Part shown: one piece after another, positions 1-64,000 of the stretch
Position numbering within the stretch: position 1 is the first letter of the stretch
How the letters are laid out: every line of letters begins with the position of its first letter
IMG/VR virus record: IMGVR_UViG_3300022602_000076
Location: 7,721 to 71,720 of that record
DNA: 64,000 nucleotides
Reading direction: 5' to 3' (one strand)
From: a virus
Notes under the pieces: model-generated
Database searches by the model: none
Seen by the model: the letters and a program-made list of their open reading frames with translations, nothing else
Told to the model about the DNA's origin: nothing
Program-made: the position numbers and the translations under genes

Positions 1-65
1 TGCATCAACAGATCACACACATCTGTTTCATTGAAAATCATTTCGCCGAATTTATTTTGTATCAT
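1..65 (-). CDS. 5' fragment of a gene running off the window edge (MIQNKFGEMIFNETDVCDLLM...)
   Basis: ATG at 65 overlaps the end of the 52..651 ORF; frame open to the window edge. Confidence 0.55.
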   Translation of the reverse strand, partial: MIQNKFGEMIFNETDVCDLLM

Positions 66-651
66 CGTTTTTACTGAAATCTGCAAATACTATGGTGTTG
101 CCAAACTCGGACTTTTCGTCAGTCCAGGCCAAATCTAAATCTCTCCATGACTTGGCAGTGTTCATTGAAACTACCTTGTCCTTATTGACCAGATTAATGT
201 CATAATGATCAAACTTGGGCGAAGTCCACCAGTCTGGCTTTTCAATTTCTGGCTTTTCAATTTCACTGTGTAGGTAAGTTACACCATCACTGAACGCACT
301 GCTCAATTCAGTTTCTACTACAACCATGCGTCCTTCCATGATTGAGTTTAACTTGTAGTATAACATAATTCCAATCACTTGATCAAGCGGCTCATCGTTC
401 AGTGTGGTAACAGTAAGCCCGGCATTGATATAGTTGTCGATGACTTCTGTGTGCTCACTGTTGATAAAAATACTGCTGTCAAGTACATCATGAATAAAAT
501 AATTGATTCGTTCAAATGCTATGTTATGACTATCAGATTCTTGACTAGTGGTCATCATCCATAGTTTTACCTCATAGCTGTTCATTTGCATGGAACCATT
601 GTAGTATACGCCGGCAGTAAAATGTAGTTTGGTTGAAATTCTTGCGTTCAT
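52..651 (-). CDS. Hypothetical phage protein
   Basis: 199-aa ORF, ATGA-coupled to upstream ORF. Confidence 0.75.
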   Translation of the reverse strand: MNARISTKLHFTAGVYYNGSMQMNSYEVKLWMMTTSQESDSHNIAFERINYFIHDVLDSSIFINSEHTEVIDNYINAGLTVTTLNDEPLDQVIGIMLYYKLNSIMEGRMVVVETELSSAFSDGVTYLHSEIEKPEIEKPDWWTSPKFDHYDINLVNKDKVVSMNTAKSWRDLDLAWTDEKSEFGNTIVFADFSKNDDTK

Positions 652-869
652 GAAATGTTGATTATTTCGTCAAAGTTGTTGTTGTCGTTGCCACGAATTT
701 TATCGTTGTACTTCATCTGGTGGCTGTCAATGGCCATGCGAATTTGGTTGCACAGATCATTATTGCCCATGCGCCAGGCAATGCTTAGTTTTTTGTTGAG
801 TTCGGATATTCGTTCTAACAGTTGTTCTTCTGTTAGATTGTCTAGACTAGGTATTAACGGATGTTCCAT
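648..869 (-). CDS. Hypothetical protein (leaderless start)
   Basis: 73-aa ORF; ATG 6 nt after a TACAAT -10 box. Confidence 0.7.
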   Translation of the reverse strand: MEHPLIPSLDNLTEEQLLERISELNKKLSIAWRMGNNDLCNQIRMAIDSHQMKYNDKIRGNDNNNFDEIINIS

Positions 870-875
870 GTACTA

Positions 876-904
876 ATTGTACAAGATAATACTAGTCTAG
901 TCAA
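876..904 (-). promoter_or_regulatory. sigma70-type promoter
   Basis: TTGACT-N17-TACAAT. Confidence 0.7.
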
Positions 905-910
905 TGGATT

Positions 911-1804
911 TTAGGCAAATGCTGCACCATTGTTGCCAATACAGAACCATTTGGAGTCAACATACTGTAGTATGCAACCAGATCCTCTTGTGCTAAAAGT
1001 AATGGTTCCAGTCCCACTTGCTTTCCATCCTGCGTTGGTCACAGTTACCACCATGTTACCAGCAGTGATATCCACTGCTGAGAATGTTTTGATTTGACCT
1101 GCAACACCTGCAGCCAAAGTTGTTGCTTCTGTGCCAGCAGTGCTGAAATAGCTGGAAGTGGTTGCCAAATTGGCTGCAACACTTGGGGCTAAATCTTCTG
1201 ATGTGTTGTTGAATGGTGTTATCAATATATTGGCTTGACTAACGCTGACTGTGGTTCCGCCATCACTTGTGGTAAATTCAAATGAATATGTACCGGCAGC
1301 AGCAAAACTCAGGATACTGGTGCTGGTATTGAAACCTTGGATTCCAATTGCGTTAATAGTGACTGATGCAGGGAATTGAACCGTGTGCGAAGCTGATGCC
1401 ACTGTGATTTGCACCACAATAGATGCTGCTTTACCAGCTGAGGGGAAGTTGCTGAATCCCAACACAATACTACCATTGGTAGTAACTGTTTGATATGATC
1501 CCAGTGTGTAATTTAAAGTAACAGATCCACTGAGTGTACCAAGTGCAACTCTGGGTTCATACATGGCTTGCAAGTACCCATTGGTAAGTGTACTGGTCAA
1601 CAAGTTGTTTACAACAGGGTTGGTACTGGTTGCCAAGTCAGTGGTCAAAACAGCGTTGTTCTGTAGTGCAGTAATTTCGTTGGCTGCATACTGAAAATTG
1701 GTTTTCGTGTTGGTAAAGTTGTCACGAAATCCTTGACTATTGTTGTCTTGTCCGGCTACTGGGTAAGCACCATCGATATTGTTTGGGTTAATTGCACTGG
1801 TCAT
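911..1804 (-). CDS. Virion structural/tail protein
   Basis: N-terminal YPVAGQDNNSQGFRDNF motif, Thr/Gly/Asn-rich beta body, AGGA RBS and upstream TAAATA. Confidence 0.7.
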   Translation of the reverse strand: MTSAINPNNIDGAYPVAGQDNNSQGFRDNFTNTKTNFQYAANEITALQNNAVLTTDLATSTNPVVNNLLTSTLTNGYLQAMYEPRVALGTLSGSVTLNYTLGSYQTVTTNGSIVLGFSNFPSAGKAASIVVQITVASASHTVQFPASVTINAIGIQGFNTSTSILSFAAAGTYSFEFTTSDGGTTVSVSQANILITPFNNTSEDLAPSVAANLATTSSYFSTAGTEATTLAAGVAGQIKTFSAVDITAGNMVVTVTNAGWKASGTGTITFSTRGSGCILQYVDSKWFCIGNNGAAFA

Positions 1805-1848
1805 ATGTTATCCTAATTTACTGCTAGTATTTAGCTGGTATTAATACA

Positions 1849-2838
1849 TCAAATTGATTTATACCAAGTGGTAGTAGATGCACGATAGGTGTATTTGTAT
1901 CCAGTTCCAACTGTGGTGCTTCCAGCAAAACTACTGTTTAAAGTTCCTGTTCCGGCTACCAGCGTGACTGTGTTTCCGGCCACAGTGAATCTTGTGATTT
2001 GTCCATCAACTGGTGTAGCAGGCATGTTTACTGTGAATGTGTAGCCAGTGTTGTTGGCCACTAAAAAATTGGTACTTGTTGTTGTGCTTAAATTTCCAGT
2101 CTGTGCGTTGCCTGTTATGTTGATATAGTTAGGATTAACAACTTCTAGACCTGTGTTCTTGGCTCCAACAGATGTTATGTTACCAGTAACACTGAGTGCA
2201 CCGCCTGAACTGAGTCCAGCTAATAACACATTAGCAATACCACTGTTGTAGAACAATATACCATCTGCGCTACCGGCACTTATACGAGCATTTCCTGTGA
2301 GATAATCAAGTACTACACCGTCGGTATATGGGCCAGCATATGAGCTAGTGGCTTCTACACCATTGGCTGATGTCACATATCCGTTGGCAATTAAATTTCC
2401 GCCGGCTATATTAGCAGTGGTAATAATATTGCCTATTGCGCTTATAATACCCGATGCAACTATACTACCATTTGAAATTATATTACTGCCAGTTATTGAT
2501 CCAGTAACAGTGACCAGTCCACTGACATGTCCACTGCCAGTGTAGGAATTTCCAGTGGTACTTATAATACCTGCAGTGAATAAATTTCCGCCAGTGACAT
2601 TGCCCACAAAATTAACATCGCTTGTGGTTGTTAAATTGCCAGTTGCTATATATCCAGCAGTTATATTGCCAGAAACAACTAGATTCCCTAGAGTACCAAC
2701 TGATGTTATGGCTGGTTGCGCACTAGCAGTGACTACTCCTGCCGAGTCAGAATACGCTTGTACATTAGCAAAGTTAGCATCCAGCTCACTTAGTTGTATG
2801 TTACCAGTTTGGTTTTGAAATATATATGGTACGGTCAT
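1849..2838 (-). CDS. Tail fibre-like structural protein
   Basis: LSELDANF N-terminus and repeated GNI(T/V)GGN-type fibre repeats. Confidence 0.65.
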   Translation of the reverse strand: MTVPYIFQNQTGNIQLSELDANFANVQAYSDSAGVVTASAQPAITSVGTLGNLVVSGNITAGYIATGNLTTTSDVNFVGNVTGGNLFTAGIISTTGNSYTGSGHVSGLVTVTGSITGSNIISNGSIVASGIISAIGNIITTANIAGGNLIANGYVTSANGVEATSSYAGPYTDGVVLDYLTGNARISAGSADGILFYNSGIANVLLAGLSSGGALSVTGNITSVGAKNTGLEVVNPNYINITGNAQTGNLSTTTSTNFLVANNTGYTFTVNMPATPVDGQITRFTVAGNTVTLVAGTGTLNSSFAGSTTVGTGYKYTYRASTTTWYKSI

Positions 2839-2850
2839 GTTTGATACTCT

Positions 2851-5418
2851 TTATTCGTTGGTCCATTCCACTATGGAGCTATAGGAATTTACCCATACCA
2901 CAGTGTTAGCTGAATTATTTATCCAGCTAACATAGCTGGGATCGGTCACAATTGTCCGCAACGGACCTGTGTTGATAATGTTGCGTTTGGGGAACAACAG
3001 ATACTTGTCATAGACTTGAGTATTGGTATACATGTCAACTGGTGCAATAAACTGTAGACTATTGCCGTCAAATGTGGTTGGTTGTCCGTTGTAGTTGCTT
3101 TGCCATCCTACTATTTCAGCATCATCATTGACCCATTGTACAGGGCTATGCGAGTTATTGACCCATCGATCAAACATACCAGTGCCGCCTTGATCAAATC
3201 TTGTGTACTCAGGTGGTTGTGGTACCCAGTGCTCCTCGCCTGCGTCCCAATTATGACTCAACAATCTGTCTAGTTCATAACGGTCAGCTTGATAATCAAT
3301 GAGATTCAATCGTTCGCCATAGGCCTGTTTGATGTTGTAGGCAATTTGCCCGCTTTGATTTGGCAATGTATAACAGATCACCCAAGCAGGTGTAAATCCC
3401 AGGGTTTGACCATTGGATTGTTTTGATACCATCCATTGCGGTAAAATATTGCTGACCTGCCCCACAGTGTCAATGACTTGTGTGCGCATGTCTTGCAGAC
3501 TATTAGGATAAACCACTTGAACTTCCTCGCCATTAGCCATCACCGGAAACGCTAGGTCTACTTGTTTGCTGACACTTTCACCATGGTTGTTGACAAGATT
3601 GTCAATGATTCTACTGTACACAATTTCGTAGAGAATATTTCCGTTTGAATCCAGAGCCTGCGCAGTTTCAATACTGCCCAAGGTTAGATTTTTCCAATAG
3701 TGATTTAGATTCAAACTGTCAACATAGGCATCAAGAGTGGCATCAGTCAATCCATAGGCATTGTAGTATTTTATATTTGTTGCCACACCAAAATTTGGAT
3801 CGTTGTAACGATAAATCAATGCAGGATTAAACACTGTGGTGTCTTGCAAGAAAGTAGATATAAAGTTTCTATTATTCTGCGGGGGCATTGCCTGTATGTA
3901 AAGATTGTCATAGGGCTCGTTGTACACGCGATTTACTGTTATAGTAAATGTTTTGCTGACATTGACAACACCATTGTTGCTGTAGGCATTGACTGTGAAT
4001 GTGTTTACTAGGTCAAATGTTGTGGGCTGATGTATACCTGTTCTAGGATCTGTGTACACATTGTAGTGAGGATTTACAGTGACATCAAAAGTGGTCTTGC
4101 CTTCGTCCAGTGCAAAGGTATCAAAACTCACATGTCCTGCTATTTCGCCTGATGGTAATAATTGCAAACCTTGAGGTAATTTACTGTTGCTGCCAGACAG
4201 TAGTTGATACTGTAATGATAAACCGTAACTGTTAACTGCGGCAACATAAAAAGTACTCACTGCACCATTGTTGATAGTACCCAAATCACTGTCAACCAAC
4301 CATGTGATATCACTGCTGATTGGTCCAATAACAGTTAAACTATACGAATAAGGATTGCTTATAACATCTTCGTATTCTGCTTTGTATACTCTAACATTGA
4401 ATGGATAAGATGACTCTATCAATCCTAGATTTGGAATGTATCCATACAACCATCCAGAGTTGGGATCAAGTGTCAGTCCTGGTGGGGTTGTATTGGCAAC
4501 AAATTTTATTTGATCGCCATCAAAGTCCACTGCTTGGATTTGGAACGCAAAGAAATTGTCATTGCGTACTGTGCCAATTGATCCAGTGGGTGTGGTGATA
4601 ACTGGAATACGCTGAGGACTTACATCTGCAGTTACAAATGTATTGTCGGCAGTGAGATAAGCATTGTCAGCCGTCATTGAGTTTCGACTATACACAAGAA
4701 TACTAAATGTTCTTAGGTTATTAGCCACACCATTGCTGACACGCAGAGTAAATTCATATGTGACATTGGTACTTTGTGTGTCAAAGTCAAATCCATATTC
4801 ATCAAATCCTTGAAAGTCTCTGCTGTATCCAGGTATTGCATTTGTTCCTGTGTTGGGATATATCAAGCCAGAAATAACTCCATCGGGTGCTATAGATAAT
4901 CCTGGAGGTAAAGATCCTGCTGCCAAGGTCACAACTGCTTTGGCGTAGATATCAGGATCAAAAGTTTCAATCTGAAGATCTGTTACTTGTGAACCATCAA
5001 AATAGGTGGCAATCTGTCCTGCTGGTGTTATAAATTCCGGAGTATTTTGTCCAGTTACTGTGATACTGAATGTTCTGTCGGCCAGTCGATTTACCACAGT
5101 TATTCCATTCACAGTCTTTTCTGTGTAGGCTCTCACTGCAAATTGACTGGTAGTGTCAGCTGGTACTGGGTAAGGCACGCCTTGGATTGTTGTAGTTTGT
5201 AAGGTAGGAGATGCAAACAACAAAGATTGAGGTGTTCCTGCAAGAATTCCGTCTTCGTTGATCTGTATGCCATTGGGCAGTTGACCAGCAATGACTTTGA
5301 AATAAACAGTATCAACATCATCAGGATCGTATGCCACCAAAGGAATAGAATAAAATACTCCTTCGGGTATTGTTCCCAATGTGCCTGGTGGTGTTTCCCA
5401 AACTGGTTGTGCTGACAT
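2851..5418 (-). CDS. Putative Ig-repeat (He_PIG-like) baseplate/virion protein
   Basis: Repeated GxLPxGLxLxxxGxIxG modules (GQLPNGIQINEDG, GSLPPGLSIAPDG, KLPQGLQLLPSG). Confidence 0.75.
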   Translation of the reverse strand: MSAQPVWETPPGTLGTIPEGVFYSIPLVAYDPDDVDTVYFKVIAGQLPNGIQINEDGILAGTPQSLLFASPTLQTTTIQGVPYPVPADTTSQFAVRAYTEKTVNGITVVNRLADRTFSITVTGQNTPEFITPAGQIATYFDGSQVTDLQIETFDPDIYAKAVVTLAAGSLPPGLSIAPDGVISGLIYPNTGTNAIPGYSRDFQGFDEYGFDFDTQSTNVTYEFTLRVSNGVANNLRTFSILVYSRNSMTADNAYLTADNTFVTADVSPQRIPVITTPTGSIGTVRNDNFFAFQIQAVDFDGDQIKFVANTTPPGLTLDPNSGWLYGYIPNLGLIESSYPFNVRVYKAEYEDVISNPYSYSLTVIGPISSDITWLVDSDLGTINNGAVSTFYVAAVNSYGLSLQYQLLSGSNSKLPQGLQLLPSGEIAGHVSFDTFALDEGKTTFDVTVNPHYNVYTDPRTGIHQPTTFDLVNTFTVNAYSNNGVVNVSKTFTITVNRVYNEPYDNLYIQAMPPQNNRNFISTFLQDTTVFNPALIYRYNDPNFGVATNIKYYNAYGLTDATLDAYVDSLNLNHYWKNLTLGSIETAQALDSNGNILYEIVYSRIIDNLVNNHGESVSKQVDLAFPVMANGEEVQVVYPNSLQDMRTQVIDTVGQVSNILPQWMVSKQSNGQTLGFTPAWVICYTLPNQSGQIAYNIKQAYGERLNLIDYQADRYELDRLLSHNWDAGEEHWVPQPPEYTRFDQGGTGMFDRWVNNSHSPVQWVNDDAEIVGWQSNYNGQPTTFDGNSLQFIAPVDMYTNTQVYDKYLLFPKRNIINTGPLRTIVTDPSYVSWINNSANTVVWVNSYSSIVEWTNE

Positions 5419-5423
5419 ATTAA

Positions 5424-7844
5424 TTAGACTCTTCCAACTACAATTTCTATTGTTCCAAAATCGCCATCAAAGGTTTCAAGTGCTTTGCCAATTATGGTAC
5501 CAGGCAATGGATGTTTTTCAGCTCTTGCTACTCCATTACCAGCAGACACCATTAACGAACCTTTTGATACAGGTCCTTGTACCTGACACGGAACCCTGCC
5601 GACCAATGCTACGGTTGTAACATACTCACCTTCCAATCCTGTATTCATGTTGTAGGCTGGGTTTGTAGAAACCACACCTGCCACTGCTGGATCCTGATCT
5701 GTGTCACAGAATGTGACTTCATTTGGTCCACCAAAACTCACAACAGTTCCAGGAACATAATATGCATCTCCAAGATAACATTCTGCCAAGTCAGCGTATT
5801 GTGCTGATGTTGCTTTGGCAAACACAGTATTGAAATATCTACTGTTGCTACCAATGTTACCAACTGCATTTGCACCACCGTTGACAATGGCAGTGGCAGC
5901 GTTACCACTGTTGACTGTGATAATACCTGGGGTTATCAAATTACCAACATTGGCATTGTTGGTCACAAACAAAGAATTGTTGGAAGCTATTCCACCAGTG
6001 ACAACCATTGTACCTGTTGTAGCAGTAGTTGACTGAGTGTTTGGCGCATTGATTTTGATAGCGACATCATTTTGTGTGCTGCCACCACTGATAATTCTTA
6101 TCTGAGATCCTGCATCTGGAGTACCAATAACCATGTCACTAGGATTGCCCCCGGCAACATTACCTACCACATACAAGTAAGCATCGTTGGGAGTCACTGA
6201 ATTGCCAAGTGCGTTATCTAATATGGCCACTGCTCCATTATAGGTACTGCCTGCAATACCCATGTCAAAGTAGTAGGTATTGTCGTCACCGTTGTTGGAT
6301 GTTAGGATGTAATCAGTTGTGGAAGTATTTCCAGCACTGATGTTTTGATTGTTGATCTGACTGTACCCATTGTAACTAGAAATATAGTTGACAACTGATT
6401 GTGGCAACAAGTTGAATCCAGATGGAAGACCCGCATACAATGCGTTGAAACCAGTGGATGCATTACCAAAGAACTGACCAGAGTTACCAGATACCTGGGT
6501 AATATTACCAGCAATTGTGGTGTTACCTGACACATACAGGTTACCAATCACTGCGTTACCTGTTGACATAGAAATACCACCAGGGGTGATATTACCACTC
6601 ACTGCCAAACTTGTCAGGGTACCCACCGCAGTAATACTGGTCTGACTACCGTTTGATAGTGTGCCAGAGATTGTGTTGCCAATGATATTGTTGGCAGTGA
6701 CATTGCCAGTGACGCTGACTGCAGCACCTGTGTGAATGTTGGCAGAAATATTTCCGCCTGAATTAATGTTACCTGCCAACAGTGTAGCATTGGTATAGAT
6801 ATTTCCGGCAGAAGTAATTATACCACCTGTGACAATATTACCGCCTATGACATTGCCAGTTGCAGTGACCAAGCCAGCAGTGTTAACATTACCACCTCTG
6901 ACATTGCCACCTGCACTGACTACACCAGCAGTAAGAATGTTGCTTGCAACAACATTGCCGCCAGCACTTACCAAAGCGCCAGTTAGTACATTACCACCTG
7001 TGATATTGCCAGTGGCAACAACTTGAGCACCAGTTGTTAGATTACCAGCAATTACATTTCCTTGTGAACTGATAATGCCTAACACAATAAATGTATTGGC
7101 ATCTTTGTTGTAGATCATACCACCAACGGCATCAGCGTTTCCATTGGTGTTGAACAATACTTCTGTGTTTGATCCTGGAACTGTAAAGTTACCTGTGATG
7201 TTACCCGCAAAGTCTCCAACAAAATATCCTGCGGTATAAATGTTACCTGTGGCAGAAACTGTTCCTTGTACATTGACATTACCCGATACATTAGCATCGC
7301 GTGTGATAGCAATATAATCACCAGCAATATTACCTGTGTACACTGGCAAGAAGTCACCAACATTGGCGTTTGAGTAAGTGGCTGGCAGCCCAGTTAAGAA
7401 TGCACCGTTACCCAAGAAATAGTTACTGGAGATATTGCCAATGGCACTGACTACACCTTTTATCGCAACTCCAGAACTGGAAAATACTGCTACATTGCTA
7501 GTACCATGAATACTGACATTTGCGTTGCCATTGATATCAGCAATTTGTATTGTACTGTTGCCGTTTTGAATCTGTGTTGCTGATACATTTCCCAGCGATG
7601 TAAGCTCGGCCCAAATAATGCTTGACCCGTCGTAGTTGGCAAAGCAATAGAAAAAATAACTAGAATTATAAGCATACATGCCGGCTTGGTCGCCAACACT
7701 ACCTACCAAAGTTGTGGGCGGATTTGTCTGCACACGACTGTATAATTGGCTGAAATTGTCGTTTGATTTGATAAAAGCCGTGCGTATAGGATCGCCCTGC
7801 CCGTCATTTGGTGCGGTTCCTACATTAATTATTTGTTGAGCCAT
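5424..7844 (-). CDS. Tail fibre with baseplate-anchor N-terminus and C-terminal intramolecular chaperone (peptidase G2/IMC-like)
   Basis: INVGTAPNDGQGDPIRTAF anchor; GNVxGGN repeats; AQYADLAE...VGRVPCQV...IIGKAL C-terminus; TAAATA upstream. Confidence 0.8.
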   Translation of the reverse strand: MAQQIINVGTAPNDGQGDPIRTAFIKSNDNFSQLYSRVQTNPPTTLVGSVGDQAGMYAYNSSYFFYCFANYDGSSIIWAELTSLGNVSATQIQNGNSTIQIADINGNANVSIHGTSNVAVFSSSGVAIKGVVSAIGNISSNYFLGNGAFLTGLPATYSNANVGDFLPVYTGNIAGDYIAITRDANVSGNVNVQGTVSATGNIYTAGYFVGDFAGNITGNFTVPGSNTEVLFNTNGNADAVGGMIYNKDANTFIVLGIISSQGNVIAGNLTTGAQVVATGNITGGNVLTGALVSAGGNVVASNILTAGVVSAGGNVRGGNVNTAGLVTATGNVIGGNIVTGGIITSAGNIYTNATLLAGNINSGGNISANIHTGAAVSVTGNVTANNIIGNTISGTLSNGSQTSITAVGTLTSLAVSGNITPGGISMSTGNAVIGNLYVSGNTTIAGNITQVSGNSGQFFGNASTGFNALYAGLPSGFNLLPQSVVNYISSYNGYSQINNQNISAGNTSTTDYILTSNNGDDNTYYFDMGIAGSTYNGAVAILDNALGNSVTPNDAYLYVVGNVAGGNPSDMVIGTPDAGSQIRIISGGSTQNDVAIKINAPNTQSTTATTGTMVVTGGIASNNSLFVTNNANVGNLITPGIITVNSGNAATAIVNGGANAVGNIGSNSRYFNTVFAKATSAQYADLAECYLGDAYYVPGTVVSFGGPNEVTFCDTDQDPAVAGVVSTNPAYNMNTGLEGEYVTTVALVGRVPCQVQGPVSKGSLMVSAGNGVARAEKHPLPGTIIGKALETFDGDFGTIEIVVGRV

Positions 7845-7899
7845 AGATAGTCGTCCTCTGGTGTATTTACCAGATTACACAGGCTCTGAGATTTAGGGA

Positions 7900-8226
7900 T
7901 TAATGTGGGCTAAAGCTAGATCCGCAACCACAGGTAGTTTGTGCGTTGGGATTATCAATTACAAAGCTGCTGCCGTAGACATCTTCTTTGTAGTTCACAG
8001 TTGCACCAGTGAGATACTGGCCACTCATTGAGTCTACCAGCACTTTTACACCGTTGAATTCTAGGTCCCAATCGTCTTCGTTGGCAACTTCATCAAAGGT
8101 AAATCCGTATTGCATACCCGAACATCCGCCACCCTGTACGAATACTCTGAGTTTGAGATTTGGGTTGTTTTCTTCAGCAATAAGATCTTTTAATTTGCTG
8201 GTAGCTGATTCTGTTAATGTCATCAT
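7900..8226 (-). CDS. erpA: A-type Fe-S carrier (ErpA/IscA, HesB family)
   Basis: [17 protein letters not shown] and TTCGCGSSF motifs. Confidence 0.93.
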
Positions 8227-8783
8227 AGTCTTTCGTTACAAACATCCCAATCGATGATTTTCCATATATTATCTAGGTACTTTTCTTTGTCCCATTGGTA
8301 GTCCAGGCTCCAGGCATGTTCCCACCAGTCAACCAACACACAAATATCTGTGCGAACTGCATGATTAGCTATGGTTTTGATAGCACCACTGGTACTCAAA
8401 TAAACCCAACCAGACCCTTGAATTTTCATTGCAGCTTCTTTGAATGCAATTTTAAAGTCTTCGTAGGTTTTAAAATGCTCTTCAATGAGAGCCAGTACTG
8501 CTCCTCGTGGACGATTTGCGCCCTTGGGTGCACGAAGTTGTGGAAAGAATTTGTTGTGCAAAAAGCTGCCAGCACGATTAAAATCAGGGTTTCCTTCGCC
8601 GGCATTGTAGCGTTTGGCATAGCCTTTGGCCAGGTGTTCAAAGTGATAGTTGATGGTTTCCTTACTCATCACTGGCTCTAGCGCCTTTTCTGAATAAGGC
8701 AAAGGCGTAGTTTCTAGTTTAGCTGGTCTAGTACTTGCTTCGACCATGTAAACAAAATCCATTATTGAGTTTGATGTTTCCAT
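8223..8783 (-). CDS. sod: Fe/Mn superoxide dismutase with N-terminal extension
   Basis: [30 protein letters not shown] motifs. Confidence 0.9.
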
Positions 8784-8791
8784 AATGATAT

Positions 8792-9010
8792 TTATCTGCG
8801 TCTGACTATGCGTCCACGAGTCAGATCGTAAGGACTAAATTCCATTTCGACTGTGTCGCCGGCTAGAACTTTGATATTATGTTGGCGCATACGCCCATTT
8901 AATGTTGCCAATATGGGTTTGTCAAACCCATCTACTTTTATCCTGTATGTGGTGTTGCGTAAGACTTCTGCTACTACACCTTCCATTTTTATAAAATCGT
9001 CTTTACTCAA
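8792..9010 (-). CDS. infA: Translation initiation factor IF-1
   Basis: MSKDDFIKMEGVVAEVL...GRMRQHNIKVLAGDTVEMEFSPYDLTRGRI. Confidence 0.95.
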   Translation of the reverse strand: MSKDDFIKMEGVVAEVLRNTTYRIKVDGFDKPILATLNGRMRQHNIKVLAGDTVEMEFSPYDLTRGRIVRRR

Positions 9011-9362
9011 TTGAGAACGCTATCTTTCGTAATCTGTCCCATCTAAAGCTACGCCACCCATTGGCGTTGCAATCCCAAACTACACAAGTTTCTTTTTTGT
9101 CTATTAGTTTGGATTCGTTTGCGGGTTCTTTATTTACATGTTTAGCGCCTAATGACTCGTTTAAGGTACAGGTCATTGAACGCACAGTACCATCAGCTTT
9201 GGTAAACTCAATTTGAACTGTTGATTCATTGAGCGTACCGTACATCCAGTTTCTAAGTTCTTGGCGGCCAGCATCATCTGCTTCTTGGTACCAGTTTCCT
9301 GTCTCTCCTTGAAGTAAACGCCAAGTTTCGTTTTTATTAAATTCTTCTGGGCTAAATGTCAT
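9003..9362 (-). CDS. WYL_2/Sm-like SH3-fold phage protein
   Basis: FTKADGTVRSMTCTL...VWD...GWRSFR motif. Confidence 0.75.
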   Translation of the reverse strand: MTFSPEEFNKNETWRLLQGETGNWYQEADDAGRQELRNWMYGTLNESTVQIEFTKADGTVRSMTCTLNESLGAKHVNKEPANESKLIDKKETCVVWDCNANGWRSFRWDRLRKIAFSIE

Positions 9363-9751
9363 CGTCTCATCCTTGAAATATCTACGGCTTGTTCGTCTGA
9401 AAAAACTGGCACGGCATTGCTCTTGTGCATGGTAGCAATACCTTTGACTTTGGTTCCTGTGTAAACTTTAGGTGCGGCCAATGTGGCTACTCCGGCACCA
9501 GAATTTAAACTGGGAATATGATTGGTGGTTGTGCGGCCAGCCGGTGTGCTGAGCTTGTAGGTCAAGGGCTCGGCTTTTAGTGCACGACTGCGCCGTTTTT
9601 CGTCAGCATCTATACCTTGTTTTTTAAGCAATTCTTTCCAACTGGCTTCTAATTCACGGGCTTTGCGAGCTTCGTCTGCATTGCGGAATTTTACTTTGCC
9701 CTTGCGTTTGCCGTTCAAACTCAAACTAGGGTGGTGTAAGTGCATGCTCAT
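9359..9751 (-). CDS. Basic hypothetical phage protein
   Basis: 130-aa ORF ending YTGTKVKGIATMHKSNAVPVF, a motif seen in T4-like phages. Confidence 0.7.
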   Translation of the reverse strand: MSMHLHHPSLSLNGKRKGKVKFRNADEARKARELEASWKELLKKQGIDADEKRRSRALKAEPLTYKLSTPAGRTTTNHIPSLNSGAGVATLAAPKVYTGTKVKGIATMHKSNAVPVFSDEQAVDISRMRR

Positions 9752-9780
9752 AGGATCAACTTGTAGTTAAATATGCATAT

Positions 9781-9809
9781 ATTATAACACAAATTGATCC
9801 CAGAGTCAA
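9781..9809 (-). promoter_or_regulatory. sigma70-type promoter
   Basis: TTGACT-N17-TATAAT. Confidence 0.8.
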
Positions 9810-9812
9810 CCG

Positions 9813-10136
9813 TTATTTGAACAGTATTAACGCCATTAAACCGGCTTGAATCATAAAACCCACACCAATTGTAATGATATTTAGAGCATCTTTGAGTATG
9901 ACTGCTCGTCCAAACATTAGTATAAGCCCAGCCCACATGAAAAGCACAATGTCCAAATTGGGTGTGCGATCACTGAGTCCAGATAGCAAACTCAACAAAG
10001 TGGGAATAGTGGCGCAATGAATAATAACTGTGGCCAACCATCCCAGAGTTTCTGCTGAAATTTTAGGCAAGTGCTCATCGATAAATTGTCTCAGACCTTG
10101 AACTGCTAGTTCAATTTGTACAAGTCCAAACTTCAT
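9813..10136 (-). CDS. Small multi-pass membrane protein next to the cell wall hydrolase
   Basis: Three hydrophobic segments; ATGA-coupled. Confidence 0.65.
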   Translation of the reverse strand: MKFGLVQIELAVQGLRQFIDEHLPKISAETLGWLATVIIHCATIPTLLSLLSGLSDRTPNLDIVLFMWAGLILMFGRAVILKDALNIITIGVGFMIQAGLMALILFK

Positions 10137-10711
10137 ACTCGTTCTCCATAAAATATGTGATGTCCAATTTGAGCAATGGGTGGTTTACTCCATTGCGGTT
10201 TTAAATAGTCTGCATGAAAATACATGGCCTTTTGCAGGCTGGGCAAGCGAAAGCCTTCCAACAATACTTTTTTGGCTACTTCTTCGCTTTCTTTCCAAAG
10301 TACTCCGTACACTGGTTTTGTTTTGTATGTTCCATCGCAGTACCAGCTGAACTGGCAAATTACTTTTTCGTAAACAACATTTTTTTGGTAAACCACGCCA
10401 CAGATGTCATGCGCAAAATGTCCAGACTCAACTCTGTTCATAGTGACCTGTGCCACTGCTACTTTGCCTTCAAATGACTCGCTGGCTGCTTCCCAGTAGA
10501 TGTTGCGGGTTAGGCAATCTAATTGTTGTGTGCGCTCTTTTACGCTGACATGATCCAGTTGCCATGTCTCGTTGTCTGCTTTTAGATCGTTAAGACGATG
10601 AGTTGTTACATTTACAACTACCACGATAACCATCAAAAGACTTACAAATTTTACTAGTACACTACCCCACTTTTCTAAGATGGTGCAGATGCTGTTGGTT
10701 GATTTAGTCAA
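10133..10711 (-). CDS. SleB-like cell wall hydrolase (Hydrolase_2) with N-terminal membrane anchor
   Basis: CLTRNIYWEAASE, VAQVTMNRV, CQFSWYC, IGHHIFY; TTG start after AAGGAG. Confidence 0.9.
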   Translation of the reverse strand: MTKSTNSICTILEKWGSVLVKFVSLLMVIVVVVNVTTHRLNDLKADNETWQLDHVSVKERTQQLDCLTRNIYWEAASESFEGKVAVAQVTMNRVESGHFAHDICGVVYQKNVVYEKVICQFSWYCDGTYKTKPVYGVLWKESEEVAKKVLLEGFRLPSLQKAMYFHADYLKPQWSKPPIAQIGHHIFYGERV

Positions 10712-10884
10712 CTTGTTCTCCTTTTAATTGGATTGATAAAAAGGGGCAGATGTATGATTGTGATCTATTGCTAACATGTAAATTAGCAGATTTGTTTTTC
10801 TGCCCCCACAAATACTTAGTTTTGACTTTGTTAATGGACCAATATACTGGGTATTTCGGCCCATTTTTGTCGTTAACTACATAC

Positions 10885-11373
10885 TTAATCAATTTTTGGT
10901 GGGGGCATGGCTTTGAGCTTTTCCCACATGTCGGCTTTTTCTTTGATCTGCTTTTCCAAGGCACGATATTGATCACCCAGCTCTCTAAGCTCGTCCCAAT
11001 CAGCTTCAAGTTTGGTGTTTGGGTGCAGGATGTTCAGTCGAGATTCAATGTTGGCCAGCATGTCCATCAAGCTGACTTCATTGACAATGATATCAGCATC
11101 TTTGCCGTTTAGCACTATTTTGGCACTAGGTTCTATAGTAGACCATCCAGCACTGGCACTGTTGCTGACTATATAAGGACTCTGGCTGATGCCAGAAGTG
11201 ATACCACTGGCCATTGTGGTGCTCCAATTGTAGTTGCCAAAAGTACCTGTGCTGATTGATAAGTCAGGAGTACCGCAACTCAAACTGATTGTGTCCACAG
11301 TGTCTGAGCCGCTGTCAGCGAAACTGATTCCCAGTCTATCTGCTAGTTCTTTGACTCCGTTTGAATCTGACAT
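10885..11373 (-). CDS. Hypothetical protein
   Basis: 162-aa ORF with C-terminal coiled coil. Confidence 0.65.
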   Translation of the reverse strand: MSDSNGVKELADRLGISFADSGSDTVDTISLSCGTPDLSISTGTFGNYNWSTTMASGITSGISQSPYIVSNSASAGWSTIEPSAKIVLNGKDADIIVNEVSLMDMLANIESRLNILHPNTKLEADWDELRELGDQYRALEKQIKEKADMWEKLKAMPPPKID

Positions 11374-11375
11374 GT

Positions 11376-11564
11376 TTACTTGGCAGTACTCAAAGCTTCT
11401 TTTTCAGCGGTAATTTCTTTGCGACGCTCTTTGATGCCTTTGCTCATTTCTTGCAGAGCTTTTCTAGCACGGGCAGCGGCAGCTTTGACACCTTTGTCTG
11501 TGAACTTTGCATTTTCAGCAAGGTAAGTTTCATAAGCGGCTACGATTTGTTCATGTTGTGTCAT
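11376..11564 (-). CDS. Histone H1-like Hc1 family protein
   Basis: KFTDKGVKAAAARARKALQEMSKGIKERRKEI; AAGGA RBS. Confidence 0.8.
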   Translation of the reverse strand: MTQHEQIVAAYETYLAENAKFTDKGVKAAAARARKALQEMSKGIKERRKEITAEKEALSTAK

Positions 11565-11589
11565 TTGTGTTTCCTTTAAATGTATAGTA

Positions 11590-11617
11590 ATTATACGGCA
11601 TTTTGCACACTTGTCAA
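11590..11617 (-). promoter_or_regulatory. sigma70-type promoter
   Basis: TTGACA-N16-TATAAT. Confidence 0.7.
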
Positions 11618-11624
11618 ATTTTGT

Positions 11625-11867
11625 TTAACCAGAGATGTGCCGGCGGTTCCATGTGTCCCATATGGTAACATCGTCCCAATCGTGTTTCCATGTGACCATG
11701 AACAAGTTCAAAGTATTGTGATCAAATAGATGCATGCGACCATCATCTATTCGTGCCTTGGCACTTTTGTTATTGTTTATCCATGCCGAAAAAAGATTTT
11801 TTGCTTGTGGTGATCGTAAGATTATTATAAACATAGCTTCGCCATGCTTATTGTTTGGTTGTGCCAT
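11625..11867 (-). CDS. Hypothetical protein
   Basis: 80-aa ORF in tight gene packing. Confidence 0.65.
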   Translation of the reverse strand: MAQPNNKHGEAMFIIILRSPQAKNLFSAWINNNKSAKARIDDGRMHLFDHNTLNLFMVTWKHDWDDVTIWDTWNRRHISG

Positions 11868-11868
11868 A

Positions 11869-12114
11869 TTAATGTAATTGTTGGTTCACTGGACTTAGTT
11901 TTGCAAACTCAGTGACTCTTTCAACATACTTAGCAAATTCTGCATCTACAATGACTTCTTCGTTGTCATGCTCTTCTGCAGTTTCGTTTGGTACGCCTAG
12001 AATACGCATAAGTCCACCCATGTGAATCTTGGTAATGCCCTCACGATACAAGACCAACATCAAGTGCATGGTAGCCAATCGAATAAGTTCTTCTTGTGTT
12101 TCGTCGTCGAGCAT
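11869..12114 (-). CDS. Hypothetical protein (start revised to MLDDETQ)
   Basis: ATG 5 nt after TAATTA; the longer start lies in a terminator. Confidence 0.65.
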   Translation of the reverse strand: MLDDETQEELIRLATMHLMLVLYREGITKIHMGGLMRILGVPNETAEEHDNEEVIVDAEFAKYVERVTEFAKLSPVNQQLH

Positions 12115-12144
12115 GTTATTAATTATGATAAATTTTAAAGTCGT

Positions 12145-12169
12145 AAAAAATGGCACCGAAGTGCCATTT
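12145..12169 (-). terminator. Intrinsic terminator
   Basis: AAATGGCAC-TTCG-GTGCCATTTTTT. Confidence 0.85.
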
Positions 12170-12186
12170 GTGCGTGCAAAGTAAAA

Positions 12187-12540
12187 TTAAGCTTCTACTG
12201 CTGTGTCTACTGTGGTAGATTTTGCAGGAGCTTTGGTTGTTTTCACACTTGAAGCACTGACCTTCAACTCACCTTTCTTAGCAAGTTTGGCCTTTTCTGC
12301 TAATTTATTGGCCACTGCATAACCAGCATCACCTTCTGTGATACCTTGAGTCTGCAAATATTGAAGAGCTTCCAACTTAGTCATTGCATGTGGAAGTTCA
12401 ATCAAGTTAATATCTGTGCAACCTGCTTTGTTCAAAATCTTATGACGAGCTACTAAGTCGTTGGCGAAACGAGCCTTAGTTGTGCCATCAGGATTAGTTG
12501 CGGTGCCTGCTACGGAGAAGAGTTTTTCAGTTGTTGACAT
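12187..12540 (-). CDS. Hypothetical Ala/Lys-rich protein
   Basis: Own promoter and terminator; start MSTTEK. Confidence 0.75.
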   Translation of the reverse strand: MSTTEKLFSVAGTATNPDGTTKARFANDLVARHKILNKAGCTDINLIELPHAMTKLEALQYLQTQGITEGDAGYAVANKLAEKAKLAKKGELKVSASSVKTTKAPAKSTTVDTAVEA

Positions 12541-12610
12541 AGTGTTGCCTTTCAATGTTGCCTGTAAAGTTTAAGTTTAAAATCAATGCTAGTTTTGCTA
12601 ACATATCTAA

Positions 12611-12639
12611 ATTATAACATAAAGTGGTTTTGTGGTCAA
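12611..12639 (-). promoter_or_regulatory. sigma70-type promoter
   Basis: TTGACC-N17-TATAAT with extended TG. Confidence 0.8.
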
Positions 12640-12677
12640 TCATTTTATGTTATTTAGATTCTTCAATTTGCCCAAAA

Positions 12678-12806
12678 TCACTGTGCTAGTGTTTGGGCTT
12701 GTGTTTTGACCGTTTCGACCCCATGGTCCATGATCCGAGCCACGCCCGAAAAACCCACGGTTGCCACAATCAATCCCAGTATAAAACCAATTAAGAGTTT
12801 GCTCAT
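12678..12806 (-). CDS. Small membrane protein, 42 aa (not in ORF track)
   Basis: MSKLLIGFILGLIVATVGFSG...; GAGG RBS. Confidence 0.65.
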   Translation of the reverse strand: MSKLLIGFILGLIVATVGFSGVARIMDHGVETVKTQAQTLAQ

Positions 12807-12937
12807 GATAATACCTCTTCTAAAATCACATCATTGTAACCTTGTGCAATCCATTCTTTGTAGACCGCTTTGGCTTGATTTAAATTGTTGCCTTCATAAT
12901 CGGCTACACCACCTACCCAAACAATAAATTCACTCAT
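12803..12937 (-). CDS. Small hypothetical protein, 44 aa (not in ORF track)
   Basis: MSEFIVWVGGVADY...; ATGA overlaps at both ends. Confidence 0.65.
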   Translation of the reverse strand: MSEFIVWVGGVADYEGNNLNQAKAVYKEWIAQGYNDVILEEVLS

Positions 12938-13647
12938 AGTGTTCCTTTGTGTATGACTGTCACCCTGTTGAGTTGAGTGGTAGCATTGTCACGGTGAGCT
13001 TTGACAGTGCCACGGATTTTCACGCCAGGTCCTAGATCTATAGGAGCACGATAGCTGAAAAACACACTGCGGTTTTCAGTGTCTACCGCGGTTATGAACC
13101 AGACATTATAGTTCAAATTGTATGAAGTTCTCAATACTTCAATTTCCAAGTTAACCTTGGCGCCAACCGTGCTGACATGTTCGTTGACAGTTTGACGCAG
13201 TCTTGAGTCTGTTTCTGCTCGGGCCTGGCCACGAGCCTGGCTGGCAGGCAAGCATGGTACCACCGCCAGTGCTAACTTGTCAATGTTGGAATCAAAGTTT
13301 TCTGTGACGGCCAGGACCTTTTGCACACTCAAATCAAAATCGCTGAGTCGACCTCGGAGTGCTTTGAAAGTAACATCGCCACGCACCCAGTCTAAACATT
13401 CTTGTCCGGCCTGGATGTCACCAGCATCCAATCGATCAGGATTGGCCAGTAATTCTGCAAACACCTCACGATTTGTTCGATACTTCAATACAGGAGGCTC
13501 CGCTTGAGTATCCCACTCAGGGGCTTTGATATAACGATTGCCATTGATACGATGAGCAGCTACTGCCGCGGCCCAAACAACTGCAACAGAATATTGGATG
13601 CCGGGTACAACTCGACGAGCGGATTTTGACATGGTGTAATACTGCAT
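12934..13647 (-). CDS. Hypothetical early protein with possible C-terminal OB fold
   Basis: C-terminal VKIRGTVKAH...TQLNRV; AGGAG RBS within a repeated promoter cassette. Confidence 0.7.
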   Translation of the reverse strand: MQYYTMSKSARRVVPGIQYSVAVVWAAAVAAHRINGNRYIKAPEWDTQAEPPVLKYRTNREVFAELLANPDRLDAGDIQAGQECLDWVRGDVTFKALRGRLSDFDLSVQKVLAVTENFDSNIDKLALAVVPCLPASQARGQARAETDSRLRQTVNEHVSTVGAKVNLEIEVLRTSYNLNYNVWFITAVDTENRSVFFSYRAPIDLGPGVKIRGTVKAHRDNATTQLNRVTVIHKGTL

Positions 13648-13650
13648 TTA

Positions 13651-13706
13651 TTGCTCCTGTTTTCTTACTATGCTGTTATTATAGCAAAACGGTGATTTTT
13701 GGTCAA
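13651..13706 (-). repeat. 56-bp promoter+RBS cassette, copy 1
   Basis: Identical to 13927..13982; contains TTGACC-N17-TATAAT and AGGAG. Confidence 0.95.
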
Positions 13707-13722
13707 TCTTTTTGTGTTGTTT

Positions 13723-13923
13723 TTACACAACATCAGGAGATCTGCGGGGACTTTGTTCCCAAACTGCATCATGCTCTGCTTGGGCACGAGCGACCATGGC
13801 ACGAAACTCTGCTTGAAACGCAGGGCTGAAAGATTCAACCATTCTGACATGTTCCATATCAGCGACGGCTCCGCTCATTGCTGAAACTCTGTCTCTCCAT
13901 TGTTCTGTTTCAAAACTGGCCAT
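13723..13923 (-). CDS. Small early protein flanked by the 56-bp direct repeats
   Basis: MASFETEQWRDRV...; AGGAG RBS. Confidence 0.7.
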   Translation of the reverse strand: MASFETEQWRDRVSAMSGAVADMEHVRMVESFSPAFQAEFRAMVARAQAEHDAVWEQSPRRSPDVV

Positions 13924-13926
13924 TTT

Positions 13927-13982
13927 TTGCTCCTGTTTTCTTACTATGCTGTTATTATAGCAAAACGGTGATTTTTGGTCAA
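13927..13982 (-). repeat. 56-bp promoter+RBS cassette, copy 2
   Basis: Identical to 13651..13706. Confidence 0.95.
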
Positions 13983-14206
13983 CCAAACGCTTTAAATAAC
14001 CCTACAACACATATGGCTATTCCCACTGCATTGGTAACCATCTGTGGCTTATTTGCAACACGCAGGCTCCACACCATGTACAGTGCGCCACCGCAGAACC
14101 CTGCTAGAATGTTCCAAGGATAAAGATTCAAGCTCATAAGCGTATACATGGCCATAAAACAGGCTGTTCCGGACCACTGTAAAATTTCGTTAGTATCTAA
14201 TTTCAT
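13979..14206 (-). CDS. Small membrane protein (leaderless start)
   Basis: Three hydrophobic helices; ATG 6 nt after TATAAT. Confidence 0.7.
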   Translation of the reverse strand: MKLDTNEILQWSGTACFMAMYTLMSLNLYPWNILAGFCGGALYMVWSLRVANKPQMVTNAVGIAICVVGLFKAFG

Positions 14207-14212
14207 AAACTA

Positions 14213-14241
14213 ATTATAGCAAAATGGGTGTTTTTGGTCAA
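14213..14241 (-). promoter_or_regulatory. sigma70-type early promoter
   Basis: TTGACCAAAAACACCCATTTTGCTATAAT. Confidence 0.85.
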
Positions 14242-14292
14242 CCAAAAAGTGTTGTTTTTTCGCCACACATTTGTGTTACAGTAAATATCAGT

Positions 14293-15375
14293 ATGATCTT
14301 AAACTGCCCAGTTCACTACTACGGATTCGCTGATTATGCGTTATCTGACTGGAATATACAGCTAGCTGACCCTGTTAAAAATTGCAAATTTAAAATGGCC
14401 GCCATACCAGTTTTGTTGCAAGGAAACAAAGTGGACTTTTTCCTGGATCCATCATGCATGCCCAGTGATGCACCACCTGATCGTCAAACGCCCTACATAG
14501 ATCTCAGTGAATTTGATTTTGTAGTTCTCAGCGACAATGAATACGCATCTGCTGACGATATTAGAAAAGCAGTGGCCAGACACAAAATCAAAAAGTATGT
14601 GGTGTCATTGGGTGCCTTGTGGCACAACGAAACTGTGGATGAATCTTGCATGGTGCATCGTCCTTGGTGGCCATTTTTGACTGTGAACACCAACACCTAT
14701 CAAGACACCAGTGGCACCAACAAACCTTACATGTTTGATGTACTGTTAGGCAGTCGTCGCTGGCACAGAGATTTTGTCATGAAAGAATTCATACAATCCA
14801 ATCTAATAGATCAAAATGTCATTACCTATAGAAATCTGCTGAAGGTACAAGATGTTGCTGAATACAATCGAACCAACAATCAAAACTTTCCTGAAGTCGA
14901 AATTCCCTATCCCTGGGTTAATACAAATTATGATTCAGCCTGGGATCGACCCCTGTCCACAAACATATCCTGGGACCTGTATCGCCACACCAATTATACC
15001 ATAGTCACCGAAACCTTGTTTGAAGGTCCAACGGTTTTTGTCACAGAAAAAGTTGCCAAGCCCATTGTGGCTGAACGATTGTTTATTGTTTTTTCTGTGG
15101 ACAGATATCTACAAAGATTACACGAAATGGGATTTCAAACATTTGATTCTGTGATTGACGAAAGTTATGACCTAGAACCAAATCTATCCAAACGCCTGGG
15201 TATGGCCATGGACCAAGTCAGATATCTGCACACTCAAGATCCTGACAAGATCAAAGAAAAAATACTGCCGATTGTAAAACACAATCATCTGAGACTGATA
15301 GAATTACAGCAACAGACACACCAAAGAATGGAAGATCTGTTGCGGCAACACATACCTGCTGAGTTTATTGCCTAA
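14293..15375 (+). CDS. Glycosyltransferase-like protein (GT-B/GT10-like C-terminus)
   Basis: IVTET...FVTEKVAKPI...LHEMGFQTF..IDESYD; ATG 5 nt after TAAATA. Confidence 0.6.
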   Translation: MILNCPVHYYGFADYALSDWNIQLADPVKNCKFKMAAIPVLLQGNKVDFFLDPSCMPSDAPPDRQTPYIDLSEFDFVVLSDNEYASADDIRKAVARHKIKKYVVSLGALWHNETVDESCMVHRPWWPFLTVNTNTYQDTSGTNKPYMFDVLLGSRRWHRDFVMKEFIQSNLIDQNVITYRNLLKVQDVAEYNRTNNQNFPEVEIPYPWVNTNYDSAWDRPLSTNISWDLYRHTNYTIVTETLFEGPTVFVTEKVAKPIVAERLFIVFSVDRYLQRLHEMGFQTFDSVIDESYDLEPNLSKRLGMAMDQVRYLHTQDPDKIKEKILPIVKHNHLRLIELQQQTHQRMEDLLRQHIPAEFIA

Positions 15376-15378
15376 GAT

Positions 15379-15600
15379 TTATTTGGCTTTGTAGGCCCGG
15401 TAGAAGTGCGGCTCATAGTCTGCATAGGAGCAGTAGGCCCATTCAACCTTGCGATCTCTCCACCAAAGATCTTTGTGCTCACCTCGTAGTATATCTATCA
15501 TCATGGCCTTGTTGTTTCGTGTGACCTGAGCTTTGGCCGAGGCTTCGCGCTCATACACTGTGACACACTGACCAGATTTGACACGATATACTACGAACAT
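15379..15600 (-). CDS. Hypothetical protein
   Basis: 73-aa ORF in early operon. Confidence 0.65.
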   Translation of the reverse strand: MFVVYRVKSGQCVTVYEREASAKAQVTRNNKAMMIDILRGEHKDLWWRDRKVEWAYCSYADYEPHFYRAYKAK

Positions 15601-15601
15601 T

Positions 15602-15796
15602 TTATTTCTTCAATGAAACAGAAGTTTTAAAAACACCACCTAGTACTATGACCGCAAACCAGGTTTCAAGTGTGTAAGGAATTGCCAATGTTGGGAAAAG
15701 AGCATTCAGGGCCCAGATAGTTGCCAAGGGTCCCGCAACGGCCAAGGCTATTACTGCCAACACTGCAACAACGATTCCTATTTCTTTTGCGTTCAT
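15602..15796 (-). CDS. Small membrane protein
   Basis: Two hydrophobic segments. Confidence 0.65.
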   Translation of the reverse strand: MNAKEIGIVVAVLAVIALAVAGPLATIWALNALFPTLAIPYTLETWFAVIVLGGVFKTSVSLKK

Positions 15797-16068
15797 TATA
15801 CAGTCTCCAACATATTAGCAGGCACCTTGTACAAGGAATTGCCAGTGCCGACTGTGACAAATTTGATAGCAATCTTTTTAACTGTGCCGGTGTAAGTCAC
15901 GCCATTGCGATTGCTGGTGAACTTGACATTGTCGCCAATTCTGAGTGAACGACGAGTCTGTTGCGTGAGTTGAGCTCGAGCAAATTTTACTGCTGCAATC
16001 ACAGATTCCAACTGCTCATTGTTGAGTCCGCCGAACATGATTGCATTGTTGATTTCTTTTACATCCAT
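15796..16068 (-). CDS. Hypothetical protein with SH3-like C-terminus
   Basis: LRIGDNVKF...GTVKKIAIKFVTV; GAGG RBS. Confidence 0.7.
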   Translation of the reverse strand: MDVKEINNAIMFGGLNNEQLESVIAAVKFARAQLTQQTRRSLRIGDNVKFTSNRNGVTYTGTVKKIAIKFVTVGTGNSLYKVPANMLETV

Positions 16069-16247
16069 TATGCCACCTCTTTGGTTTTTTGCTCTAGAAG
16101 TTGTTCCAAAAACGAAATACGAATCTCGTCTGAAATGCCGCTGCTTTGTAGACTGTTGTACAAGTCTAGCTCTTCTTGAATTTCTTCAACAGTACAAGAT
16201 TCATACTTGTCTAAAAAATCCACAAACAATGATTTCATCTGTCCCAT
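16068..16247 (-). CDS. Small acidic protein, 59 aa (not in ORF track)
   Basis: MGQMKSLFVDFLDKYE...; TAAGGA RBS. Confidence 0.65.
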   Translation of the reverse strand: MGQMKSLFVDFLDKYESCTVEEIQEELDLYNSLQSSGISDEIRISFLEQLLEQKTKEVA

Positions 16248-16257
16248 AATATTTTCC

Positions 16258-16410
16258 TTAGGTGTTTATAATCATTTCTGTTACTTCATAAGTGTCAAAA
16301 CAGTATGACAACTTAGTATTAAAAAACTCCACTGCCGTATCTTCTGTCAGAAACTCACGGTCAATGAGTTCCCATTCATTGCTATCGTTTAGCACCTGTA
16401 ATACAAACAT
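16258..16410 (-). CDS. Small acidic protein, 50 aa (not in ORF track)
   Basis: MFVLQVLNDSNEWELIDREF...; TAAGGAG RBS. Confidence 0.65.
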   Translation of the reverse strand: MFVLQVLNDSNEWELIDREFLTEDTAVEFFNTKLSYCFDTYEVTEMIINT

Positions 16411-16424
16411 ATTTTCTCCTTAGA

Positions 16425-16604
16425 TTATTCTGTTATGTGTTCATTAACAAACTGCATTAATTCTTCATATGTTGCTTCATATGCATTTACAATGCTAGAA
16501 TCTAAGTTATCCATTTCGTTACCAATGTAATGTACAGCTTCCGACAGTGTCATTCCACTGTCTCTTACAAAATTTGCAAATACTACTAAATGATGCTTAC
16601 TCAT
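16425..16604 (-). CDS. Small acidic protein, 59 aa (not in ORF track)
   Basis: MSKHHLVVFANFVRDSG...; TAAGGAG RBS. Confidence 0.65.
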   Translation of the reverse strand: MSKHHLVVFANFVRDSGMTLSEAVHYIGNEMDNLDSSIVNAYEATYEELMQFVNEHITE

Positions 16605-16613
16605 ATACTCTCC

Positions 16614-16880
16614 TTAAACTGTTTCTGATTGGTTGCGTTTCTCGTCCATCATTTCAAACAAGATGAACTTGGCAATGTTTAAATTGCAACGGATCAACTC
16701 GTCAGTAAACGGTGATCCAATTTCAGGATTCTTCATTGCAATCATTTCTTGGCAGTCTGACATAATGCCAGCAACAACCATTTCAAGACCGGAACATTTT
16801 GCAGTGATTGAATTCATGTATTGATCACGAATTTGTTGCTCGGTCATTCCGTACATTTTAACTTCGTTTGCGTTTGACAT
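16614..16880 (-). CDS. Hypothetical early protein
   Basis: Start MSNANEV after AAGGAG in a promoter cassette. Confidence 0.7.
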   Translation of the reverse strand: MSNANEVKMYGMTEQQIRDQYMNSITAKCSGLEMVVAGIMSDCQEMIAMKNPEIGSPFTDELIRCNLNIAKFILFEMMDEKRNQSETV

Positions 16881-16910
16881 TTTCTGCTCCTTTTTGTTTA
16901 ATATGCTATT

Positions 16911-16939
16911 ATTATAACCGTTCTTGTATTTTTGGTCAA
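16911..16939 (-). promoter_or_regulatory. sigma70-type early promoter (diverged copy of the 56-bp cassette)
   Basis: TTGACC-N17-TATAAT followed by AATAGCATA...AAGGAGCA. Confidence 0.85.
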
Positions 16940-16944
16940 CCATT

Positions 16945-17259
16945 TTAGTGACTGTTGAGTGTGGGTTTTTGACTGTTGATCAATTCGCGCTCTATGGCAT
17001 GTGCGGGCTTTCTGCCACGCACAATGTCAACTAAAAGTACTACAAAAGCTTCTGCACCATGTTCTCTAATACTGTTGCACAAAGCCCACGCTTTGTTCTC
17101 AGTAAGTGCACGACGCACATGCTTCTGAAAGCGAACTTTTAGTGCTTTATTGACTTGACTTCCACATACAGTAATGCCAATATATGACTCGTTTGTGTTA
17201 GTATTCACTAACATATACACTGCATGTTTGGTATCTTGACGGCGTTTTCTTGTTTTCAT
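16945..17259 (-). CDS. GIY-YIG domain protein (leaderless start)
   Basis: AVYMLVNTNTNESYIGIT...RFQKH...AHAIERELI..PTLN. Confidence 0.8.
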   Translation of the reverse strand: MKTRKRRQDTKHAVYMLVNTNTNESYIGITVCGSQVNKALKVRFQKHVRRALTENKAWALCNSIREHGAEAFVVLLVDIVRGRKPAHAIERELINSQKPTLNSH

Positions 17260-17265
17260 GTTATT

Positions 17266-17294
17266 ATTATAGCAAATCGGGCATTTTGGGTCAA
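17266..17294 (-). promoter_or_regulatory. sigma70-type early promoter
   Basis: TTGACCCAAAATGCCCGATTTGCTATAAT. Confidence 0.85.
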
Positions 17295-17320
17295 CCAAAA
17301 AAGTGTGGTATTTTTGCCAC

Positions 17321-17349
17321 AAAAAAACCCTGCAAAATACAGGGTTTTT
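17321..17349. terminator. Intrinsic terminator (bidirectional form)
   Basis: AAAAAAACCCTG-CAAAATA-CAGGGTTTTT. Confidence 0.8.
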
Positions 17350-17370
17350 AGTGTTGTTTTTAGCAACAAA

Positions 17371-17622
17371 TTAGCTCAACCCTTTGCCGCCACCGCCTGA
17401 AGTTTGTTTTTGAACATCTACCATGTTGCCTTGCACATCGGCATAGTCTAAAAACACATCTGGTACATTGAGATCATCAGGGATAGTAATTGGATTTCCA
17501 CCGTTGTCATTGATGTAACCTGCCCAGCCCAACTGGGTCATAATCCAGTGTACTTTTTTTTCTAAATCTCTTAATGCTGTGCCTTCTTCGATTCTGGGAT
17601 CGTGGCTTAAAAAGTTATCCAT
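17371..17622 (-). CDS. Hypothetical late protein
   Basis: AGGAG RBS; TAAATA upstream. Confidence 0.7.
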   Translation of the reverse strand: MDNFLSHDPRIEEGTALRDLEKKVHWIMTQLGWAGYINDNGGNPITIPDDLNVPDVFLDYADVQGNMVDVQKQTSGGGGKGLS

Positions 17623-17649
17623 TGCTATCTCCTGTGATGCAATATTTAG

Positions 17650-17784
17650 TTAGATTACTTCGTACTCATCTTTGCCACATCCACATTCAGGGCACAAAAA
17701 GTCTTCGGCTAGATCTTCCCATACGCCTTCGGCGGCTTCATCGTGGACATGTCCACATACTACGCATACATGTTCTGGTTTCAT
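17650..17784 (-). CDS. Rubredoxin, 44 aa (not in ORF track)
   Basis: MKPEHVCVVCGHVHDE...WEDLAEDFLCPECGCGKDEY: two CxxC motifs; TAATG-coupled to rubrerythrin. Confidence 0.9.
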   Translation of the reverse strand: MKPEHVCVVCGHVHDEAAEGVWEDLAEDFLCPECGCGKDEYEVI

Positions 17785-18233
17785 TATAGTGCCTCCAATT
17801 TAGATTGATATGCTTCGGCATGACGCTTTTCAATCTTGGTCAGTGCCGCAAAACGCTTTTCTGCTTTCTCCAACATTTCAATAAACTCACGAGCATGTTC
17901 TTTACTCTCGGTGATTTGTTCTTCGGCTTCTTTTGCCGCTTCAATGTTACCTTCACTCTCAGCAATTGCTTGAAACTCTGGATACATTGTAGTAAACTCA
18001 TATGTCTCACCTTCAATTGCTTTGTGTAAACATTCTGCAACAGTTGGTTTGCCGATCAACAATTCCAGATGCCCCCAAGCATGCAATAGCTCTTGGTCAG
18101 CGGTATGTTCAAAATGTTTTGCAATATCTTCGTGTCCAGCTTCTCTGGCAATTTTCGCAAAATAACGATATTTGGTGTGAGCCTGTGACTCACCAGCAAA
18201 TGCCGCTTCTAGATTTTTAATAGTAATTGACAT
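17784..18233 (-). CDS. rbr: Rubrerythrin (short form)
   Basis: NLEAAFAGESQA, QELLHA, GETYEFTTMYP, ESKEH diiron motifs. Confidence 0.92.
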   Translation of the reverse strand: MSITIKNLEAAFAGESQAHTKYRYFAKIAREAGHEDIAKHFEHTADQELLHAWGHLELLIGKPTVAECLHKAIEGETYEFTTMYPEFQAIAESEGNIEAAKEAEEQITESKEHAREFIEMLEKAEKRFAALTKIEKRHAEAYQSKLEAL

Positions 18234-18253
18234 TGTTTCTCCTTTAAAACTGT

Positions 18254-18282
18254 ATTATAATAGTAATTATCTGAGAAATCAA
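18254..18282 (-). promoter_or_regulatory. sigma70-type promoter of rbr
   Basis: TTGATT-N17-TATAAT. Confidence 0.75.
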
Positions 18283-18290
18283 CGAGTTTC

Positions 18291-18339
18291 ATAGTATTTT
18301 CACTAATATATTTTTATGGCGACAATAGAAATTTTCTAT
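18291..18339 (-). promoter_or_regulatory. OxyR-like binding site upstream of the rbr promoter
   Basis: Minus strand ATAG-N7-CTAT-N7-ATAA-N7-TTAG, plus a further CTAT. Confidence 0.6.
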
Positions 18340-18341
18340 AA

Positions 18342-18376
18342 CAAAAAGCCTACACTTGTTAGGCATAGGCTTTTTT
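18342..18376. terminator. Intrinsic terminator
   Basis: AAAAAGCCTA...TAGGCTTTTTT. Confidence 0.65.
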
Positions 18377-18571
18377 GTAGGCTTCCATTGCTTTTAATCT
18401 GGCTATGAGTAATCTAATTTTTACATAATCAGAAAGCTCTTGTTCCTTTTCATGTACAATCTTTCCATACTCTACAACCCGACGATTTCGTCCTAGAACC
18501 AAATCGTCGTCGATTACAATACTGTGAGGATTACTTGGCCGCGGGCGCCTTAGCCTCGACTTTCTTTTCAC
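18359..18571 (-). CDS. Hypothetical protein overlapping the upstream gene; start uncertain
   Basis: Protein-like C-terminus LSDYVKIRLLIARLKAM; GTG start inside upstream gene. Confidence 0.45.
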   Translation of the reverse strand: MKRKSRLRRPRPSNPHSIVIDDDLVLGRNRRVVEYGKIVHEKEQELSDYVKIRLLIARLKAMEAYKKAYA

Positions 18572-18716
18572 TTTTGACAGGCTTGGCTTCTTCTTTCTTG
18601 GCCGGTGCTGTCACTGTAGGAGTTGCAGCTGGTGCTGGTGTAGCGGCTTTGGGAGCATCTGCGGCAAAAGCTGATACTGCAAACAATGTTACAAGAGTTG
18701 CGATAAATGATTTCAT
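18531..18716 (-). CDS. Small exported Ala/Pro/Lys-rich protein
   Basis: Signal peptide ending AFA; AAGGA RBS. Confidence 0.75.
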   Translation of the reverse strand: MKSFIATLVTLFAVSAFAADAPKAATPAPAATPTVTAPAKKEEAKPVKSEKKVEAKAPAAK

Positions 18717-18797
18717 GATAAGTTTCCTTTAGGTTAGTAGCAGAATCTCTCCTGCTGTATATACAACGCCTAGGCAATACAGTTAGTTGACACAGTT

Positions 18798-19940
18798 TTA
18801 CTTTTTGGTAAAAATATAAATGCCTTCACTCTTGGTAGAATTTTCGGCACGATTATTGCCTACTCCGGGTCTAGTGGTCAATAACATTTTAACTGTTTCG
18901 GTGTGTCTGAAACCACATTTTTCGCTGATTTCAATCCAGCGATCCACTATGCTGTATGATTCCTTGCCTTGTTTATAATCTGCAATGTTGACGGCATAAA
19001 TGCCATCCCGTATCAGACCACGATGCACCATGCTCAAGGTTGGTTCCACATACTGTTCGAACCAAGCATCCAGATTGGAAAACTTGTTGTAGCATTGTGT
19101 GGGCTCATCGTTGTAGCGTTCGCAGTTGAAGTAGGGCGGACTAGAGAATGCCGCATCATACATTTCAACTCCGGGCATAAAATCTTCACTGCCTGTACAG
19201 TATACTTCAGATTCTGTGCCAACCACATCCGAGATCAACGCACCTAGTGCCTCAAGCCCTGCATAGGTCTTGGTGTTGGGATCAATGCCGTGATAAGTGT
19301 AGCGCATGCGACTGGTCATTGCACCCAACATACGACCGCCAAAGCCAGCTGAGAAATCCAAGACTTGACCTCGCCAGGTAGGGCAGATATACTCCCATAT
19401 GGCTCTGGCATTCATGGGTTTAAAATTGGTAATAGTGCCACCGTTGACCAATTCCAGGGCAGTTCTCAAGGCTGCCGGAAACACTGCCTGATCACCATTG
19501 TCTCTAAACTGATAGCAGATACGAATGGCTCGTTTTAACTTATTATCGTGATTGAATCTGCTTTTTAGCCCCACAGTATCATTGTCTCCCCAGGCAGCTT
19601 CCTGCATACCAGGAAACCAAAATCTACTAAATGCAGAACCAGCACTGCCGCCAATGGCCAGTGTGTTGTTTTTTACTACTTTGACTGCATCAGAGACTTC
19701 TCGGATCTGTTGTCTACATCCTTCTAGGCTATAGTAGGTAATAGGAACAATGCCTATGCCGCGATAAATTTGAAATGCAGCTTCTTGTATGGCTTCTCGA
19801 CCAGCATCATCCGTAGCAGTCCATGCCTGTTTGCTCAACGCCCGTAGTTGATCATACACTGGCTCGTAACCAGTGTAAATGTCAGAGGTAGGTGTTACTC
19901 CCCACTCTGCACATATTTTGTTATAGTAAGTTTCAATCAT
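18798..19940 (-). CDS. Amino-type (m6A/m4C) DNA methyltransferase
   Basis: VLDFSAGFGGR SAM-binding motif followed by FSSPPYF catalytic motif. Confidence 0.85.
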   Translation of the reverse strand: MIETYYNKICAEWGVTPTSDIYTGYEPVYDQLRALSKQAWTATDDAGREAIQEAAFQIYRGIGIVPITYYSLEGCRQQIREVSDAVKVVKNNTLAIGGSAGSAFSRFWFPGMQEAAWGDNDTVGLKSRFNHDNKLKRAIRICYQFRDNGDQAVFPAALRTALELVNGGTITNFKPMNARAIWEYICPTWRGQVLDFSAGFGGRMLGAMTSRMRYTYHGIDPNTKTYAGLEALGALISDVVGTESEVYCTGSEDFMPGVEMYDAAFSSPPYFNCERYNDEPTQCYNKFSNLDAWFEQYVEPTLSMVHRGLIRDGIYAVNIADYKQGKESYSIVDRWIEISEKCGFRHTETVKMLLTTRPGVGNNRAENSTKSEGIYIFTKK

Positions 19941-20509
19941 GCCTGTATTACTTCGCACTCATTGATCACAAAGCGTTTGGTCACAGTGAGATTTTTTGCC
20001 AGTACAGATTCAGGAATTCCAATTACATCACGCTTCATGTATTTTTTATCAATGGCACAACGATCTTCCCACAACTTGCGTTCGTTCATTAGATAATCCT
20101 GAACCAATGTGACATTGGCAACTTTGCCGATATCGTACAATCTAACTGGAGCCAAAGTAGATTTGTCACGACTGACCAAAATGTATCTGGGATATATCAA
20201 ATCGCCCATAGCATGAAACTGATACATGGCATCTGGATATGTGCCCAATCGTTTGCGTTTTTCTACCCGGCTGCATTTCTGCTCAATTTTGACATTGTTG
20301 GACATTGCATCTTCGCCATTTCTAGCAAAGTTGATATTGTAATCTGCATCGTACTGACTGACAATTTCATAAACAGACAAAGAGCTTAATGTATCTGTAT
20401 CCAACACATCAATTTTATGTTTTCTATATATTGCTTCGCGTTCAGTAAAAATACGCTTGCGGTATTCGTCGAGTTCTTTTAATACTTCGGGTGTTAGATA
20501 TTTTGCCAT
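19937..20509 (-). CDS. Hypothetical protein, possible PD-(D/E)xK nuclease
   Basis: GEDAMSNNVKIEQK; ATGA-coupled to the methyltransferase. Confidence 0.5.
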   Translation of the reverse strand: MAKYLTPEVLKELDEYRKRIFTEREAIYRKHKIDVLDTDTLSSLSVYEIVSQYDADYNINFARNGEDAMSNNVKIEQKCSRVEKRKRLGTYPDAMYQFHAMGDLIYPRYILVSRDKSTLAPVRLYDIGKVANVTLVQDYLMNERKLWEDRCAIDKKYMKRDVIGIPESVLAKNLTVTKRFVINECEVIQA

Positions 20510-20513
20510 GATG

Positions 20514-21065
20514 TTATATGCCAAATAATTTGAAGTGATCTTCTAGTGTGAAGTTGTTAGGATCAGATATTTCCTGTCCGTTGTAGGTTTTAAATTGTGA
20601 ATTTAAAACACCGTAGCGTCTGAAGAAATACCATGCATCCGGCGAACTTGATCCGTGCCCACTTTCTCTCAGCACAATATCATCTTCTTTCTTGATCAAA
20701 CAAGTTGGTGTATTAAGAGCTTGCCGGATAGTTAATCTATTTTCAATCAACATAGCAACAATAGTGTTAACTGGCATAACATGTTCAAAGATACAGTTCT
20801 TTTCATCAACTCCAATTTGTCTGTAATGTCCGCCAATTTTACCTTCAATGGCGTATCCATGATATCTGCGAATGTGATGTTCCATGGCATCACGAATCAG
20901 CCTGGCTTCTTGATCCTCATCAGACTTGACTAGGTACATGTTCAACAATCTTTCCAACTCATTGGTAGTAAAATTGTCAGTTTGTTGATAACTATGGTCA
21001 TTGCGTTGAACTCGTTTATAGGCTTTTTTAGCAAAAGTTTTGACAAGTATTTTTAAACTAGACAT
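20514..21065 (-). CDS. Hypothetical protein with EHxxP motif
   Basis: CIFEHVMP resembles the His-Me/HNH-like EHIxP motif. Confidence 0.55.
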   Translation of the reverse strand: MSSLKILVKTFAKKAYKRVQRNDHSYQQTDNFTTNELERLLNMYLVKSDEDQEARLIRDAMEHHIRRYHGYAIEGKIGGHYRQIGVDEKNCIFEHVMPVNTIVAMLIENRLTIRQALNTPTCLIKKEDDIVLRESGHGSSSPDAWYFFRRYGVLNSQFKTYNGQEISDPNNFTLEDHFKLFGI

Positions 21066-21067
21066 TG

Positions 21068-21403
21068 TTATACAATCACTCGTTCTTTTTGGGATTCTGC
21101 ATTGCTGTAAAAACATTCACCATTTTTACGAATATGATTTACCATATATTGAGGATCGTTGGCAAATGCGTCAACTAGATCTTCTTTGGTTATTTCTCTG
21201 TCAACTGAGAAAAAATAAATTTCATAGTTACGCTGAGGATTTGTTTGTGCTCGCAACCTAAGATGAAATGGATTGGCCAGTGCATGTCTTGGAGATTCTT
21301 TGCCTTGCAGTTTTTCCCACATCACTCGCTGTTCATCTGCAGTGACATCGTCGATGTACTCGAGACCATTGCAGTCCCACATGGCTATAAATGTATGACT
21401 CAT
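21068..21403 (-). CDS. Hypothetical protein
   Basis: 111-aa ORF, GAGG RBS. Confidence 0.7.
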   Translation of the reverse strand: MSHTFIAMWDCNGLEYIDDVTADEQRVMWEKLQGKESPRHALANPFHLRLRAQTNPQRNYEIYFFSVDREITKEDLVDAFANDPQYMVNHIRKNGECFYSNAESQKERVIV

Positions 21404-21618
21404 TTTTTACCTCGATTGAATTCTGCAGTCAAATAATACTTTGTGAGCTTGGCAGCAATCATTCCAGGCAAGTCGTAGTATGGACTTTCGAGCAAGAAGT
21501 TAACATTGATCTGGCCCCATGTGCCTGTTTTATAAAATGTGCTCACTGCTTGGCGATGTTCTTTGTTGGTTGGATCAAAAATAACAGTAGGTCTATGAAT
21601 AAGATTTAAACAGCTCAT
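21400..21618 (-). CDS. Hypothetical protein
   Basis: 72-aa ORF downstream of a promoter. Confidence 0.65.
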   Translation of the reverse strand: MSCLNLIHRPTVIFDPTNKEHRQAVSTFYKTGTWGQINVNFLLESPYYDLPGMIAAKLTKYYLTAEFNRGKK

Positions 21619-21647
21619 AAGAATTCCAAAGTTTAATTTATAAAATT

Positions 21648-21676
21648 ATTTTAACACAAAACTCAATCAAAGTCAA
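21648..21676 (-). promoter_or_regulatory. sigma70-type promoter
   Basis: TTGACT-N17-TAAAAT. Confidence 0.7.
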
Positions 21677-21909
21677 GCCCAACGCATTACAAATGCCAAA
21701 TAGTCTTTTTCAGAATCAAAATAAAAGATATATCGTCCGGGATTTCGGTCCGAACTGGTTTCAATCAATTGCCAGCGCCAATCGGCGGTCATTCCGGATT
21801 TGCACCAATCTAATACATGTTCGATCACACCAAATGGTTTGGATATTTCGTGAGCATAAGTAAAACTCACTGCATCTCGCAAATACTCAAGTGGTGGATC
21901 TAGGAGCAT
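21673..21909 (-). CDS. Hypothetical protein
   Basis: C-terminal FYFDSEKDYLAFVMRW motif of a common large-phage small protein type. Confidence 0.7.
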   Translation of the reverse strand: MLLDPPLEYLRDAVSFTYAHEISKPFGVIEHVLDWCKSGMTADWRWQLIETSSDRNPGRYIFYFDSEKDYLAFVMRWA

Positions 21910-22355
21910 TTATACCCTTCCAGTGCCGTTTCCAGCAACGGCATAGGTAGTTGCCACTGCCAGTAACTTTCAACTATGTCATCAACATACCATGGATGTG
22001 GTTTACCAACACGGGGATCAGTCATTTCATAAAAGAAAAATTTCTTGCCATCTTGGTACCATTCTTGCTTGACATAGTACACCGGGTGACCTTCAAATCG
22101 ATCCAGACTGTATTCACATAGATTGGTAATCTTCCAAAGTACCCCGGCCACTTCTGCACCTTTGTTATACTCAATGTTTGCATGAGTATAAAATTTCAAT
22201 TGCCAGTCTTTTAAAACAAAAGGACCAATAGGCACTGCATCAGGACAACGATACTTCATGTTGTCTTCGTGCATGTTGGCACCATAAGCAAAATACAGCT
22301 TAGTAGATGTAGGTTTTTTGTATGTAAGCATCTGCTCTTTGATAATCATTGTCAT
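21900..22355 (-). CDS. Gamma-glutamylcyclotransferase (AIG2-like)
   Basis: LYFAYGANM...VAGVLW...LDRFEG. Confidence 0.85.
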   Translation of the reverse strand: MTMIIKEQMLTYKKPTSTKLYFAYGANMHEDNMKYRCPDAVPIGPFVLKDWQLKFYTHANIEYNKGAEVAGVLWKITNLCEYSLDRFEGHPVYYVKQEWYQDGKKFFFYEMTDPRVGKPHPWYVDDIVESYWQWQLPMPLLETALEGYKCS

Positions 22356-22557
22356 AAAATAAAATGCTGTCGGTTATTCCAAAGTGATTGCAAAAACTTT
22401 GAGAATATCGTTGGCCATATAGTGCGTCCCAGGTGAATTCTTTTTTCCACTGCTCATATTCAGCTCTAGACACTTTTTGATAACTTGTTTCTTTGCTATT
22501 CATCAATTGAGCTAGGTGCGAAGCAAACACCTGAGCACTTCGTTGTTGTTCAGTCAT
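22300..22557 (-). CDS. Hypothetical protein
   Basis: Start MTEQQ coupled to upstream stop. Confidence 0.6.
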   Translation of the reverse strand: MTEQQRSAQVFASHLAQLMNSKETSYQKVSRAEYEQWKKEFTWDALYGQRYSQSFCNHFGITDSILFYDNDYQRADAYIQKTYIY

Positions 22558-23020
22558 TGTGTATTTCCATCCATGTGTGATCGCCCATGTACTGTACCTG
22601 ACATACATAGTCATAGTTCACTGGTTTGCCAGTGTTCCAATCTTCAGGGCCGTGTTGGGTCAATATCATTTTTTGCTTTCGTGTGTCCATTGCTAACCAA
22701 TAACATTGTCCCATGACAATTTGAAATTCATATTCGGCTGCATATACCATATCAGTGACATCTAGCCTGCGTTTGATATCTTCTGCTTGTCGTTGTAACA
22801 CTGAGACCAATTCCATGATTCTATCATATTCTTGCTGAGCATAGATCCTGGCATGATTGATCATTATGTCTTTTTGTTTGGCCACAGGAACCAGGTCAAA
22901 CTTGGCACCACCAGCTTCGGTGGCATAGGGCATGACATTGCGATTGAAAAAGCTCACCAGGGTGTTGCCTGTGGCAATGTCAAAACTGTCGCGACCTTTG
23001 GCTGAGTTATTTTCTTCCAT
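22550..23020 (-). CDS. DUF2452-like protein
   Basis: Coiled coil followed by IVMGQCYWL...GPEDW...YMGDHTW. Confidence 0.6.
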   Translation of the reverse strand: MEENNSAKGRDSFDIATGNTLVSFFNRNVMPYATEAGGAKFDLVPVAKQKDIMINHARIYAQQEYDRIMELVSVLQRQAEDIKRRLDVTDMVYAAEYEFQIVMGQCYWLAMDTRKQKMILTQHGPEDWNTGKPVNYDYVCQVQYMGDHTWMEIHND

Positions 23021-23694
23021 TAATCCCAGAGGTTTTGATAATACTTGCCAAACAATACAAAACCATTTTGAATGCGTTTTTGAACTTTTTCCATGCCTTC
23101 GTAGTCACATGTATAAGTGTGCTCAGGGCCATCTACTAGTTTGTACATGGTTGCTTTACCGTTTTCATCCCAGGCACAGGCCACACTTCGATGGTCGGCC
23201 ACTCCTGAACTAAATGCATCCTGCCAAGAGTCATCTACTTTACATTCAAATGCAAAGATCATTTCCGCCAACACCCAGTCCCAACGCAGGAAGTGGTTGG
23301 CATCTGTGTCCCACTCGTTTTCTTTTGGTGGTGCTGATGTACTACGCAATTCTTCTGGTACATCCTCATCATCCACATAGGGAGCACCGTGTTTGCTGTC
23401 TTTCAATTGTCGCAACATGGGCAGTATGATATCGGCCAAGGTATGATCCATGCTCCAGGTATCGTAACGGTCAATTCGCACATAATTGACTCGAGGATGT
23501 ACAAAATCTAAGAATGTCTGCCAAGCAACGCAAAAGGGTGATAAACGGTCGACCCACTTATCGTATTTGTGCCCGGGTTTATCTTCGTGATTGTAAAAAA
23601 CGCTATCATCTTTCTCCCAAAAGCAAACTGCTTTTAAGATAGTGTAGGGGCTAACCCAATGATTTCTGTAACCTGATTTGTAAATTTTCATCAA
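23020..23694 (-). CDS. Hypothetical phage protein
   Basis: IDRYDTWSMDHTLADIILPML...FGKYYQNLWD pattern seen in large myoviruses. Confidence 0.75.
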   Translation of the reverse strand: MMKIYKSGYRNHWVSPYTILKAVCFWEKDDSVFYNHEDKPGHKYDKWVDRLSPFCVAWQTFLDFVHPRVNYVRIDRYDTWSMDHTLADIILPMLRQLKDSKHGAPYVDDEDVPEELRSTSAPPKENEWDTDANHFLRWDWVLAEMIFAFECKVDDSWQDAFSSGVADHRSVACAWDENGKATMYKLVDGPEHTYTCDYEGMEKVQKRIQNGFVLFGKYYQNLWD

Positions 23695-23960
23695 TCACTC
23701 CATTTTAAAATAATCCAAAAATACTTGGGGTCATTTTCATCTATGTCAAACCAAAGTTGACGATCTCGTTTTTCTGCAGTGATTCCTTTGTGATTGAAAA
23801 AATCCACTGCAAAATCAATCAGTTTATCTCGGTGTTCGGGATTTGTTATCGTTTCTTTTAGAGAATTGGCAAGATTGGCCCTGGTATGAAATTCTTCCAA
23901 GTAGGTTTCTATAATATAGTTATTGAACCAACTTGGGCAGTCTTTGTAACTGAATTGCAT
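23691..23960 (-). CDS. Hypothetical protein
   Basis: 89-aa ORF; AGGAGG RBS. Confidence 0.65.
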   Translation of the reverse strand: MQFSYKDCPSWFNNYIIETYLEEFHTRANLANSLKETITNPEHRDKLIDFAVDFFNHKGITAEKRDRQLWFDIDENDPKYFWIILKWSD

Positions 23961-24769
23961 TATTGACCTCCTGGAAGATCAATATACATAAGCTGGAAGC
24001 GGTTGGCCCTTGCTTCATAGCCGTAATAGCCTCTTGGGTTGCACACAACTCTTGTAGTGCCAATTGTGTAGTCAAAGTCGTCATGCATGTGCCCATGGGT
24101 CCAAAGCACAATCTCAGGATAGTCTAAGATAAGTTCGCTGAGGTCGGATGCAAAACATCCGTTCATGATTGTGTCACGCTGGTATTGTTCGGCGATGCTT
24201 TGAAAACTTGGAGCATGATGTCCGACTACCACAACATTGTGAGCATGATTGTTGTTGACCCTACGAGTATCCAACACCAACTTTATGTAGTTGACCATGT
24301 CGTTGTGCTCTTTTAAAGAGTGTATGGGCAAAAACTTCCAACTGTTGTGATCATTGGTATTTTTAACGCCGCGGTAATCATTCATCATTGTTTCAGCAGC
24401 ATGCAAGGTAACAGGATCACGCCTGTTGAAATCTGTCCATAATGTACCGCCGATGAATGTAAAGTTGCCAATCTGTAGTGTACTGCAATCTAATAAATGT
24501 ATGTTGCGGATATTCAAAGAATTCAGCATATTCAAGATGAGTTCACCACTCTGGGCATAGTCGCCATTGTAGTGTTCATGGTTGCCCATGATATAAATGG
24601 TTTCTGGAAATTCCCAACTCACACGCTGAAAAAAGTCTTTGACCTCCGGTGTGAGCCTTTTTGCCACACAAATATCTCCGCCAAGGATCAACACATCTGC
24701 TGACTGATCATTTTTGAAGAAGATGTCACCAAATTCAAGATGTAGATCCGAGGTTACTGCTATTTTCAT
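23960..24769 (-). CDS. Calcineurin-like metallophosphoesterase
   Basis: SDLH, GGD, GNHE, HHAP, HGHMH, NPRGY. Confidence 0.9.
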   Translation of the reverse strand: MKIAVTSDLHLEFGDIFFKNDQSADVLILGGDICVAKRLTPEVKDFFQRVSWEFPETIYIMGNHEHYNGDYAQSGELILNMLNSLNIRNIHLLDCSTLQIGNFTFIGGTLWTDFNRRDPVTLHAAETMMNDYRGVKNTNDHNSWKFLPIHSLKEHNDMVNYIKLVLDTRRVNNNHAHNVVVVGHHAPSFQSIAEQYQRDTIMNGCFASDLSELILDYPEIVLWTHGHMHDDFDYTIGTTRVVCNPRGYYGYEARANRFQLMYIDLPGGQ

Positions 24770-25094
24770 TTTTTATTTGATTTAATTGTTCTGCTAGTGT
24801 CGTTAGCACTGACTCTTCGCCTGCAGACAAGTATGCGTCGGCACCAGGAAATCTTGCTCTAAACGAATCTCTAATTTCTTCAAGATTGCGTCCTTGACAC
24901 AAAAACTGATTGGTTTCATTATTGTAGCAGTAATACATATCTTTGTCAACCTCTACCCGCATGCCAATTTCTTGTTTTTCGGTTTGCTCAGCTAACTCTG
25001 CTTCTCGTAGAGTTTTTCTTATTGTTTGAAAAACAAACATGCCAGAAAACAATATTCCAGCAACAAAACCAATGATCAAATCAAAAAAATTCAT
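24735..25094 (-). CDS. Membrane-anchored hypothetical protein
   Basis: N-terminal TM helix; AAGGA RBS. Confidence 0.7.
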   Translation of the reverse strand: MNFFDLIIGFVAGILFSGMFVFQTIRKTLREAELAEQTEKQEIGMRVEVDKDMYYCYNNETNQFLCQGRNLEEIRDSFRARFPGADAYLSAGEESVLTTLAEQLNQIKNENSSNLGSTS

Positions 25095-25172
25095 TTTGTT
25101 CCTTTGTTAAATTTTTCTTACCCATGTGCGGCTCCATGGATTATTGTGTATATAGTCCGTTATGTAGTGGCA

Positions 25173-25547
25173 TCATGTTCGGCACAGTTCCAATAAGGTG
25201 CAGTAATGTTGATAGGCTTTTTCCACAGCAGGATTGTTTAGTCTAACTACGCGATCCCGTTCATATCTAGCCATTAATTTCTTATCGGTTTCATGTTTAT
25301 CTATTTCAGATTCTGCGTATTTGATATAATTGATAATAGTTTCTAATCTATCTTTAGGCATGAGTATGTCCACACAAGGCACTTCTTCTGAGTGTGCTTG
25401 TTGATATAACATTTCGTCAGATATAGTGACATTCCAGGCGTTTATCTGCGGCAACGGCGGTCGTATTAGTCTACGCAATGTGCGATTGCTAAGTCTAACC
25501 TGCATTTCCATTTGATTGTAAAAGTGTTGATTAGGATCGCTCATCAT
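25173..25547 (-). CDS. Hypothetical protein
   Basis: 124-aa ORF, ATGA-coupled. Confidence 0.7.
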   Translation of the reverse strand: MMSDPNQHFYNQMEMQVRLSNRTLRRLIRPPLPQINAWNVTISDEMLYQQAHSEEVPCVDILMPKDRLETIINYIKYAESEIDKHETDKKLMARYERDRVVRLNNPAVEKAYQHYCTLLELCRT

Positions 25548-25777
25548 TCAATTCCGAAATGTGCTCGAATATATTTGCTCACATAAGAATCCATGTCTGC
25601 TCTTTCTACTTCATCAGCAATCGCACAACATTCTCTTACAATCAACTCGGCGAACTTTGCGTAATGCATTTCTAAATGTTCTGAATACATTACCACATGG
25701 TCTCGTTCTACCGTTTCAAGGTCATGTTTCACAAAAGCCCATGCTTCTTGTCTAATTTGTCGAATTCGTTCGTTCAT
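25544..25777 (-). CDS. MNERI/FAELIVREC/HFG paralog family, copy 1
   Basis: MNERIRQ...KFAELIVREC...IRAHFGIE. Confidence 0.8.
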   Translation of the reverse strand: MNERIRQIRQEAWAFVKHDLETVERDHVVMYSEHLEMHYAKFAELIVRECCAIADEVERADMDSYVSKYIRAHFGIE

Positions 25778-25788
25778 TCTTTTAATCC

Positions 25789-26007
25789 TTACATATAATA
25801 AGGTTTGGGACTACGATACACTTCAACAGTATCTAACATATTCTTTGCTTGGGTTATAGCAAGTTCTTTTGCTCTTTCATCAGGAAGATGCTCAGACACT
25901 TTATAACATTCCGCAAATTTCCAAAATAGAAAATTCTTATATTGTACATTATATTCTTTCAAGTGTGCGTCATACACAACTCGTGTTTGTAAAAATAGGT
26001 TTTTCAT
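25789..26007 (-). CDS. Hypothetical protein within the paralog array
   Basis: 72-aa ORF coupled to copy 2 stop. Confidence 0.6.
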   Translation of the reverse strand: MKNLFLQTRVVYDAHLKEYNVQYKNFLFWKFAECYKVSEHLPDERAKELAITQAKNMLDTVEVYRSPKPYYM

Positions 26008-26198
26008 TGTTCAACTCCGAAATGTTCTCTAATATCATCACCCATAGTCCCGCCACCATCTTTCCGTTCACGCAAGATGTTATCTACTCGGCCGGCACAT
26101 TCCCGGATCAGCAACTCGGCCAACTGTTGAGCACGCTGAGCCAACTCCGGAGCCGCATAGCCTGCTGCCAACATCAATTTTCTTAGGTTTTCATTCAT
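26004..26198 (-). CDS. MNERI/FAELIVREC/HFG paralog family, copy 2
   Basis: MNENLRKL...LAELLIREC...IREHFGVEQ. Confidence 0.8.
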   Translation of the reverse strand: MNENLRKLMLAAGYAAPELAQRAQQLAELLIRECAGRVDNILRERKDGGGTMGDDIREHFGVEQ

Positions 26199-26449
26199 TC
26201 CGCAACTCCGAAATGTTTCTTTATATGAGTTACTGCTTCCAAAATACCATCATTGAATCCAAGTTTATTTCGTACAGCAACATCGTCAGCAAGACCTGCT
26301 CCACGAGCACAATCAATACATTCCTGAACAATCAACTTGGCGAACTTTTCCTTTAGTATTGATAACTGAGAATGGGTCAGTGTAGTCCAAGTTTCTGGTA
26401 TAGTTTGATCCATAGCCTGTCCAAACAGTTTATTGATTCGTTCGTTCAT
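26195..26449 (-). CDS. MNERI/FAELIVREC/HFG paralog family, copy 3
   Basis: MNERINKL...KFAKLIVQEC...IKKHFGVAE. Confidence 0.8.
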   Translation of the reverse strand: MNERINKLFGQAMDQTIPETWTTLTHSQLSILKEKFAKLIVQECIDCARGAGLADDVAVRNKLGFNDGILEAVTHIKKHFGVAE

Positions 26450-26562
26450 CTTCCATCCTTAGCATCATTGTATCCGATTAAATAACCCATCACTAACGCA
26501 AACATCATACCCGCAATGGCAATGGCTGTGCCAATCATTGGTCCCAAATTAAATTCATTCAT
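26446..26562 (-). CDS. Small membrane protein
   Basis: MNEFNLGPMIGTAIAIAG...; one TM helix. Confidence 0.55.
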   Translation of the reverse strand: MNEFNLGPMIGTAIAIAGMMFALVMGYLIGYNDAKDGR

Positions 26563-26731
26563 GCCGGTCCTTTTCCCAAGGGGTAAATTCGTATCTGTAA
26601 ACGGGTAACAGGCCAAACAACCATGTACCAACCTTTACTTGTTTTAATTCTCTATGCTCAACTTCGGGCCGGTATTGGTCTGGGGTATTTCTAATTCTCG
26701 TGAAGTCATCTTGGAAATTTGTTAGGTTCAT
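26555..26731 (-). CDS. Small hypothetical protein, 58 aa (not in ORF track)
   Basis: MNLTNFQDDF...; ATGA-coupled to copy 4 stop. Confidence 0.55.
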   Translation of the reverse strand: MNLTNFQDDFTRIRNTPDQYRPEVEHRELKQVKVGTWLFGLLPVYRYEFTPWEKDRHE

Positions 26732-26976
26732 TCTTCAACTCCGAAATGTTCTCTAATTCCACTAATCATCTTTTCACAAGCACGGTCATACCCAATAACA
26801 TAATGTGTATCAGTTGCTGGTTCCCCTCTAACCTCAAAGGCAATGTCTAAACAGTCTCTCACAATCAACTCGGCAAACTTTTGATTGTAAGCTTCAATCC
26901 ATTCATTCACAGTGAGTCTCCCGACAGGAATGTTGAGTTTTGCTTGATTAGCAAGTTCTTGAATTTTATTGCTCAT
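26728..26976 (-). CDS. MNERI/FAELIVREC/HFG paralog family, copy 4
   Basis: MSNKIQELANQA...KFAELIVRDC...IREHFGVEE. Confidence 0.8.
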   Translation of the reverse strand: MSNKIQELANQAKLNIPVGRLTVNEWIEAYNQKFAELIVRDCLDIAFEVRGEPATDTHYVIGYDRACEKMISGIREHFGVEE

Positions 26977-27137
26977 ATTGTATTTTCCAACAAACGATTG
27001 ACATACAACAGTACTTCAGCTAGATTCCAGGAAAATATTAAGCCATCAAAAATATAAGTCCAACGACGCCCTGTGTAATCCCAGGTCACTAACCAGTACC
27101 AAGTCAACAAAAATGCAACGACATTTAGATAGATCAT
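26973..27137 (-). CDS. Small membrane protein, 54 aa (not in ORF track)
   Basis: MIYLNVVAFLLTWYWLV...; ATGA overlaps at both ends. Confidence 0.6.
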   Translation of the reverse strand: MIYLNVVAFLLTWYWLVTWDYTGRRWTYIFDGLIFSWNLAEVLLYVNRLLENTI

Positions 27138-27595
27138 TGTGATGCTTTCACTGCTCGTTGTGACAAATAAGCTTCGTTTTCAACCCAACCTTTGGTGGTT
27201 AAAAATCCCCACTCGCGTTGTTTTGGACCTGGCATAAACAAGGTCCAAGTTTCCACATCAGGGTCTAATTCTATACGATGATAACCAGTAGCAGGAGAAT
27301 ACCTAAAATGACCAGGCCCTCGCCAATGCCCAACTTCTCCACACTTTCTTCCTGTTTCATCGAACTGAGGAATCCACTCATAATAACCACCTTTTAAAAT
27401 CAGTGTGCAGTAGGGCCAAGGATGGTCATGCACATCATCTGGGTCGCCCTTGAGGAACCTGTGCAAAAACACATTGAACGGAAATCGTTCGCGATCTTTT
27501 AAGAATAGATAGTAGCGTTCCAGATAGGGTTCATTATTTACCCTGTCCATTATAACCCTATATCTGCCCAGTTTGGTAAAGAGATTTTTTATCAT
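27134..27595 (-). CDS. Cupin-like phage protein (leaderless start)
   Basis: LHRF...HDHPW...GGYYE...HRIEL...WGF. Confidence 0.75.
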   Translation of the reverse strand: MIKNLFTKLGRYRVIMDRVNNEPYLERYYLFLKDRERFPFNVFLHRFLKGDPDDVHDHPWPYCTLILKGGYYEWIPQFDETGRKCGEVGHWRGPGHFRYSPATGYHRIELDPDVETWTLFMPGPKQREWGFLTTKGWVENEAYLSQRAVKASQ

Positions 27596-27601
27596 GTGTT
27601 T

Positions 27602-27630
27602 ATTATAGCAAATCCAGGATTTTTGGTCAA
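27602..27630 (-). promoter_or_regulatory. sigma70-type early promoter
   Basis: TTGACCAAAAATCCTGGATTTGCTATAAT. Confidence 0.85.
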
Positions 27631-27631
27631 G

Positions 27632-27659
27632 AAAAAACCCTACAAACTGTAGGGTTTTT
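27632..27659. terminator. Intrinsic terminator
   Basis: AAAAAACCCTACA-AAC-TGTAGGGTTTTT. Confidence 0.85.
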
Positions 27660-27684
27660 GCAACATCTTAGTCTAAGCTAAGAA

Positions 27685-27957
27685 TTATACCAATCCCATG
27701 GCCAAGGCCTTGTAACCAGCAGCTACAACCTTGCGGCTTGGCTTGCCAATTGCGTACTCAGTGACATGAACGCCATTACCGGCCTTACGGCTGTTTGCGT
27801 AAACTGCAAAACCAGCTGAACGGATTCTGCTGGCTTCGGCACTGATGTTCTTGATACCAAAACGCTTCTCAGCCTGAGCTGGAGTGATCTTTTCACCATT
27901 GTGCAAGGCATTGAACAATTTGTAGGTTTTTGTTTTTGGGCTAAAACGAGTAATCAT
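27685..27957 (-). CDS. Small winged helix-turn-helix DNA-binding protein
   Basis: GEKITPAQAEKRFGIKNISAEASRIRSAGFAVY. Confidence 0.7.
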   Translation of the reverse strand: MITRFSPKTKTYKLFNALHNGEKITPAQAEKRFGIKNISAEASRIRSAGFAVYANSRKAGNGVHVTEYAIGKPSRKVVAAGYKALAMGLV

Positions 27958-28099
27958 AATTTAAGTTTCCTTTTCTAAAGTTTAAAAATAACTGTTTACT
28001 AACAGTATGACTCTAGTTTAACACGAGTGTAACACAGAACGCAACAGTTTTAGAACACAGTTTAACCATAAATAACATAAAAGGCTAACAAGGATCCCA

Positions 28100-31000
28100 A
28101 TGGCAATAACCTATTTTACTACAACCGCGGTACAGACCTACGCTGCCAACAATGCGGTGACCTTAACTAATCTTTCAAACATATTTCCAGGAATGTCCAT
28201 AGTATTTTCTGGAAATGTTTTTGGAAACATCGCCAGCAACACTCAATATTATGTGAGCAATGTGGTTAGTCAATCCAGTATCACTATCAGTAATAGCGTC
28301 GGCGGATTCAACACTATTTTAGCAAACGGCACAGGCAATCTAACAGCTACTTTGAGCACTGGCGGACAAGCTCAGATCAACACAGGTGCAATACCCAATG
28401 ACGGCACCGGCGATCCTTTGCGAACTGCCTTCACAGAAACCAACCTAAATTTTGACCAAATCTATGCTGCTGGTCCAGTTGGTTCCAATGTTCAAATCAC
28501 AAACAACACAATTTTAACCACAAATACCAATGGTAATTTGATTCTAAGTCCCAATGGCATTGGCAATGTTATTTCCAATGCACATGTTATTCCTGATCAA
28601 TCTCGTATTAGAAACCTAGGAGCACCCAACCTACTGTGGCTGGGTGTCTATGCTCAAACTGCCAACATCGCAAGCAATGTAGCTATCGGCGGTGACATGC
28701 TGATTTCCGGCAATTTACAAGTTAATGGCAATTTGACCTACATTGATTCCAATGTGGTTGAAATCAAAGATAAAAATATCACTTTGGCATATGGATCACC
28801 CAACGCACAGGTTGCTGATGGTGGTGGTATCACCATTGCTGGTGCCAACGCAGAAATGTACTACAACTATGCTGGCAACAATTGGACATTTAACCTGCCA
28901 ATTGCCACTGCCAACATTGTTTTCCCAGACGGCAGTGTACTAGATACTGCCAACACTGTGCACATTGGCAATACAGCCCTGAACAAAGGCGATGGCAATC
29001 TATGGTGGAACAGCAATGATGGCCGCGGCTATGTAAAATACAACAATCAATGGCTGGAGTTCAGCCCACCTGTTATCCCCAATCCTGCCGTCTATCTCGG
29101 CAACTTGACCATAGATGGTGATAATAATAGCACATTATATTTCCCACCAGATGGCAACATTGTGTTTGGTGATGGTACTATTCAAGACACTGCATTTACT
29201 GGCTCGGCCAATGTGGACTTTACAAACATTGCCAGCAATATTATTCCAGCAACCAACAATACCTACAGTTTGGGCAATGCTACCAATCAATGGGCCAGTG
29301 TTTATGTTGGTGCCAATACTCTATATCTCAACAATGTGCCAGTGGGTGTCACAGGCAACACTCTAACAGTAAACGGAGCCAATGTGGTCACTGCAGCCAA
29401 CGGCACTGTGACTGGAAACAATATCAGTGTAACAGGCAATGTCACTGCCAATGCAATTACACTAAAGAACACGGATGATTTTGCTCAGATTGTGTTCAGC
29501 AATGATGGTGGTTCTACCAACAACGGTCAGATCAAAGTGGATGGTGGCACTAACATGGTTGTCAGTGCCAACAACAATTTTTATGTCAAGCGAGTTGGTC
29601 AAGACAGAATAGCCATAACTGATACCACCGCTGATTTCATGGCCGCAACCAATGTGCGTATACAAAGTAACAAAACTGGTAACACCAATACTTGGACATT
29701 TGATAGTTCAGGTAATTTATCTTTACCAGGAGCAGTTAATTATCAAGTTTCAGGCTTAGGCAATAGCGGACATTTTGACATCAACAGTTGGTATCCTGTA
29801 AACATCAGTACAGGTGATAGCGTCGACGAGGCTATATCAACTTGGAATTTTGGTTACAACGGCACATTAACCTTGCCTGGCAATATTGTGATGGGTGGCG
29901 GCAACTCTATAGTACTAGATTCCAGCACCGGCAATGCTTATATTGCTCAAACCATGGGCTTGCAAATTGCAGGTGAAGGTGGAATAAGCCTTATAGTCAA
30001 CGACGGCGAAGGTGATTTCAACACTGTTGGGATTGATGTCTACGGCAATATCCAAACTCCTGGCAGTATCACTGCCACTAGTATTTCTGCCAGTGGTAAT
30101 GTAACTGGTGGCAATGTGCTGGCTGGTGGATTGTATACCACTGCCATATCAGCCACGGCCATGGTCTATGTTGACAGCACTGGCAAACTCACTGGCGATG
30201 CTGCTGGATTATCCACTGATGGCAACGGTAACTTGTCTGCTTACGGCACTGTGACAGCCGCAGGACTGAATACATCATTGTTGAATCTTGGCAACACTGT
30301 GGCCGGCCCTGCAGCTGGTGGTGCCAGCGACAAGATAACCATTTATGACTTTTATAATCCTTCACAATTCAACTATGCCATTGGTGCAGAGTCCAGTAAT
30401 CTGTGGTTTGGAGTGGATCAAGTAGAATCTGGTGTGGGATTCAACTTCTATGGTGGCAATACCTTGGCAGCTCGCATTGATTCAACTGGTAATGTGACTG
30501 GCACAAACTTTGTGGGTAATGTGATTGGCAGCAACGGTAATTCTGTTGGTATAAACAGTTTTTATGCCAACGGATCTTCTGCAGTTAGTTTTGCTATTGG
30601 AGCCAATGGCAATGTAAATATCCAAACTTACCAGGGTGCTGGATTAGCGGGTGTATGGACATTTGACAACACAGGTAATTTGAACTTGCCAGCCAATGGT
30701 GACATCAACATGACCAGCGCCAGTTCTTTATTGAATGTTGGTGGAACTATAACCAGTTACGGCAATACCAATAGCACAGCATTTGCGGTGGTGGGCAACG
30801 GAGCAGCCAGTAATGTTGCACTGGGATTCTTCCCCACAGGCAATACACCAGCTGAAATGGCTATTCGTGACTACTCAACTGCCAATAGCACAATGTATTT
30901 TGATACTACCATTGGCAGTGCCAATACCGGAGGATCATTCCAATTCCGTGGTAGTAGTTCATATACTCCTTATGCTAACATCTCCCAATACGGTGTTCAA

Positions 31001-31423
31001 ACACCAACTACACCGGCCTTCCGTGTGTATGGAAATGGCGTAACCGGTGGATTGAACATCACAACCAACGGCACTGGTATCTTGAACGGCAACAACTGGG
31101 CAGTAGACTACAATCAAGGCGGGTACTTGAATAGCACCACAGGAGTGTTTACTGCTCCTATTGCTGGTTTATATCAAGTTAACCTTGTGGCTCGTGTGGC
31201 CAATAATCTTGCACCGCAGGCCCAGGCGGTTGTTATAAAGAACAACGCCACTACTCCGGTGAATCAAGCCATGTGGGAGGTGGCCGCAAACTGCACCACC
31301 AATCACTTTGGTGTAAGCACCACATCAAAACTAGCAGTAGGTGATACGCTTACACTCAAAGTTGCCTTGGGGAATGTTACTTTCGATGCCAACGACAACT
31401 GGTCGGTAGCGTTCTTGGGTTAA
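28100..31423 (+). CDS. Long tail fibre with C-terminal C1q-like domain
   Basis: INTGAIPNDGTGDPLRTAF anchor; WxFDxxGNLxLP repeats; PAFRV...TGVFTAPIAGLYQV...LAVGD C1q signature; TAAATA upstream. Confidence 0.8.
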   Translation: MAITYFTTTAVQTYAANNAVTLTNLSNIFPGMSIVFSGNVFGNIASNTQYYVSNVVSQSSITISNSVGGFNTILANGTGNLTATLSTGGQAQINTGAIPNDGTGDPLRTAFTETNLNFDQIYAAGPVGSNVQITNNTILTTNTNGNLILSPNGIGNVISNAHVIPDQSRIRNLGAPNLLWLGVYAQTANIASNVAIGGDMLISGNLQVNGNLTYIDSNVVEIKDKNITLAYGSPNAQVADGGGITIAGANAEMYYNYAGNNWTFNLPIATANIVFPDGSVLDTANTVHIGNTALNKGDGNLWWNSNDGRGYVKYNNQWLEFSPPVIPNPAVYLGNLTIDGDNNSTLYFPPDGNIVFGDGTIQDTAFTGSANVDFTNIASNIIPATNNTYSLGNATNQWASVYVGANTLYLNNVPVGVTGNTLTVNGANVVTAANGTVTGNNISVTGNVTANAITLKNTDDFAQIVFSNDGGSTNNGQIKVDGGTNMVVSANNNFYVKRVGQDRIAITDTTADFMAATNVRIQSNKTGNTNTWTFDSSGNLSLPGAVNYQVSGLGNSGHFDINSWYPVNISTGDSVDEAISTWNFGYNGTLTLPGNIVMGGGNSIVLDSSTGNAYIAQTMGLQIAGEGGISLIVNDGEGDFNTVGIDVYGNIQTPGSITATSISASGNVTGGNVLAGGLYTTAISATAMVYVDSTGKLTGDAAGLSTDGNGNLSAYGTVTAAGLNTSLLNLGNTVAGPAAGGASDKITIYDFYNPSQFNYAIGAESSNLWFGVDQVESGVGFNFYGGNTLAARIDSTGNVTGTNFVGNVIGSNGNSVGINSFYANGSSAVSFAIGANGNVNIQTYQGAGLAGVWTFDNTGNLNLPANGDINMTSASSLLNVGGTITSYGNTNSTAFAVVGNGAASNVALGFFPTGNTPAEMAIRDYSTANSTMYFDTTIGSANTGGSFQFRGSSSYTPYANISQYGVQTPTTPAFRVYGNGVTGGLNITTNGTGILNGNNWAVDYNQGGYLNSTTGVFTAPIAGLYQVNLVARVANNLAPQAQAVVIKNNATTPVNQAMWEVAANCTTNHFGVSTTSKLAVGDTLTLKVALGNVTFDANDNWSVAFLG

Positions 31424-31457
31424 CTTTACGGTAAATATAACAACAGGACATGAACAA

Positions 31458-31658
31458 ATGATTTTGATGCCAACAAATCCAACAGTAGGACAACAGTATG
31501 TTGCTCAAAATACTGTGACTTACGAATGGACTGGTGATCGTTGGAGCGCAGCGATACCATTGCAGAATGGAACGGCAGTGTTTGCCGTCAACAACGGTGG
31601 GCCTGATTTTGTTTACGACCCATATTTAGACACAATAATCGACGGAGGCTCAGCCTAA
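31458..31658 (+). CDS. Small tail-fibre-associated protein
   Basis: PTNPTVGQQY...TYEWTGDRW...IDGGSA; TAAATA upstream. Confidence 0.65.
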   Translation: MILMPTNPTVGQQYVAQNTVTYEWTGDRWSAAIPLQNGTAVFAVNNGGPDFVYDPYLDTIIDGGSA

Positions 31659-34600
31659 ATGACAACAAGAATTCAACTACGACGCGGAACATCAACTGCG
31701 TGGACCACAGACAATCCAGTGCTAGCATTAGGCGAAGCTGGCATAGAAACAAACACACAGTTATGGAAAGTAGGCGACGGAACTACTGCTTGGAATTCAT
31801 TGCCATACATGTCAGGCGGCGGTGGTACTCCTACACACATTCAAGATGGCACAACCACTGTGGCCATTGATGGCCCCAGCGGCAATGTTTACATTCAGGT
31901 AGACGACAATCCAATTTGGACTTTTGATACTAATTCTACTTTTACTGCTCCTGGTACTATAATTGCACAGGAACTAGATGCTGGTGATTATACCAATGGC
32001 ACACCCGGAGACGCATATTTTCATTCCAATGTCAGCGGAACCACCATAGGCGTCACTGCTGCCGGTGGAATCACTGTGGCCAACACTGGAATTTCAATTG
32101 GCAGCACTGGTACTGTAGCAATTACTCCTAACAGCGCTGACGGACTTACTTGGTCTTTTACTGACGGGGGTTCTAATGTTAGTCTGCTGACTGCTCCGCA
32201 AAGTGATGACGCAAACATTGGCGGTATTATATTACCGGGTGCTGCTGGACAAGGCTTTATAGGTTGGATTGGTGCTAATCCTGATTCTGATACACAATTT
32301 GCTAATACTTTATTCATTGACAGTTCAAACACAGTAACTATCGGTACTAATTTTGGTATGGGCCTTGGTAATGTAGGTTGGGTATTTGATCCTACTGGCA
32401 ACTTAACACTTCCCGCAGGTGCCGTTATTAGTGACACCAATGCTGATGGTATTGGATTAACTGTGGCCAACCCACCTGTGTCCATAACTCTGTCAGGTGC
32501 AGATCATGCACCCTGCAACGGAACTTACACACAAGTGGTAGGATATCAACAGTCCGGCTTGCCAACTTGGTACAAGTCCGGAGATTACACCAGTCAACAA
32601 TACATTGTTTACAATTCAGGTGCTAATCAATGGCAAGCTGTTACCACAGACATAAACACCAATCCAATTTATATCAACACAGGAAGTGAGTATTTTCCAT
32701 TGGCGCAATGGGCACCTGGCTACAGTGGCGGCCCGTATCCCACTGGCACTTACACATATTCAAATCCTGCCTGGACTTTTGATACTGCTGGCAACTTGAC
32801 ATTACCAGGAAATACATCCAGCATCAACTATGCCAATGGTCAACCTTACGGTGGCAACGGAGGATCCGGAAATTCTAACACAATTTTCAATGGCACCAGC
32901 AATGTTTCAATACCTACCGCAAGTGCAAATGTGTTGATTAACATACAAGGAAACGCCGGAACAAAAACTTGGAACTTTGATTCAACTGGCGATTTGACTA
33001 TACCTGACAATGGTACAATCAGCGTCAACAGTGGTAACTTGTATCTAATACCTGACAACACCGGCGCAGTTGTGATTCAAACAGCTGGTGTATCAAATGT
33101 GCTATTGAATTTGCAAAGTTTGGCTGCTAATAGTCAAAACAGAATGCAGATAGACACATTTGGCAACGGGCTTGGCCTAAACGGCGGAGGAACTTTTATT
33201 GGTTCATACCTAAGACCCAGCGGTGCCATGCAAAACGGTGATAGACTTGCACAGTTTGGTGGTCGAGGATCTTTTGACGGGGTTAATTTACAACCAGGCG
33301 CACCTGCTGGACACATTGATATCAAAGCTGATGCACCTTGGACTGCTAACAATACTCCAACCCGCATAGCTTTTTGGAATACACAAGTAGGAAGTTCATC
33401 ACCAACACAAACTGCTCAACTTACCAGCAACGGTAATCTTCAAATATTCCAAGGCAATGTTATTGTCAGCAGCGGTGCAGGATACTTTGTTGGTGAGCTC
33501 GACACTGGTAACACTGCGTTACAGGCTGGAATCTACGGGTACACTTCACTGGGTTCCAATGTGGTTGCACAGTTTTCTGCCAATGTAGACAACTATGCTC
33601 AAATCAATTTCCAAAACATCAGCTCAGGCAACAGTGCCAGTACTGACTATATTTTAACTGCCGACAACGGCACTGATTCCACCTACTATCTTGACCTGGG
33701 CATGAACGGCAGCAATCACTACGATCCTGTGTTCTTTGGTGACACTACAACTGCCAACGATGGATATCTGTATGTTACAGGTGCCAGTGAAACAGGCCCG
33801 GGTGATGGTGCTGCTGGTAACTTGATCTTGGGCAGTACCAACGGTGTGGTCAAACTGTTTGTGGGCAACACTGCTCAGGCCAATGTTGTGACTACTTTGA
33901 GTACCACAGGCATGGAAGTCAACGGTAATATCACTACCACAGGTACAACAGGAAATATCACCGGTGCCAATGTAATTTCGGCCCAGACTTATACCAGCCC
34001 TGGCAATGTAACAATAGCTAGTTCTAATACCACAATACTGTTTGATTCTTATGACAACATGTATTTCAGCTTTGCTGGCAACAGTCTAGGAAGTATTGGA
34101 TTTGACGCTACCACTGACTTTTATATCAGTCCGAACGGCAATACTTTTATACAAAGTGCGTTGGGCGTAAATGGAAATATATCCACCACCGGCAATATCA
34201 TAGGTGCTTACTTGTATGGCAATGGATCAAATATCACTGGACTACCGGCCACTTATGGCAATGCCAATGTGGCTACATTTTTGGCAAACTTTGGTGCCAA
34301 TAATTTCAGTTCTACAGGCAATATTACTGCCAACAATGTCAGCGCTGGCACATACACCAATAGCAATGCCAATGTGCTGATTACTACCACGGTATCTGGT
34401 GATACTTCTACCATAACTTTTGATCAATACAACGACATATATTTTGCCTGGAATGGCAACAGTGTGGGCAGTATTGGATTTGATGCCACCAGCGACTTTT
34501 ATATCAGTCCGTCAGGCAATACTATTATACAAAGTCTATTGAGTGTGACTGGCAGCATCAACACCAGTGCTAATGTCACAGGTGGCAATTTAATAAGTGG

Positions 34601-35594
34601 TCGAGTAGTTGGCACGGGTAACTTACACCTACAACCAGATCCTTCTAACTCCAGTGCATATTTGGATGTTTACTTGACCTCAGGTCCTGATGTGCACATT
34701 GCAGGCAATGGAGAAAATCTCATACTTGGCGGAGATTCTACTGCCAATGTCACTGTCAATACCGTTGGTAATGTGACCATACAAAGCTGGAACGGATCAG
34801 CCCATACATGGAACTTTGGCAACGATGGATCAATGACTGCGCCTGGTTCTGTTACTGCAACTGCATTTGATGTAGGAAGTTCAACTGTTTACGAAGACAC
34901 TAGTTTGATTCTTCAAGGCGGCACTTCAATTTCAATCACATCACCTAATGACACAACTGTAACGGCTGCTTCAGAAAACTTTGTGTTTGACACTGGCGGT
35001 AATTTAACAGTGCCTTCTACTCTCAATGCCAGCAGTGTGTTTACTTCAGGATCTGGTGGCGATATTGCTATGACTGGTGGCAATATCACTGGTGCAAACA
35101 TAATCACTGCCAATGGAGTCAGTTCAACTGCCAATGTCACATTGACCAGCAATGGCAATAGTTGGGTGTTTAGATCCAATGGCAATATCACATTCCCAGA
35201 CTCCAGTGTTCAAACCACTGCTTATCAAACTGTTAGATCTGGATTTAATGCAGTTAATCCTATTGTACAAATGGATAATGTGCAATTTGCCCTAGACAAC
35301 AGTGGCAATCCTACAGTGGCAGCAGTATCAGGTACTTGGTCTGGACCATATACCATACAGGCACAATTATGGAACGGCAGCAATTATCCGTTGACCACAT
35401 TTGGCAGCAACGCAGCCACATGGACAAGCATAGCTGGCTACGGATTTGGTGTGACTTTTGCCAATGCAGGAGATCAAGTGGTTGGATATTTTACCAACAC
35501 CGATGCTGGGCATATTTACAAAACTACCTGGATTGCCAGTCCTTCTGGTGCAGCCAGTGGGTATGGATTTATTCAAGTTGAACGATTAGTTTAA
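31659..35594 (+). CDS. Tail fibre with Mtd-N-like (major tropism determinant) N-terminal domain
   Basis: RIQLRRGTSTAWTTDNPVLALGEAGIETNT..KVGDGTTAWNSLPY. Confidence 0.8.
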   Translation: MTTRIQLRRGTSTAWTTDNPVLALGEAGIETNTQLWKVGDGTTAWNSLPYMSGGGGTPTHIQDGTTTVAIDGPSGNVYIQVDDNPIWTFDTNSTFTAPGTIIAQELDAGDYTNGTPGDAYFHSNVSGTTIGVTAAGGITVANTGISIGSTGTVAITPNSADGLTWSFTDGGSNVSLLTAPQSDDANIGGIILPGAAGQGFIGWIGANPDSDTQFANTLFIDSSNTVTIGTNFGMGLGNVGWVFDPTGNLTLPAGAVISDTNADGIGLTVANPPVSITLSGADHAPCNGTYTQVVGYQQSGLPTWYKSGDYTSQQYIVYNSGANQWQAVTTDINTNPIYINTGSEYFPLAQWAPGYSGGPYPTGTYTYSNPAWTFDTAGNLTLPGNTSSINYANGQPYGGNGGSGNSNTIFNGTSNVSIPTASANVLINIQGNAGTKTWNFDSTGDLTIPDNGTISVNSGNLYLIPDNTGAVVIQTAGVSNVLLNLQSLAANSQNRMQIDTFGNGLGLNGGGTFIGSYLRPSGAMQNGDRLAQFGGRGSFDGVNLQPGAPAGHIDIKADAPWTANNTPTRIAFWNTQVGSSSPTQTAQLTSNGNLQIFQGNVIVSSGAGYFVGELDTGNTALQAGIYGYTSLGSNVVAQFSANVDNYAQINFQNISSGNSASTDYILTADNGTDSTYYLDLGMNGSNHYDPVFFGDTTTANDGYLYVTGASETGPGDGAAGNLILGSTNGVVKLFVGNTAQANVVTTLSTTGMEVNGNITTTGTTGNITGANVISAQTYTSPGNVTIASSNTTILFDSYDNMYFSFAGNSLGSIGFDATTDFYISPNGNTFIQSALGVNGNISTTGNIIGAYLYGNGSNITGLPATYGNANVATFLANFGANNFSSTGNITANNVSAGTYTNSNANVLITTTVSGDTSTITFDQYNDIYFAWNGNSVGSIGFDATSDFYISPSGNTIIQSLLSVTGSINTSANVTGGNLISGRVVGTGNLHLQPDPSNSSAYLDVYLTSGPDVHIAGNGENLILGGDSTANVTVNTVGNVTIQSWNGSAHTWNFGNDGSMTAPGSVTATAFDVGSSTVYEDTSLILQGGTSISITSPNDTTVTAASENFVFDTGGNLTVPSTLNASSVFTSGSGGDIAMTGGNITGANIITANGVSSTANVTLTSNGNSWVFRSNGNITFPDSSVQTTAYQTVRSGFNAVNPIVQMDNVQFALDNSGNPTVAAVSGTWSGPYTIQAQLWNGSNYPLTTFGSNAATWTSIAGYGFGVTFANAGDQVVGYFTNTDAGHIYKTTWIASPSGAASGYGFIQVERLV

Positions 35595-35610
35595 AAATTA
35601 AAGGTTATAA

Positions 35611-38600
35611 ATGGCACTAGTAATAGAAGGCGGAATTTCAATAGGTGGTAATATTACTATTACTTCTGAAAATATTACCCCTGAAACGGATCTTGTATTG
35701 TTCTATGATGCTGGCAACAGCATGAGTTTTAATGGAACAGGGTCAACATTCAATACTGCTTTTACTGGACAACTAGTTAACAGTGGATATTACGCAAATG
35801 TCATCGTTGATTTGTCTATCTTGTCTGGTGGTGCAGGTAATGCTGGTAATTTAACAGGTGAATCCGGTAATACTGCCACTTGGACCAGCCAAGGTGTTGC
35901 CAGTTACTGGTCATTTGATGCCGGCAGTAATCAATACATTGACAGCACATGGCAGGCCAGCAATGTTGGAGCCAGCAGTGCTCCAACATTAAACTCACCA
36001 ACTTATACCATACTAGCAGTGGCTCGCCCACAGGACTTTAACAATGGTGCTATTGTGGGTGGTGATCAAAATATATTTGCTTTTGGTCCAAATGGCGGAT
36101 TAAACGACGGTCCAACTTTAGCAGCTGCAAACGGGTATGGACCGCCTGCTGTAATAGATACCACAACTCAATTTGAAACTGATACTTGGTATTGTGTGGC
36201 AGTGACCTATGATGCTGGCGATGGCACAATGAAACTGTATACCAACGGTAACTTGGTCGCTACTGCTACCAGTGTGCCTTCTATCGACCATCCCACAGGT
36301 CTATATTGGGGCACACTAGAAGGCGATCTTTGGTTCACTGGTGATCTATCAGTGGCCATGGTCTGGGAGCGTGCGATAAGTGCTGACGAAATTTCACAAT
36401 TCTCCACTGCATTCCTGAGTCGTTATGTAACACCAGCCGCAACAAGCTCTGCAGTGTTTACTACTCCTTATGTAGGCGGTCCTCCTGCGACATTTACAGT
36501 GCCCGAAGGTGTCACCTCAATCAGTGTAGTGGCTGTGGGCGCAGGTGGCGGCGGTACCACTGATGGATACTCACCACCAGGCACAGACTCAGTGATGCTA
36601 CGAGCCGACAACTATGTCTACGCCAATACCACATATACTGGAACCAGCAACACTATCTGGATTGACGGAACAGCCAATCCCAATATTGCCAATGTCACAG
36701 GTGATGGTACCTGGATAGTAGGCGGCTCTGACATAGGATATCCGGCCAGTTCTGTGCCTGGGTGGGATCTAGTGACCAGTGTGAATTCTGGCAATGTCAG
36801 CAATGTGGTTATCACCATCAACAAATCCATCACAACTACAGCAGGAGATAATTTCTTCTTCTATCAAGCAGTGGCAGCTGCCGAAGGCGGCCTTGAAATC
36901 GACAACTATTTTTACAATCAAGCCAATCTTAATCCAGGAGGTAGCAATTTACCACTAGGACCAGGTTCATCAGCACTGGCTTTGGTCACTGATGGACCTT
37001 ACGGCAACGGTGGTGTGGTTGACTGGACCGCAGAGTATCCTGTTGGTGGTGGAGGTGCAGGTGGTTATGGTATTGACGGACTTGCCTGGAATATTGATCA
37101 TGCTGGATCATGGATTCAAAATGGCAATGTAGATAGTGGATATCATACCTTGAACTTTAGCAATAACAATTTGACAGTGACTGCCTTGGTGGACATAGGA
37201 ACCGGTGCAGCCAATCAAGAATGTCAGGTCTTAGGAACTTCAACAGTGGCTCTGGGCAATGCTAAAATCATGTATTCAGTGGTGGTCAATCATGCATCTG
37301 GTATAGGCTACACTGGCGTAGGACTATCCAACTACTATGAAAATTTACAAAATTACACAGGTTGCAGCGACAACAGCATAGGTTACTACGATGATGGGCA
37401 AGTGTTTATCAATGGTACCAATGTGGGCAACTGTGCACCATTTGTCACAGGCAATGTTGTGGACATAGCAGTGGATCTGGGTCTTGAACGAGTCTGGTTC
37501 AGAGCCGACGGAGGCAGCTGGAACAACAACGGAACTGCTGATCCTGCCGCTGGCACAGGCGGCCTGGATATTTCTACTGTGATTGCTCAGGGTTACCCGC
37601 TGACCCTGGCTGCAAGTCCTTGGTACAATGACGATACCTCTGGTGTTGATTCAATTTCAATTGCCACTATATCTTATTGGTCAACACCTTCGGGATTCAC
37701 CTTTATTCCTGGTGTGGCCAGTGCAGGTGGCACAGGTGGCCAGGGCGCCAGTTACTATGCAGGAAACAACACCGACGGCACAGGTGGTGCTGGTGCAGGT
37801 GGAGGCGGTCTCTATGAAAATACCGGAGCAGGCGGTTCTGGCACCAGCCTTTATGGGCGTGGGTTAAATGGCGTAGCAGGCAGTTTTGCCCCATATGGAT
37901 CACCAGACAATTCAGTTTCTACTGCAAGCACTGGCGGAAGTCCGCTATTCTCTTTGGATGGCAATGGTGGACAAGCCACACCCTGGAATGGCGGTCGTGG
38001 TGGTTGGCCAGGTGGTGGTGGCGGTAGTGGCCTGGATTATTACATGGCCGGCAACGGTGGCGCACTGGCCTATCGCAACAACTATGCTGTCACACCAGGA
38101 CAACAATTTATTATCAGTCCAGGACTAGGCGCTCAAGGACAATTTGGAGGTGGATCAGGATCCAACGGTGCTATTCGTATTGTATGGCCGGGTGATACAC
38201 GCCAATTTCCTAGTACCAATGTTGGACCTGACACAGTGGTAGTACCAACACTAGATATCACTGCACACGATTTGCCAAGTGGGAATCCCATTGGACAAAT
38301 AACATTTAACATCAACAGTACCGGCGGTAGTACCATACTTGAAGCCGGGGTTGTTTGGGGATTACCAGGACAAGCCACATACTCAGCTAGCACAGATATT
38401 TGCAGTGGATCAAGTAGCACTGCACAAAGAAAAGCTGTAAGAGATGGAGACAGTTGCTCAAATCCTTTTACCACAGGATTAACTGGAAGTCAAACTATCA
38501 ACTTTGATGCTTACGAATTTAACAATGAAGAAATACAAGTTCGTGCTTATGCTCGAAACAGCGCAGGAGTTGCTTATAGTGCCACCACACTGACTTGGAC

Positions 38601-39270
38601 TCCAGTTATTTGTTTGGCCGAAGGCACTTTGATCACTCTGGCAGATGGCTCTACCAAGGCCATTGAAAATATCACAATGTCAGACTCAATTCGAGTCTGG
38701 GACTTTGACAACGGTGTAACTGCAAGTGCAACTCCATTGTGGATTAAACATAGAGAAAGTACGGTTCAGTATAACTTGCTGAAATTCAGTGACGGATCGG
38801 AACTCAAGACCATTGGTCAACACCGTATATTCAACAAGGAAGCAGGAGCATTTACATATCCAATGACTTCAGCTACTCCCATTGGAACTACTACAATTAA
38901 AGTCGACGGAACTGAAGTTACGCTGACCGGCAAGAGAGTTGTGTATGAGCGAGTCAACTATTATAATGTGGTCACTGCAGGCGGATACATGAACTTGTAT
39001 GCCAATTCAATCTTGACCAGTATGCGTTACAACAATATCTATCCCATTGCTGACATGCGGTATGTCAAAGACAGTCGTGTGTTGCGTAACCGTGCAGAGT
39101 TTGCGGGCATAGCTGATCGTTGGATTGATGGATTGCGCTTGCCAGAACAAACCATTGACATCAAACACATAAGAAAATATGTTGACCGTTTGGAAAAAAA
39201 CGAAGCAGTTGCAAAGCTATCACTATCGTCTCCAAGCACAAAATGGACCACTGGTAAATTAAAGGTATAA
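35611..39270 (+). CDS. Adhesin-like virion protein: LamG + SPRY-like + Gly-rich + C-terminal Hint domain
   Basis: WYCVAVTYD...LYTNG (LamG); GNVVDIAVDLGLERVWF (SPRY-like); CLAEGTLITLADG...YYNV...YANSIL (Hint). Confidence 0.8.
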   Translation: MALVIEGGISIGGNITITSENITPETDLVLFYDAGNSMSFNGTGSTFNTAFTGQLVNSGYYANVIVDLSILSGGAGNAGNLTGESGNTATWTSQGVASYWSFDAGSNQYIDSTWQASNVGASSAPTLNSPTYTILAVARPQDFNNGAIVGGDQNIFAFGPNGGLNDGPTLAAANGYGPPAVIDTTTQFETDTWYCVAVTYDAGDGTMKLYTNGNLVATATSVPSIDHPTGLYWGTLEGDLWFTGDLSVAMVWERAISADEISQFSTAFLSRYVTPAATSSAVFTTPYVGGPPATFTVPEGVTSISVVAVGAGGGGTTDGYSPPGTDSVMLRADNYVYANTTYTGTSNTIWIDGTANPNIANVTGDGTWIVGGSDIGYPASSVPGWDLVTSVNSGNVSNVVITINKSITTTAGDNFFFYQAVAAAEGGLEIDNYFYNQANLNPGGSNLPLGPGSSALALVTDGPYGNGGVVDWTAEYPVGGGGAGGYGIDGLAWNIDHAGSWIQNGNVDSGYHTLNFSNNNLTVTALVDIGTGAANQECQVLGTSTVALGNAKIMYSVVVNHASGIGYTGVGLSNYYENLQNYTGCSDNSIGYYDDGQVFINGTNVGNCAPFVTGNVVDIAVDLGLERVWFRADGGSWNNNGTADPAAGTGGLDISTVIAQGYPLTLAASPWYNDDTSGVDSISIATISYWSTPSGFTFIPGVASAGGTGGQGASYYAGNNTDGTGGAGAGGGGLYENTGAGGSGTSLYGRGLNGVAGSFAPYGSPDNSVSTASTGGSPLFSLDGNGGQATPWNGGRGGWPGGGGGSGLDYYMAGNGGALAYRNNYAVTPGQQFIISPGLGAQGQFGGGSGSNGAIRIVWPGDTRQFPSTNVGPDTVVVPTLDITAHDLPSGNPIGQITFNINSTGGSTILEAGVVWGLPGQATYSASTDICSGSSSTAQRKAVRDGDSCSNPFTTGLTGSQTINFDAYEFNNEEIQVRAYARNSAGVAYSATTLTWTPVICLAEGTLITLADGSTKAIENITMSDSIRVWDFDNGVTASATPLWIKHRESTVQYNLLKFSDGSELKTIGQHRIFNKEAGAFTYPMTSATPIGTTTIKVDGTEVTLTGKRVVYERVNYYNVVTAGGYMNLYANSILTSMRYNNIYPIADMRYVKDSRVLRNRAEFAGIADRWIDGLRLPEQTIDIKHIRKYVDRLEKNEAVAKLSLSSPSTKWTTGKLKV

Positions 39271-39289
39271 TATGTCATTGGCAGGAATT
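39255..39289 (+). repeat. 35-bp direct repeat at LamG gene start, copy 1
   Basis: TAAATTAAAGGTATAATATGTCATTGGCAGGAATT identical to 40016..40050. Confidence 0.95.
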
Positions 39290-40012
39290 ACACTAGGATC
39301 AGGAATCACAATTGGTGCTGGAGTTAGTATCAACTACGGAATTGTAACTACTAATCTTGCACTGTCGTTGGACGCACAGACATATCCAGGATCAGGTACC
39401 ACATGGCCGGCCACTGTAGGACCCGACGCTACCTTGTATAATGGTGTGACCTGGACAGACACAGGACCGGGATATTTTACCTTCGTTCCCAGCAGTTTGC
39501 AATTTGCCACTGCACCCAACATTGGAGATTTAAGCAACTGGACTGTGGAATGTTGGTTCAAAGTGACCAGCAATTTTGCAGGCTATGAATATCCTGCCTT
39601 GGTAACAACCGTTTATCAAGAACAGGATGGCACTCTTTACAGTAATATAAATTATACCCTGAGCACATACCCAGACAACACCACACTTACCACAGGGTAT
39701 TTCAACGGTGCTTGGCACACCACCAGTGGGTTCACACCCACAGTAGGCGACTGGTATCAAATGGTGGGCACCTTTGATGGTACCACATTAAAAACTTATG
39801 TAAATGGTGTGGAGTTCTCTTCGGCCGCCGGCAGCGGTGCTAGCATAGCCAACGGTGCACCAATTCGTATTGCTCGGCGATGGGACGGCGATGGCGAAGC
39901 CAAATACTTCATGCCTGCCGAGATTTCTGTTGTGAGAGTTTACAGTGCCGCCCTGACTTCTGCACAGGTTCACCAGAATTTCAATGCTTTGAGAGCACGA
40001 TTTGGATTTTAA
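39272..40012 (+). CDS. LamG/concanavalin A-like lectin protein
   Basis: LALSLDA..YPGSGTTW; WYQMVGTFDG; VRVYSAALT...QNFNALRARFG. Confidence 0.85.
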   Translation: MSLAGITLGSGITIGAGVSINYGIVTTNLALSLDAQTYPGSGTTWPATVGPDATLYNGVTWTDTGPGYFTFVPSSLQFATAPNIGDLSNWTVECWFKVTSNFAGYEYPALVTTVYQEQDGTLYSNINYTLSTYPDNTTLTTGYFNGAWHTTSGFTPTVGDWYQMVGTFDGTTLKTYVNGVEFSSAAGSGASIANGAPIRIARRWDGDGEAKYFMPAEISVVRVYSAALTSAQVHQNFNALRARFGF

Positions 40013-40015
40013 AAA

Positions 40016-40050
40016 TAAATTAAAGGTATAATATGTCATTGGCAGGAATT
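40016..40050 (+). repeat. 35-bp direct repeat at LamG gene start, copy 2
   Basis: Identical to 39255..39289. Confidence 0.95.
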
Positions 40051-40758
40051 CAAATCGGAGCAGGCGTTCAACTTGGATCAGGAATCTCTGTTAATCCTGC
40101 GCTACCAACATTGGTTTTAAATTTGGATGCCAACAATCCCAGTTCATACAGTGGATCAGGAACCACATGGTATGATGTCAGTGGCTTTGGCAACAATGTT
40201 GACATGGTCAACAGCGGTGATATCACTTTCTGGACTGGCAGCCCTTCCTATTTTGCCACAGGCGAAACTGGATATTTCAGTGGGGCAGGCTCGTCGGGTA
40301 TTCCTGTGGGCAACACTCTTTATACCTTGGCTTGCTGGGTTAACAGTCCTGGGCAAGGAACATGGGGAGCCAATGGACTTGTAAGCATTGGTGGGTATGG
40401 TGAAGGCAATCAATCAAATGCATTTAGAACTGCATCAAATCCCATCTTGGTCAACTACTGGTGGGGAGATGACTTTGCAGTAGGAACCACGGCTCCAAGC
40501 ACTGGATGGTTTTATGCAGTAGTGACCTACGATGGTATACATCGCAACATGTATGTCAACGGTGTGTTGCAAGGCACTGATACACCTTCTGGCACGCACA
40601 ATGTGGTTTCGTCTACGGTTCAAGTTGCGGCTACAGATGTTGGTCTAGGCGAATACTTAAACGGCAACATTGGAGCAGTTTACATTTACAATTATGCACT
40701 CAGTGGTGCAGATATATTGGCAAATTTCAATGCCACACGAAGCATATACGGAGTATAA
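40033..40758 (+). CDS. LamG/concanavalin A-like lectin protein
   Basis: LVLNLDANNPSSYSGSGTTWYDVSG; WFYAVVTYDG; IYNYALS. Confidence 0.85.
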   Translation: MSLAGIQIGAGVQLGSGISVNPALPTLVLNLDANNPSSYSGSGTTWYDVSGFGNNVDMVNSGDITFWTGSPSYFATGETGYFSGAGSSGIPVGNTLYTLACWVNSPGQGTWGANGLVSIGGYGEGNQSNAFRTASNPILVNYWWGDDFAVGTTAPSTGWFYAVVTYDGIHRNMYVNGVLQGTDTPSGTHNVVSSTVQVAATDVGLGEYLNGNIGAVYIYNYALSGADILANFNATRSIYGV

Positions 40759-40787
40759 GCCGTCAATACAACAAAATAGGAATATGT

Positions 40788-41648
40788 ATGTCAACTAGAA
40801 TCAGCGAAAGACCAGTTTACACCAGTACTGTTGAAGCCAGAGCAGCTCAATCAGCAATCAAAATCATGGAGTCCACTCCCAAGTATCACTGGACAAGAGA
40901 TCCAGTTGACACCCGTGATCATCTTTATCAACCAGTGGCATTGTCAAGCACACCTAGTCTAGTGGATTTAAGAAACTATGCCAGTCCAATTGACGATCAA
41001 GGTAATCTAGGAAGTTGCACCGGTAACGCCATTGCAGGTGCAATTGATTTGATTGATAAAAAAGAAAATAAAACTAATCGTGTGAGTCGACTGTTTATCT
41101 ACTACCAAGAGCGTGTGATTGAAGGCGATGTTAACCAAGACAACGGTGCTTACATACGCGATGGTATCAAGGCCTGCTACACCTACGGAGCACCATTGGA
41201 AACACTATGGCCTTATACAGTACCTAAATTTGCAGTTCGTCCTACCACTGCAGCCTATAACGATGCATTGACCAGAAAAGTAACTGGCTATCAACGATGC
41301 AACGATTTTACTGCTGTCAAAAATGCACTAGCCGCAGGAAATCCTGTGGTAATTGGATTTGATGTTTATTCAAGTTTTGAATCTGGTACTTGGTGGACAA
41401 GCCGTGGCACTGGACTGATGCCTTATCCCAATGTGAATCGTGAACAACTGCTGGGTGGTCATGCAGTCTGCATTGTTGGATATAACGATAACTTAACTGG
41501 TCCTGCTGGCAAGGGTTATTTTATTGTGCGAAATAGTTGGGGCACTGGCTGGGGACAACAAGGCTATTTCTACATGCCATATCAGGTCATACAAAACACC
41601 AGCATGAGCAGTGACTTTTGGACCATCAGCGTGGTGCACAATCCTTGA
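40788..41648 (+). CDS. Papain-family (C1A) cysteine protease
   Basis: DQGNLGSC, GGHAV, VRNSWGTGWGQQGYF. Confidence 0.92.
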   Translation: MSTRISERPVYTSTVEARAAQSAIKIMESTPKYHWTRDPVDTRDHLYQPVALSSTPSLVDLRNYASPIDDQGNLGSCTGNAIAGAIDLIDKKENKTNRVSRLFIYYQERVIEGDVNQDNGAYIRDGIKACYTYGAPLETLWPYTVPKFAVRPTTAAYNDALTRKVTGYQRCNDFTAVKNALAAGNPVVIGFDVYSSFESGTWWTSRGTGLMPYPNVNREQLLGGHAVCIVGYNDNLTGPAGKGYFIVRNSWGTGWGQQGYFYMPYQVIQNTSMSSDFWTISVVHNP

Positions 41649-41982
41649 TGTGTTTGCAGTCGCCTCGGAATTTAAAACCAGTACAACTGCAACTGAGCTG
41701 ACCAGATTCGTCGGTGACTGTGTACTTGTCACCTTTGGATCCTGTCACTGTCCAAGATTTACTAATAGATTTCAGATCTTCTCGAGGGAAGAAGCCCCAG
41801 GTATTGGGTACTTCTCGAAACTTGCGTCCACGCACATCTAGTTTCAGTGGCGACTTGAATTCAAACAATTCTGTCTTACCCACGGGCAAATAAGCATAAG
41901 CCTTGCTTTTTGAATCATCCATGAAATAGATATGATTGGGAGTTTTTTCATCCCATGCTGTGATTTCTTCAAACACTTTCAT
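41626..41982 (-). CDS. SWIM zinc-finger protein
   Basis: CSCTGFKFRGDCKH. Confidence 0.8.
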   Translation of the reverse strand: MKVFEEITAWDEKTPNHIYFMDDSKSKAYAYLPVGKTELFEFKSPLKLDVRGRKFREVPNTWGFFPREDLKSISKSWTVTGSKGDKYTVTDESGQLSCSCTGFKFRGDCKHIKDCAPR

Positions 41983-42221
41983 TGTCTAATGCCTTTGATA
42001 TCTTTGTATTCTACACGAATAACATTGTACACTATTTCATCTATTTTAAATGGCAAGTCCAAACTCACAGTGACCCTGGGTCCTTCGATTTCACTTCTTA
42101 TATTGTCAGATCCCACAGTACCAACAAAAGGCACACCCTGGTAAATGCCATCTACTCTGTCGCCAAATCGATACTTGGGCTTGGGAATAGTTCGATCAAA
42201 AAAATCTGTTAGATTACCCAT
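41979..42221 (-). CDS. Hypothetical protein
   Basis: 80-aa ORF, GGAG RBS, early promoter upstream. Confidence 0.7.
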   Translation of the reverse strand: MGNLTDFFDRTIPKPKYRFGDRVDGIYQGVPFVGTVGSDNIRSEIEGPRVTVSLDLPFKIDEIVYNVIRVEYKDIKGIRQ

Positions 42222-42250
42222 TGCTGGCTCCGTTTACTGCTCAAGTTGTA

Positions 42251-42279
42251 ATTATAGCAAAAAGATAAATTCTGGTCAA
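42251..42279 (-). promoter_or_regulatory. sigma70-type early promoter
   Basis: TTGACC-N17-TATAAT with extended TG. Confidence 0.85.
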
Positions 42280-43343
42280 CCAAACAATAGTCCTTGATTT
42301 TTCAGGGTTTCTATTGCAGTATCCACACTATTTTGCCAGTTGAATTGGGTTCTAATAACCTTACTGTTTTTAAGGGCATTTTCAGTTAACATCTCAGTGT
42401 TGTCTTTACACAACACCATGGCTTCTGCTAGATTATCTACATCAGGCATAGCCCATTGTCCCCAATTGTTGTCAGGTTCTGGGTAGTGTGATTGATATAT
42501 CGGACATTGAATTGGTCCCAATTGGTAATCCACAGGAACAACACTATTGGTAATGTGTTGCAGATATTCTGTGTGTCCACTGTAATTGGTTGTGATGATT
42601 GGTAGTCCAGATGCCGCTGCCTCTATTATGGGTAGTCCCCAAGCTTCACCTTTGGTAGGAGCCAACAATGCATCGCACACAGTGTATAAATGTTGCATAT
42701 AATCAACGGCTCCAACAACCACATGTATGTTGGTCAATCCAAGGTCTGAAACTTTTTGCTCAAACTCAGCCATTGAATCATCTTCACTGACTAGGTGTGT
42801 TTTGAATACTAGTTCCACTTCAGGACTATTGTTCCAAGCCCGAGCAAACGCATCGAGTACTTCAGACCAACTTTTTCTTTGTTCATATTTGCCCACAAAC
42901 AAAAATCTATATGGTCGGTGTTGTTTGGGTCTGGACCAGATATTGTATGCTGAAGGATCTACTCCTTCAGGTACAACATGAATTTTGTCAGGCGAGATTC
43001 CGTTGGCAACTAGAACTCTATTGCCCCACGCACTGGGTACCCATACACTGTCAGCATGTTCTAGGTTGGGCATGATTTTGCTAGGGATTTTGTCGCTTTC
43101 AAACACAATCCATTGTATGTTATGCCCACGAAACAGTTCATGTATGTTGCCAGATACAAAACTTATGTTGACATCATCAGGTGCACTAGTTTGTATAGCA
43201 TGTTCGACTATCTGCTGATTTGTAAAATCAACCTCGTCTACCAAATGCCCTATCCCTATGTATTGGCGGATAGCATCGCAAAATGCACTGTAATGAATGC
43301 CAACACCTAGGTTATTGCGTTGACCAATTAATCTAATTCTCAT
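42276..43343 (-). CDS. GT4-family glycosyltransferase
   Basis: [11 protein letters not shown]; [22 protein letters not shown]. Confidence 0.88.
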
Positions 43344-43936
43344 GCTGTACGGTTGGTAATAATTTCATCAACAAGCCCAAAATCCAGAGCTTCTTGAGCA
43401 CTCATGTAATTATCTCGTTCCATAGCTGAATAAAATTCTTCAAATGTTTTGCCCTTTGAATTATGATTGACATAAATTTGTGTGAGATTCTTTTTCATTG
43501 CAAGAATCTCTTCAACTTGAATTAACATGTCTGTGGCTTGTCCACGGGCACCACCTGAAGGCTGATGAATCATGTGACGAGCGTTTGGTAGAATTTTGCG
43601 TTTGCCAGCAGCCCCAGCAGTGGCGAGTAAACTACCCATGCTGCAAGCCTGTCCCATAACGATGGTTTGTACATCTGGCTTGACGAACTGCATAGTGTCG
43701 TAAATTGCCATGCCAGCGGTAACAACACCGCCAGGGCTATTAATATAAAAGAGAATGTCTGCATCTGGATTTTCACTTTCTAAAAATAACATTTGTGCTA
43801 CAATTAAACTAGCAGAATGCTCGTTTACATCTGTGTCTAAAATAACAATACGATCTTTGAGTAATCTACTGTAAATATCGTAACTTCGTTCGCCTTTTGA
43901 AGTTTGTTCTACCACAATTGGTACTAAGTTTGGCAT
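43340..43936 (-). CDS. clpP: ATP-dependent Clp protease proteolytic subunit
   Basis: [16 protein letters not shown]; YINSPGG; QACSMG; MIHQPSGG. Confidence 0.97.
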
Positions 43937-43987
43937 AGGGTCTCCTGGTTGAAAGCATAAGTATAACATATTCCTTGGAAAAATACA

Positions 43988-45547
43988 ATGCGTGACCTAC
44001 TCGATTTGATAGATAATTTAGAAGAAAGTCGTGGACTCAGTGCCCGACAACCTGGTGAAGTTTATAACCGCGGACCAAATGCTGATGACCAAATCACATT
44101 TCAGGGCCTGACTTTCTACCCAGAAGTTGGTGCATACCCAGATGTACAACAAATGTTGGCGGCATTTGCTCAGGTGCAAGAACAAGTTGGACGAGAAATT
44201 GAGCAGGTTAACCGTCCCAACGCAAGAACACGAGCATTTGGTATTGCAGCTTTTGATACCGCAGTGGGCCCTAGATATTTGGTAAAATTTGCCGAAGAAA
44301 TCAAACCAGTAAGAACACAAAATACATTTTTTCAAACCAAAGATATACCCGGCGGATTCAGCCAGAGCGATGCAAGAGGTAGCAAAGAAAAAGTTGGCTA
44401 CAAGCCCAGCGATGTGCTGACAGATTTTAAAAGTCAAACTCCTGAAAGCATCTTGGCACAAATTGCTGCCAAGTTTGGTGAGAACTCTGATGAGTATCGT
44501 GCTGCGGTTATTATCACTTCCACTGATAGATTTCCTGTGAGCGTGCCTGCTGGTAAGATGGATTTTGCTGGCTTCCGTGATTACTTTTGCGAAATGCTAC
44601 AACCTATCATATTGATCCGTGGTATTCCAGTCAAAGGCAATGCTGCCAAGGCTGCAGAAATCTTCATGGGACAAGATGGCTTTGCTGGTTCTGTAGTCAG
44701 CTTCAATCAAAATGTCAGTGGCGGCTTGTACGATAGTTTGTTGGTCAGCCCCAAAGGCAAACAAATCAAACTCAGTAGCAAAGGCGCCAAAGGTGCAATG
44801 GCATCCAGTATAAACTTGTTGACTGCGGTACGAGAGCTAGAAGCTGCTGGCATGACTCAGTTCCGTGAACAGTATGCTGATGTGATTGAAATCTTAGAAA
44901 CCATTGACAAAGGAGATCACAACTCCGGTCCATTGGCTTTGGCAGTAGAACAAGGTTTGATTACTCCTGCTGAAGTACAAGAAGTAATGAGCTTGAAACA
45001 ATATGCCGGTGCCAAAGACTTTGACATTGATAAAACCAATGTCAGCAAAAATCTAAAAAAGATCTATCACGATCGCAAAGCAGAAGATCCCAGCAAGATA
45101 GTGCCGCTGAATCACATGGTGTCTAGTATTGCCTACAAGGTAGTAAACTATATCAATATGAACACCAACTTCAGCGATGCGGCAGCAGATATTTTAAATA
45201 ACTCTGCGTTTGTGCAAATGTACACTGAAGCTAAAAATGCCAAAACAGAATTTATCATACAGGGATTCAATACTGTATGGCCCAGCAAGCTGTTTACTGA
45301 AGTTACGCTGGAAGCACAAAAGAGCTATTCAAGCACATCAAGCTCCAGTGGCAAGTTGGTGTTCAATATCAACAAAGAACCCAAGGTTGAACCCAATGTA
45401 GAGAAAACTGCCACAACAGGCAATCAAGATAAGAGCAAAGCCGGAGAGTTGGTTGATTACATTCCGCCTCGTAGCGATGTCAAAGCCTACAAAGAACCGG
45501 AAAAGTTTGGATCAGAGAAGACTCTGGGACGCAAGCGTCAGAAGTAA
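43988..45547 (+). CDS. Hypothetical protein, probable head-packaged/virion protein
   Basis: 519 aa; [14 protein letters not shown] leader; isolated plus-strand gene. Confidence 0.6.
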
Positions 45548-46123
45548 TTACTTCTTGAGATCACTCACATAATCGCAAATACCCAGTTCTAGTGCTTCTT
45601 TAGAACTCAGCCAAACATCTTGTGGCGGTAGCAAATACTGTCGTATTTTTTCATCATCAAGCCCAGTTGAGTCACGGTACAAATCCAACATACGCTGAAA
45701 TGTCAGCTCGTATTCTTTTACTTGAGCAAACAATTCATGTGCTTTGCCATCACTGCCCCAACTGTACTGATGACTTAGTATGCTGGTGTTGGGAGTAAGA
45801 ACTCTGCGACCTTTGGCTCCGGCAATGAATATACACAATCCAGCACTGGCAATTTGTCCTAGCCCTATTGTTTTGACTGGTATGGTGCTGGCGTTCATTA
45901 CATCAATCAATGCAAATGCACTTTGAAGATCGCCGCCTTCACTGCAGACCATTAACAATAATTCTTTTTTCTTTTTCTTGACCACATGATTTTCAACCAA
46001 GATCCATTCAATTATGGGTTTTATGGATTCGTTGTCTACTGAATCCATAAACACATACATACCTGTATCATTCAATAATTGCGAATGATCGTTGTTATTG
46101 ATATCGGAATCTTGTACGGCCAT
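45548..46123 (-). CDS. Second, divergent ClpP-like peptidase
   Basis: CSEGGD, GLGQIASAG, ILSHQYS, WLSSKEALELGICD. Confidence 0.85.
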   Translation of the reverse strand: MAVQDSDINNNDHSQLLNDTGMYVFMDSVDNESIKPIIEWILVENHVVKKKKKELLLMVCSEGGDLQSAFALIDVMNASTIPVKTIGLGQIASAGLCIFIAGAKGRRVLTPNTSILSHQYSWGSDGKAHELFAQVKEYELTFQRMLDLYRDSTGLDDEKIRQYLLPPQDVWLSSKEALELGICDYVSDLKK

Positions 46124-46187
46124 ATTAGTTAGATGAGTTAATATATAAATTATAGCATGCTATAATGGGTCTACAAGTACTTATGGC

Positions 46188-46218
46188 AAAAAAAATCCAG
46201 TATCGAAATACTGGATTT
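46188..46218 (-). terminator. Intrinsic terminator after phasin-like gene
   Basis: AAATCCAGTAT-TTCG-ATACTGGATTTTTTTTT. Confidence 0.85.
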
Positions 46219-46237
46219 GGTCAATGATTACTCATTA

Positions 46238-46501
46238 TTATTTTTTGCTTGTTTTTGGTGCAAATGCTTCAAACATTTTGGTATAATCAAATTTACCAGC
46301 AGTCTGAGCAAATTTTGTGACTTCTTCAACCAAAGTAGTCATTGTATCAGTGCCCAATTTAACAGTTTTTTTAGAGTATTCAGCGTTGGTATCAACCAAT
46401 TTGTTTAATGTATCTGCTATTGCTTCGTGTTGTACGAAAGTTTTAACCAGATTTTTTTGACCAACTTGAATAGTATCGATAGTAGTATCTAATGCGAACA
46501 T
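46238..46501 (-). CDS. Phasin-like (PHA granule-associated) protein
   Basis: Helical 87 aa, IDTIQVGQKNLVKTFV..EAIADTLNKLVD pattern; PhaR-like box upstream. Confidence 0.55.
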   Translation of the reverse strand: MFALDTTIDTIQVGQKNLVKTFVQHEAIADTLNKLVDTNAEYSKKTVKLGTDTMTTLVEEVTKFAQTAGKFDYTKMFEAFAPKTSKK

Positions 46502-46560
46502 TTTATTTTCCTTTATTAAGCGAAATGTTTATCAAGACCCGCCCTATGCAGCGCCTTGTA
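46502..46560 (-). promoter_or_regulatory. ROSE-like 5' leader
   Basis: Hairpin CAAGGC-GCTGC..GCGG-GTCTTG, then TTTCGCTT-AATA-AAGGAAA pairing over the SD. Confidence 0.55.
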
Positions 46561-46584
46561 CTATATTATATATGATAATTATCG

Positions 46585-46596
46585 TGCAATGCAACA
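46585..46596. promoter_or_regulatory. PhaR-like box over the -35 region
   Basis: TGCAATGCAACA resembles TGC-N3-GCA PhaR sites. Confidence 0.5.
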
Positions 46597-46631
46597 AATA
46601 TTTCTAGTGAATGGTCACTAATTTTTGAGAC

Positions 46632-46657
46632 AAAAAAAGCCGGTAATACCGGCTTTT
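46632..46657 (-). terminator. Intrinsic terminator
   Basis: AAAGCCGGT-ATT-ACCGGCTTTTTTT. Confidence 0.85.
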
Positions 46658-46670
46658 GACACAATCCTGA

Positions 46671-47372
46671 TTATAGCGGACCGTATGCATCTTCAACCAA
46701 TTGGCGAGCCTCAGCAACTGCTTTGGTACCAGCGCAACTGATACGATACAACTCTTTGCGCATTTTGCCAACCAACTCAGTGGCGTGTGCTTGTGCTTCG
46801 GGTGTATCACACAATTGTTCTAGTTTCCATGCACCAATCTTGCTGTGGAATGTTTCGTCCTTGGCAATTTTAGCGTAGCGTGAACTGATAAAATCGTCTT
46901 GGATGGTTTCAGCCATTTGACGCCATACTGCTCCAGCACGACCTTCTGCACACATTTGGTACAATGCTAATGCAATTGGGTCATCATGACAGTTGAATTC
47001 ATTGATCAGACTAGCACCTTTGTTTTTGACGCGAGTTTCCCAGCTGTCAGTGGCAGCTTGTAGATCTACTTCTTCACCTGTGAGATGTTCAATTACTTCT
47101 TTGACCATGCGATAATGCTTGGCTTCATCAAGAGCTTGTTTACTCAAAAGATGTAGTTCTTCCACGCTGGTATCTGCTGGCATTTCTGAAATTGCTTTAG
47201 AAATTTCCACTAGATTCATACGCTCGTTTACCATACGACCTGTGAAGTGATCGATCAATTCATCCTTGGATAAATCGCTTTCGAAGTAAGCCTTGACTTG
47301 CATAGCACTGGCTTGAAATAATGCTTGGTTATTGTTTGCTATGTTAGCTACAAATTCTTTTGCGTTTTGCAT
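46671..47372 (-). CDS. Ferritin-like diiron protein
   Basis: E...DEAKH...E...DETFH four-helix-bundle ligand pattern. Confidence 0.75.
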   Translation of the reverse strand: MQNAKEFVANIANNNQALFQASAMQVKAYFESDLSKDELIDHFTGRMVNERMNLVEISKAISEMPADTSVEELHLLSKQALDEAKHYRMVKEVIEHLTGEEVDLQAATDSWETRVKNKGASLINEFNCHDDPIALALYQMCAEGRAGAVWRQMAETIQDDFISSRYAKIAKDETFHSKIGAWKLEQLCDTPEAQAHATELVGKMRKELYRISCAGTKAVAEARQLVEDAYGPL

Positions 47373-47485
47373 AAGATTTCCTGTTAAAAGTTATAAATTA
47401 AGATGTGTTGGTAACACATCTTGACCGGTGCTCAACACCGGTAATTTAGTGTTGACACAATTATTAACTTTTCGCATCAGACAAT

Positions 47486-48199
47486 TTATTTATCTAGTCT
47501 TTTTACTTTAATTAAATTTAGAAAACTAAAAATTCGTATCCACATCCAACCTATGTCAAACTCAAACCAGCGACGACTTAGTTTGGGATTAGCAGGCTCT
47601 ATGTGATGATTGTTGTGTAGTTCTTCGCCGCCAATTATGATGCCCCATGGAACTAAATTGTGGCTGTTGTCTCTGGTTTCACCGTTGCGATATCCACACC
47701 AATGGGCTAGACCATTGATCACACCTGCGGCCCAGAATGGGATCCATAGCATCTGGACCAACCAAATTAAAAATCCACAACCGCCAAATACTGCCACATC
47801 AACGATCAACATCAACAATATACCTAGTCGACTGTGTGCAGAGTATAAGTTTTGTTCGATCCAATCGTTTGGAGTACCTAGCCCGTATTTTTCTATTGTG
47901 CTGGCATTTTTGGATTCTTTGTGATACAAAAAAGCACCGCCAAACAGCACATGCCAAATCCCGTAGTATACAGGACTGTGTGGGTCTTTAAAACGATCAG
48001 AATTTACATGATGTTTGCGGTGGATTGCTACCCATTGACGAGTAACCATGCCTGTTGTTAACCACAGCCAAAAGCGTATAAAGTGTTCTAAAATAGGGTG
48101 AAACTCAAGACTTCTATGAGCCATCCCGCGGTGTAGATAAAGTGTAACACATACTATAGTAATATGTGTCATCACTAAGGTAGCGATAATTTCATTCAT
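47486..48199 (-). CDS. Membrane fatty acid (delta-9 type) desaturase
   Basis: His boxes HRGMAH, HRKHH, GEELHNNHH; EFDIGW. Confidence 0.92.
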   Translation of the reverse strand: MNEIIATLVMTHITIVCVTLYLHRGMAHRSLEFHPILEHFIRFWLWLTTGMVTRQWVAIHRKHHVNSDRFKDPHSPVYYGIWHVLFGGAFLYHKESKNASTIEKYGLGTPNDWIEQNLYSAHSRLGILLMLIVDVAVFGGCGFLIWLVQMLWIPFWAAGVINGLAHWCGYRNGETRDNSHNLVPWGIIIGGEELHNNHHIEPANPKLSRRWFEFDIGWMWIRIFSFLNLIKVKRLDK

Positions 48200-48215
48200 T
48201 ATCACTATTTATGAG

Positions 48216-48545
48216 TCAAGCAGCTTCGGCAAGATCTAAAACTTGATCCTCGATGTATTCTTCTACAACCAGATCATTGTCGTTGGCAAAGTTCAATACA
48301 AACTCAAATGCCAGTATTTCAATGTCTTTTAATCTAGAATCGAGCACTACTGATTTTATACCATTGGAAAAAGTAGGCATGATGTAAGTGGAGTAACCTT
48401 GCATTTTATGCGTGTGTTCAGCCACAACACTCACAGGCTTGGTGCCAGGGCGATAGTGTGCCAGCATTGAGCAAAGACGATCCGACCAGTCACTCGGACG
48501 GAACACTGATCCTGATTTAGTTAAACCTTTGATTAGATATTTCAT
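48216..48545 (-). CDS. DUF3579-family protein
   Basis: IKGLTKSGSVFRPSDWSDRLC...AFEFVLNFANDNDL. Confidence 0.8.
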   Translation of the reverse strand: MKYLIKGLTKSGSVFRPSDWSDRLCSMLAHYRPGTKPVSVVAEHTHKMQGYSTYIMPTFSNGIKSVVLDSRLKDIEILAFEFVLNFANDNDLVVEEYIEDQVLDLAEAA

Positions 48546-48546
48546 A

Positions 48547-49101
48547 TTATACAAATGCAACTAGTTTGGGTATTCTTTTACCCAAATAGTCAACTACTCC
48601 TAAGTTATTGTCAGTGGCTTCGTGCATATAGGTACTGAGATCTGGACGGTCAAATTGAATTTTGGCCAATGTTTCGCCTCGATCATTTTGCATACTAATT
48701 CCGTATTTGTTACACAAGTGTCTAATAACTGAATTAGCACTCAAACACACCATACATCCACTGAGAATGTTGTGTGTTCTACACCACTGAATGCATCGTT
48801 GCATCAGTAGGTTGCCCAGGCCTTGTCCTTGATACTCGTCAAGCACACTAAAAGCCAATTCCATTTCACCTTCTAGGGCAATATGCCCAATGGCAACAAA
48901 TTCTAGATCATTGTTTTCTACACAAAAAAGAATATGTTTTGTGTGATTGAGTTCAAACCGGTCGCACAACTGATTGATTATTGTGTCAGTTGCTGGATAC
49001 CCAAATCTCAAAATTTTAGATTCAGCATCTAACTGTTTGAGATGATGCCTGTATTTCACATACTCATGCGGTAACACTCGGCGAACTGTTTGAAGTGGCA
49101 T
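48547..49101 (-). CDS. GNAT acetyltransferase
   Basis: ELAFSVLDEYQGQGLGNLLM. Confidence 0.85.
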   Translation of the reverse strand: MPLQTVRRVLPHEYVKYRHHLKQLDAESKILRFGYPATDTIINQLCDRFELNHTKHILFCVENNDLEFVAIGHIALEGEMELAFSVLDEYQGQGLGNLLMQRCIQWCRTHNILSGCMVCLSANSVIRHLCNKYGISMQNDRGETLAKIQFDRPDLSTYMHEATDNNLGVVDYLGKRIPKLVAFV

Positions 49102-49105
49102 GCAG

Positions 49106-49207
49106 TTACTTTGTTAATTCTAAATAGATAATAATAGCTGCAATTGCAAGCATCGCAAATCTAGGACCGTATTCACGATCTTCCCAGGTTTTGATCAATT
49201 CTGCCAT
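49106..49207 (-). CDS. Small membrane peptide, 33 aa (not in ORF track)
   Basis: MAELIKTWEDREYGPRFAMLAIAAIIIYL... Confidence 0.5.
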   Translation of the reverse strand: MAELIKTWEDREYGPRFAMLAIAAIIIYLELTK

Positions 49208-49209
49208 GA

Positions 49210-49314
49210 TTATTTTCCGTGATTAAATCCGTTGACCATTTGCTCTGCTCTTGCTTTACGAGCTTCAACAATTGCTTCTGCAAGGGTTTTAAAAAATTTT
49301 TTAATTGAATTCAT
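49210..49314 (-). CDS. Small amphipathic peptide, 34 aa (not in ORF track)
   Basis: MNSIKKFFKTLAEAIVEARKARA... Confidence 0.55.
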   Translation of the reverse strand: MNSIKKFFKTLAEAIVEARKARAEQMVNGFNHGK

Positions 49315-49324
49315 GATGATTCCG

Positions 49325-49420
49325 TTATGTTAATAAAATGGTCAATGTTAGCCCGGCCAATAATACACCTGTTGTATAAACAAGAAATTGAATAATTGCT
49401 TTGAAAAGTTCGTCGTCCAT
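49325..49420 (-). CDS. Small membrane peptide, 31 aa (not in ORF track)
   Basis: GGAG RBS; TGATG coupling. Confidence 0.5.
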   Translation of the reverse strand: MDDELFKAIIQFLVYTTGVLLAGLTLTILLT

Positions 49421-49575
49421 CACAACTCCCTTGCGTACAGTTGTCTATTGTACTGGTTTAACCAAAATTCTACCTCTGCAGTGTTGGTTGGCTTTTTGCT
49501 ATTGATAAATTGTTCTAGATCGCTAGAATGTTTAATTTTAAAAAACTCTGTAAGTTTTTGTGCTATTTTTGTCAT
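49420..49575 (-). CDS. DUF3563-like small protein, 51 aa (not in ORF track)
   Basis: DLEQFINSKKPTNTAEVEFWLNQY; AAGGAG RBS. Confidence 0.55.
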   Translation of the reverse strand: MTKIAQKLTEFFKIKHSSDLEQFINSKKPTNTAEVEFWLNQYNRQLYAREL

Positions 49576-49642
49576 TTTGTGACTCCTTTAAATGTTAGTG
49601 TTTACACTGATATTTATCTCTCAGTGTTTCTACTGATATACA

Positions 49643-49671
49643 ATTATATTGCAATCGAACATAACTGTCAA
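49643..49671 (-). promoter_or_regulatory. sigma70-type promoter with a degenerate PhaR-like box in the spacer
   Basis: TTGACA-N17-TATAAT; TGCAATCGAACA at 49650..49661. Confidence 0.8.
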
Positions 49672-49724
49672 ATAATAACTGTGTAATACTATTTTGAGTA
49701 AATAAAAAACAAAGGAGATAGCAA

Positions 49725-50084
49725 ATGCTACTAGATTTTTTAAAGAAATATTTGTCAATTAAACCAAAACAAATTCCAGAACAAGCATCAGAGGCACCAT
49801 ATAAAGTTGAGGCTCCTACAAGTGCACAGGCTGTAAAACCACCAGTGAGTTGCGGATGCGGTCGTAGTCCAAGTGGATTATGCGAAGGATATCATGCGTT
49901 GACTGCTGAACAATGGGCTGCCAGCGATAAAAATTCCAACAGGGTTGCTGAGACAGTGGTCAAAGAAGTTGCTCCCGCAAAGCCTGCGCCTGCTAAGAAG
50001 AAACCTGCAGCAAAAAAAGCACCAGCCAAGCCGCCAGCTGAAAAGAAACCTCGTGCTCCAAGAAAGCCCAAAGCTTCAGCTTAA
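49725..50084 (+). CDS. CDGSH-like iron-sulfur protein with Lys/Ala/Pro tail
   Basis: CGCGRSPSGLCEGYH; TAAATA and AAGGAG upstream. Confidence 0.7.
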   Translation: MLLDFLKKYLSIKPKQIPEQASEAPYKVEAPTSAQAVKPPVSCGCGRSPSGLCEGYHALTAEQWAASDKNSNRVAETVVKEVAPAKPAPAKKKPAAKKAPAKPPAEKKPRAPRKPKASA

Positions 50085-50363
50085 CATTCGTATCAGTCCA
50101 ACTGTGTCTATGCTTACCAGCAAGATATAGTTGGCCAACATACCAAAAGATCTGCGGGTCCAACTTGCCCAAGCGTACATCGCACATCCACTGATCCATA
50201 CAGGATACATAAACAACAGTGGAGGGTTAGGCACAGTGATTGCCATAGTCAAACTACACCCAACTGAAATAGCCCAGGCAAATACTTCTACTGAAAATCG
50301 AAACGGGTGTGTTCGATAGTCTTCCTGTATCCATCGAAATATCCCAAATAATATATCATTCAT
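50076..50363 (-). CDS. Small multi-pass membrane protein
   Basis: Three hydrophobic segments. Confidence 0.7.
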   Translation of the reverse strand: MNDILFGIFRWIQEDYRTHPFRFSVEVFAWAISVGCSLTMAITVPNPPLLFMYPVWISGCAMYAWASWTRRSFGMLANYILLVSIDTVGLIRMLS

Positions 50364-51387
50364 TTGTAACTCTTTGTTGGTGTAGTTGTGCACTGGCTAG
50401 ATTTTTACCTTTGGCCTCAACTTGTATATCAAACGCATTGCCAAAGCTCAAAGCCCAGTCATTGCTGGCACGATTCCACATAAAGTCTGAATGTGCTCGC
50501 AGTTTTTGTTTCTTGTAACCTAGGTCGAGTAGTTGTTGAAGGTCTGGTCTAACATTGGGATCGTGATCAACCAAAAGATCTTCACGACTAACACTATAGT
50601 GAAGACTAGGACGAACACCGCGCCAAGAGTCAATAACCCTAGCTGTCCTGGAGTCCTCCGGTGTGATGTATTCTCCTGTGTTGATCCAGTGATGGTGTAT
50701 ATCCAACACCAAAGCCACATGCTCAGCCACACCCAAAGTAATGTCAAGTCCATTTGATATCTCGTCGTTTTCGATGGTAATTAAATTTCTGGCCTCTGGA
50801 GTGAGACGACCTAATGTCTTCAGAAACTTAGCAGGCCCACCTTTGCCTGATAAATGCACATTGATTTTAAATCCGTGATCATGCCATGTGGCACCATAGC
50901 CCATCCAGCGTGCCATGTCTGCATGATACTCAAATTCCAAAATGCTACGCTCTACAATTTCATCTGCTTCACTGGCCAACACACAAAACTGTCCAGGATG
51001 AAAGCTCAGTCTTACATCTAGCCTACGAGCAGTTTCACCTATGGGAGCAAAAATTTTCTCAAGATGATCTTGCACTTCGCGTCTTTGCCACCAGGCGATC
51101 CAGTTGGGCTCTGTGTATCCCTGCAACATTTCACTGCCCAGTCTGACCATTCTTCGTTCTGGAGGCAGTGTGGCCACACGCTCAATCATTTTCACTGCCG
51201 CGGTAGCATTGTGATTCATGATGTCCCATTGGCGCTGATCAGCGTCTTCAGGATGCTCACGCAACCAGCGCATGGTAGTTGATCTTCCGTTTAGGTCACG
51301 GTCCACAGCATTGACTTTCATGCCTCCACATTCGGAAGGATCATTGAGCCACTTGCAACAAAAGCCTATGCGTTGTAATGTATTCAT
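50356..51387 (-). CDS. uvsE: UV damage endonuclease (leaderless start)
   Basis: RIGFCCK; RLSFHPGQFCVL; IENDE; LDIHHH; RAHSD; VEAKGK. Confidence 0.92.
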   Translation of the reverse strand: MNTLQRIGFCCKWLNDPSECGGMKVNAVDRDLNGRSTTMRWLREHPEDADQRQWDIMNHNATAAVKMIERVATLPPERRMVRLGSEMLQGYTEPNWIAWWQRREVQDHLEKIFAPIGETARRLDVRLSFHPGQFCVLASEADEIVERSILEFEYHADMARWMGYGATWHDHGFKINVHLSGKGGPAKFLKTLGRLTPEARNLITIENDEISNGLDITLGVAEHVALVLDIHHHWINTGEYITPEDSRTARVIDSWRGVRPSLHYSVSREDLLVDHDPNVRPDLQQLLDLGYKKQKLRAHSDFMWNRASNDWALSFGNAFDIQVEAKGKNLASAQLHQQRVTNE

Positions 51388-51393
51388 ACTGGT

Positions 51394-51422
51394 ATTATAC
51401 AGTGAAAACACTTATGTGTCAA
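51394..51422 (-). promoter_or_regulatory. sigma70-type promoter of uvsE
   Basis: TTGACA-N17-TATAAT; ATG 6 nt downstream. Confidence 0.85.
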
Positions 51423-51976
51423 CTAGTAAGTAGATCAATCACATTAGACATAGAATCTTGGGTGAGATTTTCCAGACCATCCAGTCCTTTTCGAACTTCG
51501 CCAGGGTGATCTACCAAAACCCATTGTATTCCAGGGTTATCTGTGATCACTTGTTTTACCAAATTGTTGTAGTGATGTTGGCGATGCACAATTAATTTGT
51601 CTGCAATCGGATCCTTTTCTTGCCAGTCAAATCCCAAAAGTAATACTATATCACTAGTGCTGGCAGCCAAATGCATGGCCACAAGTTCGTCCTGATGATC
51701 AACATCGTGCACAAAAGCACCTTCAAACAGTTTTACATTTTCTGGTCTGTCCAACATTGAGTATATGCTGTTTGGTATAAAAAAATTACACTGTTTTTGA
51801 AATTGCCGTTTAATTAGATTTTGGGCATGTTTCATGTCATAACAAATCACATTGTCTGTTTGACATGCTCGCCATGTACACCAGCCACCCCAAAAACTTC
51901 CAATATTTTTCAACTCAGACAGATCCTGTGTGGGATCAATTATTACTGAATCGGCTAATACCCAACTTGTTTTCAT
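51419..51976 (-). CDS. Hypothetical protein
   Basis: 185 aa; IVLLLGFD motif seen in Maf/GT-like proteins. Confidence 0.6.
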   Translation of the reverse strand: MKTSWVLADSVIIDPTQDLSELKNIGSFWGGWCTWRACQTDNVICYDMKHAQNLIKRQFQKQCNFFIPNSIYSMLDRPENVKLFEGAFVHDVDHQDELVAMHLAASTSDIVLLLGFDWQEKDPIADKLIVHRQHHYNNLVKQVITDNPGIQWVLVDHPGEVRKGLDGLENLTQDSMSNVIDLLTS

Positions 51977-53247
51977 TCTGCTGCCTTCAATACTTGCCAG
52001 TTAAATGCACCTATACATACCCAAGCAAACACACGGTCCTTGTTGGGATTGGTATTAAACACTATGTCTCCTTTGGTTCCTGACCATCCAGGTACTTGTG
52101 CACTGTGAGCAATTTTGTGTACTCCTATTTGCAGTTTCTTAACTGTGGTCAATCCAGTTTCGTCAATTTCAACATAAGGTGTACGGTTTACTCCCAGTGT
52201 CAATGTTTGAGCACGACTGGTACCCACAAAGGCCTGTTTCTCTTTGTGTTTACCAATTATAACTGCAACTTCTTCATCCCAAACACTCAATGCCATTTCT
52301 GGCGAGTCTGTGTTGATTCCTACACGACGATTGCCCACAGTGACATTGTTGATCTGAGACTTGCCCAGTACTGTCAGCTCTTTTAATCGACCCACAGATT
52401 CCAAATTTGATTCTGTGATTGTGCCACTGAGCTTGGTGCCTGAGACAAGATAGTCGCCGCCCACAGTTACTTGATCAAAATCAATGCCAGTGGTTTTAAT
52501 TTGGTCAGCAACTTGTTGTACCAAGGTATCACGCCATTTGTCCGACAAACTGTTGAGAGTGTTTTCACTGATGTTGTTGGCCAACACAGTCCAGGCTTGA
52601 TTGTCTGTGTTGATGCTACCTGTCACTGCCAGGTCCTTGATTGTGGCACCATTTACAATTTGTAGATCAGCTGCGACCAATTTGTTTTCTACCACTGTGG
52701 CTTCATCCATCACAGTGAGTTGGCACTCGCTTGCTTGGTCACTGATTCCTGTGCTGGAAAATTCAGTCAAGAATTGTTCTTTGATCTTGACCATGTTTTC
52801 ATCAACCCTGCGACGGATAACAGAGTTGATGTCCAGTGAGCTGAGTTTGGTCAGTGTTTGTAAAACCACAGATTGATTAACTAGATTTTCAACTTTGGCT
52901 ACCCATTCAGCGTCTTGTGCCAGTTGCACAATGGCTGATTCAACTGTGTTTTGTACCGCAATGTTGACAGTTTGTGTCACAAGTGTATTGTCAATGAATT
53001 GGTCAATACCCGGTATCAGACCTTGATCAAACAACTGTGTCACACTATTTTTGACTGCATCAACAATTTCTGGCATAGTAGATGAATTGTTAAATTTAGC
53101 TAGTATTCTATCTTGTGTGTAACTTAGTATTTTGTTTTCCAAAGAAGCAAGCCATTCATCAGATGACATGACTTCTTGCACATGGTCGTTGACTACAGAA
53201 GCTACCTGCTGATTAATTAACTGCGTCAGTGCCGCTGGATCAATCAT
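51973..53247 (-). CDS. Hypothetical, possibly virion-associated protein
   Basis: Helical N-half; RVGINTDSP and KGDIVFN...WVC fibre-like motifs. Confidence 0.65.
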   Translation of the reverse strand: MIDPAALTQLINQQVASVVNDHVQEVMSSDEWLASLENKILSYTQDRILAKFNNSSTMPEIVDAVKNSVTQLFDQGLIPGIDQFIDNTLVTQTVNIAVQNTVESAIVQLAQDAEWVAKVENLVNQSVVLQTLTKLSSLDINSVIRRRVDENMVKIKEQFLTEFSSTGISDQASECQLTVMDEATVVENKLVAADLQIVNGATIKDLAVTGSINTDNQAWTVLANNISENTLNSLSDKWRDTLVQQVADQIKTTGIDFDQVTVGGDYLVSGTKLSGTITESNLESVGRLKELTVLGKSQINNVTVGNRRVGINTDSPEMALSVWDEEVAVIIGKHKEKQAFVGTSRAQTLTLGVNRTPYVEIDETGLTTVKKLQIGVHKIAHSAQVPGWSGTKGDIVFNTNPNKDRVFAWVCIGAFNWQVLKAAE

Positions 53248-54181
53248 GCTTTCTCCGAAGATCCAATGTGACACAGTGGAAACCACCGCCCAGCGTACGA
53301 CTATGTCTCAACTCATGTGGTATGCAATCAATTTGATGTTTACCCAACAGTTTCATTAGCTTGGTTTGATGCCGGTCAATGATAACTGTGCTGGGATCCA
53401 CACTCAGCATGTTCATTGCAATCCACTTGCTGGCATAGGGATATTGATAAAAGTCTTGCGCCACAATCATGTCATCAGTTACCCAGATCTTTTCCCAGTC
53501 TCTAAATGCACCAGGGCAATTCTCTGGCTTGACACGACTGGCATTTAGCATTACCAGACCTTCACGCAGGGCCACAATGGTTGAATCAATATGTACACCA
53601 CTGTAAAAGTTACAGGTTTCAATGCTGGTATTAGTGGGGAGATTTTGCAACAACCAATGCCAAGCAAGTTTGTTGCCACTGGCACTTTCCAAGTACAATA
53701 ATTTGTTTGGACCAAGTCTCAGTACATTGGCTGCATCTAGGACCATGCCTTCGTTGCGCACAGGATTCCTTGGCATGGAGTAAACTTTGCTGGCACGCTC
53801 AATCACTTGTCTCAGTGCCACGATTTCAATGTCACGACAAGGATACATCATGGCAGGATCAATCACACTGTCACCAAACACTATCAATCTGTCTCTGGGA
53901 CAATAGTTGTACATGCACCCAATTTCTTGAAAGTTTATTTCTTCTGGACGATGTACAACAATTCCTAATTTGGTCAATATATCTGCCAACCCTTGCAGGT
54001 CTTCGTTGGTTTCTTCGATGATCCAGTCAGGTACCGGGCCTGACGGAACAGGAGTTTCAGTCCAGGTTGTTTTTAAACTTTCCAACGCAAATACTGGATC
54101 GTGCCCGGGCCAATTTGCGTAAGTAGCGGATCCTACTATTATTTCCTCCAGCGGATCCCATTCGTTGTGACTATTGATCAT
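53240..54181 (-). CDS. Amidinotransferase (glycine/inosamine-phosphate amidinotransferase family)
   Basis: NSHNEWDPLEEIIVG; NYCPRD; LDAAN; HIDST; GGGFHCVTLD. Confidence 0.92.
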   Translation of the reverse strand: MINSHNEWDPLEEIIVGSATYANWPGHDPVFALESLKTTWTETPVPSGPVPDWIIEETNEDLQGLADILTKLGIVVHRPEEINFQEIGCMYNYCPRDRLIVFGDSVIDPAMMYPCRDIEIVALRQVIERASKVYSMPRNPVRNEGMVLDAANVLRLGPNKLLYLESASGNKLAWHWLLQNLPTNTSIETCNFYSGVHIDSTIVALREGLVMLNASRVKPENCPGAFRDWEKIWVTDDMIVAQDFYQYPYASKWIAMNMLSVDPSTVIIDRHQTKLMKLLGKHQIDCIPHELRHSRTLGGGFHCVTLDLRRKHD

Positions 54182-54693
54182 AGATGTCCTGTAATTTGTA
54201 ATGTGTATCTTGGTGCTAATCCCAGGTTGGCTGCCATGTGCGGAGTGTCATAGGTCCACTCAATCATTGCTCCAGCTCGCCACTCTGTAAACGGAACATC
54301 CATGTATTCTGCATAGTGGCCTGGTTGCCAATCTTCTAAAAATAACACAGCTCTGCGTATTGATTGTTCCTGTCCTTGAAGATTAAAAATCTCAATATAT
54401 TTCTTGTACAAGTCAGTGTGTGTAGGAAGCACTGTGCCAGTGTCCATGCGGTAGTAACTGGTGCCTACATCTTTCCAACCTTTGTTTTCAAACACATCAA
54501 TTATGCGTTGATTCCAACTTGGTTGCACACTGCGCATGTCACACATGTGTCCTGTGAATTTGGGCGGATATCCTGCATTGGTCCAACGCTTTAGATTTTC
54601 TGGATCATTAAAATCTTCATTGATATACAACAGATGTTTGAATTCGTCGTCCCAGAATTTTGTTAGTTGGTATTTTTTTATTGATTGTGACAT
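54178..54693 (-). CDS. 2OG-Fe(II) oxygenase-like protein
   Basis: PTHTD...FLEDWQPGH...PHMAANLG..PRYTLQITG. Confidence 0.75.
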   Translation of the reverse strand: MSQSIKKYQLTKFWDDEFKHLLYINEDFNDPENLKRWTNAGYPPKFTGHMCDMRSVQPSWNQRIIDVFENKGWKDVGTSYYRMDTGTVLPTHTDLYKKYIEIFNLQGQEQSIRRAVLFLEDWQPGHYAEYMDVPFTEWRAGAMIEWTYDTPHMAANLGLAPRYTLQITGHL

Positions 54694-54732
54694 ATTTTAT
54701 TCCCAGTCACCACCTTATGTAAATAACATTTC

Positions 54733-56007
54733 ATGAGTATTCCATTAGATCAATTATACAACTATATCAGTGACATAGCAACAGAAATGTTTGGTGAGAC
54801 TATAGTAATTTATCGTTTTTACCCGCACGGTTCTAAAAAACTTGAAGATCTTCAAGAGATAAAATGGCACAACTGGATTGAATTAAACTTAGCACCTACT
54901 CTTTTTTGCAATGACCAAGAGCCTTTGAACTTTGACTATTACCAATCTCATATACTGGCACCAAAAAAACAAAATCTATTTGCTGATATTATAAAATCCA
55001 CTGGACTAAATCATTTAAAAAACAACATCAAAAGAAAGCAGAATATCTACGATCAATCAGTGTTGTTGCACAGTGAACAAAGATCCATTGATGTTGAAAA
55101 ATATCAACAAAATAAATTCATCACAGTGTATTACTGGAATCATGCATTTCTGTCCTTGGATTGGTTTAGATATGCCAACCATGTTACCATAAAGAAAAAT
55201 CCATGTAAAAAGTTTTTGATTTATAACAGAGCATGGGCTGGCACCAGAGAGTATAGATTGAAATTTGCCGATCTACTTGTTGCATCTGGCATTGACTCTC
55301 ATTGTGCTACATCAATTGCTCTGGATGGATACCGGGAGCACGAATTTGCCAATCCAGTATGGAAGCCAGCAAGAGAATTGGAAAACTATTTTCAAAACAA
55401 TACCACGCCAAGTACATTTAGCGCCGACTTCACAGCAGAAGATTATGCCGCAACCGACATCGAAGTTGTGCTAGAAACACTGTTTGATGACTCACGCTTG
55501 CACCTAACTGAAAAAGCACTTAGGCCCATTGCCATGGCACAACCGTTTATACTGGCTGCCACACACGGCAGTTTAGAATATCTGCGCAGTTATGGATTCA
55601 AAACTTTTAGCAGTGTCTGGGATGAAAGCTATGACCAAATAGTGGATCCAAAACAAAGACTTGATGCCATAGTTAGTTTAATGAAATCAATTTCAACTTG
55701 GGATCCTTTGACCCGCGATATTAAATTAGCACAAGCCAACGCTGTTGCTGAATATAATCGACAACATTTTTTCAGCCAAGAATTCGAAGACACTATCGTT
55801 GCTGAACTAAAAACAAATTTAAACAGTGCAGTTAATGAATTCAATTCAACAAAAACCACGGATAAGTGGGTCAACTGGTGGGACAATGCGTTAACACATG
55901 AATCTATCCAAAATTTCTTAACAACCAACACTGACCCAAAAATGCCCACTAAACCTGTGTTTGATGTTGTTTATGAAAAAGCAAAAAATATGTTGACTAC
56001 TCCGTAG
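54733..56007 (+). CDS. Glycosyltransferase-like protein, paralog of 14293..15375
   Basis: VVLET...HLTEKALRPI...LRSYGFKTF..WDESYD; TAAATA upstream. Confidence 0.6.
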   Translation: MSIPLDQLYNYISDIATEMFGETIVIYRFYPHGSKKLEDLQEIKWHNWIELNLAPTLFCNDQEPLNFDYYQSHILAPKKQNLFADIIKSTGLNHLKNNIKRKQNIYDQSVLLHSEQRSIDVEKYQQNKFITVYYWNHAFLSLDWFRYANHVTIKKNPCKKFLIYNRAWAGTREYRLKFADLLVASGIDSHCATSIALDGYREHEFANPVWKPARELENYFQNNTTPSTFSADFTAEDYAATDIEVVLETLFDDSRLHLTEKALRPIAMAQPFILAATHGSLEYLRSYGFKTFSSVWDESYDQIVDPKQRLDAIVSLMKSISTWDPLTRDIKLAQANAVAEYNRQHFFSQEFEDTIVAELKTNLNSAVNEFNSTKTTDKWVNWWDNALTHESIQNFLTTNTDPKMPTKPVFDVVYEKAKNMLTTP

Positions 56008-56026
56008 AAACACTATATAATAAATA
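55993..56026 (+). promoter_or_regulatory. Overlapping sigma70 and late-type promoter
   Basis: TTGACT-N17-TATAAT fused to TAAATA. Confidence 0.75.
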
Positions 56027-56052
56027 CTTATTTGACATTACAAGGAGATAAA

Positions 56053-56970
56053 ATGACAACAACAGTAACAATTGGTGTAACACCAATTAACGCAACATAC
56101 ACTGCCGTAACTGGCGCTACCGGCGGTTCGGGCGTGGGAGCTAAATTTGATGTGACCAAAACCAATGGTGTATATTCAACAGTAATTGAAGCTGCTAATC
56201 CTGGCTCAGGGTACGCACTAGGCGATACAATCACCATTGCTGGTACTGCACTTGGTGGTGCCGCACCTGCCAACAACGATGTAGTAATTGTTACCGGTCT
56301 TGGAACCAATGGAGCAATCAATGCATTTAGTACAGCTGGCGTAGGTGCAGTTGGTAATGGTATTGTTAACACAATTATTAATGTAACACCAGATGCCAAT
56401 GCCGCAGTCAACACATACACATTAACTGACAAGTCCAGTAACTACACTGTAGTAAATGACACTACTGATAACATTCTCAAAGTTACTAGTGCTCTGGATA
56501 CATTAGTAAGTTTTAACTTAAACAACTATCAACGCATTAACTACACAAACAAATCAACTGCATTTGATATTTCTGGTCATGCTGGTGATGTTTATTCATT
56601 GTTAAAAGCCGGATTTGGTGGCACAGTTAATACCACATACGAAGGTCTTGGCATCAAGATGGAAGATGCAGGTACAACAAGCACTGGCATTGCTGATGCC
56701 ATTGTAAACTCTGCTGTGTTCAAGACTGCCAATCCAGACTTTGCTACATTTGTTAACAATGTTTATACTAATGTAATGGGTGTTGCACCTACTCCAACAC
56801 AGGCATTGCCCTATGTTGCCGCATTAGCAACTGGTACCGCAACAGAAACTTCATTGTTGAATGCCGCAGCACATTTGACGGCATTCCAACAAACAATTGG
56901 AATTGTCGGTGTTGCACCAGCAACAACCGGTGTACTAGCTGCAGGTGGAATTGACTTCATTCCAGCTTGA
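56053..56970 (+). CDS. S-layer-like protein with DUF4214-like domain
   Basis: Thr/Ala/Gly-rich; AFDISGHAGDVYSLLKAGFG...FVNNVYTNVMGVAP; AAGGAG RBS. Confidence 0.65.
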   Translation: MTTTVTIGVTPINATYTAVTGATGGSGVGAKFDVTKTNGVYSTVIEAANPGSGYALGDTITIAGTALGGAAPANNDVVIVTGLGTNGAINAFSTAGVGAVGNGIVNTIINVTPDANAAVNTYTLTDKSSNYTVVNDTTDNILKVTSALDTLVSFNLNNYQRINYTNKSTAFDISGHAGDVYSLLKAGFGGTVNTTYEGLGIKMEDAGTTSTGIADAIVNSAVFKTANPDFATFVNNVYTNVMGVAPTPTQALPYVAALATGTATETSLLNAAAHLTAFQQTIGIVGVAPATTGVLAAGGIDFIPA

Positions 56971-56981
56971 TAAATACCAAG

Positions 56982-57055
56982 TTAAATCGACCACAACGAT
57001 AGAGTGGCGCTGGAACTCGTAACCAGTACTAAAGGGCCTTAAAGGCTCTTTTTTT
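56982..57055 (+). ncRNA. Candidate small structured RNA
   Basis: TAAATA at 56971, GC-richer 45-nt core with several pairings, then a terminator. Confidence 0.45.
57031..57055 (+). terminator. Intrinsic terminator
   Basis: AAAGGGCCT-TAA-AGGCTCTTTTTTT. Confidence 0.8.
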
Positions 57056-57077
57056 ACGAGTAAATATTAAATACATC

Positions 57078-57314
57078 ATGTATTACATGTTTGTAATGTT
57101 GTTATTTCCTGTGTTTTCCTTTGCTGGAGATATAGATCAGTGTAATCAGATACACGACAAAGATCGCAATCATGTATGCATGGCAACTGTTACTTTGAGT
57201 GTAAACGAGTGCGATAAAATATCAAACTTGGATTTAAGAATAAGTTGTGTGCGTCAGGTCAGAGACGGACAACGACAAGTAAACAGTTTTCACCCAACCA
57301 AGGATAAAAAATGA
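57078..57314 (+). CDS. Small exported Cys-repeat protein
   Basis: Signal peptide; two CxxIxxxDxRxxC repeats. Confidence 0.7.
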   Translation: MYYMFVMLLFPVFSFAGDIDQCNQIHDKDRNHVCMATVTLSVNECDKISNLDLRISCVRQVRDGQRQVNSFHPTKDKK

Positions 57315-57412
57315 TAGATCAAATTGGACCAATTATCGGTATTGCAGTGTTAGGTACTGTTGTATATCTTGTAGGCGAAGAACTAGTCAGAAAATATATT
57401 CTGAAGAAATAG
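57311..57412 (+). CDS. Small membrane peptide, 33 aa (not in ORF track)
   Basis: AAGGA RBS; MIDQIGPIIGIAVLGTVVYLVG... Confidence 0.55.
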   Translation: MIDQIGPIIGIAVLGTVVYLVGEELVRKYILKK

Positions 57413-57460
57413 GCAAAACGCGAATAGGTAAATATTTAGACATCATGTTACAATATAACA

Positions 57461-58030
57461 ATGAGTTTAAAACCCTATTACGAATTTGATTGCAGTAATT
57501 TAAAAGAAATACAAGCACAGACTTTAACTTACTTAAATTCCAAATTCAACTTATCTGACCAAGCTTCATTGAAAACTGATCTTTGGTTAAAAATAGACAC
57601 CCGAGATTTTATTAAATCTTCCCCTGCACTGATATTGTGGACTCGCAGTCTTGGACTAGCAATCAAAGAAGCTGCGGTCACTGTGGTCAATGACTCAGCA
57701 GGAGCAGGATTACACATTGATGAGTTACCGGTTGTTGCCAAAATTAATATTCCGATTCTGAATACTCACAGTGTACTAAATCAATGGTACCATGTACCAG
57801 ATCATCTATTATCAACAGTTACCCCTAGAATAAATCAATTTGGATCTAAATTTTACAACTTAGAATCCATTGATCTTGCTCAGTGCGATAAAATTGGAGA
57901 AATAGAATTACTAAATCCAATTGTGTTTAACAGTCAAATTCCGCACTGTGTTACTCCGCTGCCTGGTGCACAATTTCCCAGAGTGGTATTGTGTTGTATG
58001 TTTTTTAAAGAACCCATTGACTTACTCTAA
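57461..58030 (+). CDS. Hypothetical protein, possible 2OG-Fe(II)/cupin fold
   Basis: LHID...KINIPI...IPHCV...PRVVL. Confidence 0.55.
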   Translation: MSLKPYYEFDCSNLKEIQAQTLTYLNSKFNLSDQASLKTDLWLKIDTRDFIKSSPALILWTRSLGLAIKEAAVTVVNDSAGAGLHIDELPVVAKINIPILNTHSVLNQWYHVPDHLLSTVTPRINQFGSKFYNLESIDLAQCDKIGEIELLNPIVFNSQIPHCVTPLPGAQFPRVVLCCMFFKEPIDLL

Positions 58031-58743
58031 TGAAAAAAATATTATTACTATTATCTTTTACTTTTTTAATTCCTGCGTATTCTGCTAATATAACTGCTAA
58101 ATCCTGGATTGTAGCCGACCATCAAGGCAACATAATACAAAGTGAAAACAACACGCAACTGAGATCAATTGCAAGTATCACCAAGTTGATGACTGTGATG
58201 ACTGTGATAGATGCTGGACAAGACCTCAGAGAAAAAATAGGAAACCTAACCCGGCACCAAGTGATTCAAATGGCCTTAGTAAAATCAGACAATCATGCCG
58301 CTGATTTGTTGTGTGAAAACTATCCCATGGGCACTCATGCTTGTATTAAAGCAATGAATAAAAAGGCTCAGGAAATAGGAATGTCAGATACCAAATTCAT
58401 TGAACCCACTGGGCTTAGTGTAATGAATATCAGTACTGCCAATGATCTTGTCAAATTAGTGTTGGCAGCCAGTGAATATTCAGAAGTTATACAGGCCAGT
58501 CGGACTCCTGTTATATCAACAAAATCTCACAGAAAATTTATGTTGTACTACAATACCAATCCTCTTGTGGCACAGGATTCCAGTAGATTTTTTGTAAGTA
58601 AAACCGGCTACATTCGACGAGCCGGTGGGTGTATTGTGATGATGCTGGATACTTTGGTAGGGCGTCGTATAATAATATTGCTGGGCAGCAAAGATACACA
58701 CACCCGGATCCCTGAAGCAGTGACACTTATGTCACTGGGGTAA
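58030..58743 (+). CDS. D-alanyl-D-alanine endo/carboxypeptidase (S11, PBP7-like)
   Basis: SITK, SDN and KTG motifs; signal peptide. Confidence 0.92.
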   Translation: MKKILLLLSFTFLIPAYSANITAKSWIVADHQGNIIQSENNTQLRSIASITKLMTVMTVIDAGQDLREKIGNLTRHQVIQMALVKSDNHAADLLCENYPMGTHACIKAMNKKAQEIGMSDTKFIEPTGLSVMNISTANDLVKLVLAASEYSEVIQASRTPVISTKSHRKFMLYYNTNPLVAQDSSRFFVSKTGYIRRAGGCIVMMLDTLVGRRIIILLGSKDTHTRIPEAVTLMSLG

Positions 58744-59106
58744 TTCAATGTCGTATCTTGGTATCACAGGATCCCAAGTTGGACCTGGATCATTCTCTTT
58801 GAAATAGTTAATTCGCTTCTTTAATTCATCATAGAATGTGTCTACATCATTGCCCCAGGAGTCATACACTGATTCAATGCTTGCCAAACACTCGTCCCAC
58901 TTTTGTCCACGATAGTTATTCAATATTTCTTGGTGCGTGGTACGCCAGCTGTCAACCAGTGGCATTTTGTCAAAATTTATTTTTTCAATTATACAATAGG
59001 CAGTTACCAGTTGCTCAGTGTCCCCAACTCTGAAAGTGTCTAATTCTAATACTATGAACTTTTCTGATAGCTCTTGTGCTTGTGCTTCGCCAAATATTAT
59101 GTGCAT
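58732..59106 (-). CDS. Hypothetical protein resembling the C-terminal segment of class III cyclases
   Basis: FIVLELDTF...NYRGQKWDEC...PGPTWDPV; no catalytic domain. Confidence 0.5.
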   Translation of the reverse strand: MHIIFGEAQAQELSEKFIVLELDTFRVGDTEQLVTAYCIIEKINFDKMPLVDSWRTTHQEILNNYRGQKWDECLASIESVYDSWGNDVDTFYDELKKRINYFKENDPGPTWDPVIPRYDIELPQ

Positions 59107-59130
59107 GTTAAATCCTTTTAAATATGTATC

Positions 59131-59919
59131 ATGACTTTCACATTTGATTTAATTTCTGACCTTCATATCGAAACCTGGGGTGACTTTGATTGGACCGGGC
59201 AAGCAACCAGTCCTTTTTGTGTAATCGCAGGAGATATTGCTCGAGACTCGAGAACAGTGCTAAACACACTAAAACATCTAAGTACTTGTTATCAAGCTGT
59301 ATTTTATATCGACGGCAATGATGAACATAGATATCAACTAGACAACATAGATCACAGCATCAACAGTTTGGTCGAAGCAGTCAAAGGCATTGAAAATGTT
59401 GTTTACATGCAAGACAATGTTGTAGTAATCAATGGTGTTGCTATCCTGGCCACAAATGGTTGGTGGACCTTTGATCTGGATCTTAGCATTGATGCAGACC
59501 AAACTGTGCAATGGTTCAAAGAACAATACAAAACATCAAATTCTGTTGCAGCATCAATCACAGACATTGCCTATCACGATGCCGCATATCTAATGAACAG
59601 TGTGAGAAAATTACAAACTCACAAAGATGTAAAAGCCATTGTTATTGTGACTCATACTGTGCCATCTGCATGGATAATCGAACACGATATAGAACTAACA
59701 GGATCATACAGATTCAACACCACTGGCAATCCACATCTAGAGCTGGCCTTGGACGAAGACACAGAAAACAAAATTCGTGCCTGGTGCTTTGGTCATTACC
59801 ATCAACCAGTGGACAGATTTCACAATGGCATTCGCTATGTCAACAACTGCAGAGGCAGAAATGGCACCGATTGGTGCCAAACTGCATATTATCCCAAACG
59901 GATATCTATTGAATATTAA
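59131..59919 (+). CDS. Calcineurin-like metallophosphoesterase
   Basis: SDLH, AGD, GNDEH, THTVP, FGHYH, NNCRG. Confidence 0.88.
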   Translation: MTFTFDLISDLHIETWGDFDWTGQATSPFCVIAGDIARDSRTVLNTLKHLSTCYQAVFYIDGNDEHRYQLDNIDHSINSLVEAVKGIENVVYMQDNVVVINGVAILATNGWWTFDLDLSIDADQTVQWFKEQYKTSNSVAASITDIAYHDAAYLMNSVRKLQTHKDVKAIVIVTHTVPSAWIIEHDIELTGSYRFNTTGNPHLELALDEDTENKIRAWCFGHYHQPVDRFHNGIRYVNNCRGRNGTDWCQTAYYPKRISIEY

Positions 59920-60224
59920 ACTGCTTCAGGCTCTAATTTAAGCTGAAGAGGGTAATTGTTGGTTCTAGCACACATGGTTACTTCAACGCCTTTTTGTTCA
60001 GCAATTTCATAGGGCAATACTGCTACCACTGCGCTGCCTTGTGTGTGTATGTTTTCAGTGATTTGTAATGCAGTTTCTGTGCTATAATCAAAAAAGTTAA
60101 CCAAACTATCAATTACAAATTCCATAGCGGTTGTGTTATCATTGAGATAAATCACTCTGAACAATGGTGGTTCTTTCAGCTCAGTGTTTACTTTAATTTT
60201 TGTAGCGGTTCCGTCTTGTGCCAT
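59916..60224 (-). CDS. clpS: Clp protease adaptor ClpS
   Basis: EPPLFRVIYLNDNTTAMEFVI...IHTQGSAVV...YEIAEQK...YPL. Confidence 0.93.
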   Translation of the reverse strand: MAQDGTATKIKVNTELKEPPLFRVIYLNDNTTAMEFVIDSLVNFFDYSTETALQITENIHTQGSAVVAVLPYEIAEQKGVEVTMCARTNNYPLQLKLEPEAV

Positions 60225-60249
60225 TGTTAGTTCCTCTGTTGATATGGTT

Positions 60250-60271
60250 CAGTGAGGGTTCCCCCTCACTG
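60250..60271 (-). other. Stable intergenic hairpin between hsp20 and clpS
   Basis: CAGTGAGGG-TTCC-CCCTCACTG; no U tract; just downstream of a TAAATA. Confidence 0.6.
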
Positions 60272-60287
60272 TGTATTTACTATTATA

Positions 60288-60728
60288 TTAGTTTGTATAG
60301 GTAATAGCAATGCTCTTTGGCTTCATTGCTTCTGGCACACGCTGTTCCAACAAAACAGTCAATACACCATCCTTGGCAGTGGCATCCAAGACTTCTACAT
60401 ATTCTCCCAAGGGCCAGCTACGCACAAATTTGCGAGCACTGATTCCACGATAAAAATATTCATGTCCTTCGGGTAGATCTGTTTCTTTCTTTTCGCCTAC
60501 GATACTAATTGTACCATCTTTAACAGTGATATCAATTTCCCCTTGTGTAAATCCGGCCACAGCCAATTGTAGTTCAAAGGTGTTTTCACCAGTTTTTACA
60601 ATGTTGTATGGGGGATAGTTGGTACTAGCCGCAGAATCAATTTGGTTGACGATCCTATCAAATAAGCGATCAACTCCGATTGAAGTACGGTAGAAGGGGG
60701 CGAGATCAAAAGCTGTGATTTTAGTCAT
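60288..60728 (-). CDS. Small heat shock protein (Hsp20/IbpA family)
   Basis: IGVDRLFD; NYPPYNIVK; LAVAGF; YRGISARKF; DGVL; PEAMKP. Confidence 0.95.
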   Translation of the reverse strand: MTKITAFDLAPFYRTSIGVDRLFDRIVNQIDSAASTNYPPYNIVKTGENTFELQLAVAGFTQGEIDITVKDGTISIVGEKKETDLPEGHEYFYRGISARKFVRSWPLGEYVEVLDATAKDGVLTVLLEQRVPEAMKPKSIAITYTN

Positions 60729-60787
60729 AATATTCTCCTTTTATAAGCAAGTGACTATATGTAGACCCGACCATCGGCATCTACACA
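60729..60787 (-). promoter_or_regulatory. ROSE-like RNA thermometer
   Basis: TGTAGAT-G-CCGA-TGG-TCGG-GTCTACA hairpin, then CTTGCTT-ATAA-AAGGAG with bulged G over the SD. Confidence 0.7.
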
Positions 60788-60827
60788 GTATTTATTATAC
60801 TATAATCTGAATTATAGGAAAAGAGAA

Positions 60828-61049
60828 TTAGAACAACTTCTTGGGCAAGGCCTGAGATGCCACTTGTTTTTGCCAGCGATTTTTGGCTGCAGATTTACGG
60901 CGTTTTCTTGCAGTTGTGGGTTTTTCAAAAAATTCGCGATCTCTGAGATCATTGAGCAATCCAGATTCAACAATTTTTTTCTTGAATTTGCGTAGAGCCT
61001 TGTCTACATTACCGTCTTTAACAATTACTGTGCGACCGTATAATTTCAT
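60828..61049 (-). CDS. rpsU: 30S ribosomal protein bS21
   Basis: NVDKALRKFKKK...REFFEKPTTARKRRK. Confidence 0.93.
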   Translation of the reverse strand: MKLYGRTVIVKDGNVDKALRKFKKKIVESGLLNDLRDREFFEKPTTARKRRKSAAKNRWQKQVASQALPKKLF

Positions 61050-62251
61050 AGGTTTTCTTGTGCTAGTGTCATAGGAGTATTTACCTGCTCTTTTCCTATA
61101 ACTACCTTTAGAATGTTTTGTTTGCGATATCTTGGCAAATCAAACATATGCGGCAACAACACACGCTCTAGTTCTGTGTGCAGGCCTCTAGCACCTGTTT
61201 TTGTGTGTAATGTGCGTTCAGCTATTAGATCCAAGCTTTCTGCATCAAATTCCAAGTTAACACCATCTTGATCAAACAACCATTGGTATTGTCCAACAAA
61301 ATTGTTTTTTATTTCCGTCAATATGTTTATCAATTGCGATTTTGTCAATGCTTGTAAGCTCACATAACTTGAAAATCTGCCCACAAACTCTGGGATCATT
61401 CCGTAGCGTACTAGATCATCTGGAGTGATTGATTCATTTTCAACAATGCTGGTACTGCTGAATTTAGCACCAAAACCCATGGCAGTACCTTGTATGCGAT
61501 TTTTTACAATATTCTCTAAGCCAACAAACGCACCGCCTGCAATGAACAAAATGTTGCTGGTGTCAATTTCAACCATTTCTCCAGTGGACATTTTTCTATT
61601 GCCACTGACTGGGATTTTGCACTTGGTGCCTTCGACCAGTTTCAACAATGCTTGTTGTACACCTTCGCCAGAAACATCTCTGCTGACTGTGGCACTTTCG
61701 CCCTTGCGAGCAATCTTGTCAATTTCATCCAAGAATATGATACCACGCTGACATTGTTCTACATTTCCATTGGCCGCCAAAAATAATCGTGCGACAAGAC
61801 TTTCAACATCATCACCAACATAACCTGCTTCGGTCAGTGTTGTGGCATCTGCTACCACAAACGGCACATCCAAGTACTTGGCTACTGTGCGAGCCATTAG
61901 AGTTTTGCCAGTGCCAGTTGGGCCTATCATCAAGATATTGGCTTTTTGTATTTCTTTGGCAGGATCTGTGTTGTTTATTCTTTTGTAGTGATTGGCAATG
62001 GCCACACTCAGCACTATCTTGGCTGCGTCTTGACCAATCACATGAGAATTCAAAAAGTCTCTAATTTCTCTAGGATCTGGCAGCACTGTGTTTTCAGACT
62101 TGGGCACAGGATCTTTTTTTCTGTCCTTGAGCAGTGATCCACATAGGTCCACACAAGCATCGCAGATTGCAGCATCGTGTCCCACAATGAGTTTGATAAC
62201 TTGATCTTTGTGCTTGGAACAAAAACTGCAATGACTGATGGTGTTGCTCAT
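61046..62251 (-). CDS. clpX: ATP-dependent Clp protease ATPase ClpX
   Basis: C4 zinc finger; GPTGTGKT; TEAGYVG; DEIDK; RDVSGEGVQQALLK; TGARGL. Confidence 0.97.
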   Translation of the reverse strand: MSNTISHCSFCSKHKDQVIKLIVGHDAAICDACVDLCGSLLKDRKKDPVPKSENTVLPDPREIRDFLNSHVIGQDAAKIVLSVAIANHYKRINNTDPAKEIQKANILMIGPTGTGKTLMARTVAKYLDVPFVVADATTLTEAGYVGDDVESLVARLFLAANGNVEQCQRGIIFLDEIDKIARKGESATVSRDVSGEGVQQALLKLVEGTKCKIPVSGNRKMSTGEMVEIDTSNILFIAGGAFVGLENIVKNRIQGTAMGFGAKFSSTSIVENESITPDDLVRYGMIPEFVGRFSSYVSLQALTKSQLINILTEIKNNFVGQYQWLFDQDGVNLEFDAESLDLIAERTLHTKTGARGLHTELERVLLPHMFDLPRYRKQNILKVVIGKEQVNTPMTLAQENL

Positions 62252-62252
62252 G

Positions 62253-63782
62253 TTAGGCCTTTGAATTATTTAACAATCTAGATTCTATGTGTTCTCTTTC
62301 AGCATCACTCAACAGGTCTGGATCGTATTCACCAGATTCGATTTTTCCTATTAGGTGATCAATGTATGCTTCGTCATATACATAGCTATCGCTGACATTC
62401 TTGTCTACTTCAATCCAATTGTTACCATTGAACTTGTATAACGCACTTGGCAAACAATCAGTTCTCAGATACATATCACCTTTTCGTGCTTGCACTGGAA
62501 ATTCAGAACCAAACCCTCTCATGTTTCCCACTGGCTTGGGCAGATCATTGTCGGCCACAAGACCCAGTTCATCATGGTTGGCTCGGTGTTGTTCTATTCT
62601 GTGATTATGAACCTGCTCGGTGAGCCACTGCTCGTGCAACTCTTGTTCAGATGGCAATGTGTCATCCACGGCATCTTGTTCATCTTGCGATACTTCTGCT
62701 GGTACGACTTTACTAAACATCCATCCTGGGGGTGTGACATTTTTTGTATTGTCCACAACATCACATTCTTTGTTGGGGCAAAATGGCCCAATGCCCGGAG
62801 CAATGATCAATGGTGTTCCGCATTTATAGCAAGGATCCAGTGTAGGATCTGACTCAGGAAACAACGATGATGTGGTTACTGTATTTTCTGGTGGTTCTGG
62901 AATAGATTTTCTAAAAGCCTCCATGTATTCTTCAGATAGTAGGCCATCATCTGTTTCGTAGGCTTTTTCTTCTTCAGTTGGCTTCTCGCCAACATCAGCA
63001 ACATAAGGATCTGGAGTATGCTCTTCGTCCTTCTTCCAAGCAAAAGTCATTTGACTTGCCAACAACATAATAACTGCTAATGGGTCGAACACCACAACAA
63101 TCAACAAAATAATCCAGGTCACTGCTTTTTCCAATATTGATCCATCAGGGTTTGCGCCGTAGATAAATGCTGCAATGTACTTGATTGGGCCAACTTCGGC
63201 TTCAACTTTGCGTACCTCGGCACGAATTGGCGCTGCCTCATCGTTAAGAGCTGCAACCAGCTTCTGGTTGGTCTCAATGTCTTTGGCCAGTGCCGCACGG
63301 TCTCGTTGCTGACTCTTACGCACAGCGTTGGCCTTGTCTGCACCTTTTTCATCTGACGAGCGACCCATGATCTGGTCCACTGCTTCATCCATCTGTTTAA
63401 GTTGCTTCCTGTCAGCTTCGATATTCTCTCGAGCAGTTTTGATTTTCTCATCATAGATTGCTATTTTACTTCCGACATCGCCTGACACTAGATTTTGATC
63501 GTTGTGTGCTTTTGACAAGAATCCAAATATGCCCATGCTTGTGATCAACATGAGCACAACTACCGCAGTGGTCATGTAGTACTTCATAAATCCCGGAGCT
63601 CGTTCCCAGTTTGATTTTAACCACGAGGCACAGACCAGTTTGCCTATTTCCAATGCTGACCCCATGATAATAATTGGAATAGCCGCCGCAGAGAAAATAG
63701 CAGTTAGACCCACTACACTATAATAAATTGCCACTGCTGATATTGTTAATCCAGTGAGTAAAAGAAGCCAAGCTAGTATCAT
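62253..63782 (-). CDS. Membrane coiled-coil phage protein
   Basis: Several TM helices, EVGPIKYIA, VFDPLAV, CxxC...CPxxxC insert. Confidence 0.75.
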   Translation of the reverse strand: MILAWLLLLTGLTISAVAIYYSVVGLTAIFSAAAIPIIIMGSALEIGKLVCASWLKSNWERAPGFMKYYMTTAVVVLMLITSMGIFGFLSKAHNDQNLVSGDVGSKIAIYDEKIKTARENIEADRKQLKQMDEAVDQIMGRSSDEKGADKANAVRKSQQRDRAALAKDIETNQKLVAALNDEAAPIRAEVRKVEAEVGPIKYIAAFIYGANPDGSILEKAVTWIILLIVVVFDPLAVIMLLASQMTFAWKKDEEHTPDPYVADVGEKPTEEEKAYETDDGLLSEEYMEAFRKSIPEPPENTVTTSSLFPESDPTLDPCYKCGTPLIIAPGIGPFCPNKECDVVDNTKNVTPPGWMFSKVVPAEVSQDEQDAVDDTLPSEQELHEQWLTEQVHNHRIEQHRANHDELGLVADNDLPKPVGNMRGFGSEFPVQARKGDMYLRTDCLPSALYKFNGNNWIEVDKNVSDSYVYDEAYIDHLIGKIESGEYDPDLLSDAEREHIESRLLNNSKA

Positions 63783-64000
63783 AATTTAATTTTTTCCAAA
63801 TTGATCGCAATTTCATTTTTACAAGATGCAGTACATGTACTGTGGTAGTCACTGTTTCTAAGAGAATCTTCTAGATTATTATTAAAGAACTTGTGGTTCA
63901 AAACATCTTCTAACTTATAAATTGATAGATCATTATATTTAATCTCTTCAACCATTTCTAAAAACTTGTACTTTCCAGGATATTCCAACTGTGTTTCAAA
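63779..64000 (-). CDS. 3' end of a gene entering from the window edge
   Basis: Open frame ending CTASCK...; possibly a radical SAM/SPASM tail (weak). Confidence 0.5.
   Translation of the reverse strand, partial: FETQLEYPGKYKFLEMVEEIKYNDLSIYKLEDVLNHKFFNNNLEDSLRNSDYHSTCTASCKNEIAINLEKIKL

Follow-up and report, generated by a model that had tools for sequence, protein, structure and literature searches.

Four neighbouring genes on a fragment of viral DNA are each built from short segments that are nearly the same in every copy, separated by segments that are different in every copy, and this arrangement raises the question of whether the constant segments are the places at which such genes exchange their variable parts. 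The fragment, IMG/VR record IMGVR_UViG_3300022602_000076, is 71.7 kb long and ~21% complete, and the window (the whole stretch of DNA analysed here, 64,000 nt) corresponds to its positions 7,721-71,720. The ORF listing gives four family copies in the window, the minus-strand ORFs A, B, C, and D of 77, 64, 84, and 82 aa, and a profile search of the entire 71.7-kb record found only these four. Protein alignment, in which B, C, and D are 34-43% identical to copy A, revealed that all four copies have the architecture N-block / V1 / M-block / V2 / C-block. The nine invariant columns all fall inside the three blocks, and the two intervening segments vary in both length and sequence. These findings bear out what a sequence-only reading of this DNA had described, namely four ORFs of 64-84 aa with three constant blocks and two differing segments. 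Copy D begins with MSNK instead of MNER, and in copy B the GC content is 0.49 (window, 0.42), a departure exceeded by none of the 275 family genes. The features of the locus, in window coordinates, are as follows:

25173..25547, minus strand: 124-aa gene, its start overlapping the stop of copy A (ORF listing)
25544..25777, minus strand: copy A, 77 aa (ORF listing and alignment); N 25739-25777, V1 25661-25738, M 25628-25660, V2 25571-25627, C 25547-25570
25789..26007, minus strand: 72-aa passenger, its ATGA start on the stop of copy B (ORF listing)
26004..26198, minus strand: copy B, 64 aa, GC-rich (ORF listing and alignment); N 26160-26198, V1 26130-26159, M 26097-26129, V2 26034-26096, C 26007-26033
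26195..26449, minus strand: copy C, 84 aa (ORF listing and alignment); N 26411-26449, V1 26351-26410, M 26318-26350, V2 26225-26317, C 26198-26224
26446..26562, minus strand: 38-aa hydrophobic, membrane-like ORF between copies D and C
26555..26731, minus strand: 58-aa passenger mini-gene between copies D and C
26728..26976, minus strand: copy D, 82 aa (ORF listing and alignment); N 26938-26976, V1 26884-26937, M 26851-26883, V2 26758-26850, C 26731-26757, stop 26728-26730
26973..27137, minus strand: 54-aa hydrophobic mini-gene, its stop overlapping the start of copy D (ATGA; ORF listing)
27602..27630, minus strand: sigma-70-like promoter match, TTGACC-17-TATAAT with TG, 11/12 (consensus match only)

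The coordinates confirm two further statements of the sequence-only reading: every copy (4/4) ends in an ATGA that overlaps the next ORF (A that of the 124-aa gene, B that of the 72-aa ORF, C that of copy B, and D that of the 58-aa ORF), and unrelated small ORFs (72, 58, and 38 aa) sit between the copies. The 58-aa and 38-aa passengers are themselves chained through overlapping stop and start codons. The promoter match lies upstream of a 153-aa gene and, judging from its sequence, is likely to mark where the array's operon begins. Within 25544-26976 we found no minus-strand terminator-like site, and the promoter-like matches there are weak (9/12 only). The sequencing runs listed as containing the array include no RNA dataset, and in runs X3 and X5 the contigs leave 26927-27013 uncovered.

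Copies A-D belong to a very large family of acidic proteins of 65-90 residues that is uncatalogued and phage-only, its members coming from uncultured freshwater phages. A profile search at E<=1e-3 returned 3902 representatives (clusters at 50% identity), a lower bound that makes this one of the larger families in public data yet to be catalogued. Of 8000 candidates scored, 7574 were accepted as members, and at least 379 relatives are present in IMG/VR. Copies A-D match the family profile end to end (E 1e-24 to 2e-36), and the near-invariant residues are, in block order, N2 E3 I5 L8 A12, then F A E L I.. E C, then H F G V. The Cys and the His among them are invariant, and additional Cys residues are frequent. 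PHROGs, Pfam, and NCBIfam contained no usable match to the four copies or the passengers, and a PHROGs scan of 129 family members gave four single weak matches (E 0.003-0.01). A Pfam match of copy B to DivIVA (PF05103; 18.7 bits, E 0.0017) was rejected as being below the gathering cut-off of 28 bits, and copies A, C, and D had no Pfam match at all. Among cultured phages (INPHARED), blastn of 25100-27700 and tblastn of copy D found nothing, and tblastn of P0253 at E<=1 gave four weak rows, the best of which (E 0.4) is in an uncultured record. In prokaryote genomes there are 17 family loci, all on mostly short MAG contigs of freshwater taxa, although one is carried by a 183-kb Haliscomenobacter contig; these 17 loci are presumably mis-binned phage DNA. 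Literature searches found no paper on the family.

Related loci differ in how many copies they carry. Specifically, in 80 loci chosen through copy A there are 1-12 family copies each (2-12 in 62 of the 80), with all 289 family matches on one strand. The 153-aa neighbour gene was rejected as a stable anchor of the array because, in 61 of the 68 loci where it is followed by at least 3 kb of downstream sequence, no family copy is found in that 3 kb. Copy number and order are thus variable, as had been proposed, and the variable segments are, again as proposed, unalignable, with a mean identity of 15-16% between types. The 484 complete members contain 280 V1 types and 250 V2 types. The V2 type of copy D (104 members) is found with 50 V1 types, the V1 type of copy C (39 members) with 26 V2 types, and 16 four-gamete squares are complete, counts in which cassettes shared with the window are over-represented because P0001-P0120 are the best matches to a profile built from copies A-D. 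Among members from the loci alone, 36 of the 37 V1 types that recur are paired with more than one V2 type, and in the other direction 37 of the 38 V2 types that recur are paired with more than one V1 type. Across 25,878 pairs, both halves are common (at >=70%) in just 4, and a single half is common in 54 and 59. Among the 376 pairs of copies from the same locus, V1 is common in 3, V2 in 3, and both in none, which argues that the arrays are not local duplications.

All the evidence for exchange comes from comparing short-read metagenome assemblies. Breakpoints were located as the ends of HSPs, in which phage contigs that are otherwise unrelated have a DNA identity of 85-100%. Copy D and contig L010 have no relationship upstream of the M block, yet from that block into the next gene they are ~99% identical. 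The V1 half of copy C is 93% identical to L007 and its V2 half 90% identical to L006, both HSPs ending in the M block; the V2 half of copy B is 88% identical to L077, ending at 26124; and the V2 half of copy A is ~91% identical to L006/L007 and its V1 half 85% identical to L005, with the HSPs overlapping in the M block only. Passengers are carried along, as the sequence-only reading had supposed, for the same ones are found between different family copies elsewhere. The 72-aa passenger is 94% identical to L076:965-1220 in an HSP that spans from the C block of B to the N block of A, and the 58-aa/38-aa pair is 91-94% identical to its counterparts in L010 and L007, with HSP ends in blocks. The 124-aa gene also adjoins a family array in another phage, and its HSP to L062 (80.5% identity) ends at 25554, within the C block of A. 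Indeed, every HSP of >100 nt at >=85% identity between 25500 and 27000 ends in or beside a block. When all contigs were compared with one another, 182 of 329 HSP ends fell inside blocks (4.6% of bases). Allowing 6 nt on either side of the blocks (6.2% of bases) raises this to 264 of 329, a 13-fold enrichment, although an HSP over a shared cassette extends into the flanking blocks anyway because these are conserved. The 147 ends outside the unpadded blocks comprise 47 in V segments and 100 elsewhere, and 65 are still outside with the 6-nt padding. Contigs from four lake metagenome runs have loose ends at 25657-25660, 26350, 26727-26728, and 26882, which are likewise block edges.

The replacement of a single cassette is seen in the closest relative, metagenome contig L182, which is 98.8-100% identical to the window over 23160-28099 outside copy A and short joints. 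In L182 copies B and C, together with the N, V1, M, and V2 parts of D, are identical at 100%, and the C block of D at 92.6%. In copy A, V1 has been replaced (55.7% identity); the junctions fall within the N block and the M block, and the incoming V1 has 100% protein identity to cassettes in L007 and P0102 that are joined there to other V2 types. Copy number, order, and passengers are the same in L182, indicating that turnover is not fast. The chimaeric breakpoints at constant blocks that had been predicted are therefore seen directly, in the step between D and L010, in the half-gene HSPs, in the 264 of 329 HSP ends, and in L182.

The three blocks, which are 24-39 nt long, are conserved as DNA, silent positions included, and it is there that stretches of near-identity start and end. 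Exact matches to CAACTCCGAAATGTT are found at 26012, 26203, and 26736, and one with two mismatches at 25549; 0.18 matches are expected by chance, and four were reached in 0 of 100 shuffles. For a 20-nt pattern of the middle block, exact matches are at 25638, 26328, and 26861 (0.03 expected), and copy B, whose M block is GC-richer, is not matched. The claim that the DNA of the constant blocks is conserved is thus borne out, by CAACTCCGAAATGTT in four copies and by the M pattern in three. A repeat search gives the same block families. Across the family, R4 is encoded by CGA in 89% of cases (12% in the background), A36 by GCC in 84% (24%), and G78 by GGA in 94% (22%), and taking the V segments of these genes as the reference gives the same contrast. 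For sites that agree in amino acid, codon identity is 0.69-0.77 in the blocks compared to 0.495 in the 153-aa neighbour. The anticipated suppression of synonymous variation in the blocks is therefore present, and what we find is neither fixed copy number and order, nor alignable segments, nor normal synonymous divergence, the three outcomes named beforehand as contrary to shuffling.

Part of this conservation has a ready counterpart in translation. The next start is at -4 for 189 of 268 family genes, and GGAG is present within the last 25 nt of 212 of the 268. The C block is a ready-made joint, with a GGAG ribosome site ~7 nt ahead of the ATGA stop/start overlap, so that whichever gene comes next is translationally coupled; with ribosome site, stop, and start in ~20 nt, it is a compact natural expression device for any gene that lands behind it. 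Translation signals alone could account for the codon freezing seen in blocks N and C, leaving the M block as the only one without such an explanation. Frozen codons alone are no demonstration of selection for recombination.

We consider it very probable that these genes are mosaic mini-genes of freshwater phages whose halves and passengers are exchanged at three DNA-conserved blocks. Because near-identity starts and ends at the blocks, V1 halves, V2 halves, whole genes, and passengers occur in many combinations, and recombination-driven shuffling of variable segments at constant blocks, the central proposal of the sequence-only reading, is supported by the assortment of types, the HSP ends, and the cassette swap in L182. 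The exchange would be ordinary homologous recombination through tracts of 27-35 nt of identity in the blocks, both among phages that infect the same cell and among paralogues. A search of the 71.7-kb fragment for a recombinase (RecA) found none, which counts against this view but says little, the record being ~21% complete. AlphaFold2 gave confident three-helix models for copy D (pLDDT 92.5; helices 3-14/23-50/58-78) and copy B (pLDDT 88.9; helices 3-11/17-44/52-60), and the three helices are the same in both. To judge from this secondary structure, the blocks may form the constant junction of the three helices, with V1 and V2 as separate variable hairpin tips, which would explain why halves are freely swappable. 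On these models the family would comprise thousands of small acidic proteins that combine one predicted scaffold with two variable tips. Foldseek against the PDB gave no match at E<=1e-3, and VIA-align against 48,161 chains none at Z >=8, the best value (7.9) being at the noise level for helical models. Matches in BFVD and the ESM Atlas are solely to uncharacterised proteins of uncultured phages, and a homodimer prediction with two copies of D scored 0.28 against a mark of 0.42.

That the family is a repertoire of host-directed binders is a guess. More tentatively than the exchange itself, and with considerable doubt, we suggest that the blocks are kept by selection on DNA as linkers of a community-wide cassette library of binders and passengers for host take-over or counter-defence. 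If true, freshwater phages would have in common at least 280 V1 and at least 250 V2 cassettes for two-tipped binders that evolve by reassortment more than by mutation. A different view of function, compatible with shuffling and in our opinion improbable, is that the N block is, by analogy with T-even internal proteins, a capsid-targeting leader of counter-defence proteins that are packaged and injected. The N block may resemble the leader of T4 internal proteins; conservation in the family begins at residue 1, and the proteins are small and acidic. The T-even internal-protein loci are, moreover, described as highly plastic (PMC2839356). A capsid leader would, however, leave the equally conserved M and C blocks unexplained, and the array is part of a run of small genes downstream of a sigma-70-like promoter match rather than of the head genes.

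With regard to mechanism, we give slightly less credence still to the blocks being recognition sites of a specific enzyme (a site-specific recombinase, a homing nuclease, or similar) rather than substrates of general homologous recombination. Such an enzyme would fit with block conservation that exceeds coding needs, and with an M block that lacks both a translation-signal and an RNA-structure explanation (z -0.70 to 0.09 across the four copies, with 20 nt added on each side). Yet in the inspected loci the arrays are not accompanied by any gene for an integrase, recombinase, or nuclease, junctions are scattered through the blocks and not at one fixed position, and patches of <50 bp are described as all that phage recombination requires (PMC2839356).

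It is very unlikely that the mosaics were produced by short-read assemblers fusing different phages at 30-nt repeats. Logan contigs of the runs that contain the array do break at blocks, which are therefore repeats in assembly graphs. Against this, the blocks (24-39 nt) are shorter than the reads, several single chimaeric proteins recur on 9-16 contigs, A, B, and C are each found as exact protein matches on 2 contigs, and the identities with L010 and L182 span 460 and 6084 nt, crossing several blocks. More unlikely again is that these are ordinary paralogues with a fixed core and loops that diverge fast under selection, without exchange of segments. The predicted fold, a conserved core with variable connecting parts, is what such paralogues would have, whereas they do not account for one V2 with 50 V1 types, one V1 with 26 V2 types, and four-gamete squares, nor for identity that jumps from unrelated to ~99% at a block (D and L010), nor for a lone cassette replaced in a strain 99-100% identical elsewhere (L182). 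Targeted hypermutation of V1 and V2, by a diversity-generating retroelement or otherwise, would place variable segments between constant ones, yet its probability is negligible given that the 71.7-kb record, itself a fragment, has no reverse transcriptase (RVT_1) match, that a repeat search of 24500-28200 found no template copy of V1 or V2, and that V types have different lengths and are met again without change in other phages.

Module exchange at conserved linkers is an old idea in phage evolution, and in the gonococcal pilE/pilS minicassettes variable cassettes are joined to a constant part at short conserved sequences. Clear natural cases of linker exchange are, to our knowledge, rare, and those described involve either intergenic elements or one adhesin gene. 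Here the linkers are inside a protein-coding gene, and the unit of exchange goes down to ~20 codons. The family provides a natural system in which to measure how often and how far lake phages recombine, how little homology this needs, and how synonymous sites come to be frozen. The modular evolution of Botstein and Campbell, as summarized in PMC2839356, likewise has modules exchanged, and placed correctly, through conserved flanking linkers, although it was meant for gene blocks of lambdoid phages whereas the module here is within a gene.

The pattern is reminiscent of the PeSL (promoter-early stem-loop) cassettes of T4-type phages (Arbiol et al. 2010, PMC2839356; follow-up in PMC4122927), where short conserved DNA is described as flanking small non-essential ORFs in plastic regions and as serving as 'linker' homology for the insertion, deletion, and replacement of ORFs between phages. 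As described there, PeSLs are intergenic promoter and terminator units that isolate each cassette transcriptionally (PMC2839356). In our family, in contrast, the elements are coding and one is mid-gene, so that half-genes are swapped; the PeSL hallmark, in which cassette borders carry an intergenic sigma-70-like promoter and, after it, a stem-loop terminator, is absent, with no terminator-like site and only 9/12 promoter-like matches; and the coupling is translational, through ATGA overlaps that leave no intergenic space for elements of the PeSL type. In the gp38 adhesins of T-even phages (Trojet et al. 2011, PMC3157838), conserved glycine-rich motifs (GRM) alternate with hypervariable segments (HVS); the account given there is of constant motifs as the structural core, a restricted palette of variable segments between them, and chimaeras that arise by exchange in or near the motifs. 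The last of these is found here too, as a likeness of mechanism only. Whereas gp38 is described as one structural gene per genome with a role in receptor binding (PMC3157838), this family has 1-12 copies per locus, is predicted to be helical, and carries unrelated passengers as well; glycine-rich motifs of the gp38 type are not found between its variable segments, the blocks being helical with a single conserved Gly.

The internal proteins of T-even phages are likewise portrayed as many small, diverse proteins with a short constant N-terminal sequence, encoded in plastic, clustered loci that are shuffled between phages (PMC3012670, PMC2839356). In those accounts only the N-terminal leader is common and the folds are unrelated, whereas three blocks and one predicted fold are common to the family described here. 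Finally, in bacterial polymorphic toxin loci variable cassettes are described as being recombined onto a constant part at short conserved sequences (PMC3482391). These bacterial cassette systems operate within a genome, between donor and expression sites, and have known functions; in the phage family, in contrast, the exchange is between phage genomes, and each copy is a complete gene.

The window carries four family genes, copies A to D, within 25544–26976 on the minus strand:

25544–25777, minus strand: copy A, ORF of 77 aa
26004–26198, minus strand: copy B, ORF of 64 aa
26195–26449, minus strand: copy C, ORF of 84 aa
26728–26976, minus strand: copy D, ORF of 82 aa

Alignment of the four copies bore out the layout proposed in the sequence-only reading, in which three identity-rich blocks (N, M and C) are separated by two segments (V1 and V2) that differ in sequence and length; copy A is 34–43% identical to the other copies, mostly within the three blocks. 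The block DNA repeats named in that reading are real and have no further occurrence in the 64-kb window, the ATGA overlap onto the following ORF is found at the end of all four copies, and the ORFs between copies (72, 58 and 38 aa; here called passengers) are indeed small and unrelated. The window comes from an IMG/VR record of 71.7 kb with an estimated completeness of 21%. Among the PHROG matches are a tail fibre, a head maturation protease and an endolysin.

The clearest single case of one cassette being swapped on an otherwise constant backbone is provided by L182, a single metagenome contig recovered by an exact 31-nt pattern from a neighbouring gene. L182 is colinear with window 23160–29195 and has the same copy number and gene order.

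Identity of L182 to the window, by feature
Left flank, 23160–25172: 98.8%
124-aa gene: 99.2%
72-aa passenger, copies B and C, copy D from N block through V2, 54-aa gene, 153-aa gene: 100%
Copy D, C block: 92.6%
38-aa passenger: 97.1%
58-aa passenger: 98.8%
Copy A, N block: 79.5%
Copy A, V1: 55.7%
Copy A, M block: 90.9%
Copy A, V2: 93.0%

When copy A is aligned with its L182 counterpart, the N block is identical over its first ~23 nt, the sequences are then unrelated until the M block, and identity is ~95% thereafter. The protein encoded by the incoming V1 of L182 is 100% identical to cassettes that are joined to other V2 types in locus L007 and family protein P0102. Separately, the 5′ part of a 1107-aa tail-fibre-like gene (window 28100–29195, L182:120–1215) is only 78% identical while the adjoining 5 kb is 98–100% identical; this second mosaic spot adjoins the array and is perhaps related to host range.

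Similar breakpoints are found in other loci. Copy D and locus L010 show no relation upstream of the M block and, from the M block on, ~99% identity across V2 and the stop codon into the following gene. The two halves of copy A match different loci. Passengers share these limits: the match of the 72-aa passenger to locus L076 spans the C block of B to the N block of A, and the matches of the 58-aa/38-aa pair to L007 and L010 extend from the N block of C to the C or M block of D, the passengers in L076 and L010 being flanked by other family copies. All alignment stretches (HSPs) of >100 nt and ≥85% identity between window 25500–27000 and other loci end in or beside a block. An all-against-all comparison of 76 loci and window 21001–31000 (L027, L029, L080 and L083 removed as duplicates of other loci) yielded 167 HSPs (≥100 nt, ≥85% identity) with 329 ends after removal of 5 at locus edges. 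Blocks make up 4.6% of bases and contain 182 of the 329 ends; 264 ends lie within 6 nt of a block, a zone of 6.2% of bases (13-fold enrichment), and 65 fall outside this margin.

Reassortment of half-genes is also evident at the protein level. We cut 484 complete members (out of 541 non-identical) at the block borders of the profile, excluding the window's own loci (L001–L004), and single-linkage clustering at 50% gave 280 V1 types and 250 V2 types. The V2 type of copy D (104 members) is combined with 50 different V1 types, and the V1 type of copy C (39 members) with 26 V2 types, in a set that is biased because P0001–P0120 are the best matches to the four window copies. In a set drawn from loci only (228 members), 37 V1 types and 38 V2 types recur, of which 36 and 37, respectively, are joined to at least two types of the other segment. 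Among its 25,878 pairs, at ≥70%, both halves are common to 4, V1 alone to 54 and V2 alone to 59; 16 four-gamete squares are complete.

The arrays themselves vary in copy number, as anticipated: among 80 related loci, 18 have one copy, 26 have 2–3, 27 have 4–6 and 9 have 7–12, with one strand carrying all 289 family matches. Recent local duplication does not account for the arrays: within loci, V1 type is common to 3 of 376 pairs, V2 type to 3 and both to none. Of the 209 pairs of neighbours, 64 abut, and another 98 have gaps of 121–600 nt, which leaves room for passenger genes. L076 also has a family copy interrupted between V1 and the M block (2072–2346) and a C-block remnant ending in GVEE directly ahead of the 72-aa passenger (887–979), which together look like debris of past exchanges. 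Very small hydrophobic ORFs are chained into arrays (54 aa, 26973–27137; 38 aa, 26446–26562; 37 aa, L010:3121–3234), and the first four residues of the last are the start of the family N block. Copy B is GC-rich (0.49 overall, V1 0.63, V2 0.54; window 0.42), the largest deviation among 275 family genes; its origin may be a phage of higher GC, since the GC of family-bearing loci spans 0.36 to 0.53.

Silent sites within the blocks are frozen. Across the 277 members with DNA, blocks favour one codon far above the background of long ORFs, a contrast repeated with V segments of the same genes as reference.

Examples of favoured codons, frequency in block versus background
N2, AAC: 0.91 versus 0.44
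R4, CGA: 0.89 versus 0.12
K34, AAG: 0.89 versus 0.39
A36, GCC: 0.84 versus 0.24
E37, GAG: 0.81 versus 0.27
L38, TTG: 0.81 versus 0.27
G78, GGA: 0.94 versus 0.22
V79, GTT: 0.89 versus 0.35

At same-amino-acid sites, codon identity between loci is 0.69 (N), 0.71 (M) and 0.77 (C), and 0.495 in the neighbouring 153-aa gene (81 homologues). The C-block freeze can be explained by GGAG within the last 25 nt (212 of 268 family genes) and the next start at −4 (189 of 268), and a role in translation initiation may constrain the N block. The M-block freeze is without an explanation of this translation-signal kind, and its predicted RNA folding is unremarkable. Either selection on DNA or constant homogenisation by exchange could be the source of the freeze.

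At E≤1e-3 the four-copy profile found 3902 representatives of clusters built at 50% identity, and in the 90% collection 7574 of the 8000 candidates scored against it passed, none with a Pfam domain. None of copies A–D matched a PHROG or NCBIfam model; their sole Pfam row, DivIVA for copy B, was rejected, scoring below the cut-off. IMG/VR holds at least 379 relatives, no cultured phage in INPHARED carries the family, and BFVD and ESM Atlas matches are uncharacterised proteins of uncultured phages only. Among 185,579 prokaryotic species (one genome each) no more than 17 loci turned up, every one of them on a MAG contig from a freshwater taxon, and the runs in which the stretch occurs are metagenomes of fresh water and lakes. 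A partial match (residues 32–82, 43%) on a 183-kb Haliscomenobacter MAG contig (L095, NZ_JBBAKG010000001.1) could be a prophage or host clue. Elsewhere in the window, the 153-aa gene (27134–27595), which PHROG labels 'cysteine dioxygenase', has at least 586 IMG/VR relatives at 66–77% identity, many on 260–400 kb contigs, which fits a jumbo-phage background. Other genes are a pair of ClpP-like 'head maturation protease' paralogues, an ATPase whose matches are ATP-dependent-protease- and clamp-loader-like, and an Hsp20 gene (43340–43969, 45548–46123, 61046–62251 and 60288–60728), and two metallophosphoesterase paralogues (23960–24769 and 59131–59919).

In a 129-member alignment, nearly invariant residues begin at residue 2 and extend as far as the final few positions, with consensus blocks MNERIKELAxQA (N), EKFAELIVREC (M) and IKxHFGVEE (C). 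Confident AlphaFold models (pLDDT 92.5 for copy D, 88.9 for copy B) have the same three helices, with no match above noise among solved structures. Judging from helix lengths alone, the N terminus, M block and C terminus would meet midway along a long central helix, with V1 and V2 as the two ends. The family is acidic (median pI 4.87; below 5.5 in 86% of members, above 8 in none). An invariant Cys closes the M block, and 109 of 231 V2 types have an extra Cys (Cys frequency 0.027 in V2, 0.009 in V1), preferably at +4, +1 and +3 relative to the invariant one and also 4, 7 and 11 residues ahead of the C block. The observation is family-wide and includes V2 of copies A, C and D. These positions would be on one face of helix 3 close to the invariant His, and the extra Cys may point to a metal or redox site.

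The family is a member of none of the known systems that it resembles. Its mechanism fits the linker-mediated modular exchange discussed for PeSLs as well as the exchanges near conserved motifs of gp38, and a third analogue is offered by the internal-protein loci of T-even phages.

Follow-up and report, generated by a model that had tools for sequence, protein, structure and literature searches.

Does a phage carry a gene that answers to the carbon store of its host, and do the genes around it belong to the same programme? The question is raised by a 64,000-nt window (the whole stretch of DNA that was analysed) of an IMG/VR viral record of 71.7 kb, 21% complete, in which tail-fibre and virion PHROG matches are consistent with the viral source. 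A first-pass annotation had described positions 46238-49671 as a single PHA-granule/lipid island, in which a phasin-like gene and an operon carry near-identical PhaR-like boxes and through which the phage may sense host carbon storage via host PhaR. Sensing of this kind proved to be the best explanation for the 87-aa gene at one end of the region, but not for the operon. The features are as follows, with the basis of each in brackets:

46193..46218, minus strand: intrinsic terminator after the 87-aa gene (11-pair stem, then a T run)
46238..46501, minus strand: gene of an 87-aa all-helical amphipathic protein, its family here called phasin-like (ORF)
46533..46558, minus strand: conserved 5' UTR stem-loop of the 87-aa gene (RNAalifold)
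46565..46570, minus strand: -10 hexamer TATAAT of the 87-aa gene (read from the sequence and orthologue comparison)
46582..46596, no strand: putative PhaR-type operator, TGTTGC-ATT-GCACGA on the gene strand (orthologue and host comparison, PMC3206438)
46605..46620, no strand: second palindrome TAGTGA-N4-TCACTA, centred at about -55 (single exact match in the window)
46635..46657, minus strand: terminator after the diiron-protein gene (10-pair stem, 5 GC pairs)
46671..47372, minus strand: putative ferritin-like diiron-carboxylate protein, 233 aa (invariant ligands and fold)
47486..48205, minus strand: DesA-family membrane fatty-acid desaturase (NF049918)
48216..48560, minus strand: DUF3579 protein (PF12112)
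48547..49101, minus strand: GNAT acetyltransferase (PF00583)
49106..49423, minus strand: three small ORFs of 33, 34 and 32 aa (ORF list)
49420..49575, minus strand: 51-aa first gene of the operon (orthologues in relatives)
49643..49671, minus strand: sigma-70 promoter of the operon, TTGACA-N17-TATAAT (12/12 consensus positions)
49647..49661, no strand: degenerate PhaR-like box in the spacer, TGTTCG-ATT-GCAATA on the gene strand (3 mismatches)
49725..50084, plus strand: 119-aa protein with a K/A/P-rich histone-H1-like tail and a CGCGRSxxGxCxGxH motif (ORF and relatives)

The 87-aa gene is conserved in a lineage of ~340-kb freshwater jumbo phages, and we read it as a monocistronic unit because it has an intrinsic terminator of its own. 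Its Shine-Dalgarno is strong, its -10 is kept as TATAAT or TACAAT among orthologues, and its leader stem-loop, as predicted by RNAalifold from 18 orthologous leaders, comprises 8 pairs, with compensatory changes in 3. A further terminator, at 46635..46657, sits between the diiron-protein gene and the promoter of the 87-aa gene. The 12-mer TGCAATGCAACA was found, as first described, over the -35 region: it occupies 46585-46596 on the plus strand as part of the 15-bp box 46582-46596; 11 nt separate the box from the downstream TATAAT (46570->46565 on the gene strand), which places the box over the -35 position. Both triplets of the TGC-N3-GCA core are intact; the box has 2 mismatches to TGYTGCNNNGCARCA (right half GCACGA) and agrees with the extended PhbF motif TG[N]TGC[N]3GCAA at 9/10 specified positions (GCAC for GCAA). 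Within the window, chance was not exceeded by TGCAATNNNACA (2 matches vs 2.69 expected), by the 12-mer with up to 2 mismatches (16 vs 20.3) or by the 15-mer consensus with up to 2 mismatches (12 vs 16.2).

The promoters of orthologues are more informative, and it was the first-pass annotation that had proposed checking them. When 49 distinct orthologous promoters of the 87-aa gene were scored for the consensus palindrome TGYTGC-N3-GCARCA, which is a full match to TG[N]TGC[N]3GCAA, 33/49 carried it at 0-2 mismatches, against 46/2000 random 140-nt windows from the same loci. In terms of TGYTGCNNNGCARCA, the 33 break down into 20 perfect matches, 5 promoters one mismatch away and 8 two away, while the corresponding counts in the random windows were 0, 5 and 41; the TGC-N3-GCA core occurs in 32/49 promoters vs 3.65% of random windows. 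Conservation thus held for the larger part of the set but not for the other 16/49 promoters, where no box lies within 2 mismatches, and therefore PhaR-type control is not universal across the lineage. TGC and GC are invariant in the 33 boxed promoters and the central base is free (A 4, C 13, G 12, T 4), although these promoters were picked by their consensus match, which inflates the specified positions. Protein identity across orthologues is only 26-52%, two close relatives at 80-84% aside. G001, G002 and G003 each have a single perfect copy of the palindrome, and in all three it stands at the promoter of the 87-aa gene.

The placement of the box is also instructive. It lies over the -35 in most orthologous promoters, in the spacer after TTGACT in L016 and L030, and in the spacer with a second copy after the -10 in L051-L053, L055, L057 and L058, and the promoters that have no box show a canonical TTGAYT -35 in its place. 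Because the box shifts relative to the core promoter, it behaves as an operator, unlike an element of the polymerase itself. Taken together, the comparison supports a real, selected PhaR-type operator at the 87-aa gene, because diverged phages have kept the site but not the 3 bp at its centre. The palindrome TAGTGA-N4-TCACTA, found once in G001 at the same promoter and in 20/49 orthologous promoters, was seen at none of the 40 host phasin loci scanned; its presence at 46605-46620 indicates that another factor is involved at this promoter.

The same box stands at host phasin promoters. In 36 Burkholderiales Phasin_2 genes (a candidate host clade), the upstream regions contained 11 perfect copies, 8 with 1 mismatch and 12 with 2 (31/36 in total), against 3, 0 and 50 in 878 control windows, and the core TGC-N3-GCA was present in 35/36. 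Some boxes are letter-identical between host and phage, e.g., TGTTGCACTGCAACA in L201 and in L047/L050. PhbF of H. seropedicae is described as 83% identical to R. eutropha PhaR, as having a footprint that includes TG[N]TGC[N]3GCAA and as repressing phaP1 (PMC3206438); the same source, citing R. sphaeroides work, states that PhaR cannot bind without both triplets, TGC and GCA. The PhaR palindromes of S. meliloti are reported to flank the -35 or to follow the -10, and point mutations to abolish binding (PMC12542648). The PhaR N-terminal domain PF07879, the only model used in the search for a phage-encoded PhaR, was found in 0/5 phage records, four of them 95-100% complete. PHB depolymerase (PF10503) was not found in the phage records searched either, so a wider PHA toolkit is not visible.

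The second 12-mer, TGCAATCGAACA, likewise lies where it had been placed, at 49650-49661 on the plus strand: the minus-strand operon has a perfect TTGACA-N17-TATAAT promoter (49671->49643), and the 12-mer falls within its 17-nt spacer. The two boxes are nevertheless not near-identical in the sense that matters: a GC->CG swap turns TGC-N3-GCA into TCG-N3-GCA at 49647-49661, so the core of the second box is broken and the sites are not equivalent. With 3 mismatches from the consensus, the second box is at a level reached by 355/2000 random windows. Orthologous operon promoters have 1, 1, 2, 4 (core intact), 4, 5 and 5 mismatches. The better boxes are TATTGCAACGCAACA in L075/G002 and TGTTGCAGGACAGCA in L044, with 1 mismatch each (5/2000 random windows), and the core is intact in L043; 3/8 orthologous operon promoters have no box (4-5 mismatches, no core). 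The second box has the look of a site that has decayed here and survives in better shape in some relatives, and the operon promoter 49643-49671 is probably constitutive in this phage.

The genes of the operon and its surroundings were assigned largely as first described. DUF3579 (PF12112, 102.4 bits vs cut-off 25), GNAT (PF00583, 31.6 bits vs 20.7) and the desaturase of the DesA family (NF049918, 405.9 bits vs 400, model positions 9-242 of 385) all exceed their cut-offs. The His boxes of the desaturase (H25, H30, H62, H65, H66, H197, H200, H201) are invariant in 8 phage copies, and the protein is 58-63% identical to mostly Burkholderiales DesA. The diiron protein has 2236 homologues; E50, E83-x2-H86, E143 and E173-x2-H176 are invariant in 19 of them, and its AF2 model (pLDDT 93) gave weak fold matches to ADO, PaaA/C, UndA and CADD (E 0.009-0.07), with no match at E<=0.001 and with Pfam and NCBIfam family matches below threshold. 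The ligands and the modelled fold support a ferritin-like protein with E / ExxH / E / ExxH ligands on a four-helix core. The label "DUF3563-like" for the 51-aa gene is unsupported, as PF12086 (DUF3563) or a related model matched 0/5 orthologues at E<=10 and NCBIfam gave nothing; its orthologues are present in L005, L021, L038, L041, L043, L044 and L075. The 34-aa ORF has tblastn matches in L021 and L043, and two of the three small ORFs appear, read by eye, to be transmembrane.

The desaturase and diiron genes do lie between the two boxes. The desaturase start (48205) is 10 nt past the DUF3579 stop (48216), and the terminator-like sites nearest to this junction, 47950->47934 in the desaturase gene and 48499->48480 in the DUF3579 gene, are both within coding sequence; in our reading the desaturase gene therefore closes the operon and does not form a separate unit. 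DUF3579 is single copy in 5/5 Burkholderiales genomes and found in 0/14 controls, and its host neighbours are arginine-biosynthesis, rpsT and murJ genes. The Burkholderiales origin of the neighbouring genes, from DesA identity and DUF3579 distribution, was counted in favour of our best explanation. The gene content from the K/A/P-rich gene to the 87-aa gene differs among relatives, and no link to PHA was found for the desaturase, diiron protein, GNAT or DUF3579, so the single PHA-granule/lipid island is not upheld. The K/A/P-rich ORF itself lies within 1.2 kb of the 87-aa gene in 14/48 distinct loci vs 3/684 ORFs elsewhere, and in G004 the K/A/P-tailed protein is read as having an N-terminal membrane helix.

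Is the 87-aa protein a phasin? Its family has 163 representatives at E<=0.001, and among the 150 listed all are 42-161 aa. The AF2 model (pLDDT 86) has three helices, 2-22, 26-70 and 73-80, and the mean hydrophobic moment of 0.34 exceeds the 0.20 of shuffles (reached by 0/1000), with host phasins at 0.28. Phasins are described as binding PHA via amphipathic helices (PMC5658603); such an architecture is not specific to phasins. Phasin_2 (PF09361) gave 15.7 bits (E 0.017), below the gathering cut-off of 24.9; it is the commonest weak Pfam match of the family (9/90 members at E<=0.01, best 1.2e-4), and at E<=1 it also matches in 10/14 control genomes, E. coli included. When the family was compared by hhalign with 9 phasins (P 0.24) and with 36 Burkholderiales phasins (P 0.067), the reversed control was better both times (0.043 and 0.0063). 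Language-model neighbours included Phasin_2 (0.87), PHB_acc (0.84) and PHA_synth_III_E (0.82), which serve as leads only. With a sub-threshold Pfam score and a profile comparison worse than its reversed control, homology of the protein to phasins is not supported by these comparisons, and the term "phasin-like" therefore rests on amphipathic helices and regulation.

Since no PhaR was detected in four near-complete relatives, host PhaR is the best reading of what acts at the operator, and box conservation, identity with host phasin boxes and the fit to the PhbF motif, together with the lack of a detectable phage PhaR, make host PHB sensing the best explanation for the 87-aa gene; the phage thus probably reads the carbon-storage state of its host through host PhaR. 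In this reading, host RNA polymerase would transcribe the 87-aa gene strongly and as a unit of its own. In a host without free PHB surface, PhaR would occupy the 15-bp palindrome at the -35 and block the promoter, and in a host making or holding PHB granules it would be drawn to the polymer and the gene would be turned on. The product, a small, abundant, amphipathic helical protein, would most likely take the role of a phasin, coating or remodelling the surface of the granules, perhaps jointly with the histone-like-tail protein encoded nearby. What we infer here is that PhaR binds the site, in which direction it controls the gene and that the protein attaches to granules, and to the explanation as a whole, a host PhaR switch with a phasin-analogue product, we lean with somewhat more belief than doubt.

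Other explanations have to be weighed against it. The palindrome could instead serve a regulator of the phage's own that is no relative of PhaR, the resemblance to PhaR boxes then reflecting convergence, or mimicry in which the host plays no part; many proteins of jumbo phages are uncharacterised, a search with PF07879 would miss a DNA-binding protein that had diverged, and the phage-specific TAGTGA-N4-TCACTA shares the promoter. We consider this unlikely, since the same 15-mer recurs, in part letter for letter, at host phasin promoters, and a regulator with one site per phage genome would serve that site only. Extending PhaR control to both boxes, with 46238-49671 as one PhaR-governed granule/lipid-remodelling island, would fit the better operon boxes of some relatives, the position of the second box in the spacer, where a repressor would act, and a diiron protein whose nearest folds act on fatty acyl substrates and whose gene adjoins the desaturase. 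It is quite unlikely all the same, given a broken core where both triplets are reported as essential, boxless operon promoters in relatives, genes that change from phage to phage and a host DUF3579 that sits beside genes of other functions.

That replicating genomes act as a sink, multiplying the site until host PhaR is titrated and the host PHB regulon derepressed, with control of the 87-aa gene secondary, seems very unlikely to us: the site is often perfect, more so than many host sites (20/49 vs 11/36), and is doubled in some lineages, but with one or two sites in each genome the sink would be weak, and a site that always overlaps the 87-aa promoter, and is replaced by a canonical -35 when lost, points to promoter control. 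Taken alone, the chance expectation within the window would suit a chance match, or a host phasin promoter that was once captured and whose box survives without function. Half-sites kept while centre and flanks vary across such diverged orthologues, the very large enrichment over random windows and the re-placement of the site in different lineages make this highly improbable. Against these alternatives, host PhaR control of the 87-aa gene is retained.

A broader idea, possible but more doubtful than the switch itself, is that freshwater jumbo phages take over carbonosomes: a minimal phasin analogue under host PhaR and the K/A/P-tailed protein, as a split counterpart of PhaF/PhaM, would re-coat granules, leading to DNA tethering or depolymerisation that feeds replication. 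If true, stored carbon and reducing power would fuel phage replication only in PHB-holding cells.

Among known systems, the closest is the phaP-PhaR (PhbF) circuit of Burkholderiales (H. seropedicae, R. eutropha), in which the same operator, TG[N]TGC[N]3GCAA / TGYTGC-N3-GCARCA, overlaps a sigma-70 promoter and the controlled gene encodes a small, abundant, amphipathic helical protein. Here, however, a jumbo-phage genome carries the gene but not its regulator, the promoter has an extra palindrome and a conserved leader hairpin, and the protein has 87 aa vs 167-193 aa (one of 120 aa) in the host phasins examined, with homology not demonstrable. The granule-nucleoid tethers PhaF (Pseudomonas) and PhaM (R. 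eutropha) are described as joining an amphipathic granule-binding part to a K/A/P-rich histone-like tail (PMC5658603); likened by description, many lineages of the phage have the 87-aa gene and a gene for a K/A/P-tailed protein as partners, but the two are separate genes (no fusion seen, the longest family member being 161 aa among the 150 listed) and the tailed protein has a Cys/His motif of its own. Synechococcus phage S-PM2d with host PhoBR differs in sensing phosphate via PhoB instead of PHB storage via PhaR and in its host clade, and the present case is built from comparative sequence evidence alone; what the two share is that genes of a lytic phage carry the site of a regulator of host nutrient status, as reported for S-PM2d (PMC10976474).

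The source IMG/VR virus record is 71.7 kb long, with a completeness estimate of 21%, and since the relatives of the window are contigs of 338–349 kb, of which one has direct terminal repeats and a completeness rating of 100%, the window comes from a jumbo phage whose whole genome would be about 340 kb; tail-fibre and virion PHROG matches in the window agree with this. Near-identical DNA was found in freshwater and lake DNA metagenomes, with at least half of the sampled window words present in three metagenomes (one of them possibly the source sample); the runs listed were all DNA metagenomes, with no RNA sequencing run among them. No GenBank phage gave a DNA match to 45500–50200 or 46100–50200 in near and distant search modes, PADLOC returned nothing relevant to the region, and the sole Rfam match over 45500–50300 was a sub-threshold sroD at a terminator. 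Every gene of the finding lies on the minus strand.

Features of the region, in the order of transcription
49671 to 49643, minus strand: perfect sigma-70 promoter TTGACA-N17-TATAAT, heading the operon
49647–49661: second box, in the spacer of the operon promoter
Minus strand: operon in the order 51-aa gene, three ORFs of 32–34 aa, GNAT, DUF3579 protein, DesA-family desaturase
Minus strand: hairpins downstream of the desaturase, then the 233-aa ferritin-like diiron protein
46657 to 46635, minus strand: terminator after the diiron gene
46605–46620: palindrome TAGTGA-N4-TCACTA, centred at about -55 of the promoter of the 87-aa gene
46582–46596: first box, at the promoter of the 87-aa gene
46533–46558, minus strand: conserved stem-loop, near the start of the 87-aa leader (5' UTR)
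46501 to 46238, minus strand: 87-aa gene, with a separate promoter and 5' UTR
46218 to 46193, minus strand: its own terminator

We read the desaturase as the last operon gene, as it starts 10 nt past the DUF3579 stop. The first-pass annotation had proposed that two near-identical 12-mers, one at each promoter, place the region 46238–49671 under PhaR, the host repressor of phasin genes, as one PHA-granule and lipid island. Both 12-mers are exactly where it put them, although they are not equivalent: the first has TGC-AAT-GCA and the second TGC-AAT-CGA, so that on the gene strand the latter reads TCG-ATT-GCA and the inverted repeat lacks one of its arms. Within the window TGCAATNNNACA has 2 matches against 2.69 expected, and the first 12-mer at two mismatches has 16 against 20.3, neither being above chance.

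It is the alignment of orthologous upstream regions that reveals a 15-bp palindrome, TGYTGC-N3-GCARCA, at the promoter of the 87-aa gene. Among 49 distinct promoters it is perfect in 20, with one mismatch in 5 and two in 8, so that 33/49 carry it within two mismatches, and the TGC-N3-GCA core is present in 32/49; the corresponding numbers for 2000 windows of 140 nt drawn at random from these loci are 0, 5 and 41, with the core in 3.65%. The triplets are invariant in the 33 box-bearing promoters while the central base varies freely, the specified positions being inflated by the selection of these promoters through their consensus match. The position of the box varies, usually over the -35, but within the spacer after TTGACT in L016 and L030, while in six loci (L051–L053, L055, L057 and L058) one copy is within the spacer and another directly follows the -10. 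Promoters without the box have a normal TTGAYT -35 instead, and thus in part of the lineage expression of the 87-aa gene seems to be free of this control. In L012, L031, L033, L034 and similar loci (at about 4880–4960), the box-less promoter has its TTGAYT -35 at 18 nt from TATAAT.

A general phage promoter element is ruled out by the occurrence of the perfect palindrome exactly once per genome, at this promoter, in three near-complete genomes. One-mismatch sites number 24 in all; 10 of the 13 with loci examined lie inside ORFs of at least 80 aa, and a recognisable promoter was seen among the 13 only at L075, an orthologous operon promoter. The box thereby behaves as would be expected of a gene-specific repressor site and not of a polymerase recognition element.

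The phage desaturase is 58–63% identical to Burkholderiales copies, which gave a route to host genomes. We took the 200 nt upstream of 36 genes that score as phasins above the Pfam Phasin_2 cut-off, from desaturase-linked genomes and a further Burkholderiales sample; this set leaves out L193, a locus of the unpublished genome G035, while the tally of genomes with a phasin (36/61) includes G035. The phage-derived 15-mer is perfect upstream of 11 of the 36 host genes, with one mismatch at 8 and two at 12, and the core is present at 35/36, while 878 control windows gave 3, 0 and 50, respectively. Some phage boxes are letter-identical to host boxes, and the variant right arm of the window, GCAC.A, also occurs at phasin promoters of Paraburkholderia xenovorans (L162) and Noviherbaspirillum (L168). 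PhbF of H. seropedicae, 83% identical to R. eutropha PhaR, is reported to bind eleven PHB-related promoters and to have the motif TG[N]TGC[N]3GCAA; the motif-containing region is protected, and phaP1 is repressed (PMC3206438). The PhaR palindrome of S. meliloti is described as flanking the -35 or following the -10, with mutation abolishing binding (PMC12542648). Judged by its sequence, the first box is a PhaR-type site. A PhaR DNA-binding domain (PF07879) was not found in the record of the window or in four relatives that are 95–100% complete, and therefore the regulator of the 87-aa gene is most likely the PhaR of the host; no PHB depolymerase (PF10503) was found in the phage records searched. 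As alphaproteobacterial sites are similar, the motif alone leaves the class of the host unfixed, while the desaturase and DUF3579 point to a Burkholderiales host.

The palindrome TAGTGA-N4-TCACTA at the same promoter has a single copy in the window and a single one in the related genome G001, again at this promoter. It is present in 20/49 orthologous promoters, irrespective of whether they have the PhaR-type box (11 do, 9 do not), and was not found in the 40 host phasin loci scanned. A CRP-like reading was dropped, the spacing being unlike the CRP consensus. The stem-loop of the 5' UTR, for which Rfam has no family, shows compensatory changes at 3/8 predicted pairs in 18 orthologues, and between it and the Shine-Dalgarno sequence is a conserved AAACTCGCTTAA stretch; the stem-loop may act by making the mRNA more stable.

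Whether the product is a phasin, as first annotated, has to be weighed between homology and analogy. Phasin_2 is the commonest weak Pfam match in the family (9/90 at E ≤ 0.01), but for the 87-aa protein it stays below threshold (15.7 bits vs 24.9), and at this level the model also matches in genomes without phasins. Neither hmmsearch nor hhalign supported a link between the phage family and the host phasins: profile–profile comparison gave P 0.24 against 9 real phasins and 0.067 against 36, and reversed controls scored better. Against the PDB, Foldseek of the model gave nothing more than generic helices, none of them at E ≤ 0.001, and the sequence profile of the family against PDB chains found designed helical proteins and a colicin only; homology to phasins is not shown. 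What stands of the label is the amphipathic helices and the putative regulation: three helices are predicted, and the mean moment of 0.34 is reached by 0/1000 shuffles (host phasins, 0.28). Phasins as a group are heterogeneous, their defining feature being amphipathic helices with non-specific binding to PHA (PMC5658603). The 87-aa gene is, as predicted from sequence, set up for high expression, and since its product is helical and amphipathic and would be under putative control by PhaR, which in bacteria governs granule coat proteins, it is likely a functional analogue of phasins and not a member of Phasin_2.

A library of 1.84 billion proteins yielded 163 representatives of the family, all of 42–161 aa among the 150 of 163 listed; ten clusters looked up had metagenome sources only and no informative name, some being on contigs as long as 343 kb. 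Single family members served as queries for viral loci (n = 63), the 90-member alignment being too diverse. The synteny is stable (UvdE, small membrane protein, variable stretch, 87-aa gene, then ClpP-like genes and a 519-aa gene), and therefore the 87-aa gene is conserved across the related contigs sampled and is not on a movable island. The phage encodes two ClpP-like proteins (45548–46123 and 43340–43969) and a 401-aa protein (61046–62251) whose PHROG matches fall in ATP-dependent protease, ATPase and clamp-loader families (best match phrog_4339, function unknown) and which we read as ClpX-like; together they suggest a phage-borne Clp protease system, beyond a head-maturation protease.

A protein with a K/A/P-rich tail (49725–50084) often directly adjoins the 87-aa gene, by a strict composition test in 14/48 distinct loci vs 3/684 ORFs elsewhere. 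In distant lineages it is placed divergently upstream or directly downstream, and the gene set between the two varies from phage to phage. The pair recalls the two-part build of PhaF, a likeness in composition. The protein has no Pfam match; in the window (plus strand) and in L060 (5379–5774) it carries a conserved CGCGRSxxGxCxGxH-L-(S/T)-x-x-(E/Q)-W with three Cys and one His, which we take to resemble the CDGSH iron-sulfur motif, one residue shorter. We read an N-terminal membrane helix in the copy of the relative G004. In L008 (2620–4441, from G001), three minus-strand genes upstream of the K/A/P-rich gene resemble, by eye, a curli set: repeat-rich CsgA-like, CsgG-like lipoprotein and small CsgF-like.

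At the operon, the second box of the window has three mismatches from the consensus and a broken core, a level reached by 355/2000 random windows. The best matches in orthologous operon promoters have one mismatch in L075 of G002 (TATTGCAACGCAACA) and in L044, two in L005, four with an intact core in L043, and then 4, 5 and 5. One-mismatch sites at 2/8 operon promoters are far above chance (5/2000), and an operator probably existed or exists there in part of the lineage, of which the box in the window looks like an eroded copy. No link to PHA was found for the operon products, and with the core broken a single PHA/lipid island is not supported; the PhaR idea survives for the 87-aa gene through the comparative evidence, the rest being wrong or unproven. 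The operon leader (49598–49634, minus strand) has direct repeats AGTAGAAACAC and AGTGTAAACAC flanking an GATAAATA element; ATAAATA-N-AGTAGAAAC is kept in most orthologous leaders seen, with an inverted pair in L041, and CGTAGAAACAC is also near 56003 (plus strand), in the promoter region of a plus-strand gene at 56032. These repeats may amount to a further control element specific to the phage.

The desaturase, DUF3579 and GNAT labels were borne out, while 0/5 orthologues support the name DUF3563-like. The host DUF3579 is a single-copy gene adjoining arginine-biosynthesis, rpsT and murJ genes; the phage protein as a single query gave no loci among viral and genome contigs, and no literature was found on DUF3579 or DUF3563. 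Six invariant ligand residues and a confident model (pLDDT 93) uphold the ferritin-like diiron label, the nearest fold matches being weak and to diiron oxygenases, e.g., aldehyde-deformylating oxygenase, PaaA/C and UndA. The diiron protein (46671–47372) is part of a large family that has no name of its own (2236 matches at E ≤ 0.001), called rubrerythrin in one source, on contigs as long as 363 kb and without a precomputed Pfam domain in any of the 120 members listed.

For bacteria of fresh water and soil, PHB is among the main stores of carbon and energy, and a conserved phage PhaR operator would show phages reading the storage state of the host. The idea is cheap to test, as it involves a single promoter, its regulator and the 87-aa protein. 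The work also defines a widespread phage protein family of 163 representatives, so far unnamed, with a testable role, and the box could help to confine host prediction for these uncultured jumbo phages to bacteria that carry PhaR and store PHB. Our literature search found nothing linking phages to PHB regulation, nor phasins on phages, nor, among the matches listed, phage-borne PhaR sites. In the literature searched we saw no PhaR version on a jumbo phage, while use of a host regulator is itself known: cyanophage genes are under the control of the host PhoB, a nutrient regulator (PMC10976474). Whereas cyanophages read phosphate stress via PhoB, this jumbo phage, if our reading is true, would read the storage state of its host via PhaR.
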